From contig JAGFXI010000004.1 in assembly GCA_017861095.1 (NCBI GenBank), forward strand, positions 1-31,298: DNA of 31,298 nt, given 5' to 3'. Under the pieces are notes generated by a model that saw only the letters and a list, made by a program, of their open reading frames with translations, was not told the origin of the DNA and did no database searches. This document shows, one piece after another, positions 1 to 31,298 of the stretch. A program made the translations under genes and the position numbers. The stretch comes from Deltaproteobacteria bacterium. Its GTDB lineage: Bacteria > Desulfobacterota > Syntrophobacteria > BM002. Position 1 is the first letter of the stretch. Each line of letters begins with the position of its first letter.

Positions 1-1
1 T

Positions 2-1156
2 TTGAAACGAATCGTCATTCTCGGCTCGACCGGGTCCATCGGTCGGAGCGCCCTCTGGGTGGCGGAGCGGTTTCCTGACCGCTTTCAGGTGGTGGGGCTC
101 GGAGCGGGGAAGAACATCGACCTTCTGGCGGAACAGGTCCAGCGCTTCCGTCCCCGAGTGGTTTCCGTTCTTACCGCCGAGCTCGCCGGAGATCTCCGCC
201 GTCGCCTGCCTCCGAGAACCGAGGTCCTGGCCGGCCTCAGCGGCTACCAGGAGGTGGCCGCTCTTCCTGAGTCGGACCTTGTCCTCTCGGCCATGGTGGG
301 CGCTGCGGGTCTCACGCCCACCCTCGCAGCTCTCCGCGCCGGAAAGGATGTGGCCCTCGCCAACAAGGAGACACTGGTCATGGCCGGCGACCTGGTGACC
401 ACTGAGGTCGGGCGGCACCAGGTGACGCTCCTCCCCGTGGACAGTGAGCATAGCGCCATCTTCCAGGCTCTGACCGGGCACCGCCGGCAGGATCTCAAGC
501 GTATCATCCTGACCGCCTCGGGCGGTCCGTTCCTCCACGCCAGCCTGGAGGAACTTCAACGCGTGACTCCCACTCAGGCCCTGGCCCACCCCAACTGGCG
601 CATGGGCCCGAAGGTCACAATCGACTCGGCCACCCTCATGAACAAGGGTCTCGAAGTCATTGAGGCGAGGTGGCTCTTTGATCTTGAGATATCCCAGATC
701 GGGGTCGCCATTCATCCTCAGAGCATCGTCCACTCCCTGGTGGAGTACGTGGACGGATCCGTGATCGCCCAGCTCGGGATCCCGGACATGCGGATTCCCA
801 TCGCCTATGCCCTATCGTATCCGGAACGATTGCCCCTCGATCTCCCGCCCCTGGATCTTCTGGCGGTGCAGACCCTCACCTTCCTTGAGCCGGACCGGGC
901 CCGGTTCCCCTGTCTCGGTCTGGCCTTTGCCGCCCTCAAGGCTGGGGGCACCATGCCGGCGGTGCTGAACGCGGCCAACGAGGTCGCGGTGGAGGCCTTC
1001 CTAAGCGGACGAATACCCTTCCTTGCCATTGGCGAAGTGGTGGAGGAGACGCTGGGTCGGCATCGGCCCAGCCCTACAGTAGAGGTCGAGGTCGTCGTGA
1101 GCGCCGACCGATGGGCACGGGAGGAGGCGGGCCGGATCACGGAGCGCCTGCGCTGA
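2..1156 (+). CDS. dxr: 1-deoxy-D-xylulose 5-phosphate reductoisomerase
   Basis: ILGSTGSIG nucleotide-binding start, LANKE, PVDSEH, TASGGPF and HPNWRMGPKVTIDSATLMNKGLE motifs. TTG start sits at the window edge. Confidence 0.98.
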   Translation: MKRIVILGSTGSIGRSALWVAERFPDRFQVVGLGAGKNIDLLAEQVQRFRPRVVSVLTAELAGDLRRRLPPRTEVLAGLSGYQEVAALPESDLVLSAMVGAAGLTPTLAALRAGKDVALANKETLVMAGDLVTTEVGRHQVTLLPVDSEHSAIFQALTGHRRQDLKRIILTASGGPFLHASLEELQRVTPTQALAHPNWRMGPKVTIDSATLMNKGLEVIEARWLFDLEISQIGVAIHPQSIVHSLVEYVDGSVIAQLGIPDMRIPIAYALSYPERLPLDLPPLDLLAVQTLTFLEPDRARFPCLGLAFAALKAGGTMPAVLNAANEVAVEAFLSGRIPFLAIGEVVEETLGRHRPSPTVEVEVVVSADRWAREEAGRITERLR

Positions 1157-1331
1157 GCATCTTTGGCCTGCAGGCATCCGGAGTTGATACGATGCATGTG
1201 ACCGCCGAATGGATCACGAGGGGGCGAGGGTGGTTCCAAACTTGCAGAGGGCCACGGGGATGATTATCCCTTGTGCATCTTTGGCAGGACGCGCCGAGCA
1301 CCGTACCTGAAACATAAGGAGCCGTGAAATC

Positions 1332-2432
1332 TTGGAAGCACTTATAGACTTTCTTCGTACGTTCATAGCCTTCGTGGTTTCCCTGGGAATCCTCATCTTC
1401 ATTCACGAGTTCGGCCACTTTCTCGCCGCCAAACTATCGGGGGTCAACGTCGAACGTTTTTCTCTCGGCTTTGGGCCACGTCTCTTGGGAAAAAGGTGGC
1501 GGGAGACCGACTACCGCATCTCCGCCCTCCCTCTCGGCGGCTACGTCAAGATGCTCGGCGAGGCGGCCGACGAAGAGGTGCCCGAGGAGCTGCGGCACGC
1601 CTCTTTCTCCCATCAGCCTCTCGTTCGCCGGGTTGCCATTGTTGCCTGCGGGCCCCTTTTCAATATCCTCCTCGCCTTCCTCGTCTATACCTTCACCTTT
1701 GCTCTCTTCGGCCTCGCCCGCCCCTCCACCGATGTAGGTTCGGTGAGCCCCGATTCCGCCGCCGCCAACGCCGGCATTCAAGCGGGCGACAAGGTGCTCG
1801 CTGTTGACGGGGTCCCGGTCCAGGAGTGGAGTCAGCTTTCCGATTTGATTCAGAAGGCGGGAGACCGGCCCGTCGAGATCCGACTACAACGGGGCTCCGA
1901 GGTGCTCACCTTTCGAATCATCCCCGAGATGAGGAAGACAACAAACCTGCTCGGTGAGGAGATCCAGCGGCCCCTCATCGGCATCGTCGCCTCGGGCAAG
2001 GTGAACGTGGAAGAGATCAATCCATTTCAGGCCCTCTACTACGGCGCCGATCAGACCTGGCAGGTCGTCAAGCTTACCTTCATCGTCATCGGCAAGTTGT
2101 TCCAGGGCGCGATCTCGCCGCGAACCCTTGCCGGTCCCATCGGCATTGCCCAGATGTCGGGACAGGTGGCCGAGGCCGGCGCCGCAGCCTTTCTCTCATT
2201 CCTGGCGCTCCTCAGTATCAACCTCGGGATTCTGAACCTGCTTCCCATCCCGGTGCTCGACGGCGGTCACCTCCTCTTCTTTCTGATCGAGGCGGTCATG
2301 GGGAGACCCCTGAGCATCCGGAAGCGGGAGATGGCTCAGCAGGCCGGCCTCTTCCTGCTCATCCTGCTCATGGTTTTCGTGTTCTACAACGACATCCACC
2401 GACTCATCTATCCCGGAAGGTTTACGCCCTAG
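1332..2432 (+). CDS. rseP: RIP metalloprotease RseP (site-2 protease with PDZ domain)
   Basis: HEFGH zinc motif, FSLGFGP, PDZ-like segment (SAAANAGIQAGDKV), NLLPIPVLDGGH. Canonical position after dxr. Confidence 0.96.
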   Translation: MEALIDFLRTFIAFVVSLGILIFIHEFGHFLAAKLSGVNVERFSLGFGPRLLGKRWRETDYRISALPLGGYVKMLGEAADEEVPEELRHASFSHQPLVRRVAIVACGPLFNILLAFLVYTFTFALFGLARPSTDVGSVSPDSAAANAGIQAGDKVLAVDGVPVQEWSQLSDLIQKAGDRPVEIRLQRGSEVLTFRIIPEMRKTTNLLGEEIQRPLIGIVASGKVNVEEINPFQALYYGADQTWQVVKLTFIVIGKLFQGAISPRTLAGPIGIAQMSGQVAEAGAAAFLSFLALLSINLGILNLLPIPVLDGGHLLFFLIEAVMGRPLSIRKREMAQQAGLFLLILLMVFVFYNDIHRLIYPGRFTP

Positions 2433-2449
2433 AGAACAGCATAGAGGCC

Positions 2450-3139
2450 GTGAAGATCCTCGCCGTCGACACCTCAACCTCCGTCGGGACCATCGCCCTC
2501 GTGGATGGGCCGGTAGTGCGGGCTGAGCTCGCCCTCAACGTGAATGCCACCCACAACCAGCGCCTCCTGCCCGGAATCCACCGCCTCCTTACCGACGTCG
2601 GCTGGCCCCTCGAAGATCTGGACGGCCTGGCCATCGGCCTCGGTCCCGGGAGTTTCACCGGCCTTCGGATCGGGATGAGTGTGATGAAAGGCCTCGCCTT
2701 CGCCACCGGGAAACCTCTGGCGGGGGTGCCGACACTGGATGCACTGGCCGCCAATGTTGCACTTGTTCCCTGGACCATCTGTCCGGTCATGGACGCCCGG
2801 AAGGGTGAAGTGTACACCGCCCTCTATCGAGGCGGCGAGGGCCACGAACTGGAAAGGCTCACGCCGTACCGGTTGATGAAACCCCAGTCTCTCGCCGAGT
2901 TCATCACGGGGAAGACGGTGCTTCTCGGGGATGGTCTCCTCCGCTATGGCGATGTTCTCGCAGCCGGGCTGGGGGATCGCTTGGTGCGGGCGCCCGCTCA
3001 CCTTAACGCCGTTCGCGGCGCCGCCATCGGTTGGCTCGCCATGGAACGCCTGCACCGCGGGCTAGCTGAGGAGATCTCGACCTGCACTCCTCTCTACGTT
3101 CGCCCCTCGGAGGCCGAGCTCGCCCGTAGGAGCCGCTAG
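2450..3139 (+). CDS. tsaB: tRNA threonylcarbamoyladenosine biosynthesis protein TsaB
   Basis: MKILAVDTS, GLGPGSFTGLRIG, DARKGEVY and C-terminal PLYVRPSEAE motifs. Confidence 0.96.
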   Translation: MKILAVDTSTSVGTIALVDGPVVRAELALNVNATHNQRLLPGIHRLLTDVGWPLEDLDGLAIGLGPGSFTGLRIGMSVMKGLAFATGKPLAGVPTLDALAANVALVPWTICPVMDARKGEVYTALYRGGEGHELERLTPYRLMKPQSLAEFITGKTVLLGDGLLRYGDVLAAGLGDRLVRAPAHLNAVRGAAIGWLAMERLHRGLAEEISTCTPLYVRPSEAELARRSR

Positions 3140-3154
3140 CCCGCGTTATCTCTG

Positions 3155-3183
3155 TTGACAAAACCTTGCCAATTGCATAGATA
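3155..3183 (+). promoter_or_regulatory. sigma70-type promoter for the DUF465-ilv-psd-pssA-leu cluster
   Basis: Perfect -35 TTGACA (3155-3160), 17-nt spacer, TAGATA (3178-3183), in an AT-rich gap after tsaB. Confidence 0.65.
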
Positions 3184-3262
3184 TATTTTTTACTTCAGAT
3201 GGCGACCTTTCAGCCGACAAATCCAGCTGTTCTTTCGCGCGTGCACGCAGAGAGGTTTGCAG

Positions 3263-3490
3263 ATGGAGAAATGGGATGAAGAACTCATTGCCCGGCTTCT
3301 TCCTCACGACGAAGAGCTTCGCAAGCAGGTGGCAGCACATCGGAAGTACGAAGAGCAGCTCGAAGAGTTCAACCGCCGGCCCTACCTTACCACGGAAGAA
3401 GCCATGGAGAAAAAACGGATCCAGAAACTCAAACTGGCCGGCCGAGATAAGATCGAGGCCATCCTGGCAAGGTATCGACAGCAGAGTTGA
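3263..3490 (+). CDS. small coiled-coil protein, DUF465/YdcH-like (75 aa)
   Basis: MEKWDEELI...H..YEEQLEEF...EKKRIQKLKLAGRDKI pattern. AGAGG RBS before ATG 3263; ilvB starts 3 nt after its stop. Confidence 0.75.
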   Translation: MEKWDEELIARLLPHDEELRKQVAAHRKYEEQLEEFNRRPYLTTEEAMEKKRIQKLKLAGRDKIEAILARYRQQS

Positions 3491-3493
3491 GCC

Positions 3494-5182
3494 ATGAAAC
3501 TGAGCGGAGCCCAGATATTCTTCGAGTGCCTGAAGGCCGAGGGCGTGGACACGATCTTCGGGTTTCCGGGCGGCGCCGTTATCGACCTGTACGACGAGAT
3601 GGGGAAGCACGAGATCCGCCACATCCTCGTGCGCCACGAGCAGGGCGCCATCCACATGGCGGACGGCTACGCCCGGGCCACGGGACGTGTCGGGGTGTGT
3701 CTCGTTACCTCCGGCCCCGGAGCCACCAACACCGTCACCGGTGTTGCCACGGCCTGCATGGATTCCATCCCGGTGGTGATCTTCACCGGTCAGGTGCCCA
3801 CCCACCTCATCGGCAACGACGCCTTCCAGGAGGTGGACATCATCGGGATTACCCGTCCCTGCACCAAGCACAACTATCTGGTGAAGGACGTAGCCGATCT
3901 GGCCCGGATCATTCGGGAGGCCTTCTACCTGGCGAGCTCCGGAAGGCCCGGGCCGGTCTTGGTGGATCTTCCCAAGGACGTGGTCAGCAGCAAGACCGAG
4001 TTCAAGTACCCCAGGAAGGTGGTCCTCCGGGGTTACAAACCCACCTATGAGGCCCACATGGGGCAGATCAAGCGGGCCTACGACGAGATCGCGAGCGCCA
4101 AGCGGCCGGTGATCTACGCCGGCGGCGGGGTCATCCATTCCAATGCCGCCAAGGAGCTTCACCAGTTCGGGGAGACCATGAGGTGCCCGGTGACCACGAC
4201 CCTCATGGGGCTCGGCGGCTTCCCTGCTCCCCATGAACTCTGGCTGGGCATGCTGGGGATGCACGGCACCTTTCGGGCCAATATGGCGGTGGCGCACTCG
4301 GATCTCCTCATCGCCATCGGCGCCCGGTTCGACGACCGGGTCACAGGGAAGATCGCCGAGTTCGCACCCGAGGCGAAGATCATCCACGTGGACATCGATC
4401 CCACCTCCATCAGCAAGAACGTCCTCGTGGACATCCCCATCGTGGGTGACTGCAAGGATGCCCTCAAGAAGCTGCTCCACCTGGCCGAAGAGCACCCTAC
4501 CAAGAACCTGGAGACTGCTAGGAAGCCATGGTTGGATCAAATCGAGAAGTGGCGACAGACTTATCCTCTGGCCTACGAGCAGGGACCGGACGTCATCAGG
4601 CCCCAGTTCGTGGTGGAGAAGATCTACGAGTTCTCGAAGAGTAAAGCCATCATCACTACCGAGGTGGGCCAGAACCAGATGTGGACCGCCCAGTACTACC
4701 ACTTCGCCGAGCCGCGAACTCTCCTTACTTCGGGCGGTCTGGGTACCATGGGCTACGGCTTCCCGGCAGCCATCGGCGCCCAGGCGGCCTTTCCCGATCG
4801 GCTGGTCATCGATATCGCCGGCGACGGCAGCATTCAGATGTGCATCCAGGAACTCATTGTCGCCGTGGAGAACAACTTTCCGGTCAAGATTGCCATTCTC
4901 AACAACCAGTACCTGGGGATGGTGCGGCAGTGGCAGCAGCACTTCTACGATCGCCGGTACTCCCAGACCTGCCTCAGCGCCGCTCCCGATTTTGTGAAGC
5001 TGGCCGAGGCCTATGGAGCCGTAGGACTTCGCGCTATGAAACCGAGCGAGGTGGAACCGGTCATTCGCGAGGCCTTCGCCACACCGAGACCGGTCATCAT
5101 GGACTTCGTCGTCAACCCGGAAGAGTGTGTCTACCCCATGGTCCCTGCGGGAGCTCCCATGACGGAGATGCTCCTCGTCTAG
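3494..5182 (+). CDS. ilvB: acetolactate synthase large subunit, biosynthetic type
   Basis: [37 protein letters not shown]...NN ThDP motif and C-terminal PMVPAG. Confidence 0.98.
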
Positions 5183-5218
5183 ATTCCATCCGGAGACCGC
5201 TCGTCACCTGTGTGTCCT

Positions 5219-5731
5219 ATGTCAACATCGAATCAGAAAAATGAAGACCTGCGCCACACCCTCGGGGTCCTGGTGGAGAATCAGCCCGGCGTGCTCTCTC
5301 GGGTGGCCGGGCTCTTCAGCGGGCGGGGCTTCAACATCGAGAGCCTCACGGTGGCCGAGACAATCGATCCGGAGATCTCCCGCATCACCCTGGTAACCAG
5401 CGGCAACGAGCAGATCATGGAGCAGATCATCAAACAGCTCCGCAAGCTCGTAAACGTCATCAAGGTGATCGACTTCCGCGAGGTGGAGTTCGTCGACCGG
5501 GAGATGGCCCTCATCAAGGTCAAGGCCGAGGCCACGACCCGGGCCGAGGCGCTCAGGATCGTCGATATCTTCCGGGGTAAGGTGGTGGACGTGAGCCCTA
5601 CCTCCTATACCATCGAGGTGACCGGCGACGGGAAGAAGATCGAGGCGATCACCGAACTCCTCCAGCACCTCGGGATCATCGAGATCGTGAGAACCGGCAA
5701 GGCTGCCATCGCCCGGAGCAAGAAGACGTAG
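5219..5731 (+). CDS. ilvN: acetolactate synthase small (regulatory) subunit
   Basis: ACT domain LVENQPGVLSRVAGLFSGRGFNIESL and C-terminal EIVRTG. Start could be 5210 or 5219. Confidence 0.97.
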   Translation: MSTSNQKNEDLRHTLGVLVENQPGVLSRVAGLFSGRGFNIESLTVAETIDPEISRITLVTSGNEQIMEQIIKQLRKLVNVIKVIDFREVEFVDREMALIKVKAEATTRAEALRIVDIFRGKVVDVSPTSYTIEVTGDGKKIEAITELLQHLGIIEIVRTGKAAIARSKKT

Positions 5732-5843
5732 CCCGCCTGCCGATGGAGATCCCCCGCGACCGGTGAAGCTGAAACGATGAGATCGTACCTTCATACCTGT
5801 GTGACCCCAGCGTAACGCTGACTACGGAGAGAGGAGACCGGAG

Positions 5844-6839
5844 ATGAAGATTTACTACGAAGCAGATGCCGACTTGAGGAAATTCAAAGGGAAGAAGGTT
5901 GCCATCATCGGCTACGGCAGTCAGGGCCACGCCCAGGCTCTCAACCTGAGGGACAGCGGCGTGGAGGTCATCGTTGCCGAGCTGAAGGATACTGCGAATT
6001 ACAAGCTCGCCAAGAAGCACGGCTTCAAACCCGCCACCGCCGCCAAGGCCTCAAGCCAAGCCGAAATCGTCCAGATCCTCGCCCAGGATAACGTTCAGGC
6101 CCAGCTCTATCGTGAGGAGGTCGCCCCCCACATGACCAAGGGGAAAACCCTGGTCTTTTCCCACGGCTTCAACATTCATTTCGGCCAGATCGTTCCCGCA
6201 ACCCATCTAGATGTTGTCATGATAGCACCCAAGGGCCCCGGCCATCTTGTGCGGAGCGAGTATGAGAAGGGCGCCGGAGTGCCCTCCCTCGTTGCTATCC
6301 ACCGGGATGCCTCAGGGCACGCCTTGGAGACCGCCCTCGCCTATGCCAAGGGGATCGGCGCCACCCGGGCCGGAGTTATCCACACCACCTTCAAGGAGGA
6401 GACCGAGACAGACCTGTTCGGTGAGCAGGCGGTCCTTTGCGGCGGTGTTTCCGAGTTGGTAAAGGCCGGGTTCGACACGCTGGTCGAGGCGGGTTATCAG
6501 CCTGAGATAGCCTACTTTGAGTGCCTCCACGAGCTCAAGCTCATCGTCGACCTCTTCTACCAGGGCGGTATCTCCTACATGCGCTACTCGGTCAGCGATA
6601 CCGCCGAGTACGGAGACTACACTCGCGGTCGCCGCATCATCAGCGACGAGACCCGGGAAGAGATGCGCGAGATTCTCGCTGAGGTCCAAAGCGGCGAGTT
6701 CGCCCGGGAATGGATACTGGAGAACCAAGCCGGTCGACCGGTATATAACGCCTTGCGCAAGATGGAGAGTGAGCATCCCATCGAGGAGGTCGGCGCGAAG
6801 CTCCGAGCCATGATGCCCTGGCTGAAAAAACCCGAATAA
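5844..6839 (+). CDS. ilvC: ketol-acid reductoisomerase
   Basis: [50 protein letters not shown]. Confidence 0.99.
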
Positions 6840-6867
6840 CACACCGCCTGAGTGTGCCAACTGACCT

Positions 6868-7545
6868 ATGGAGCACCTGCCGATCGCGAAGCAAGGGTTC
6901 GTCTCCATCGCCGTGCTGGGGGCCCTTTTCCTTGCCTCCGCCCTGGCCGGATGGCAGTTTGTCGCGGCAGCCTCTTTGCTTGCGACCGGCCTAGTGGTAA
7001 ACTTCTTCCGCGACCCGGAGCGGACTGTCCCCGCCGATCCGAGTGCGGTGGTGGCGCCGGCGGACGGAAAAATCATCTTCATAGGGAAGGTCGTCGAGGA
7101 TCGTTTTATCCACCGCGAGACTCTGAAGATCAGCATCTTCATGAACGTCTTCAACGTGCACGTCAACCGGGTTCCCTTCTCCGGTGAGATCACCAACATT
7201 CACTACGAGAAGGGAAAGTTCCTCGCCGCCAACCTGGACAAGGCCTCCCGGGACAATGAGCACAACGCCGTAGTGCTCCGGGTTGCAAGCGGTGATGTGA
7301 TGGCCTTCGTCCAGATCGCCGGCCTCATCGCCCGCCGCATCGACTGCTGGGTGAAGCCCGGAGACCGGGTCGAGCGGGGCGAGCGATTCGGCATGATCCG
7401 CTTTGGCTCGCGGGTGGATCTGTATGTGCCTCCGACCTGGCGGCTCGCCGTGGCAACGGGCCAGCACGTGAAAGCGGGAGAGAGCATCGTATGTTACTCC
7501 GGAAACGACCCAAGAGACGAAAGCCCAGGAAGCCCCGGGAACTGA
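6868..7545 (+). CDS. psd: phosphatidylserine decarboxylase proenzyme (short type)
   Basis: FFRDPER, APADG, FMNVFNVHVNR and IRFGSRVD self-cleavage motif. Paired with pssA. Confidence 0.95.
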   Translation: MEHLPIAKQGFVSIAVLGALFLASALAGWQFVAAASLLATGLVVNFFRDPERTVPADPSAVVAPADGKIIFIGKVVEDRFIHRETLKISIFMNVFNVHVNRVPFSGEITNIHYEKGKFLAANLDKASRDNEHNAVVLRVASGDVMAFVQIAGLIARRIDCWVKPGDRVERGERFGMIRFGSRVDLYVPPTWRLAVATGQHVKAGESIVCYSGNDPRDESPGSPGN

Positions 7546-8306
7546 AGCGGGGTATCTACATCCTTCCCAATCTCTTCACCACCGGGAATCTCTTTTGCGG
7601 CTTTTTCGCCATCGCAGCCGCCGTGAACTACAAGTTCAAGACGGCGGCAGTGGCGATTCTCGTCTCCTGCCTCTTCGACATTCTCGATGGAAAGGTGGCG
7701 CGCCTCACCAACTCGCAGAGCCGTTTCGGCGTGGAATACGACTCTCTTGCCGACCTTGTCGCCTTCGGCGTGGCCCCGGCCGTGGTCATGTACCTCTGGG
7801 CGCTGCAGCCTTTCGGCCGCCTTGGATGGGTGGCCGCCTTTCTTTTCGTCGCTTGCGGCGCTCTCCGCCTGGCGCGGTTCAACGTGCAGGTGAATTCCGT
7901 CCCCAAGAAGTACTTTGTTGGCCTCCCCATCCCGGGAGCCGCTTGTATGGTGGCCACCACGGTCCTCTTTCTCCATCACCTGGGGGAAAACGGCCCCACC
8001 AAACACTTTTTGCTCCTTGCAATGACCTACCTGCTTGGATTCCTCATGGTCAGCACCATCCCTTACAACAGCTTCAAAGAGCTCAACCGCCTGCAGCGGA
8101 TGCCCTTCCGGTCACTGTTCTTAGCGGTTCTGGTCCTCTCGGTGGTTGCTGCCCAGCCCGCCGTTATGCTCTTCACCCTAGTGGGTCTCTACCTGGTTTC
8201 CGGGCCCTTTGAATATCTCCGGAAGCTGGCGAAGCGCGGCTCCCGACTTCCCGAGGAAGCGCCGCGGGAGCAGCCAATTCAGGTCCAGCCTGGGGTCGAG
8301 CAGTGA
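7491..8306 (+). CDS. pssA: CDP-diacylglycerol--serine O-phosphatidyltransferase
   Basis: LPNLFT, CDP-alcohol motif DILDGKVAR...FGVEYDSLAD, LRLARFN, FVGLPIP. The exact start overlapping psd is uncertain. Confidence 0.95.
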   Translation: MLLRKRPKRRKPRKPRELKRGIYILPNLFTTGNLFCGFFAIAAAVNYKFKTAAVAILVSCLFDILDGKVARLTNSQSRFGVEYDSLADLVAFGVAPAVVMYLWALQPFGRLGWVAAFLFVACGALRLARFNVQVNSVPKKYFVGLPIPGAACMVATTVLFLHHLGENGPTKHFLLLAMTYLLGFLMVSTIPYNSFKELNRLQRMPFRSLFLAVLVLSVVAAQPAVMLFTLVGLYLVSGPFEYLRKLAKRGSRLPEEAPREQPIQVQPGVEQ

Positions 8307-8423
8307 AGGCGCCATGACCCAGGAGACGGACGCCCTCGGCGGGTTTGACCCCGTAGGTCAAGATCGCTTGCTCCCAGTTTTGTCGTCCGCCTCTGGCTCC
8401 CAACCTGCGAGGTTGATTACACC

Positions 8424-9683
8424 ATGGGAATGACTATCAGCGAAAAGATCCTCGCCGCTCACGCCAGGAAGGACCGTGTGGTGCCCGGGGAGCTCATCGA
8501 AGTGGATGTGGACTTCGCCCTTGCGAACGACATCACCGCGCCCATCGCCATCGACCGGTTCAGGCGGGCGGGTGCGAAAAAGGTCTTCGACCCCGAGCGG
8601 CTCGCCCTTGTCCCTGACCATTTCGTGCCCAACAAGGACATCGATTCGGCCATTCAGTGTAAACTCCTCCGCGACTTCGCCCGGGAGCACGGTCTCCGGT
8701 ACTATTTCGAGGTAGGTCGCATGGGGATCGAGCACGCCCTCCTGCCGGAGCAGGGCCTTGTCGTGCCCGGCGATGTGGTCGTGGGTGCCGACAGCCACAC
8801 CTGTACGTACGGTGCCGTCGGCGCCTTCGCCACCGGCGTCGGGAGCACGGACCTCGCCGCCGTCATGATCACCGGCAGGATCTGGTTCCGCGTTCCCTCG
8901 ACTATCAAGTTCGTGTATGAGGGTGAGCTGCGCCCTTGGGTTACGGGGAAAGATCTGATCCTCTATACTATCGGCCAAATCGGCGTGGAGGGTGCCCGCT
9001 ACCGGGCCATGGAGTTCACAGGTTCCGCCGTCGGGGAGCTCTCTATGGATCAGCGTCTGACCATGGCCAACATGGCCATCGAAGCGGGCGCCAAGAACGG
9101 TATCATCGCCCCCGATATGGTGACGCGGGTCTACGTCGATGACCGGGCTCGGCGTCCCGCCCGGTACTATGAGAGCGATCCGGACGCGAGCTACGATGAG
9201 GTGATCCCCATCGATGTAAGTACGATAGAGCCCCAGGTTGCCGTTCCCCACTCGCCCGCGAACGCCAGGCCCGTGAACGAGGTGGGCCGTATCCCCATCC
9301 ACCAGGTCGTCATCGGCTCCTGCACCAACGGCCGCATCGAAGACCTGCGTCTTGCGGCGGAGGTGCTTAAGGGGCGACGAGTGGCCCCTGGAGTGCGCTG
9401 CCTCATCATCCCGGCGACCCAGGCTATCTACCGCCAGGCCATGGAGGAAGGCCTCTTCACCACCTTCCTGGAGGCGGAGGCCGCCATCAGCACGCCCACC
9501 TGCGGGCCCTGTCTCGGCGGCCATATGGGCATCCTGGCTCCGGGTGAGCGGGCGGTGGCCACGACCAACCGGAACTTCGTCGGCCGCATGGGTCACCCGC
9601 AGAGCGAGGTCTACCTGAGCTCACCGGCGGTGGCCGCCGCCTCGGCCGTCCTCGGCCGCATCGGAAGCCCCGCGGAGCTCTGA
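8424..9683 (+). CDS. leuC: 3-isopropylmalate dehydratase large subunit (short, homoaconitase-like LeuC type)
   Basis: MGMTISEKIL, DSHTCTYGA, IGSCTNGR, CGPCLGGH Fe-S ligands and TTNRNFVGRMG. Confidence 0.95.
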   Translation: MGMTISEKILAAHARKDRVVPGELIEVDVDFALANDITAPIAIDRFRRAGAKKVFDPERLALVPDHFVPNKDIDSAIQCKLLRDFAREHGLRYYFEVGRMGIEHALLPEQGLVVPGDVVVGADSHTCTYGAVGAFATGVGSTDLAAVMITGRIWFRVPSTIKFVYEGELRPWVTGKDLILYTIGQIGVEGARYRAMEFTGSAVGELSMDQRLTMANMAIEAGAKNGIIAPDMVTRVYVDDRARRPARYYESDPDASYDEVIPIDVSTIEPQVAVPHSPANARPVNEVGRIPIHQVVIGSCTNGRIEDLRLAAEVLKGRRVAPGVRCLIIPATQAIYRQAMEEGLFTTFLEAEAAISTPTCGPCLGGHMGILAPGERAVATTNRNFVGRMGHPQSEVYLSSPAVAAASAVLGRIGSPAEL

Positions 9684-9761
9684 GGCATCGGGGGTCTTGG
9701 AAGGCTCGGGGACCGCTAGATCTAACCACCCGCTCGTCCCGGTTGTCGGGCGGCTTCCCAA

Positions 9762-9792
9762 TCCCCTTTTTCAAGGGGGCCGAGGGGAATTC
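9762..9792. repeat. short REP-like palindromic element in the leuC-leuD spacer
   Basis: TCCCCTTTTTCAAGGGGGCCGAGGGGAATT: C-run/G-run hairpin followed by a second G-run. A looser version lies at 20707-20734. Confidence 0.35.
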
Positions 9793-9796
9793 GAAG

Positions 9797-10318
9797 ATGA
9801 TCCTCAAAGGAAAAGCCTGGAAATTCGGTGCCGACGTGGATACCGACCTCATCATCCCGGCCCGTTACCTGAACACCTCCGACCCAAAGGGGCTGGCCAA
9901 GCACTGCATGGAGGACGCCGATCCGGCGTTCGCCGGTAAGGTCTCGTCCGGCGACTTGATCGTAGCCGGGAACAACTTCGGCTGCGGTTCTTCCCGTGAA
10001 CACGCTCCCATCGCGATCAAGGCGGCCGGAGTCTCCTGCGTTGTCGCCGCGAGCTTCGCCCGCATTTTCTACCGGAACGCCTTCAACCTAGGGCTTCCCA
10101 TCCTCGAATCACCCGAGGCCGCGGAGGCCGTGAAGACCGGCGACGAGCTCGAGGTGGACCTCGCCACCGGAAAGATCACCAACCTGAGCCAAGATCGCAC
10201 CTACCAGGCCCAGCCAGTCCCTCCCTTCATGCAGGAACTCCTTGCCGCGGGCGGCCTGATGCCTTACGTGATGAAGAGATTGGCAGGCGGAGGAGAATGG
10301 CATGGCAAAGTCTTATAA
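9797..10318 (+). CDS. leuD: 3-isopropylmalate dehydratase small subunit
   Basis: [49 protein letters not shown] 9797 follows GAGGGG. Confidence 0.96.
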
Positions 10319-11366
10319 CATCGCCGTAATCCCCGGGGACGGCACCGGACCTGAAGTCGTGGCCGAGGGTCTGAAGGCCCTAGCCGCCGCTGCGAGGAAG
10401 ACCGGCTTCAAGCATCAGCTGGCTCATTATGACGTGGGTGGTGCGCGCTACCTCAAGACCGGGGAGACCCTCCCCGACTCCGTCATGGACGAACTCAAGG
10501 GCATGGATGCCATCTTCCTCGGCGCCATCGGCCATCCCGAGGTTGTCCCGGGAATCCTTGAGCGCGGCATTTTGTTGAAAATTCGCTTCGAACTCGACCA
10601 ATATGTGAACCTTCGACCGGTGATCCTCTACCCGGGGGTATGGACCCCCCTCCGCGACAAGGGCCCCGAAGACATCAACTTCGTCGTGGTCCGGGAGAAC
10701 ACGGAGGGGCTGTATGCAGGGTCCGGTGGCTTCTTCAAGAAGGGAACCCCCGATGAGATCGCCATCCAGGAATCGGTGAACACCCGGAAAGGGGTCGAGC
10801 GCTGCATCCGCTTTGCCTTCGACTACTGCCGTCGACAGGGCCGCCGCAAGGTCACCCTGTGCCATAAGACGAACGTACTCAACTACGCCGGCGACATCTG
10901 GGAGCGAGCCTTCAGTGATGTGGCTAAGCAGTACCCGGACATCCAGATGGACTACGCCCACACTGACGCCGTCTGCATGTGGATGGTGAAGAACCCCGAG
11001 TGGTTCGACGTGATCGTGACCGACAACCTCTTCGGCGACATCATCACCGATCTCGGGGCCATGATCCAGGGCGGCATGGGGATCGCCGCGGGCGGTAACA
11101 TCAACCCTCAGGGTGTCTCCATGTTCGAGCCCATCGGCGGCTCCGCCCCCAAGTATACGGGCAAGAACATCATCAACCCCCTCGCCGCCATCGCTGCCGC
11201 CGCCATGCTCCTTGAGAACTTGGGGGAAGAAGACGCAGGCTGGCGGGTGGAGGACGCCGTCAGAAAGGTTGTGGCCCAGGACCTCAAGAGCCTCGCCGCC
11301 GGCCAGATGGGCTACAGCACCACCGAGGTCGGCGACCTCGTCGTGAAATACATAGACCAAGGCTGA
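10302..11366 (+). CDS. leuB: 3-isopropylmalate dehydrogenase
   Basis: [54 protein letters not shown]. Follows leuCD. Confidence 0.93.
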
Positions 11367-11409
11367 GCCGAAGTCTCCCCGTTAGTCCTTGCCATCGCAT
11401 GCCAACCAA

Positions 11410-11432
11410 GGGCCTTCGGGCCCCCGTTTCTT
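11410..11432 (+). terminator. putative intrinsic terminator after leuB
   Basis: GGGCC-TTCG-GGCCC (cUUCGg tetraloop) followed by a short, imperfect T-rich tract, 43 nt after the leuB stop. Confidence 0.45.
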
Positions 11433-11747
11433 GACCGTCTGCACCTGGCCCAGCGACGCTCAGAAAGGTCTGAATTCTTTCATCTCTGACGCAAAATGGT
11501 AACCTCCCCGCCCGAAAAGGGCACCCTTTCCCCGCCGAGCTCTCCTGCAGGAACCCAGCCCATCCCGGGTAAAGTAGACTAGAGAAAACGGCAGGTTACC
11601 TGCGAAGTATGGGGTTGGGACGCCGTCCCCACCCTCGTCGGTTTCGTGTGGCACATCGCTTGCTTGAATCCGTCCCCGTCAGAGACGCATTTTTGCATCC
11701 GTGTGGTTTCATTCGAAGAGCTCACTCACACCTCACTAGGGAGAGCT

Positions 11748-12950
11748 ATGGGAAAGAAGATTATTCAATTGATATGTTTGGGGATTGCGTTATTGATCGT
11801 GCAGCCCGCGGCATTTGAAGCCTCGGAGATCCTGCCGAAGCCTGACCCCTTCCCCGTGTATCCCTGTCTGCAGACGAACGTCGATTTCTGGAAAAAGGTC
11901 TATACCGAGTACACATTGGAGCAAGGCATCATCCATGATAGTTGGAATCTCGCCATTATCTATGAGGTTATCGACCTGGAAGATGCCGACCGACCTGGCG
12001 CCTTTATGATCAACAAGAAGCGGATAAAGCGAGCCGAAGAGAAATACAAGAGTATCTTGACTAAGCTTGCCCGAGGCAGTTTCCCATCATCGCCCGAGGA
12101 GCAGCGGGTTGTCGACCTGTTCGGACCGGCTGCGACGCGCCAGGATTTCGAGCAGGCCCGACGCAACATGCGTTGTCAGCTCGGTCAGATGGACCGGTTC
12201 CAGGAAGGAATCATCCGTTCGGGTGCCTATCTCGAGCAGATCAAGGCGGTCTTTGAATCGTACAGCCTTCCCGCCGATTTGGCGTATCTCCCCCACGTGG
12301 AATCATCTTTCAACCATAAAGCCCACAGTAAATCTCGGGCTGCCGGTATCTGGCAGTTCACCCGGCCTACCGGCAAGAGATTCCTCAAGATCGGCCAAGA
12401 GCTCGATGAGCGTCGGGATCCACTCGTTTCCTCCAACGCCGCCGCAAGATTGCTCAGGGAGAATTATCGAGTGCTCAGAGATTGGCCCATGGCTATTACC
12501 GCCTACAATCACGGGCTCGGTGGCATGGTGAGGGCAAAGCGGGCCAAGAAGAACTACGAGGCAATCTTCAGCGACTACAGGAGCAGATCCTTCAAGTTCG
12601 CCTCCCGCAATTTCTATTCAGAGTTTCTAGCAGCCCGCGATGTGGCGAAGAGCTATCGCCAGTATTTTGGTGATATCGAGCTGGAGAATCCACCGAGCAT
12701 CCATGAGGTTGTGGTAGGAAACAAGGTCCCGGTCAAGGATCTTGCCCGCCATTTCAATGTAAATGTGGCTGATATCAAGAACCTCAATCCCTCCCTGAAG
12801 GAATCGGTCTACAAGGGTCAGACACCCCTTCCCAAAGGCTACACCTTGCGCTTGCCCCTGGCGACTCCGGTCGAGACTCAAGCAGCGCCTATCACCGAGT
12901 CCTTGACTGACCTCCAGGAGTCCCCGCGGGAATGGAACCTGATTCCTTAG
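11748..12950 (+). CDS. membrane-bound lytic murein transglycosylase D-like protein (SLT domain plus LysM)
   Basis: Signal peptide; LPHVESSF catalytic Glu, AAGIWQF, DERRDP, AITAYNHG; C-terminal LysM-like DLARHFNVNVADIKNLNP...LPKGYTLRLP. ATG 11748 follows GGGAGAG. Confidence 0.9.
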   Translation: MGKKIIQLICLGIALLIVQPAAFEASEILPKPDPFPVYPCLQTNVDFWKKVYTEYTLEQGIIHDSWNLAIIYEVIDLEDADRPGAFMINKKRIKRAEEKYKSILTKLARGSFPSSPEEQRVVDLFGPAATRQDFEQARRNMRCQLGQMDRFQEGIIRSGAYLEQIKAVFESYSLPADLAYLPHVESSFNHKAHSKSRAAGIWQFTRPTGKRFLKIGQELDERRDPLVSSNAAARLLRENYRVLRDWPMAITAYNHGLGGMVRAKRAKKNYEAIFSDYRSRSFKFASRNFYSEFLAARDVAKSYRQYFGDIELENPPSIHEVVVGNKVPVKDLARHFNVNVADIKNLNPSLKESVYKGQTPLPKGYTLRLPLATPVETQAAPITESLTDLQESPREWNLIP

Positions 12951-13132
12951 CCCGCATTACGCACGAGACGCCGTAGCGAGATCGTGGACATGGCCGTGCC
13001 ACCGGGCAACCACAGGGGCTCGGACCTGAGACGTACTTTTCAGCACGTCGCAAGGTGCGAGACCCGAAGACGCCCGGAAGGATGGCCAGATCCGCGGTCG
13101 CAGTAGACAGTTCTGCATAATGCGGGCTAAGG
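12945..13132. mobile_element. 188-bp MITE-like element with 19-bp terminal inverted repeats
   Basis: CCTTAGCCCGCATTACGCA (12945-12963) matches the reverse complement of TGCATAATGCGGGCTAAGG (13114-13132) at 18/19. Homologous ends occur at 25520-25536, 27275-27330 and 30692-30720. Confidence 0.75.
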
Positions 13133-13304
13133 GCCTCAAAAATGCCGGAACTCCTTGAGCTTTCACCAGCCACGCGAGACCGCCCATATAGCCCTCGAAC
13201 CTCCCGCCCCGTACTCTCCCTGAGAGGCTATGGTAGATTCCCACCGCCCGAGCCGGCTCTGCAACCGCCTGCTCGGTAACGGCATATGATCCTCCCTCAC
13301 GCCT

Positions 13305-13334
13305 TGTGACCGAGGCCGGGTTTCACTCGTATAT
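13305..13334 (+). promoter_or_regulatory. ECF-type promoter, copy A (TGTGAC-N18-GTATAT)
   Basis: TGTGAC 13305-13310, 18-nt spacer, GTATAT 13329-13334. Points at the Gln-rich peptide gene; one of four same-spacing copies. Confidence 0.8.
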
Positions 13335-13551
13335 AGTGTCGACCGCTCGGGATTCCCACATCGTGGCCCCCATGGCCCAGCGCCCGCTCTCCCTTCTCCC
13401 GCGGGAGCTGTGCCATGGGGGTCGCGAGGGAGTTCCGTCGAAAGGAGGTGAGACTTCGTTGCACCTCTCGCCACGGGTGAGGCGAGGGTTGTTTCTCCTA
13501 GGGGAGAACCAGTTTTTCTTGGCAGCAATATCGAAAGCAGGAGGAGATCTC

Positions 13552-13809
13552 ATGAAAAGGCTGGCTACGTTGGTTGGGGTTACTCTAGTAACGGTAGCGC
13601 TGTCCACCCCGTGTTTCGCTGGGCCTGCCCGTGACCGGATGCGGCAACAGGATCGAACCAGGGATCAGATACACCTTCAGACGCAGACTCAATCTCAGGA
13701 CCGCACCCAGAGTCGGGACAGGGTCCAGCAGGGCACCCAAAGCAGAGTCCAGGACCAGACGAAGACCCAAGACCAAATCCAGAAGAGGGATCGGCTCCAC
13801 CAGCAGTAA
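13552..13809 (+). CDS. small exported Gln/Arg/Asp/Thr-rich repeat protein (85 aa)
   Basis: AGGAGG RBS; signal peptide MKRLATLVGVTLVTVALSTPCFA; QDRT/QTQ/RDR repeats. Confidence 0.8.
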   Translation: MKRLATLVGVTLVTVALSTPCFAGPARDRMRQQDRTRDQIHLQTQTQSQDRTQSRDRVQQGTQSRVQDQTKTQDQIQKRDRLHQQ

Positions 13810-13854
13810 CAAGGTCGACAACGGAGAAAGCAAACCTTCTCTGACAAAAGACAA

Positions 13855-13883
13855 ACGGCAGGACATTCGCTGGGTCCTGCCGT
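13855..13883. terminator. bidirectional terminator between convergent genes
   Basis: Perfect 10-bp stem ACGGCAGGAC/GTCCTGCCGT with a 9-nt loop, A-rich on the left and T-rich on the right. Confidence 0.7.
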
Positions 13884-13910
13884 CTTGTTTCACAAAGGCG
13901 CCATCAAGAC

Positions 13911-14759
13911 CTACTTGCCGCTGCCGCCACCTCCACCTCCGCCTCCACCTCCGCCTCCACCTCCGCCGCCCCCACCTCCACCTCCGGCACCGCCACCTCC
14001 GCCGCCACCCGCACCACCGCCACTCCCACCGCCGCCACCGTTACCCATCCCCCCACCATCGCCACCAATCCCGGAACTGCCCATTCCCCCGCCATGGCCG
14101 CCCATCCCGGAACCGCCCATCGCCCCATGTGGCCCACCACTTTGACTCATGCCGGCGAAGCCTCGGCCCGACTGATGGGAACTCCCACCCATGGCCATTC
14201 CTCGCCCGAGACCAGGGCTGCCGGAGCCCAAGGCGGCCATGCCATGCTTTGGTGCTCCCCTTTCGGTCAGTTGCCGCATGGTTGCTTCCATGCGCTCTCT
14301 ATCCCTGTCTCGGTCCCTATCCTTGTCCCGGTCTCTATCCCTTGCTACGGATTGATCGCGGCCGAGTGCCCCTTTAGGCCCAATGCCCATGAGGCCGGGA
14401 TCCATTCCCAACTCTTGGGAAATTTGCCCCCATCCCATGCCGACGGCACGCATCGCGCCTATGTCCTTGGCATGAACACCGGCCACATGGGCAAGGCTCT
14501 GTTGCATGTGGCTCTCGGCAATCTGGTTGCGCTCCCGAGCGCGGCCGATGTCCATCTCGGTTCCCCGTTGTTTTGCTGCTTGCAGTGCCCGGCCGGTCTG
14601 CTCCACCTGCTGGTAGGCGGCCGCTAGGTCTGAGACAGCAGATATATCATTGGGTTTATCGGCCCAACTCACGTTGCTCAGCAGGAGTAGGGTTATCAAG
14701 AACGTGCAAACAACAATAGCCCATTCTAGCGCTCTCCCCTTCCGGAACCTGGCTTCCAT
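13911..14759 (-). CDS. exported protein with RD repeats and a long C-terminal poly-Gly tail (282 aa)
   Basis: Hydrophobic N-terminal signal ending VSWA-D, a helical core, RDRDRDKDRDRDRDRE (18-bp period DNA repeat at 14299-14342) and a Gly/Met/Ser tail. GGAG RBS; preceded by promoter copy B. Confidence 0.75.
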   Translation of the reverse strand: MEARFRKGRALEWAIVVCTFLITLLLLSNVSWADKPNDISAVSDLAAAYQQVEQTGRALQAAKQRGTEMDIGRARERNQIAESHMQQSLAHVAGVHAKDIGAMRAVGMGWGQISQELGMDPGLMGIGPKGALGRDQSVARDRDRDKDRDRDRDRERMEATMRQLTERGAPKHGMAALGSGSPGLGRGMAMGGSSHQSGRGFAGMSQSGGPHGAMGGSGMGGHGGGMGSSGIGGDGGGMGNGGGGGSGGGAGGGGGGGAGGGGGGGGGGGGGGGGGGGGGSGK

Positions 14760-14824
14760 GACACACTCCTTGTCTCTATCTTGAGGGTTATGCGAATGTC
14801 AGAACGGCCGCTCGATTCACTCAG

Positions 14825-14854
14825 ATATACTGTCTCGTCTCTCTGAACGTCACA
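14825..14854 (-). promoter_or_regulatory. ECF-type promoter, copy B (TGTGAC-N18-GTATAT)
   Basis: Plus strand reads ATATAC 14825-14830, 18 nt, GTCACA 14849-14854. Lies 65 nt upstream of the poly-Gly gene start. Confidence 0.8.
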
Positions 14855-14884
14855 TGGCTGACACACTTTTCCCGGTCGACCGTT

Positions 14885-15835
14885 TTACTTCTTGGTAGTG
14901 ACAAAAGATACGGATTCGTCGAGGAGGTAGACCCGATTACCGGTCTCGATTGTCTCCGCGTTCCCTTCCCCCCTGGCCTTGAGTCGGGACGAATGGATAG
15001 TTGGGAAGGATGTCAAGAGCCAATCGCGTACCGCTCCGGCCCTAGCCGTTGCCTGAGGGGCGTTTCCTCGCACGTAAGCGACAATTTCCAGTTTGATCTC
15101 TTCGTTGATCTTCAAGATACTGCCAATGACCTCGAGGGAAAACTCGCCCCGGGAGATTGCTTTGGTCGACCCGGGAGCAAAGGCGATCGCCTCTAGAGGG
15201 ACCCGCCGGTAGCCGATGGCAAAATTGCGATAGGAGAAGTCGCCGAGTTCGTTGAGATGATCCACGGCACGGAGCGCCCATTTGCCATCAGGGTAGTACT
15301 TCACATACCCATTCCAAGCATCGACGGCCTCAGTGACTCTCCTTGATTCATTGAGAGCCAACCCTCTGTTGTAAAGCGCCTCCGGGTTGTACGGGTCTAG
15401 GCCAAGCACCTTCTCGTACTGGCGGAGGGCCATCTCCGGTCGTCCCCCATCAAGAAAATTGTGTCCCAGATACAGGCGGGCCGGGATGTAGTCCGGGTCT
15501 GCCGCTAGCGCGCGGAGATAGCTCGTGCGTTCCGCTTCAAAATCCCTGACCGCCCAATGGCCGACTCCGAGCCAGAAACAATACTCGGCACGGCGCGGCT
15601 CTAGCTCTGCCGCTCGTCGTAAAAAAGGCAGGGCCTGCTCGGGTTTTTCCTCAGCAAGATAGAAGCGGCCGAGATAGTAGTTCGCCGCCGGATCGTCCGG
15701 ATGAGCGCGCACTTCCTGATCGAAGTGGCGTACGCCATCCTCGTACTGTTCACTCGCGAGATAGTATCTTCCCAGCATAGTCGAGCAGCCCACGAGGCTC
15801 ACGAGCAGCCAGAGACCGAGCCACCTCAGATACAT
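14885..15835 (-). CDS. TPR-repeat lipoprotein with a degenerate C-terminal OmpA-like domain
   Basis: Lipobox LVGC; TPR patterns (ANYYLGRFYL...A..FLRRAAELEP, ARLYLG, ALYNRGLAL); C-terminal F..GS...L..I..IL...ARAGAVRDWL...RLKARGEG. GGAGG RBS before ATG 15835. Confidence 0.8.
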   Translation of the reverse strand: MYLRWLGLWLLVSLVGCSTMLGRYYLASEQYEDGVRHFDQEVRAHPDDPAANYYLGRFYLAEEKPEQALPFLRRAAELEPRRAEYCFWLGVGHWAVRDFEAERTSYLRALAADPDYIPARLYLGHNFLDGGRPEMALRQYEKVLGLDPYNPEALYNRGLALNESRRVTEAVDAWNGYVKYYPDGKWALRAVDHLNELGDFSYRNFAIGYRRVPLEAIAFAPGSTKAISRGEFSLEVIGSILKINEEIKLEIVAYVRGNAPQATARAGAVRDWLLTSFPTIHSSRLKARGEGNAETIETGNRVYLLDESVSFVTTKK

Positions 15836-15962
15836 GCGTTCCTTTCCTCCATGCCGGACGGGAAAGATCCGGCCCCGTGTGTCAGTCCCTCTTCGAGTGC
15901 CCTTGACCGCCAACGCCAAGGGATGGTCTCGCCCTGCGAAGGTCTCCTCACTCGTATCCCTG

Positions 15963-16751
15963 TCACGGCCCGCGACGGAGATCTCGGCTGGTGAAGCCAA
16001 GGGCGTACATGAGTTCCCGCAGGTCGCGCTTCTCTTCCAGGGCTGCTACCGTCGCCTCGGCTATCTGCTCACCGGAGATTCCCTTAGCTCGGGCGGCGAC
16101 GACCACCTTCGCAAGATAGCGCCACGATGGCGTGAACCCCTTCAGGCGGAGACCGGTCATGAGCATCCGGTTGATGAGATCCGCCTTCAGGTCGGTTTGC
16201 TTCAGTAAGGCAAGATTATCCACCGCGATGGCAAGCATAGCCGAAGGCACCGGTGGAGCGGTCTCCATAAAACGCTCGAGCTCCTGCCGCGACACTCCGG
16301 CACTGAGGCTGTCCACCAAGACCGTGAGGTCCTCGGCCGGGAGAGCCCCGGAAGCCTTCACAGGTCCTTGACGGCGGACGAGGTCCTGAACGAACCGGTA
16401 GTCATCGATTTTCTGCTCCAGGGCGATAGCAATCGACTTTGGAGGTATGCCCTTCGCTAGGCCCTCCTCGATCTTTAACAGAAAAGGCTCCACGGCGAGA
16501 TCGTTCGTCCGGGCCAACCGAAGCGTGGTCAAAAAATTGCTGACGTACTGCGGCGACAGCCGACGTTCCAAGCTAAGGGCGAGAACCCGGTTCAGCACAA
16601 CCTCGGGTACCCCCGCAGCGCGTGCCGCCTGCGTCGCTTCGGCAATGCCCTGCTCCGTGCCCTGGGCCTTCGCCCCTGCAGGACCAAGGCAGATCGCCAT
16701 GACCAGGAAAAATACGATGATTATGACAAGAGCCTCAGACTTCCCTCTCAT
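15963..16751 (-). CDS. exported all-helical hypothetical protein (262 aa)
   Basis: Signal peptide ending AKA-Q. Start overlaps the anti-sigma stop by 17 nt, consistent with translational coupling. No catalytic motif recognised. Confidence 0.75.
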   Translation of the reverse strand: MRGKSEALVIIIVFFLVMAICLGPAGAKAQGTEQGIAEATQAARAAGVPEVVLNRVLALSLERRLSPQYVSNFLTTLRLARTNDLAVEPFLLKIEEGLAKGIPPKSIAIALEQKIDDYRFVQDLVRRQGPVKASGALPAEDLTVLVDSLSAGVSRQELERFMETAPPVPSAMLAIAVDNLALLKQTDLKADLINRMLMTGLRLKGFTPSWRYLAKVVVAARAKGISGEQIAEATVAALEEKRDLRELMYALGFTSRDLRRGP

Positions 16752-17364
16752 CGTCTCCGCCCACCAAAATGATGGAGTTCCGGTTGCCAAAGCCATCGCT
16801 TTCCACGAAGGGTGAGCGGGGATCAGCCACCACGAGGCGGCCGTCTACAAGAAAGGCGTAACGGTAGCGACCCTCCGGAAGCTGGATCTTAAGCATCCAG
16901 AGCCGCCCTTCTGCCGTGGGCCGCATCTCGAACCCCGCAGGGCTCCACTCGTTGAATGAACCGATCAGGCTTACGGTATGGGCGCCAGGAGACTCGAGGG
17001 TAAAGACCACCGGGACCCGCTTCACGGTCTCCTGTTTCGCACCACGGAGCGCGGGTTGCCTCGGCGCGATGACCGTGCCGACCGCTACGACGAGCGCGGC
17101 TACCACTGCCGCCGCGGGAATGAGCTTCATGGGTGAGATGCTGAGTGTGTGCGGCGTGTGGAGCCAGAGGTACAAACGCCTCCAGGCGGAGATCCTCTTC
17201 GGCGCCAAGGATTCAAGAATCCTCCCGACCAGATCGGGCGGGGGCTCACGATCCGGCAGCCGCCGCAGCATCCGCTCGAGCAGGAGAAGCTCCTCGCTCC
17301 CTTGAGTTTTTCGCTCGTTCTTGGCCCGCCGGGGCGGGGACGGGCAGTCTTCAGGCTTCTTCAT
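16735..17364 (-). CDS. putative anti-sigma factor with one TM helix and a C-terminal CBM48/AMPK-beta-like (E-set) domain
   Basis: Starts 2 nt after the sigma stop. N-terminal LRRLPDREPPPDLVGRIL, TM AAAVVAALVVAVGTV, then VSLIGSFNEW...LPEGRYRYAFLVDG...DP...DGFGNRNS. Confidence 0.85.
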   Translation of the reverse strand: MKKPEDCPSPPRRAKNERKTQGSEELLLLERMLRRLPDREPPPDLVGRILESLAPKRISAWRRLYLWLHTPHTLSISPMKLIPAAAVVAALVVAVGTVIAPRQPALRGAKQETVKRVPVVFTLESPGAHTVSLIGSFNEWSPAGFEMRPTAEGRLWMLKIQLPEGRYRYAFLVDGRLVVADPRSPFVESDGFGNRNSIILVGGDDEREV

Positions 17365-17366
17365 GG

Positions 17367-17912
17367 TCAGCTCCCTTTGAGGCGCTGGCGCAGCATTTCC
17401 AGGCCGCGATTCAGCCGCATCTTGGCAGCGCTCAATGAAATACCGAGCGCCCGGGCGACATCGCGAATGGGCAGATCCTCGTGGTACCGAAGAAGCAAGG
17501 CCCCCCGGTAACCTAAAGGCAGCTCACCCAGGGCACGGTCCAGGTGGTCGTTGTCGAGCCGGTCGCAGAGACGGTCCTCTTCCTCATGAGGCGAACATGT
17601 GGCATTTGACCACAGCGAATTCTCGTCGCAGGGCACCGACGGCTTCCTTTTCCGCTGAAAATCCCGGGCGTGATTGAGCCCGATAGCGTACAGCCAGGGG
17701 AAAAACTTTGCTCCCGGCCGAAACCGCTCGAGATGTTCGTAGGCCTTTATGAAGGTCTCCTGGGCGAGGTCCGCAGCGAGATCAACAGAACCGCACATCC
17801 GATACATGAGATTGTAGATGGGCCTCTGATACCTGCGCACCAGAATGGCAAAGGCGTCCACGTCTCCCCTCAACACCCGGTTAATTGCGTTTTGTTCGTC
17901 GACTGTATCCAT
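17367..17912 (-). CDS. ECF-family RNA polymerase sigma factor
   Basis: GDVDAFAILVRRY, DLAQETFIKAY, F.PWLYAIGLNHARD (region 2); ALLLRYHEDLPIRDVARALGISLSAAKMRLNRG (region 4). Start placed at ATG 17912. Confidence 0.95.
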   Translation of the reverse strand: MDTVDEQNAINRVLRGDVDAFAILVRRYQRPIYNLMYRMCGSVDLAADLAQETFIKAYEHLERFRPGAKFFPWLYAIGLNHARDFQRKRKPSVPCDENSLWSNATCSPHEEEDRLCDRLDNDHLDRALGELPLGYRGALLLRYHEDLPIRDVARALGISLSAAKMRLNRGLEMLRQRLKGS

Positions 17913-18038
17913 ACGCGGTGTACTGGAGACGAGCAGGGCGCGCAAACGATACCCAATCGGCCTCAAGCGGATAGAAGAACCCCCGCCCTCACCCCATCCA
18001 TCGAAAGCGGGAACCCACAAGACACAAAATACCGATTA

Positions 18039-18068
18039 ATATACGAGCTGGAACCTCTCCGGGTCACA
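18039..18068 (-). promoter_or_regulatory. ECF-type promoter, copy C (autoregulatory, sigma operon)
   Basis: Plus strand reads ATATAC 18039-18044, 18 nt, GTCACA 18063-18068; on the minus strand CCATGTGAC-N17-CGTATAT. Confidence 0.85.
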
Positions 18069-18410
18069 TGGTAGCGGGTTCCCAAGAAAGAGACTCACTC
18101 ACCGCAGACGGCCCGCCCCTTGCCCGGGTGAGCGACTGAGCTCAATAACCCTTGTGACCTACCTGATCTTTTTCACTCACGAAGACCGGCCAAATATTAT
18201 AGGTGCCCCTTTGCTGGTTAGACAAGTTATATCACTGACTCATGCCGCTTATATGGCTCCTATTCTCAGGGCGTAAGTCTATAAGGCCACCGAGAAGTTT
18301 CAGTTTTTCCTTGGGCCCCTCCTGGACTCCTGAAGATCCTTCACCGTACAGCCGCGCCTTCTGAACGGTGAGATTTTTGGGGTATGCGGAGCCTCGATTG
18401 AAAAAAAGTT

Positions 18411-18440
18411 TGTGACCAATGGGCTCCCCCCTCCGTATCT
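18411..18440 (+). promoter_or_regulatory. ECF-type promoter, copy D (TGTGAC-N18-GTATCT)
   Basis: TGTGAC 18411-18416, 18 nt, GTATCT 18435-18440, with an upstream A-tract. Points at the ferritin-like gene. Confidence 0.8.
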
Positions 18441-18531
18441 AATCAATGAGTCCAAGACCTTCCCTCCTCGGCAAGCCGCCTAATGGAGAAAAGTACCGTG
18501 TCATGCGACCGGGGTAGGGCCGATCGGTGAC

Positions 18532-18622
18532 AGCAGCGAGCCATCTGGGGTAATGGGCAGTTCCGGTATGAGCCGCCATGGCGGGGGGAATGGGCGACGG
18601 TGGCGGAGCGGGGTGCCGTTGA
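18532..18622 (+). pseudogene. decayed fragment paralogous to the 3' part of the poly-Gly gene
   Basis: ATGGGCAGTTCCGGTATGAGCCGCCATGGCGGGGGGAATGGGC (from 18553) matches the minus-strand read of about 14079-14120, ATGGGCGGTTCCGGGATGGGCGGCCATGGCGGGGGAATGGGC, with 4 substitutions and one extra G. Confidence 0.6.
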
Positions 18623-18698
18623 CTTCCCGCGGGCAGGTAACGGCGAGGCAGTGCCAGGAAGAGGCTGGAGAAAAGAATAACGAAAGGAGAGCTTGGTT

Positions 18699-19253
18699 AT
18701 GAGAGACACACTCAAAGTTGACGCAAGAAGATGGTTTGTTGCGGGTGGACTTCTTCTGTTGATGAGCATCACTTCGCTTGGCTACGTGCAGGCCGCCGGC
18801 TTGACCGCCGCCGAGAAATATTGGCTGACTTATATGCGTGAAGAGGAAAAACTCGCCCGGGATGTATACTTGGCAATGCATGCGAAGTGGGGAGCCGCGA
18901 TTTTCGCCAATATCGCTGCATCCGAACAGAGACACATGGATGCAGTCAAGAGTTTGCTCGACAAATATAATCTCCCCGACCCCGCATCAGACGACACACC
19001 TGGGGTGTTTACCGACACGTTTCAAGCTCTTTACAACAACCTGGAAGCGCAGGGAAGCGTCTCTCTGGTTGAGGCACTCAAGGTGGGTGTGTTTATAGAG
19101 GAGACGGATATCGCCGACCTGAACGAGGGAATCGCTTCAGCCAAACACAAGGACATAAAGACCGTCTATAGCAACCTTCTACAGGGTTCGCTGAATCATC
19201 TAAAGGCATTCGTCTCTGAACTGGCGAGTAACGGAGTTACATACGAGCCATAG
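18699..19253 (+). CDS. exported ferritin-like protein (DUF2202-type)
   Basis: MREEEKLARDVY, SEQRH, GVFIEETDIADL and GSLNHL four-helix ligand pattern. N-terminal RRWFV plus hydrophobic stretch; AAAGGAGA RBS. Confidence 0.85.
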   Translation: MRDTLKVDARRWFVAGGLLLLMSITSLGYVQAAGLTAAEKYWLTYMREEEKLARDVYLAMHAKWGAAIFANIAASEQRHMDAVKSLLDKYNLPDPASDDTPGVFTDTFQALYNNLEAQGSVSLVEALKVGVFIEETDIADLNEGIASAKHKDIKTVYSNLLQGSLNHLKAFVSELASNGVTYEP

Positions 19254-19340
19254 CATCCGCGCATGCCTCTCCGCTACCTTTTTGTAAAGTAAAACGACCA
19301 AAGTGCCACAGAAATAATGCCATCTCATGGAGGCATCTCA

Positions 19341-19428
19341 GAAGGAGGTGCCTCTATGAGACCGCATGGTTCTCCAGAAGCACTGGAGCAACGTCGTCGT
19401 CGCGTAGTCGCATTGTTGAAGCAGAAGT
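19341..19428 (+). pseudogene. IS630-family transposase N-terminal stub
   Basis: Strong SD GAAGGAGGTG, then ATG 19356 MRPHGSPEALEQRRRRVVALLKQ, which resembles IS630 transposase N-termini. The resemblance ends after about 24 codons. Confidence 0.55.
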
Positions 19429-19575
19429 ATGAGGTGGACGGCATGCGGGTCATCATCTGCCGAGCCACGGGCACTTGGGGACCCCGCATGCTCATTTAAT
19501 CTCTCTTCCCCTTTTTCCGAGGCAGTAGGGGCCCCAGCAGCCGTCACAGTTCTAGGCTCTCAATGCAATCGCGAC

Positions 19576-20469
19576 CTATCCTGCCAGTTTCTCCGCCAAC
19601 GTCAATACAACAATCCCGAGCCCGATGCGGTACACCGCAAAGGGAACGAATCCGCGTCTCCGCACCCACGCCATGAACCACGCCACCGAGGCGTAGGCCA
19701 CGATGAAGGAAACAACAAAGCCGATCGCCAGCACCACCCATCCGTGCGCGTCAATGTGCGTTGCCCCGATCGGGTTGGCACCGCCCGGACGGAGCGATTT
19801 GAAGAGGTCGTATCCCGTGGCCACCACCATTGTCGGAATCGAGAGGAAGAAAGAAAACTCCAACGCCGAGGCCCGCGACATCCCCGCCACTTGCCCTGCC
19901 GCAATCGTGGCCATGGACCGCGAGGTTCCTGGAAAGACAGCGGAGAGCACCTGGCACGCGCCGATCCAGATCGCCTGCGCCAGATTCATCTCCTCCATGT
20001 TCCAGGTCCGGATCCGGCTCTCCGGGGCGCCCGCCCCGGCGGTTTCCGAGGGCGCGTTCACCGCATCCACGATCCACATCACGATGCCGCCGATGACAAG
20101 CGCCCCGCCCATGACATAGAGGCTCTCCAGGTGTTTGCCAATGATCTTCGTCAACAGGAAAGCGGGCAGGGCCGTCATGAGAAAAGCCACGATGGTGAGG
20201 CCCAGCGGATGGGTAAGCAGCGTCCGGTCTCCGCGTTTGCCGCCGGGAAAGTCGGAAAGGAACGCCACGATGCGCGAGCGGAAGTAGATCGGCAGGCAGA
20301 GGATGGCGCCGAGCTGGATGACGATGGAATACATCTTCCAATAGCCGTCTGAGAGGCTCACATGGCAGAGCGCCTCCGCTATCCGTAGATGCGCGGTGGA
20401 ACTCACGGGGAGAAATTCCGTCAGGCCTTCGATGACGCCCAATAGCAGGGACAGCAGGTAGTCGTTCAC
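19576..20469 (-). CDS. uppP: undecaprenyl-diphosphate phosphatase (BacA/UppP)
   Basis: GVIEGLTEFLPVSSTAH, VIQLGAIL, FPGTSRSMATI, EFSFFLSIP, FVPFAVYR. GTG start 20469 with GGAGG RBS. Confidence 0.96.
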   Translation of the reverse strand: MNDYLLSLLLGVIEGLTEFLPVSSTAHLRIAEALCHVSLSDGYWKMYSIVIQLGAILCLPIYFRSRIVAFLSDFPGGKRGDRTLLTHPLGLTIVAFLMTALPAFLLTKIIGKHLESLYVMGGALVIGGIVMWIVDAVNAPSETAGAGAPESRIRTWNMEEMNLAQAIWIGACQVLSAVFPGTSRSMATIAAGQVAGMSRASALEFSFFLSIPTMVVATGYDLFKSLRPGGANPIGATHIDAHGWVVLAIGFVVSFIVAYASVAWFMAWVRRRGFVPFAVYRIGLGIVVLTLAEKLAG

Positions 20470-20815
20470 GGTGCCTCCAGAGGATGAATTGGGAGTGTAT
20501 CGCCGAAATGGCCGACCCTCTTCCGTGTGATTTTGGTTCGACAAAGGGAACCAACGTGAGATTGGCAATACGTCGCTTCTGGCGGGAAGAGGTATGGCAC
20601 GGAGGTGTCCCGGGTGTCAAGCATCCAGGACCGCCGGGCGCTGTTCCAGGTGGCGGACGTATTTGAGCCTGATCGGCGTTGCCGGCTCTCCATCTCTCCA
20701 TTGGATTCTCCCCCCTTGGAGAGGCAAGGGGATTGTGGTATGAGCTTATCGACAACGCCGGTCGGTCACTCCTGTCAGCCCATGGCCGATCGGGCAGCGA
20801 CCCTGAGGCAACACC

Positions 20816-21451
20816 TTGATCAAGGCCGTTATTTTCGACTTCGGGCGCGTCATCTCGGCTCAGAAGCCCCCGTCCCTCTTCCACACCTACGAAAGAGACT
20901 TGGGACTCACGCCGGATACGATCAATACCATCATGTTCCAGAGCGGGGCTTGGGAAGAGGCTCTCCGGGGTCGGAAAACGGTGGAAGAATTCTGGCAGGC
21001 GATCGGGCCTGAGCTCGGGCTGAAGGCCGCCGCCGAGATCGAGGCCTTTCACCACCGCTACCACGCCGATGAGGCCGTCAACGAGGGCGTGCTCCGCCTG
21101 ATCCGTCGGCTCCGCCGCCGGTACAAACTGGCGGTGCTCTCGAACTCGCCACCCGGTTTGACCCATTGGCTGGATAGCTGGAAGATCCTCGACCTTTTCC
21201 ATGTGGTATTCTGCTCCGGGGACGAGGGGATCGTGAAGCCGGACCCGAGGGCCTTCGCCCGAACCCTGGCGCGCCTCGACGTGAAGCCTGAGGAAGCGCT
21301 CTTCATCGACGACACCCCGGAGTATGTAGCCGCCGCTCGCGCCCTGGGGCTCCGCGCCGTAGTTTTCACCACGGCCGACAGGCTCGAGGAAGCCGTGACC
21401 GATCTTCTCGGGGCCGATCACCATGCGGACGTCTCGAAGTCAAGCAGTTGA
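20816..21451 (+). CDS. HAD-superfamily phosphatase (YihX-like)
   Basis: IKAVIFDFG motif I, LSN motif II, GIVKPD motif III, FIDD motif IV. Confidence 0.9.
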   Translation: MIKAVIFDFGRVISAQKPPSLFHTYERDLGLTPDTINTIMFQSGAWEEALRGRKTVEEFWQAIGPELGLKAAAEIEAFHHRYHADEAVNEGVLRLIRRLRRRYKLAVLSNSPPGLTHWLDSWKILDLFHVVFCSGDEGIVKPDPRAFARTLARLDVKPEEALFIDDTPEYVAAARALGLRAVVFTTADRLEEAVTDLLGADHHADVSKSSS

Positions 21452-21503
21452 CCCCATGTCAGCGGTGAGATCGGGGGCGAGGTATAGGAGAGACAGGAGA
21501 GCT

Positions 21504-22145
21504 ATGGCCATCGTTGTGAGAACTGAAAAAATCCAGATCGATCGACTCGTCCTTGGTCCCTTCAGTACCAATTCCTACGTCATTACGTGCCGGGAGACCG
21601 CCGAGAGCCTCGTTGTGGATGCTCCAGGCGAGATCGGGGACATCGTCACCGCGCTACGCCATACCCGTCCAAGGTGTATCCTCATCACCCATGGCCATAT
21701 GGATCACATCTCGGGGTTAGCTGATCTGAAGAGAGCCTTGTTCCTTCCCGTCGCCGCCCACCCAGGCGACGCCGAGGCTCTACCCGTCGACCCCGATATC
21801 CTGCTTGGCGATGGCGATCTCTTGCCTCTGGGATCGATCCAGCCTAAGGTGCTCCACACGCCCGGCCATACCCCCGGAAGTGTCTGCCTTCTCACGGACA
21901 CATATCTCCTCGCCGGTGACACTCTGTTCCCTGGAGGGCCCGGTCACACCAGCTCACCCGACGATTTTCAGCTCATCATCCAGTCCCTGACCCGGAGGAT
22001 CTTCCCCCTGCCGGACGATACTCAAGTCTACCCCGGTCACGGCGACGGGACTGTCCTCGGCAAAGAAAAAAAGGCCTTTAGGGCCTTCTCTGCCCGGATG
22101 CACAAACCGCATCTTTGCGGGGATGTGGTATGGGAATCTTCTTGA
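21504..22145 (+). CDS. MBL-fold metallo-hydrolase (glyoxalase II/YcbL-like)
   Basis: THGHMDHI, HTPGHTPGS, GDTLF, VYPGHG. AGGAGA RBS before ATG 21504. Confidence 0.93.
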   Translation: MAIVVRTEKIQIDRLVLGPFSTNSYVITCRETAESLVVDAPGEIGDIVTALRHTRPRCILITHGHMDHISGLADLKRALFLPVAAHPGDAEALPVDPDILLGDGDLLPLGSIQPKVLHTPGHTPGSVCLLTDTYLLAGDTLFPGGPGHTSSPDDFQLIIQSLTRRIFPLPDDTQVYPGHGDGTVLGKEKKAFRAFSARMHKPHLCGDVVWESS

Positions 22146-22183
22146 TCTGCGGACTGTCGACTTCGCCAAAAGTCGCCAAGGGA

Positions 22184-22309
22184 GACGGCACGGTAAGAAG
22201 CTCCAGATGCAAGGCGCGCAAATCTTGAGGAATGAGGCGTACATAGACGTACGCTGCAATGACCAAAGATGAAGCCCAACGCCGCAGATGGACTTTTTAC
22301 GAAGCCGTC
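22184..22309. repeat. 126-bp intergenic MITE/REP-like element with imperfect terminal inverted repeats
   Basis: Left end GACGGCACGGTAAGAAG versus right-end reverse complement GACGGCTTCGTAAAAAG; internal GCGTAC-ATAGAC-GTACGC hairpin. Sits between convergent genes. I recall similar dispersed repeats in deltaproteobacterial genomes (unverified). Confidence 0.7.
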
Positions 22310-22313
22310 AGGA

Positions 22314-23015
22314 CTACTTGGGGAGTTCCACCCGATGAAAGGCCTCGGCCAGCTTGAAGGTTTCTCCCTCCGCCATCTTCATACAGCGCTCCCGCAGCCA
22401 CTCTTCGATGTGCGGGTTGGCGAACTCCCGCACCTGGCTCTCATGACAGCGCAGGGCGGCGACCTTCCGATCGAAGGTCCCGGTGATATCGGAACGGTAG
22501 TTGATATCCTCGGCGCCCCAGAAGAGGAGCTCCTCCACCTTGTGAGGCTCCAGTCCTTGGGCCAGCAAGTCGGGATAAGCCATATGGTCCCTAGCGAAGG
22601 GGAAAACTGCATCGAGGACAACCTGGCCGGTCACCCGGTGGTCTCGATGCCAGATGTATCGCCGGTAGGGATCGCAGGTGACCACGATATGGGGACGGAA
22701 CATCCTGATGAGACGAACGATCTCTTTGCGAAACTCGGCCGTGTCCTCCAGGCTCTGGTCCGGATAACCCAGAAAGACAACCTCTCGCACCCCCAGCAGA
22801 CGGGCGGCGGCCAGTTGCTCCCTCTTCCGGATCTCCGCCAGCTTCCCGGCATCCAGGCTCCGGTCGGTGGTCCCCTTATCTCCGTTGGTGCAGACCACGT
22901 AGACGACCTGCTTTCCTTCTGCAGTCCAGCGCGCCACAGTGCCCGCAACGCCGAACTCGCCGTCGTCCGGATGAGCTGTCACTACCATGACGTCGGTTTC
23001 CGGTTTCACCCGCAC
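22314..23015 (-). CDS. PIG-L/LmbE-family N-acetylglucosaminyl deacetylase (MshB/BshB-like)
   Basis: AHPDDGEFG (HxDD), TNGDKG, RKREQLAAARLLG, HRDH zinc motifs. Confidence 0.92.
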   Translation of the reverse strand: MRVKPETDVMVVTAHPDDGEFGVAGTVARWTAEGKQVVYVVCTNGDKGTTDRSLDAGKLAEIRKREQLAAARLLGVREVVFLGYPDQSLEDTAEFRKEIVRLIRMFRPHIVVTCDPYRRYIWHRDHRVTGQVVLDAVFPFARDHMAYPDLLAQGLEPHKVEELLFWGAEDINYRSDITGTFDRKVAALRCHESQVREFANPHIEEWLRERCMKMAEGETFKLAEAFHRVELPK

Positions 23016-23123
23016 TCCACCTCGTGAGTTCGACCTACACGCACTCGTCTCGTTACCCGTCCGTTTTCCTCGGCGCAGACTCGATCCCCTGGCCCGGGAA
23101 TGAGCGCGCCCCAGAGTAGCCCT

Positions 23124-24386
23124 TCACCTGCCTGATGAGGCTGAGGCGCACGCGCCCAGCACCATCCGCGAAAGTGCCCCAAAAGAGCCGGAATCGCCGC
23201 GCCGGCACTTGAGGAGGATGTTGTACTGATCGATCATGGCGGCGGCCACGCCCCGAATCATCTCGCCGGCAAAGAGCCGTGCCGAGCCGAGCACTCGATC
23301 TATTCCCTGGGCCAGGGCCCGGGGCGAACCTTCGGAGACCACGCATCCGTTCACACCCTCGCGCAGGACGCTCGGCATGACGCCGACCGCTGTCGCCACA
23401 ACGGGCGTCCCGCACGCCAAGGACTCGAGAGCAACGAGCCCGAAGCTCTCGTAGTAGGAGGGAACAACCAGCACGTCGGCAGCACTGTAGTAGGGCGGGA
23501 GCTGCTCCTGGGCGACCCTTCCGGCCAGGGTCACCGCTTCCTGGATCCTGTAAACTTCACTCAAATGCCGCACCTGCTGCGATTCGGAAGTCTCGTCGCC
23601 GTTCCCGCCAACGATCACCAGTCGGAGCCGGCGCGGCTCCTGGACATGGGTCGCGGCGGCAAGGAGCCGCTCGATTCCCTTGATGGGCGCGAACCGGCCG
23701 ACGAAAAGAACTACGGCCTCCTCGGGGGAGAAACCCAGCTGCTGCCGTGCCCTCGCTTTATCCATGGGGCGGAAAAGCTCCAGATTGACGCCGCAGGGCA
23801 CGACCCCAATCCTCTCCGGGCGGGCGCCGTAGTACCGAATGAGGTGATCTCGTTCGCGCGGAGTTGGGGCGAGAACGCGGTCACAGGTCTCGACCAGTTC
23901 CCTTTCGGTCGCCAGGCGAAAGTCTGGCTCCCGCTCCGCCTCGACCGTCATGTTCTTCAAGGCACCGAGAGTGTGAAAGAGGATAATGTGCGGCACCTCC
24001 CATTGATCTCTCGCCCAGTTCCCCACCAGACCTGACAGCCAGTAGTGACTGTGAACCAGGTCATAGTGAACCCCTTGCTCGGCGCGGAACCCGTCCAGCT
24101 CTCGACAAAAATCAGCGAGATGGGGATAGAGCGCCCACTTGTGAAGATGGCCATTCGCTCCGGCTCGAAGATGGATGAGGTTGACCGTCTCCGAGAGCCG
24201 AACGGTGCGATCCCCTTGAGAGTCCTGGAGGCGAGTGAAGATGTCTACCCGGTGGCCCCGTCTTCCAAGTTCTTCGGCCAGTTCCCGGATGTAGACACTC
24301 ATTCCCCCCGTATCCTGGGTACCCAGCTCGCCGAGGGGACTCGAGTGGACGCTGAGCATGGCAATGTTAAGCTGTTCCCTTCGCAA
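23124..24386 (-). CDS. GT-B (GT4) glycosyltransferase, MshA-like
   Basis: SVHSSPLGELGTQDTGGMSVY (MshA-type), HSHYWLSG, HTLGALKN, GRFAPIKG, PSYYESFGLVALESLACGTPVV. TTG start 24386 follows GAGGTG. Confidence 0.9.
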   Translation of the reverse strand: MRREQLNIAMLSVHSSPLGELGTQDTGGMSVYIRELAEELGRRGHRVDIFTRLQDSQGDRTVRLSETVNLIHLRAGANGHLHKWALYPHLADFCRELDGFRAEQGVHYDLVHSHYWLSGLVGNWARDQWEVPHIILFHTLGALKNMTVEAEREPDFRLATERELVETCDRVLAPTPRERDHLIRYYGARPERIGVVPCGVNLELFRPMDKARARQQLGFSPEEAVVLFVGRFAPIKGIERLLAAATHVQEPRRLRLVIVGGNGDETSESQQVRHLSEVYRIQEAVTLAGRVAQEQLPPYYSAADVLVVPSYYESFGLVALESLACGTPVVATAVGVMPSVLREGVNGCVVSEGSPRALAQGIDRVLGSARLFAGEMIRGVAAAMIDQYNILLKCRRGDSGSFGALSRMVLGACASASSGR

Positions 24387-24434
24387 CGTCGGCACCTCAT
24401 GACCGCAGGTCAACCGGAACCGGCAGCTCCCTCC

Positions 24435-25430
24435 TCAACGCAGTGCGACCCCGCACCGATAGAGACGAACTGGCGTTCCCCCCAAACGATATTTGTAGGT
24501 TTCCCCGCCTTTCAGAAAATCGTAGGTTCTTCTTCCCCGCTCGATGCTATCCCTGATGCTGAATACCTTGCATAGCAAACCCACACTGAGAGCCCGAAAC
24601 TGATCGTCGTAGGCGTTGTTATAGAGATAAACCGTTGCATTATAATCAAAACACATGACCGTAGCAGCAGCAATACCGTCGAGGTGGAGAAAAAAGAGTC
24701 TCATGATCCCTTCTGCCGCCATGGCCCCAGCAAGGGAGCGAAAAAAGGAGGCCATCGGTGCGGTCATGAAGACTGCCTTGTCCGTGCGGTTCATGGCGAA
24801 GAGGATCAGGAAAGTCTCTATCTCCCGCTCGACCTCGTTCCTCCCCTCGACGAGCCGATACGTGACCGGCCCGACCTCTCCCAACCGTCTCAACTTCCGC
24901 CGTATCTCGTGCCGCTCCTTGCCGCTCAAGGCGAGCAAGAATGCATCCCACGTTGCCGGCAGCGGCATCTCCAGACTCACATCCTCCGGGTGAGCCGTGA
25001 CTTCGTAGCCGAGTTCCCGGGCCATGGGCACAAGACGGGTCATCACCGAGGAGTCGACCCGCACCGGTCCGAGATCAAGGAGGGCCACCCCGACGCCCCT
25101 CAGGTGCTCCAGGAGAATTCTGAAAAACTCGTCTTCCCGTCCCGGAGCGACGATAAAGTCGAGGTAATCACACACATCCCGATCACCCATGAACCGAGCC
25201 TGCTCTCCGTCTATCAGAAGCGGGGCAATGCCGACGAGATCGTTTCCCCGCCGGACTGACAAGCGATAGGGATTCCCGCCCGAACGGAGGGTAGTCCACC
25301 ATGCTTGCAGCCAGGGCGGCAGAACGAAGAGGCAGCTCCACCTTAGGGTCTTGTGAGCCTCCCGCCAGAGAGAAGCGAGGCTCTCGAAGCTCTCCTCTGA
25401 GACCTTGTATGTGCCGCAGGTCCGCTCCAG
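24435..25430 (-). CDS. GNAT-family protein, CelD/BcsL (Acetyltransf_6)-like
   Basis: FVLPPWLQAWW, GIAPL, CDYLD, LSGKERHEIRRKLRRL, YLYN...SVGLL...YDFLKGGETYKYRLG. Start uncertain: CTG 25430 after GGAGGT, or ATG 25523. Confidence 0.85.
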   Translation of the reverse strand: MERTCGTYKVSEESFESLASLWREAHKTLRWSCLFVLPPWLQAWWTTLRSGGNPYRLSVRRGNDLVGIAPLLIDGEQARFMGDRDVCDYLDFIVAPGREDEFFRILLEHLRGVGVALLDLGPVRVDSSVMTRLVPMARELGYEVTAHPEDVSLEMPLPATWDAFLLALSGKERHEIRRKLRRLGEVGPVTYRLVEGRNEVEREIETFLILFAMNRTDKAVFMTAPMASFFRSLAGAMAAEGIMRLFFLHLDGIAAATVMCFDYNATVYLYNNAYDDQFRALSVGLLCKVFSIRDSIERGRRTYDFLKGGETYKYRLGGTPVRLYRCGVALR

Positions 25431-25519
25431 GTTCCCACCTCCGTGCTGGCACCCCGGCTCTTCTGATCCACGGCGTGGATCAGGGGCCTGAGTGTCGCGC
25501 CACCCCGCACCTTTACCAC

Positions 25520-25536
25520 GCATTATGCGGGTTAAG
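25520..25536. repeat. isolated terminal repeat of the 188-bp element family, overlapping a stop codon
   Basis: GCATTATGCGGGTTAAG is 15/17 identical to 13115-13131 and contains the TAA stop (minus strand, 25532-25534) of the upstream gene. Confidence 0.55.
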
Positions 25537-26800
25537 TGAGAAGCCGCCATCGTGATCCGTCCCGTGTGTCCTCTACCACGATCTCCGCGCGCTGGAGGCT
25601 TTCGCGAATAGCATCCGCCTCCCGCCACTGCCTGCCCTGCCTGAATTTCTCCCGCAGCTGGAGAAGCTCATCCACGAGCGGCGCCAGACAGTCTGCCCTG
25701 TCTCTGGGAGTCGTGTCTAGCTTCACCCCGAGCGACACGATGAGCTCGCGCAGAATCTCCCGCGCCTGCGAGATGAACTCCGGGTTCTCGAGGTCCTGCT
25801 GGGCCTTCCAGATGATGTGGTCAAGATCGAGAAGGGCACTCGTAGCCGCCCTTGGATCATGCCGTTCCAGTCCATTTCGAAAGCCTGCCTCGAGGGCGTG
25901 AATGCTCTCCCAGAAAGACAACTCTCTTGATTCAGCAACCGGCAAAGACGGCATTTGTTCTGGTGCAGAGAGCTTACGGTCCGCCCCGACCTTACCGCCG
26001 CGGAGGATCTCGAGCGAGAATCTTTCGCCCTTCTCGAAGATCACTTCCTCGCCACGGTGTCTGAGCGCGATCCGACCGACTCCCCGCACCACCCCCTCGT
26101 CTCTGTCAAGATCGAGGAGACAGGCCGTGTGCTCATCCAACCCGAGAACTCTTACATCCTCGGGGAGCTGGGATTCAAGCGTCCGGAACCGCGGCTCACC
26201 CATATAGCAGAATCGGGTGTCATGGGTTCCCCCCTCAGCGTTGTTCCAGTGGGGGATCACAACGAGGCTGAAACCGAAATGCCGGAGGAGGTCCATCCCC
26301 TCCGCCCAGTGGGGTGCCTCACCCACTTTGTAGATCTCATAGACCGGCAAGGTAAGGCGTCCAACGGTGAGCGCCGCGGCGCTGGCGGCAACCAGGCAAC
26401 CACCGCCCTCGATGCGCCGGATGAGAATCTCCGGGATGGGCGTCTGTAGCCACTGGCGGACAGCGTAGGTGGGGCTGCCGGGCCCGATAAGAACGAAGTC
26501 CGCCTCCCGCAAGCCCTGATACGCTTGCTCCGCCTGGTAAGGCGCGCCCAACCCTTTTCCTTTGAAGGAAACGAGGGTCATAGGTCGGCGGATATGGAAA
26601 CGAAAGTACTCGATGGCTCTCTCTGAGATCTGATCCACGTTGAGCTGAAAGCCGGCTGGCGTATCGAGAAAAACGGCCCTGGCGGGTCTGGGGAAGCGCG
26701 CGAGGAGTTCCTTGTGCACCTCAACCATGGTAGCCGTGAGCTCCCCGGAACCCATCAGGGCGATAACGCCTCTGTTCGAACAGATGTGGGAGTCTTTCAT
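25532..26800 (-). CDS. peptidase S51/cyanophycinase-like (class I GATase-like fold) domain fused to a CysRS-type anticodon-binding domain
   Basis: N-terminal ALMGSGE, IGPGSPTY, AASAAA nucleophile Ser, IPHWNN His and GLDEHTA Glu. C-terminal LREKFRQGRQWREADAIRESL...IVVEDTRDGSRW matches the CysRS C-terminus. No HIGH/KMSKS catalytic core. Confidence 0.85.
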   Translation of the reverse strand: MKDSHICSNRGVIALMGSGELTATMVEVHKELLARFPRPARAVFLDTPAGFQLNVDQISERAIEYFRFHIRRPMTLVSFKGKGLGAPYQAEQAYQGLREADFVLIGPGSPTYAVRQWLQTPIPEILIRRIEGGGCLVAASAAALTVGRLTLPVYEIYKVGEAPHWAEGMDLLRHFGFSLVVIPHWNNAEGGTHDTRFCYMGEPRFRTLESQLPEDVRVLGLDEHTACLLDLDRDEGVVRGVGRIALRHRGEEVIFEKGERFSLEILRGGKVGADRKLSAPEQMPSLPVAESRELSFWESIHALEAGFRNGLERHDPRAATSALLDLDHIIWKAQQDLENPEFISQAREILRELIVSLGVKLDTTPRDRADCLAPLVDELLQLREKFRQGRQWREADAIRESLQRAEIVVEDTRDGSRWRLLT

Positions 26801-27274
26801 GGATCTTGTGGTCCGGTCGAAGCGGTGATTCTTTGAAGAATTCCAACAAAGAAAAGATTCTATCGTAATATACACCCGCTGACAACAAAAGTCCTCGACT
26901 CACCGGTGTCGCCCTGGGCCCGACGATTCGAGTACGGAGAGTCCTGTGGTATGAACGCGGCTGCGGTCAAGGAAAGGCTGTACAAGTCAGGGCTGTGCCA
27001 GAGGCTGGGTCATCTGAGTGTCCGGAGCCATAACCTTCTCGTCGATTCAAGGCAGGCATCCCGGACTTTGTGAGCCATTCCACTACAAGGCAGGGCCTCC
27101 CCCTCCACTATCTGCTGACGCGATCACGCCTCGGCGTGACGCCTTTTTGGAGCAGATCCCCTATCTCGCGCGACCCGATCGCGGCTGCCCGCCGGTGCAA
27201 CTCAGGATCCGGAGCCTGTCGATGAAGAAGCCTCTCCCACAGGGCTCCTCCTCATAGACCCTACAGCTCGGAGA

Positions 27275-27330
27275 GAAGGACGGCCCTATCCGCGGTCGCA
27301 GCAGGTGAGTCGCACATAATGCGGGCAAGG
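27275..27330. repeat. diverged copy (right end) of the 188-bp element family
   Basis: GAAGGACGGCCCTATCCGCGGTCGCAG...CATAATGCGGGC aligns with 13077-13127, sharing exact 14-nt and 12-nt blocks. Weaker similarity extends left to about 27175. Confidence 0.7.
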
Positions 27331-27379
27331 CGACGAATTCGGTCGCCGCCGAGTCGCTCGCCAAATAGACAATTACGTG

Positions 27380-27793
27380 TCAATGGTAGGACGAGTCGGA
27401 ATCGGTTTGTGAAGCGGGAAGGGGTAGCTGTTGTACGGGCACTTGATTCTCTTCTGCCATCCTGATGATGCCGTTTACATTTCCCCCCTCTTTGATAGCC
27501 AGCGCCTTCGCCGTAACATCTCCGGTAATCCTACCCGTAGCGCCCACCTCCAAGCGGCCATGGGCCCTGATATTTCCCATAATGTGTCCGTAGACTTCGA
27601 TGGTCTCTGTCACGATTTCGGCCTCCACTATAGCCTCGGACCCGACCACCACATCGCCCTTGGCCATAATTCGGCCTTTGACCCTCCCCTCGATCGCGAT
27701 GCTTCGGTCGCTCATGATGTCACCCTCGAAAACCGTCCCAGCGCCGATCAAGGTATCCATCGGGGAAGACTTCCGGTTCTCCTTCCATTTCAT
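27380..27793 (-). CDS. bactofilin (polymer-forming cytoskeletal protein)
   Basis: DTLIGAGTVFEGDI, IEGRVKGRI, VEAEI, V.GHI.GNI, ITGDVTAKALAIKEGGNVNG beta-helix repeats. Confidence 0.93.
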   Translation of the reverse strand: MKWKENRKSSPMDTLIGAGTVFEGDIMSDRSIAIEGRVKGRIMAKGDVVVGSEAIVEAEIVTETIEVYGHIMGNIRAHGRLEVGATGRITGDVTAKALAIKEGGNVNGIIRMAEENQVPVQQLPLPASQTDSDSSYH

Positions 27794-27836
27794 TTTCTTA
27801 CTCCTCTTGGTCTTCGGCCGACGTTCAGGAAAAGCC

Positions 27837-29396
27837 CTACTCCTCCCGCGCGGCCTCGTGAGAAACTGGTCTTGGCCGAGTCACGTTGGTAGGATCCAAG
27901 GTTTGCGATCCGTCCTCTTTCCTATCTCCATCACTGCAATGTTCACTCCAATCCTCTTTCCGGCTCGCACCGCCCATTCTCAAAGCTTGGGCGAAACTCA
28001 CCCTTCCCGTCTGCCTCATCATCGAGGCGAAAATAATATCGGCGACTTCGGCCTTCTCAATGAAGGTGCAGAACACGTCAAAGAAGTCACTGGAGGCGAC
28101 GAGAGCTATTTCGAATTGCTTGGCCCTCTCGGCAACGCTCTCAGGAAAGTAGGGCATCTCTTGCGAGTCCCTCTTGGCGACCGGCAGGTTCTTCCAGGCG
28201 TTTCCGAGAAGGACTCCTTTGATTCTCGTCTTAGTGTTTTCCTCGTAGAGCAACAAGTGATCAGTGAGAATCCGGAGGTCGGTAAGGGAAATGGCGTTTT
28301 CCCTCGCCTTTATGTAGGCTAGGAGTCTGCTTTCCCCATATTCTATGATTCGTTCCTCGTTGGCATACTTGGATTTGTGCAGTGTTGCTCCCAGCTTTGT
28401 GGCTAAGAGATCGAAAGTGCGTTCCAATTCCGAGCCCGACGTGTAAAGGACCTTCTTGTACTGTTCCAGCTCCGTCTTGCTTTTTTCCAGGTTACGGATG
28501 ACCCTCTTCATGTACTTGATCTTGTTTCTATTGATCTGGATCTCTTTGTCCAGCTTGGCGATGCCCGGCATTGCGATTTTTTTTACCCAACCCGGGGGTT
28601 CGCTTTCCTGCGGTGCTCCCGTCAGGTCCTGAAGGAGGACGGTGATCGCTTCCCGGTCTTCTAAATCGGAGAGGAGCGGGAGAACAGTGAAAAACCCGGA
28701 GACAAGGCGCGGCCTCTCCTCGTCGGTCGTTTTCTGGGAGTAGTCTGTCTTCGCCGGCTCTGGTTGGAAGATCTCATAGTGGAAGCGCACGGCGAGAGCC
28801 TTATCGTATCGGTTCTCTATCAACGGCTCGAAGTGAACCTTGTAGCGCAGACTCGGATATTTCTGCATGTACTGTGCGAGCGCCTCGAGTGACAGTCCCT
28901 GTTGATTCTCAAGGAAGTAATACTGCCACTGGCTCATTTCCTTGAATTTAGCAAAGTAGTTCTTGTAAGAGTTGTGACATATTTTGATGGATTCGCCGGT
29001 CTCCTGAAAGAGCTGGATGTTTATCGGCGCCCACGAGTAATTCGAGATCGTTCTGAGTTCCTCCTCATGTGGTCGTACGACTTTACTTGGTCGATGGTCG
29101 GCTCTCTCGTCTTTGAGTGCCGGCTGTTTGCCTTCCGATTGGACTGTCCGGTGAAAATCACTAAGAACGATCACCTGGCCCTTGGATTCGAGGAGTCGCA
29201 GGAGAGCAAGGCAGATCTCTTTCAGCCGAACATAGGAAACTCTGGCGAGAGCTTCCTGGGTCAAGGACCGCACGTTGATAATCGCGACATCGTAGTCGGG
29301 CAGAACCGGCAGGGGCTCGTCATACCAATCCACACACTTGGCATTGAGATGACCCTTGGACCCTATCACCAGGCATCTCGGGGCTGCTATGCTCAT
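27837..29396 (-). CDS. hypothetical 519-aa protein with a coiled coil and a possible restriction-endonuclease-like C-terminal fold
   Basis: Long ORF with GGAG RBS that looks more AT-rich than its flanks. Coiled coil IAKLDKEIQ...LEKSKTELEQYK is followed by LYTSGSELE...DLRIL...KGVLLGNAW...FP. The fold call is weak. Confidence 0.6.
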   Translation of the reverse strand: MSIAAPRCLVIGSKGHLNAKCVDWYDEPLPVLPDYDVAIINVRSLTQEALARVSYVRLKEICLALLRLLESKGQVIVLSDFHRTVQSEGKQPALKDERADHRPSKVVRPHEEELRTISNYSWAPINIQLFQETGESIKICHNSYKNYFAKFKEMSQWQYYFLENQQGLSLEALAQYMQKYPSLRYKVHFEPLIENRYDKALAVRFHYEIFQPEPAKTDYSQKTTDEERPRLVSGFFTVLPLLSDLEDREAITVLLQDLTGAPQESEPPGWVKKIAMPGIAKLDKEIQINRNKIKYMKRVIRNLEKSKTELEQYKKVLYTSGSELERTFDLLATKLGATLHKSKYANEERIIEYGESRLLAYIKARENAISLTDLRILTDHLLLYEENTKTRIKGVLLGNAWKNLPVAKRDSQEMPYFPESVAERAKQFEIALVASSDFFDVFCTFIEKAEVADIIFASMMRQTGRVSFAQALRMGGASRKEDWSEHCSDGDRKEDGSQTLDPTNVTRPRPVSHEAAREE

Positions 29397-29515
29397 TTGG
29401 AGATCTCCGCCCGGACAATTAAGGAACCGGCTGTCGGTGCACGAAAAATCCGCTGTTCAAGCATCGACCAGGCAGGCCGCGCCGACATCGACCGAGGCGA
29501 AATATCGAGTGCCAC

Positions 29516-29722
29516 TTACTGAGAAGCGAACCGCGACAGCCGACTCTTGCAGCGATCACAGAATTTCTCAGGGAACTTCTGGACCCACTCGGATGCAGAA
29601 TCGTGCAGGGTAATGCTGGTCGGCAGCAACCACCTGCCACAATGGGTACGATGCTTGGTCTTTCCATTGTTGGCGTTGGTCCGCGTCTCGTGGGTGGACC
29701 AATGGAGAAGCGTCCGTTTCAT
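29516..29722 (-). CDS. possible small His/Cys-containing protein (68 aa)
   Basis: AGAGGAAAGG before ATG 29722; contains HCG and CDRC; co-oriented with 27837-29396. Confidence 0.35.
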   Translation of the reverse strand: MKRTLLHWSTHETRTNANNGKTKHRTHCGRWLLPTSITLHDSASEWVQKFPEKFCDRCKSRLSRFASQ

Positions 29723-29890
29723 TGGTTGCCCTTTCCTCTGCCGTTTGTGCTTCACCGCCTTGGGACGGCTCTTGTTCACTCAACGGTCTTCCGGGTTCGC
29801 AGGCACGTCGTTCCTTCTTGCCGGGCTTTCTGATAGACTGTCACGGGTTTTGATCTGCAAGAACTGTACCGACGTTAGAGAGACCGAACC

Positions 29891-30562
29891 ATGGAAAAAT
29901 CGCGTGGACTCCGCGTCCTAACCTTCGCGGCCATTCTCCTTTTGGGAACTCGGGTGATGGCAAGCGAACTCCCCGCCTGCTTGTCTCTCACTCCCGGGTG
30001 GACCATAGAGTCGGTTCTTGTGGCCGGCGGCGCAGAACCCCCGGAGCTCCTGACGAGGCTGGTTTATGCAGAGAGCATCTCCACCGGGTTTGGCCACGAT
30101 CCCCTGGTGCATCAAGCAATCGCCTGGGGTGTCATGAACCGGGTTCGCCTCGGCGACCTCTCTCCGAGCGTGCAGAGGACCTACGGGAGGGGCATTCAAG
30201 GTGTGGTCTTCAAGAAAGGGCAGTTCAACCCTGCGCTCTCCGAGAGGTCCCAGTTCTCGAGAGAGTTCCTGTGCCCGGAGGATGGCGAACGGTGGCGGCT
30301 GGCACGGGCTGCAGCGGAGACCGCTTTGAATGGGAGAGGCAATCCCTTGATCATGACCGGGTGGGAGCGGGAGCATAATCTCTCACTGATCGTGAACTTC
30401 TACTATCCCCAATCCGTCCAGGCGAAGGGACCGATCGCTCCATGGGAGGGGAACAAGGCGCTCACGTTCGTCGGCGACGTGCCCATGGGGGAGAAGGTCC
30501 TTCCCGCAAGCCGGGTACGATTTTACCGGTTGGCCCACCCGCCTGCCGATCTCAAGCGGTGA
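29891..30562 (+). CDS. SleB/CwlJ-type cell wall hydrolase (Hydrolase_2) with signal peptide
   Basis: LLTRLVYAES (catalytic Glu), AIAWGVMNRV and IQGVVFKKGQF family motifs. Confidence 0.8.
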   Translation: MEKSRGLRVLTFAAILLLGTRVMASELPACLSLTPGWTIESVLVAGGAEPPELLTRLVYAESISTGFGHDPLVHQAIAWGVMNRVRLGDLSPSVQRTYGRGIQGVVFKKGQFNPALSERSQFSREFLCPEDGERWRLARAAAETALNGRGNPLIMTGWEREHNLSLIVNFYYPQSVQAKGPIAPWEGNKALTFVGDVPMGEKVLPASRVRFYRLAHPPADLKR

Positions 30563-30691
30563 GAAGTCACCTAACTTTTGCAGAGCCTACCGAGGGCAGT
30601 GGTTTGTCGGCATGCTCCTGCTAGGGCGGGAGTCCCGCGAGCGGCGGGAGCCGTTCCCATGAGCGGGCGCACCAGCTGATCCGCCTGTTCC

Positions 30692-30720
30692 AGCCCGCAT
30701 TATGCGCGAGACGCCGTTGC
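30692..30720. repeat. left-end copy of the 188-bp element family
   Basis: AGCCCGCATTATGCGCGAGACGCCGTTGC is 26/29 identical to 12949-12977; similarity then stops. Confidence 0.75.
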
Positions 30721-30840
30721 TTTTCCCCTTCAAGAATTCTATAGTGCATCTGCTTCTCGAACTACCCTTTGTCTGGGACATCCCCTCGCTCGGGGGAGAG
30801 AACGCCCATCCAAGCAGGCCGGTTTGGTTCGGAGCCAAGG

Positions 30841-31245
30841 ATGCGGGACATGCGTGGGAAATCCGCCATCGTCATCGGCGTTCTCTACGTCGCCTTTGTC
30901 GCCTGGTCTCTCTATGGCGCCGTCTTCCCCGTGGAGACCCATACCTTCCGCATGGTGCACCTCGCCTTCATTTTCGCCCTTGGCTTTCTCGTCTATCCCC
31001 CCACAAAGAAGGCCGGCCGGTGGGCATGGTGGCTGGATCTTTCCTTGGCAGTCCTTGGGGTTGCCTCTGTTGCCTATGCTCTCGCGGACTTGGATCAGTT
31101 CATCCGCCGCTCCACCTTGCCGGACCCCATGGACGTCTTTTTCGGAGTTGTCGCGATCGTTCTCCTGCTCGAACTCTCCCGGCGAGCCGTGGACAATACC
31201 TTCACCATGTATAAACCTGATTACCTTCTGACCTCAAGGGTTTAG
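30841..31245 (+). pseudogene. truncated TRAP transporter fused permease (4TM/12TM type), N-terminal fragment only
   Basis: FRMVHLAFIFALGFLVYP, LDLSLAVLG, DVFFGVVAIVLLLELSRRAV resemble fused DctQM N-termini. The frame runs into unrelated AT-richer sequence near 31207 and stops at 31245 (134 aa). Confidence 0.7.
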
Positions 31246-31298
31246 CTTGCACCATTTTCCCCTTGGGCAACGTTTTGGGCAACACTTGCAATCTGAGC

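Follow-up and report, generated by a model that had tools for sequence, protein, structure and literature searches.

A bipartite motif that occurs four times within a small gene cluster most likely marks the promoters by which a small stress-type sigma factor activates its own gene and three nearby genes whose products are exported. The window, meaning the whole stretch of DNA that was analysed, comprises 31,298 nt of contig JAGFXI010000004.1 in assembly GCA_017861095.1 (Deltaproteobacteria bacterium; Desulfobacterota; Syntrophobacteria; BM002), a MAG of 2.85 Mb that is 76% complete. Judged from the sequence evidence, the four copies would be the cognate promoters of the ECF sigma encoded at 17367-17912, within the full mechanism given below, and we assign this reading a probability of about 0.85. 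The same kind of evidence supports the view that the cluster is a real autoregulated ECF mini-regulon.

The motif TGTGAC-N18-GTATMT has exactly four matches in the window, compared to 0 expected and 0 found across 100 dinucleotide-preserving shuffles (Table 1). The sequence-only reading had claimed four copies with an identical 18-nt spacing, and the window count and the shuffles confirm this. It had also placed every copy between genes, pointing into a different gene or operon, that of the sigma included; positions and strands agree, as each of the four lies between genes and runs in the direction of the gene that follows it. The C that it had seen before GTAT in three copies is indeed there, and the copy at 14854 has an A. 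Only the motif letters are common to the four copies. Their spacers and flanks have nothing in common, which rules out that they are parts of a longer repeated sequence, and an origin from a repeat or mobile element was rejected. An Rfam search of the entire window matched no family.

Table 1. Candidate promoter copies and genes of the cluster (window positions; scores are from the weight matrix)
Feature	Position	Strand	Description
Promoter copy 1	13305..13334	+	TGTGACC-N16-TCGTATAT; ahead of Q-rich exported peptide gene (13552-13809, +); 22.2 bits, genome rank 2
Promoter copy 2	14825..14854	-	TGTGACG-N16-CAGTATAT; ahead of poly-Gly gene (13911-14759, -); weakest copy, 12.2 bits
Promoter copy 3	18039..18068	-	TGTGACC-N16-TCGTATAT; putative autoregulatory copy ahead of sigma operon (from 17912 downward, -); 21.7 bits
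Promoter copy 4	18411..18440	+	TGTGACC-N16-CCGTATCT; ahead of DUF2202 gene (18699-19253, +); 24.7 bits, best genomic site
Q-rich peptide gene	13552..13809	+	85 aa, Gln/Arg/Asp/Thr-rich; N-terminal signal-like segment
Poly-Gly gene	13911..14759	-	282-aa exported protein; RD repeat; Gly/Met/His-rich tail ending in poly-Gly
Sigma operon gene 4	14885..16000	-	TPR repeats and weak OmpA-like C-terminus; same position in relatives
Sigma operon gene 3 (P3)	15963..16796	-	exported, unknown family; position conserved in relatives
Anti-sigma candidate	16735..17364	-	cytoplasmic N-terminus, one transmembrane helix, CBM48/AMPK1_CBM domain
ECF sigma gene	17367..17912	-	181 aa from ATG at 17912; open frame extends to TTG at 18020
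DUF2202 gene	18699..19253	+	exported ferritin-like protein; ATG 18699 after AAAGGAG site

Across the entire 2.85-Mb assembly, TGTGAC-N18-GTAT has only 6 matches, and each of the other spacings from 14 to 22 gives 0-3. A genome scan had been suggested in the sequence-only reading. We built a weight matrix from the relatives only and ran it over the host genome, and copies 4, 1 and 3 took ranks 1-3, the next-best genomic site reaching 15.5 bits and the control maximum 12.4. By this measure copy 2 does not rise above noise, as its 12.2 bits compare with the control ceiling of 12.4, but its position between the TPR/OmpA and poly-Gly genes is kept, with consensus copies, in six relatives. Elsewhere in the genome, the matches C421:2802 and C356:6428 sit within long ORFs, and C291:162 and C388:8529 are without a convincing gene downstream; matches of this kind probably reflect chance. 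In the 76%-complete genome, no part of the regulon is seen outside the one 6-kb cluster, and because of that degree of completeness it may be larger.

The motif stands with the same spacing ahead of sigma, poly-Gly-tail and DUF2202 genes in about 20 related genomes, which are not independent samples. Other genera are among them; within the same class they represent two families, and from a second class there are Desulfohalobiaceae genomes with 43-44% GC. The orthologous sigma genes are 45-59% identical; the exact motif was found upstream of 13 of the 21, and this becomes 18 of 21 once one- and two-base variants (GGTGAC, TGTGAG, GTAA) are counted. When spacings of 16-20 nt were allowed in the search, all 21 orthologous-locus matches (L008-L034) had one and the same spacing. 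Copies in the relatives are oriented to the downstream gene and lie 40-220 nt ahead of its start codon. Apart from the sigma genes, the motif precedes poly-Gly homologues at six loci, DUF2202 homologues at two (genomes G005 and G055) and other exported-protein genes; poly-Gly homologues preceded by it occur in genus g2. In the Desulfohalobiaceae, TTGTGAC-N17-CGTATAT lies ahead of the first gene of the sigma operon, which encodes a Gly/His-tailed homologue of the poly-Gly protein and sits ahead of the sigma gene. The Desulfonauticus version, TGTAAC-N17-CGTATAT, bears the classical ECF 'AAC'. Candidate cultured carriers of the module include the Desulfohalobiaceae isolate Ax17 (assembly GCA_018704065.1), and the relative G048 has a complete genome. 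The presence of the motif ahead of sigma, poly-Gly and DUF2202 homologues supports the regulon that had been proposed for the window. When the sigma itself was searched against the genome contigs, the only matches were two loci of distant Bacteroidota sequences with 25-29% identity.

Motif discovery upstream of the orthologous sigma genes, another check named in advance, gave the same answer. An unbiased k-mer count found TGTGAC in 13 of 18 upstream regions and in 0 of 18 coding controls, and the top de novo dyad was GTGAC-18-GTATA, present in 12 of the 18 upstream regions. The 21 genomes with a sigma ortholog contain 41 matches to TGTGAC-N18-GTATA, compared to 7 for the reversed control, whereas the 40 genomes without a sigma ortholog contain 13 matches and 13 control matches. 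The excess is confined to genomes carrying the sigma ortholog. Spacing and position conserved ahead of the sigma orthologues, an excess that tracks the sigma and recovery de novo all argue for the earlier interpretation of the motif as a cognate promoter.

By its domain content, the gene at 17367-17912 is that of an ECF (group 4) sigma: the product has Pfam Sigma70_r2 and Sigma70_r4_2 without region 3 and scores 88.8 bits against TIGR02937 (cutoff, 42.9). Its orthologues align from the MDTVDEQ start. The best named HMM is SigW NF007223 (121.2 bits; cutoff, 209), the SigW model TIGR02948 gives 115.1 bits (cutoff, 243.1), and the best solved structure is 5wuq (SigW; E 6e-26). Since the scores are far under the SigW equivalog cutoffs, the protein is not a SigW orthologue. 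Identity as an RpoE equivalog was likewise rejected (TIGR02939, 91.9 bits; cutoff, 236.15).

In the proposed promoter, TGTGAC(C) would serve as the -35 element and (C/T)GTATAT as the -10 element, giving an ECF-style spacer, from TGTGAC to CGT, of 17 nt. A CGT-like -10 had been expected, and CGT is present in three of the four window copies; C/T-GT is found in 32 of the 34 compiled sites. AAC is the typical -35 core of ECF promoters. Here almost all sites have GAC at this place, and AAC is confined to Desulfonauticus. In B. subtilis, SigW promoters have TGAAAC at -35 and CGTA at -10 (PMC5758882). The present system resembles SigW in its two-domain ECF sigma, its CGTA -10 and a -35 of the form TG..AC, and also in the apparent autoregulation of its own operon, in which a single-pass membrane anti-sigma candidate is encoded alongside. 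It differs in the -35, where TGTGAC has GAC in place of AAC, and in the anti-sigma candidate, which is without a zinc motif and has a CBM48-like outer domain. The SigW spacer is N16, so that the one found here would be one base longer, and SigW controls some sixty genes, compared to the roughly four promoters seen here.

It is improbable that the sites are housekeeping sigma-70-type promoters under a common activator or repressor, with the ECF sigma merely one target. Copy 3 scores 9/12 when read as GTGACC-18-TATATT with an 18-nt spacer, and the -10 part does hold a conserved TATAT. However, the letters that are conserved are TGTGACC and (C/T)GTATAT rather than TTGACA and TATAAT, conservation of the G next to TATAT and of the C/T ahead of that G follows the ECF 'CGT' and not an extended -10, and an 18-nt spacer differs from the sigma-70 optimum of 17. 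Moreover, the motif is almost unique to the locus genome-wide, with an excess only in sigma-carrying genomes. A classical transcription-factor site, for example of the CRP/FNR type, would not be a promoter at all, and we consider this very improbable. TGTGA is a CRP-family half-site, and a fixed spacing could mean a protein that touches two boxes, but the two boxes are related neither by dyad symmetry nor as a direct repeat, and the 16 nt between them are not conserved. Every copy faces its downstream gene at a distance of 40-220 nt from the start codon, the -10 box fits the SigW-type CGTA, and it is the sigma that travels with the cluster, while no transcription-factor gene does. Control of the cluster from outside by another alternative sigma, for example an ECF paralogue encoded elsewhere, has a very slim chance: a first-look filter gave six candidates for the sigma query in the genome and ECF sigmas can share promoters (PMC5758882), but the motif lies upstream of the sigma orthologues in three lineages, its excess co-occurs with them, and near the cluster this is the only sigma gene that is conserved.

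The RNA evidence, which consists of low-depth assembled metatranscriptome contigs, is no more than compatible with reading the motif as the promoter of the ECF sigma. A contig from run X20 (13359-13814) begins 25 nt past the -10 of copy 1, and together with 18456-18722 and 18470-18715 it forms a set that begins 16-30 nt past the -10s of copies 4 and 1. Of all parts of the cluster, the Q-rich peptide gene turns up most often in these contigs. Two other pieces run across promoters, namely, X19 (151 nt, 18314-18464) across copy 4 and X27 (14725-14955) across copy 2. Some of the RNA-library sequence must therefore stem from read-through, from a further promoter or from carried-over DNA.

The neighbouring gene at 16735-17364 encodes the candidate anti-sigma. 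The protein has a weak match to the anti-sigma model NF052375, and its relatives include proteins that combine zf-HC2 with CBM48. Assignment to the zinc-binding (ZAS) class I anti-sigmas was rejected, as there is no zf-HC2 and no HxxxCxxC; the N-terminal 90 residues have a single Cys. Complex prediction for the sigma and the N-terminus of this protein gave 0.73, compared to 0.01 for the best control; 51 of 78 solved complexes and 2 of 108 mismatched pairs attain that mark. The contacts are predicted on residues 54-94 and 155-214. The CBM48-domain membrane protein is thus predicted, from the model, to bind the sigma.

We propose that in the resting state the sigma would be held at the membrane by this protein: a segment in the cytoplasm would bind the sigma, and a single transmembrane helix would link it to a CBM48-like domain in the periplasm. 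An envelope or periplasmic signal would free the sigma, in a manner that we infer, and RNA polymerase bearing the sigma would then initiate at the four promoters. Copy 3 would drive a four-gene operon (sigma, anti-sigma, P3 and the TPR/OmpA-like protein), resulting in positive feedback, and the remaining three would each drive a single gene for an exported protein: the poly-Gly/Met/His-tailed protein, the Gln-rich peptide and the ferritin-like DUF2202 protein. What the analysis shows is the motif with its spacing, position, conservation and co-occurrence with the sigma, together with the ECF domain architecture; that the sites depend on the sigma, where transcription starts, the nature of the signal and the role in physiology are inferred. 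The arrangement resembles sigmaE-RseA of E. coli in the sequestration of an ECF sigma by a membrane anti-sigma (here predicted), in positive autoregulation and in outputs that are proposed to act in the envelope. In that system, sigma domains 2 and 4 enclose the cytoplasmic part of RseA, an arrangement to which the contacts predicted here would correspond. Unlike in sigmaE-RseA, the outputs here are low-complexity exported and ferritin-like proteins, and the promoter sequence differs; none of the partners RseB, DegS and RseP was seen in the cluster.

The principle of an autoregulated ECF sigma is a textbook one, and the circuit is of an ordinary kind; the lineage is one of little-studied sulfate reducers. 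Inference from a conserved bipartite motif ahead of orthologous ECF genes and their neighbours follows the same logic as group-specific ECF promoter prediction. Such prediction of target promoters from autoregulation was reportedly made by Staron in 2009. Casas-Pastor 2021 (PMC7826278; ECF Hub) likewise predicted ECF target promoters from autoregulation and describes 157 groups, and its main text contains no mention of CBM48/AMPK1_CBM, DUF2202 or TGTGA. A literature search returned nothing relevant on ECF with AMPK1_CBM, on anti-sigma with CBM48 or on TGTGAC with ECF; the sole TGTGAC match was a cloning primer, which is irrelevant. As a speculative guess, with odds somewhat below even, the regulon may serve to counter metal or redox stress in the periplasm. 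A wider proposal, which is rather doubtful, would be that the sigma, the zinc-less CBM48-type anti-sigma, P3, the TPR/OmpA protein and the Gly/His-tailed protein define an unclassified Thermodesulfobacteriota ECF group with the promoter TGTGAC-N17-CGTATAT, whose -35 is without the canonical AAC, and that its tiny exported low-complexity and ferritin-like regulon represents an undescribed periplasmic metal/redox-stress response of anaerobes.

Sulfate-reducing and syntrophic members of the Thermodesulfobacteriota conserve this uncharacterised module, for which the analysis offers a testable wiring diagram of one sigma, one anti-sigma, four promoters and seven genes. The promoter consensus allows the regulon to be predicted in any genome that carries the sigma, and the compact, apparently insulated set of sigma, anti-sigma and promoter could be put to use as an orthogonal switch. 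Outputs worth study are the DUF2202 protein and the unusual poly-Gly/His and Gln-rich proteins that are exported. The Q-rich peptide gene has a strong AGGAGGAG ribosome-binding site 5 nt upstream; Pfam and NCBIfam searches gave no match for the peptide, and no homologue was detectable in the relatives compared. A PDB search with the Gly/His-tail protein returned only a composition-driven match (E 0.003). Comparison of P3 with the poly-Gly protein gave no detectable relation, and a P3 homologue in family f6 bears a poly-Gly tail. The 250-nt leader of the DUF2202 gene folds no better than shuffles (z +1.34), and the DUF2202 protein is related to M. jannaschii MJ0754 (PDB 3q4n; E 2e-44).

Target promoters of ECF sigma factors are routinely predicted from motifs conserved in front of autoregulated ECF genes (PMC7826278), and the mechanism proposed here is a textbook autoregulated ECF circuit. 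The sequence-only reading had proposed four copies of TGTGAC-N18-GTAT(A/C)T in the window, each pointing into a different gene or operon. Both statements are correct, as a pattern search returned exactly four copies (none of 100 dinucleotide-preserving shuffles matched) and they face the Q-rich, poly-Gly, and DUF2202 genes and the sigma operon, whose genes abut or overlap at their starts and stops. Copy 3 lies 126 nt upstream of the sigma ATG, copy 2 within the 125-nt gap before the poly-Gly gene, copy 1 217 nt upstream of the Q-rich gene, and copy 4 about 258 nt upstream of the DUF2202 gene, oriented opposite to copy 3 and away from the sigma gene.

Motif copies and genes of the sigma cluster (window coordinates)
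Feature	Position	Strand	Remarks
Motif copy 1	13305-13334	+	pattern search
Motif copy 2	14825-14854	-	pattern search
Motif copy 3	18039-18068	-	pattern search
Motif copy 4	18411-18440	+	pattern search
Q-rich gene	13552-13809	+	85-aa peptide rich in Gln, Arg, Asp, Thr; strong ribosome-binding site
Poly-Gly gene	13911-14759	-	predicted exported; RD repeat; Gly/Met/His-rich tail ending in ~40 glycines
TPR protein gene	14885-16000	-	weak OmpA-like end; sigma operon
P3 gene	15963-16796	-	predicted exported, family unknown; sigma operon
Anti-sigma candidate gene	16735-17364	-	209 aa, one transmembrane helix, C-terminal CBM48/AMPK1_CBM domain; sigma operon
ECF sigma gene	17367-17912	-	Sigma70_r2 + r4_2; minus-strand operon
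DUF2202 gene	18699-19253	+	ferritin-like product, related to M. jannaschii MJ0754 (PDB 3q4n, E 2e-44)

The motif is nearly confined to this cluster. In the whole assembly (a 2.85-Mb MAG of 473 contigs, 76% complete) TGTGAC-N18-GTAT has only six matches, and spacings of 14-17 and 19-22 between the same boxes give 0-3 each. The two that fall outside the window are probably chance hits: one is located within a long ORF, and no convincing gene follows the other. The proposal also stood up to a genome scan with a weight matrix trained solely on sites from relatives, as a control for ascertainment bias: copies 4, 1, and 3 are the three best sites of the entire MAG (24.7, 22.2, and 21.7 bits; next site, 15.5), and copy 2 scores 12.2 against 12.4 for the best match on reversed or complemented sequence. 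A degenerate second copy in the DUF2202 leader (GGTGAC-N18-GTAAT, 18526-18555, +) falls below the matrix threshold and so may be chance. We rejected the idea that the four copies are pieces of a repeat, since the motif letters are all that they have in common.

Of 60 related genomes searched, 20, in two families of the same class, have a sigma orthologue (E below 1e-45, 45-59% identity), and around these genes we located the other cluster proteins and the motif in up to 10 kb on either side. The exact TGTGAC-N18-GTAT precedes the sigma gene at 13 orthologous loci and one- or two-letter variants (GGTGAC, TGTGAG, GTAA) with equal spacing do so at 5 more; nothing was found upstream of sigma at two loci, and an assembly gap occupies the place in another. 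A pattern permitting 16-20 nt between the boxes gave 21 matches at orthologous loci (L008-L034), with a single spacing throughout. A de novo count recovers the motif as well: in the 300 nt upstream of 18 nonredundant orthologues the commonest 6-mers are TGTGAC (13 loci), GTGACC (13), and GTATAT (10), against 0, 1, and 0 in coding controls of equal size, and the top 5-gap-5 dyad is GTGAC-18-GTATA (12 of the 18 regions). TGTGAC-N18-GTATA has 41 matches in 21 genomes with a sigma orthologue versus 7 for the reversed pattern, and 13 versus 13 in 40 genomes without one; 3 of the latter 13 matches come from one genus (g2), in assemblies that are fragmented or gapped, and the sites are clearly homologous. 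In one genome, G007, a perfect sigma-type copy (L059, G007:C1, about 2197553) has a scaffold gap of 100 N behind it where a sigma gene would be expected, and the apparent absence of that gene is probably an assembly artefact.

Over 34 sites the consensus is tTGTGACC-N16-(C/T)GTATAT, with positions conserved outside the search pattern: C after TGTGAC (27 sites), C/T before GTAT (32), and AT after it (32 and 28). Sigma-70-type promoters are possible on paper, as GTGACC-18-TATATT at copy 3 agrees with them at 9 of 12 positions, but they would not account for the conserved C/T-G immediately before TATAT, for the fact that the motif is almost unique in the genome, or for its coinheritance with the sigma gene. 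A transcription factor site is unlikely, given boxes without symmetry, an unconserved spacer, and copies that all face their gene. Promoters of a paralogous sigma factor are conceivable, with nothing in their favor.

The sigma factor classes by sequence as an ECF sigma that is an orthologue of neither SigW nor RpoE, because it passes the superfamily model TIGR02937 (88.8 bits; cutoff, 42.9) but falls below the cutoffs of its best named relatives, SigW (NF007223, 121 bits; cutoff, 209) and RpoE (91.9; cutoff, 236). In B. subtilis the -35 is tgaAAC, a CGTA -10 gives selective SigW recognition, and ECF spacer optima are 14-17 bp (PMC5758882). Counted alike, the motif here is TGTGAC-N17-CGTA(TAT): the -10 is identical, the -35 shares the TG..AC form with G replacing A, and the spacer is at the top of the ECF range. 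In the literature that could be searched, outside the ECF Hub group descriptions, we found no account of this promoter, of the output set, or of the zinc-less CBM48 anti-sigma candidate.

Of the 24 sequencing runs listed, 17 contain 43-89% of sampled words of the stretch; these 17 are all DNA-type and represent wetland, freshwater, subsurface, soil, sediment, and mine drainage. Parts are present in a few RNA libraries, and for four RNA-type runs we aligned the assembled contigs to 13200-19300; these are of low depth and strandless, and X25 is possibly DNA. Three contig starts lend weak support to transcripts beginning at the predicted promoters: a 459-nt X20 contig (13359-13814, 5 differences) runs from 25 nt past the copy 1 -10 to 5 nt past the stop codon, and X25 (18456-18722) and X27 (18470-18715) contigs start 16 and 30 nt past the copy 4 -10. 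Counting against this, copy 4 lies within a 151-nt X19 piece (18314-18464) and copy 2 within an X27 contig (14725-14955). The sigma/DUF2202 intergenic region holds two sigma-70-like matches, TTGTCT-18-TATAAT (18196-18225, -) and TTCACT-17-TATTAT (18172-18200, +); the latter could be the source of the X19 piece.

The product of the gene adjoining sigma is a candidate anti-sigma factor, based on gene position, membrane topology, a weak match to the NF052375 anti-sigma model, relatives that combine zf-HC2 with CBM48, and a complex prediction. Sigma residues 37-217 with anti-sigma residues 1-90 scored 0.73 (best control, 0.01), with predicted contacts on both sigma domains. Of 78 solved complexes, 51 reach this mark, as do 2 of 108 mismatched pairs. 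As similar complexes are already solved, the prediction indicates likeness, short of proof of binding. The CBM48-like domain would sense the signal. In family f6 (L045-L054, e.g., L047:5551-5979, -) a second, membrane-anchored CBM48 protein of ~140 aa is encoded directly upstream of sigma, and a short gap right behind its stop codon contains the motif.

The non-sigma products are probably exported, because by eye all begin with a hydrophobic stretch and then a small-x-small site. At 6 loci of genus g2 the motif also occupies the interval that separates the TPR/OmpA gene from the poly-Gly homologue. It likewise precedes DUF2202 homologues (G005 and G055) and genes for other exported proteins, namely one of 135 aa, one of 200 aa, a di-haem cytochrome c peroxidase (G037), and a small repeat peptide (G043). 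The sigma family reaches Desulfohalobiaceae, where the operon order is Gly/His-tail protein, sigma, CBM48 anti-sigma, P3, and TPR/OmpA. There a single copy, TTGTGAC-N17-CGTATATATAAG, is present, in front of the Gly/His-tail gene that comes first in the operon (L065:4842-5774, L066:4904-5784), in genomes of just 43-44% GC; Desulfonauticus has TGTAAC-N17-CGTATATA at the equivalent position. Related genomes are not independent samples; the pattern nonetheless spans three deep lineages. As a guess, the outputs together suggest a role in periplasmic metal or redox stress: they are a Gly/Met/His-tailed protein (Gly/His in Desulfohalobiaceae), the ferritin-like DUF2202 product, and a cytochrome c peroxidase in one relative.

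A BacA/UppP undecaprenyl-diphosphatase gene adjoins the cluster (19576-20568, -; Pfam E 1.7e-69), with no motif copy in front of it; in other bacteria, ECF sigma factors target undecaprenyl-pyrophosphate phosphatases. The Q-rich leader (~210 nt) carries a long near-perfect hairpin (13348-13437, +), followed by two terminator-like stems at 13465-13508. The fold of 13340-13560 has an MFE of -107.6 kcal/mol (z -4.6; 0 of 200 shuffles fold as well), and the hairpin may serve as an attenuator or RNA-stability element, or it may be a palindromic repeat that inserted there. The Gly/His-tail protein shares with the window protein a conserved central block (GLGWGQIAQELGLHPGLLGLG and GMGWGQISQELGMDPGLMGIG, respectively). 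In G043, of family f6, it is the P3 homologue (L050:8124-9146, -) that ends in a Gly-rich tail of ~80 residues, which indicates, as read from these proteins, that the poly-Gly tail moves between different module proteins in different lineages.

Follow-up and report, generated by a model that had tools for sequence, protein, structure and literature searches.

A conserved gene cluster of anaerobic bacteria that may make a mycothiol-type thiol with a predicted aminoacyl-tRNA-dependent step

Anaerobic bacteria of several phyla carry a gene cluster that combines an MshA-like glycosyltransferase (GT4) and a PIG-L deacetylase with a double-GNAT protein (FEM) and an S51-like hydrolase fused to the anticodon-binding tail of cysteinyl-tRNA synthetase (S51C). 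We consider it about evenly balanced whether, by the scheme for FEM and S51C set out below, the product of this cluster is a soluble aminoacyl-glucosaminyl-inositol compound (most likely Cys-GlcN-inositol or something closely similar), which would be a low-molecular-weight thiol of the mycothiol type. The window, which is the whole stretch of 31,298 nucleotides that was analysed, comes from a MAG of an anaerobic Desulfobacterota-type bacterium that is 76% complete. A preliminary description of the window had named an S51-CysRS fusion, a GNAT, an MshA-like GT4 and a PIG-L protein as four co-oriented genes, and positions 22314-26800 are indeed filled exactly by four such minus-strand ORFs, the families of which were assigned by Pfam and NCBIfam. 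They encode S51C (25532-26800, 422 aa; Pfam, NCBIfam, profile and Foldseek matches), FEM (24435 to about 25523; PF13480, AF2 model and Foldseek), the retaining GT4 enzyme (23124-24413; TIGR03449 and PDB profile matches), and a PIG-L/LmbE-family GlcNAc de-N-acetylase in the MshB/BshB role (22314-23015; PF02585). A sigma-70-like promoter candidate on the minus strand, TTGTCA-17-TAGAAT (26885-26857; 10 of 12 matches, a consensus match only), precedes the ATG at 26800. The four ORFs are real, but the cluster extends further: genes for a HAD-IA family phosphatase (20816-21451, plus strand) and a glyoxalase-II (GloB)-like MBL-fold hydrolase (21423-22145, plus strand), the 3' end of the former overlapping the start of the latter, converge on the operon and recur beside it elsewhere. 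Housekeeping genes (dxr, ilvC, leuBCD, and psd) surround the cluster, and a literature search found no paper describing this cluster.

Gene order and co-occurrence were surveyed in 251 genomes of the phylum, comprising 33 S51C carriers and 218 non-carriers, and in 83 loci fetched from Desulfobacterota, Nitrospirota, Nitrospinota, and others. Conservation of the four-gene set, which had been proposed as a check, was thereby confirmed: the order S51C-[GFO-GFO]-FEM-GT4-PIGL was observed in 36 of the 83 loci, across several phyla, so that the arrangement goes beyond chance. The MshA-like GT4 occurred in 39 of the 251 genomes, with FEM directly upstream in 36 of them. Two of the 39, both from one genus (G028 and G067), have S51C and no FEM, and a CysRS/MshC-like ligase occupies FEM's place in an MBL-ligase-GT4 cluster; only there does an MshC-like gene stand beside GT4. 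This ligase has 404 aa, lacks an anticodon domain, keeps HIGH, KMSKS, and the Zn ligands C28, C209, and H234, and resembles CysRS as much as MshC; the evidence for displacement of FEM is these two genomes of a single genus. S51C was absent from 11 of the 39 GT4 genomes, which do have FEM, and nothing in those genomes consequently points to cysteine. Among the 33 S51C carriers, at least 30 hold the GT4 core (28 scored directly, with G045 and G083 added because S51C and FEM are adjacent there) and 29 hold FEM, which is adjacent to S51C in about 15. Further variants were found: one locus (L017) reads S51C-GFO-GFO-GT4-PIGL, with no FEM within the fetched stretch of about 21 kb; in L001 the cluster itself includes an MshD-like tandem GNAT (106 bits to TIGR03448), and in L025 there is one nearby. 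A distant FEM-GT4-MIPS cluster showed no PIG-L within the roughly 16 kb fetched, so in this version an ester may be formed or a lipid may be the substrate. The S51C genes of Actinobacteria and Chloroflexi lie away from any GT4 or FEM and are paired with an alpha/beta hydrolase, and S51C also stands alone in Actinobacteria, Dormibacterota, and Firmicutes.

The enzymes of known thiol pathways were sought in the same genomes, as the preliminary description had suggested. The host's own genome, at 76% completeness, contains ino1, and mshC, bshC, gshA, and gshB were not found in it; its single cysS-like gene scores 114 bits to MshC, no class-I catalytic-core paralogue was detected in the cluster or the genome, and its best match to TIGR03448 (MshD) reaches 19 bits. 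The 32 other carriers searched yielded no bshC and neither gshB nor mshC above cut-off.

The best family for GT4 was TIGR03449 (MshA), at 344.1 bits without reaching the cut-off of 462.5; the next family scored 137 bits, BshA scored 111 bits, and weaker matches included GlcNAc-phosphatidylglycerol synthase and EPS/LPS GT4 families. Alignment to the Corynebacterium glutamicum MshA structure 3c48 showed that GT4 keeps the substrate-binding residues His133, Lys236, Glu316, and Glu324 of that enzyme (PMC4506291), residues that are common to other retaining GT4 enzymes. The best PDB matches were 3c48 (E 9e-74) and the sucrose-phosphate synthase Tll1590 (6kih, E 5e-71), and because GT4 is equally close to both, another sugar or polyol phosphate could be the acceptor. 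The inositol-phosphate pocket of MshA, which we take to comprise Lys78, Tyr110, Thr134, Arg154, and Asn25 and which was reportedly described by Vetting et al. in 2008, was mapped by hand, and GT4 has K78, Y110, T134, and R154 but Ser for N25. The predicted reaction is that of UDP-GlcNAc with a phosphorylated acceptor, probably 1L-myo-inositol-1-phosphate. PIG-L matched PF02585 (E 1.5e-36), and its translation holds the AHPDD and HRDH metal motifs (HxxH type). Its scores were 100.9 bits to BshB1 (cut-off 182.5), 94.5 to BshB2, 78.7 to Mca, and 58.8 to MshB (cut-off 224.35), all below cut-off, and its best PDB match was diacetylchitobiose deacetylase (2e-37), followed by BshB (1.8e-14) and MshB (2.4e-10). 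All four msh-like matches fall below equivalog cut-offs.

The genes around the operon bear on the acceptor, which had earlier been left open. The HAD protein scores 61.8 bits to TIGR01509 (cut-off 29.4) and is 55% identical by tblastn to a HAD gene that follows PIGL-MIPS in locus L062; its homologues adjoin the operon in eight loci, and it is a candidate for dephosphorylation of GlcNAc-inositol-phosphate. Inositol-phosphate synthase (MIPS) adjoins the operon in seven loci, one MIPS type being best matched by the mycothiol_INO1 model, and is encoded in 31 of the 33 S51C carriers versus 123 of the 218 non-carriers; MIPS is present in 61% of the phylum genomes, which weakens the argument from co-occurrence. 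The acceptor is probably inositol phosphate, since MIPS and HAD genes adjoin the operon in several loci and nearly all carriers have MIPS. For the MBL hydrolase, which matched PF00753, the best NCBIfam match was TIGR03413 (GSH_gloB), at 81.7 bits versus a cut-off of 200.8; its homologues flank the operon in seven other loci and likewise border the MshC-like/GT4 cluster in G067 and G028.

FEM had been assigned the MshD role, an assignment that the data do not support: TIGR03448 gave no match, and the protein resembles FemX and Sba18. Its conserved core spans 24438-25415, and its start codon is uncertain; an ATG near 25523 is the probable start, as the long frame that opens with GTG, to 25628, lacks conservation. 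FEM matched PF13480 (Acetyltransf_6, E 3e-29) and scored 17.3 bits to FemAB_like PF04339, below the gathering score of 27, as its orthologue in G024 did for FemAB PF02388 (23.2 bits versus 24). No sequence-level match was obtained among solved structures. The AF2 model (pLDDT 94.9, pTM 0.91) nevertheless found its best Foldseek matches in FemX (6snr), Sba18 (9wqy), FemX-Wv, Sbb17, and MprF, with E about 1e-11 and TM 0.63-0.74 for 6snr, 9wqy, 7z5y, 9wqw, and 1ne9, whereas acetyl-CoA-dependent tandem GNATs gave lower TM values. All of the closest structures are aminoacyl-tRNA-dependent enzymes, and the crystal structures of Sba18 and Sbb17 include streptothrisamine, an amino-sugar compound; Orf11, a related enzyme, attaches an aminoacyl group to an amino-sugar intermediate (review PMC12945691). 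The same review describes a tRNA-binding helix for FemX, along with Lys305, and the pair Phe328-Lys329 for DhpH-C (PMC12945691). An alignment of 27 orthologues showed a conserved N-terminus and an invariant basic helix (RHExRRKLRR) that opens domain 2; close to the C-terminus, an aromatic-Lys pair is invariant too. This helix and this pair, together with the double-GNAT fold, liken FEM to the group of FemX, Sba18, Sbb17, and Orf11. FEM differs from those enzymes in its Pfam family, Acetyltransf_6 rather than FemAB, and in its constant coupling to an MshA-like GT4. FEM is therefore predicted from the model to be an aminoacyl-tRNA-dependent transferase, with the amine of an amino sugar as the predicted acceptor. 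Replacement of FEM by the MshC-like ligase in the sister lineage of G028 and G067 makes FEM the stronger choice for the ligase role and suggests that it performs the MshC step with cysteine.

S51C consists of a serine hydrolase domain of the peptidase-E/cyanophycinase fold (about residues 10-265), a disordered linker, and a CysRS-type helical bundle with an anticodon-binding domain (about 296-420). The S51 part proposed earlier was upheld by a profile match to the cyanophycinase-like exopeptidase 6nqc (E 8.7e-15) and by Foldseek comparison of the AF2 model (pLDDT 88.9) with peptidase E and cyanophycinase (TMt 0.70-0.78; 6nqc and 1u0b also matched), with no PF03575 (S51) match in the copy at 25532-26800; relatives score 17-34 bits against the cut-off of 23.9, and some pass while others fail. 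The fold is that of peptidase E, cyanophycinase, and the 6nqc acI-B1 peptidase, and the Ser-His-Glu triad stands in equivalent motifs (xSAAA elbow, IPHxN, and DEHTA) and is kept across the family (S140 in 41 of 42, H184 in 42 of 42, and E223 in 41 of 42), but sequence identity to family S51 is just 12-19%. Its own invariant motifs (GSGE, GPGSP, and HDTRFCYMG) and the fusion to the CysRS domains set it apart from known S51 members, and cyanophycin synthetase is absent among its annotated neighbours. The relation to CysRS runs, as first proposed, through the tRNA-binding end only: the last 50 or so residues match PF23493 (CysS_C, 30.7 bits versus a gathering score of 23), residues 357-444 match positions 377-464 of the cysS model (NCBIfam), and the tail profile matches CysRS chains with E 1e-11 to 1e-15. 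R387, W392, D396, and R399 correspond to the anticodon contacts R427, W432, D436, and R439 in the C-terminal domain of E. coli CysRS (335-460, PDB 1u0b) and are conserved in the family (R in 40 of 42, an aromatic residue in 41 of 42, and D396 and R399 in 42 of 42). Unlike CysRS, S51C lacks the Rossmann catalytic core, the HIGH/KMSKS motifs, and the Zn site, and carries the tail on a hydrolase. The fusion, which had been proposed as the fourth enzyme, is present as the first gene of the operon, but it is accessory and not obligatory, because 11 of the 39 GT4 genomes do without it.

Mycothiol biosynthesis in Actinobacteria proceeds through Ino1, MshA, the MshA2 phosphatase, MshB, MshC, and MshD. 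We propose a similar route here, in which we infer every substrate and product as well as the way in which FEM and S51C share the work. MIPS, encoded elsewhere in the genome, would supply inositol phosphate, onto which GT4 would move GlcNAc from UDP-GlcNAc; the HAD phosphatase would strip the phosphate, PIG-L would take off the N-acetyl group, and FEM, the FemX/Sba18-like double GNAT, would acylate the free amine with an aminoacyl-tRNA, replacing the ATP-dependent ligase MshC. S51C, with its intact triad, would dock on the GCA anticodon of tRNA-Cys as an accessory factor, and may either present Cys-tRNA-Cys to the transferase and so fix the amino acid, or catalyse, by way of a seryl ester, a further cysteinyl transfer or a hydrolysis. 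The product would then be a thiol, and the GloB-like hydrolase may act on its thioesters. The absence of a tRNA-Cys gene from the assembly of this MAG counts against a tRNA-dependent thiol. The cluster resembles the mycothiol pathway in a GT4 with MshA donor-binding residues, an LmbE/PIG-L deacetylase, genomic linkage to MIPS, and, in places, an MshD-like tandem GNAT or, in one genus, an MshC-like ligase for FEM; its HAD phosphatase would fill the MshA2 step, which has no assigned enzyme in the mycothiol pathway. It differs in that its proteins stay below the equivalog cut-off of every msh model, that most carriers, including this one, have a FemX-like, presumably tRNA-dependent transferase for MshC and an added S51-CysRS-tail protein, and that it is found in anaerobic members of the Desulfobacterota, Nitrospirota, and Nitrospinota, while mshA-D were confined to Actinobacteria in a 2018 survey (PMC6282198). 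The bacillithiol pathway (BshA, BshB, BshC) likewise uses a GT4 and a PIG-L deacetylase before cysteine addition, and PIG-L scores higher on BshB than on MshB models; GT4, however, scores far lower on BshA than on MshA, the predicted linkage is to inositol and not malate, and searches of the host genome and of the 32 other carriers did not reveal BshC.

A product of the same class could also arise with the roles exchanged, a reading that we consider rather unlikely: Ser140 of S51C would take Cys from Cys-tRNA-Cys as an acyl-enzyme and pass it to the GlcN amine, and FEM would use another aminoacyl-tRNA to attach a further residue or a cap to the amine of that cysteine, in the MshD position. The intact triad and anticodon contacts are consistent with this, as are the FEM-less locus L017 and the FEM-less S51C genomes G028 and G067, and the ping-pong chemistry of cyclodipeptide synthases provides a precedent for a chemically feasible seryl ester formed from aminoacyl-tRNA (PMC12945691). 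It accords poorly with the 11 genomes that have FEM and no S51C, with replacement of FEM and not S51C by the MshC-like ligase, with FEM as the neighbour of GT4 (36 of 39), and with the solitary S51C genes of Actinobacteria, Dormibacterota, and Firmicutes. S51C might instead be a quality-control or recycling hydrolase that deacylates mis-acylated or modified aminoacyl-tRNA-Cys and is loosely linked to the operon, for example by guarding the tRNA-Cys pool on which FEM draws. The hydrolase fold and triad, the solitary genes, and the core genomes without S51C would suit such a role, which is nonetheless improbable in our judgement: S51C is the first gene of the FEM-GT4-PIGL operon in 36 loci from several phyla, and at least 30 of its 33 carriers hold the GT4 core. 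To our knowledge, no S51 enzyme acts on tRNA.

Two further readings depart from a soluble thiol. Decoration of a membrane lipid or envelope glycan, such as aminoacylation from tRNA of a GlcN-inositol-phospholipid head group as MprF does with phosphatidylglycerol, seems unlikely to us, somewhat more so than the exchange of roles. MprF/aa-PG synthase domains are also among the fold matches of FEM, the PIG-L family includes GlcNAc-PI deacetylase, and both the weaker GT4 matches to lipid and polysaccharide enzymes and the distant FEM-GT4-MIPS clusters without PIG-L in the stretches fetched agree with it; on the other hand, MshA is far ahead as the GT4 family (344 versus 137 bits or less), the cluster genes include no transporter, flippase, or polyprenyl-linked Pfam family, and the HAD, GloB-like, and MshD-like neighbours are in keeping with small-molecule thiol metabolism. 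Pairs of MshA- and MshB-like enzymes are part of 2-deoxystreptamine aminoglycoside pathways, and Sba18 and Sbb17 are FEM's closest structural relatives, so a secondary-metabolite cluster of the aminoglycoside or streptothricin kind, in which a pseudodisaccharide is decorated by the tRNA-dependent enzyme, may be envisaged. We regard this as highly improbable for a small cluster that is arranged identically in hundreds of anaerobes belonging to several phyla, lies among housekeeping genes, and has no aminotransferase, cyclase, resistance, or export family in the neighbours recurring across loci.

Returning to the thiol reading, we suggest tentatively, and as a doubtful proposition, that S51C is the founding member of a new class of aminoacyl-tRNA-dependent enzymes, in which a peptidase-E-fold Ser-His-Glu enzyme with a borrowed CysRS anticodon reader would accept Cys from Cys-tRNA-Cys, hold it as a seryl ester, and hand it on to an amine; together with its FemX-like partner, it would form a new ATP-independent route to a mycothiol-type thiol in anaerobes of the Desulfobacterota, Nitrospirota, Nitrospinota, and others. 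More broadly, the cluster may be a sign that many anaerobes have a protective thiol not yet described.

The four co-oriented minus-strand genes at 22314-26800 of the window begin with S51C, a fusion of a peptidase-E/cyanophycinase-fold (S51) serine hydrolase to a CysRS-type helical bundle and anticodon-binding tail (25532-26800; ATG at 26800; 422-aa product), which is preceded by a sigma-70-like promoter candidate on the same strand (26885-26857; consensus match only). Next come FEM, a double-GNAT protein that matches PF13480 (Acetyltransf_6) and has weak FemAB_like similarity (24435-~25523); GT4, a glycosyltransferase whose top family is MshA (23124-24413); and a PIG-L deacetylase with AHPDD and HRDH motifs (22314-23015). 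The start of FEM was set by an alignment of 27 orthologues, in which the conserved protein begins ~70 codons inside the longest frame. Convergent with this operon, on the plus strand, are genes for a HAD-IA phosphatase (20816-21451) and a glyoxalase-II-like MBL hydrolase (21423-22145), the start of the second overlapping the end of the first. Both were missed in the preliminary description because a long opposite-strand frame hides the HAD gene; this 557-aa minus-strand ORF (19751-21424), which has no family match and overlaps the real HAD gene, was rejected as a gene and, the genome being GC-rich, is probably a shadow frame. Upstream of the promoter region lie a bactofilin gene (27380-27793, minus strand) and a 519-aa ORF with no family match (27837-29396, minus strand), neither of which was seen tied to the cluster in other loci. 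Elsewhere the window carries housekeeping dxr, rseP, ilvC, psd, pssA and leuBCD and an ECF sigma region; no tRNA and no Rfam family were found within it. The window lies on one contig of a 2.85-Mb, 76% complete MAG whose nearest named relatives are Syntrophobacteria, and tRNA-Cys is not among the 29 tRNAs of that MAG.

FEM had been placed in the role of the mycothiol acetyltransferase MshD, but MshD models give no match to it, and its predicted fold is Fem-type. The FEM model is of high confidence (pLDDT 94.9, pTM 0.91), and its best structural neighbours in Foldseek are all aminoacyl-tRNA-dependent: Staphylococcus aureus FemX, Sba18, Sbb17, Weissella FemX, MprF and aa-PG synthase domains. Sba18 and Sbb17 were deposited as "aminoacyl-tRNA-dependent peptide synthase", complexed with streptothrisamine. 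Acetyl-CoA-dependent tandem GNATs gave clearly lower TM scores. A sequence-level search of the PDB with the FEM profile returned nothing, and matches came from the fold search alone. FemX has a tRNA-binding helix and catalytic Lys305 (PMC12945691). Two features are invariant in the FEM family, a basic helix (RHExRRKLRR) that opens domain 2 and a Tyr-Lys pair close to the C-terminus, and from these sequence motifs we infer counterparts of the FemX helix and catalytic lysine; in DhpH-C the corresponding pair is Phe328-Lys329 (PMC12945691). True MshD-like tandem GNATs are encoded by separate genes, one within the L001 cluster (106 bits) and a second near the L025 cluster; none was found in the window's own genome (76% complete).

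An identical set of 251 genomes of the phylum was used for every search; these genomes are related, and the counts are therefore descriptive and not statistical tests. S51C was found in 33 of them and FEM-like genes in 49, with FEM present in 29 of the 33 S51C carriers. MshA-like GT4 (E <= 1e-55) occurs in 39 genomes, and FEM lies directly upstream of it on the same strand in 36; in G151 the contig ends, which leaves the adjacency undecidable. The two remaining genomes, G028 and G067, are of one genus and have no FEM; a 404-aa CysRS-like ligase and an MBL hydrolase precede GT4 there instead. This ligase lacks the anticodon domain, covers positions 1-375 of 466 of the cysS model, scores 371 bits against the MshC model, and retains HIGH, KMSKS and the zinc ligands C28, C209 and H234, with Ser in place of E238. 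We read the occupation of the same slot beside the same GT4 by either FEM or an MshC-type cysteine ligase as non-orthologous displacement in this genus, and, although limited to one genus, this case argues more strongly than anything else here for FEM as the enzyme of the ligase step and for cysteine as the amino acid. Between the ligase and GT4 in G067 (L110, C119), 1254-1757 (minus strand) resembles FEM weakly (23% identity, E 2e-9), over the C-terminal GNAT half alone, and could be a FEM remnant or a single-domain GNAT. G147, the closest sampled relative, has an S51C-GFO-GFO-FEM-GT4 operon and, in L109 (C145, 4187-6011), a 417-aa CysRS/MshC-like ligase without an anticodon domain (375 bits to MshC, 380 to cysS) that adjoins an OsmC peroxiredoxin. 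Open frames of 711 and 817 aa in G021, a closed genome, had the look of a FEM-GT4 fusion, but FEM and GT4 are read there in different frames with a few-base overlap, and the fusion was rejected.

The four-gene set proposed in the preliminary description recurs widely. Around S51C homologues, 83 loci were fetched and adjacency was scored by tblastn with a chosen query set: FEM, GT4 and PIG-L adjoin S51C in 36, 32 and 24 loci, a pair of GFO/IDH/MocA oxidoreductases in 19, HAD in 8, and MBL and inositol-phosphate synthase (MIPS, ino1) in 7 each. The order is invariably S51C-[GFO-GFO]-FEM-GT4-PIGL, and hosts are, by record name, Desulfobacterota, Nitrospirota, Nitrospinaceae and unclassified bacteria. 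Genera that appear in the names of carrier MAGs include Thermodesulfovibrio, Desulfosarcina, Desulfatibacillum and Desulfofustis. The best models for the GFO pair are inositol 2-dehydrogenase and xylose dehydrogenase, and one member is fused to ThuA. In L095-L101 (G068, G197, G029, G103, G136, G227 and G167) a more distant FEM-like gene and GT4 (27-30% identity to those of the window) are divergently oriented with respect to a MIPS gene of the short type, and the ~16 kb fetched contain no PIG-L or S51C. These loci show the Fem-GT4 pair to be older and more widespread than its cysteine-linked version; they may represent a different aminoacylated glycosyl-inositol system, with a lipid head group or an ester as its possible product. 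Directly upstream of FEM-GT4 in G024 (L106, C47 5402-9613) are genes for an ECF sigma factor and for an anti-sigma factor of the zf-HC2 (ZAS) type, an arrangement that fits redox control but is only suggestive. That genome has no S51C, and an HD phosphohydrolase gene follows FEM-GT4 there.

Of the 33 S51C carriers, 31 have MIPS (PF01658), versus 123 of the 218 other genomes; the two carriers without it are 85% and 90% complete. A lower figure of ~10/15 operon carriers, from PF07994 alone, was rejected because MIPS of the short type escapes that model. The window's own genome, 76% complete, has MIPS, and no mshC, bshC, gshB or gshA was found in it. The 32 other S51C carriers yielded no bshC, and no gshB or mshC over cut-off. 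The sole full cysS-like gene found in the window's genome (C454:20847-22226; L004/L010) scores 309.6 bits, with a cut-off of 340, in an 808-aa frame, and comparable genes, CysRS-like but divergent and in frames of ~770-870 aa, accompany a normal cysS in the relatives G147, G031, G070, G178, G208 and G238. A second CysS_C-type C-terminus (42 bits) at a contig start of the window's genome (C466:4-141; L005) may have been cut off by the assembly from a normal cysS or from some other protein with such a tail.

In the most economical reading, MIPS would make inositol phosphate, GT4 would add GlcNAc, HAD would remove the phosphate, PIG-L would expose the amine, and FEM would acylate it from an aminoacyl-tRNA. 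The phosphate-removal step of mycothiol synthesis is not known to have an assigned enzyme. GT4 scores 344 bits against the MshA model and 137 against the next family; the MshA cut-off of 462.5 is not reached, and GT4 is equally similar to cyanobacterial sucrose-phosphate synthase (6kih) and to MshA, so that another phosphorylated acceptor is possible. The closest match of the PIG-L protein is archaeal diacetylchitobiose deacetylase. Both versions of the cluster, with FEM and with the MshC-like ligase, have a GloB-like MBL hydrolase as a recurrent neighbour, in keeping with a thiol cofactor.

In a profile from 42 S51C family members, residues 6-257 match the cyanophycinase-like exopeptidase of PDB 6nqc and the final ~120 residues match CysRS chains. 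A disordered linker (278-290) separates the S51 domain of the AF2 model (pLDDT 88.9) from a helical bundle and a small beta domain; Foldseek matched the model to peptidase E, cyanophycinase and 6nqc (TMt 0.70-0.78), and its tail to the E. coli CysRS-tRNA complex (1u0b). A Ser140-His184-Glu223 triad lies within S51 motifs and is conserved in 41-42 of the 42 sequences. The anticodon contacts of E. coli CysRS, R427, W432, D436 and R439 (PMC13449415), align with R387 (conserved in 40/42), W392 (aromatic in 41/42), D396 (42/42) and R399 (42/42), and S51C is predicted to bind tRNA-Cys through its anticodon. S51C may present Cys-tRNA-Cys to FEM, transfer cysteine itself via a seryl ester, or hydrolyze something on tRNA-Cys. 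S51C without FEM, as in L017 (~21-kb stretch fetched) and in G028 and G067, is some evidence for a catalytic role of its own, and genomes without S51C argue against an obligatory ligase. S51C is present in 28 of the 39 GT4-bearing genomes and missing in 11, and is thus accessory to the FEM-GT4 core, the invariant pair; the core accompanies it in at least 30 of 33 carriers, 28 scored directly and two (G045 and G083) inferred where S51C adjoins FEM, since no more than seven candidates per genome were scored in the GT4 search.

Clustering at 50% identity gives 1656 clusters for the S51C family, and at least 592 species genomes contain a member. Ten longer or two-stretch S51-family variants were tested with Pfam: nine have the CysS_C tail, some weakly, the tenth (P0263) has no Pfam match whatever, and none has another aaRS tail. 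Chloroflexota, Dormibacterota and Actinomycetota have a more distant clade of S51C (~40% identity), and its fetched loci contain no FEM, GT4 or PIG-L near the gene. In nine of its loci (L068-L072, L078, L084, L085 and L090) an alpha/beta hydrolase gene lies just upstream of S51C, and the ends of the two genes overlap in these Chloroflexota/Actinomycetota loci. GFO-type genes precede the hydrolase in L078, L085 and L090, as a pair only in L090 (Mycobacterium sp. MAG).

A survey by Hiras et al. (2018) reported mshA-D in Actinobacteria only (PMC6282198). Our literature searches turned up no description of the S51-CysRS fusion or of a GlcN-inositol thiol made by a tRNA-dependent route (cysteinylation), and nothing relevant on a thiol of sulfate reducers. 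New here are the model-based assignment of FEM to the Fem/Sba18 fold, the displacement between FEM and an MshC-like ligase, the linkage to MIPS and HAD, and the extension of the window cluster to the HAD and MBL genes. The cluster is a concrete gene set for expression and assay. If our reading holds, GlcN-based thiols such as mycothiol and bacillithiol would extend to new phyla, tRNA-dependent amide formation on an amino sugar, hitherto a matter of antibiotic pathways, would have a case in primary metabolism, and a widespread orphan fusion protein, S51C, would gain a role, with a bearing on the redox biology, mercury and metal handling, and oxygen tolerance of the host organisms.
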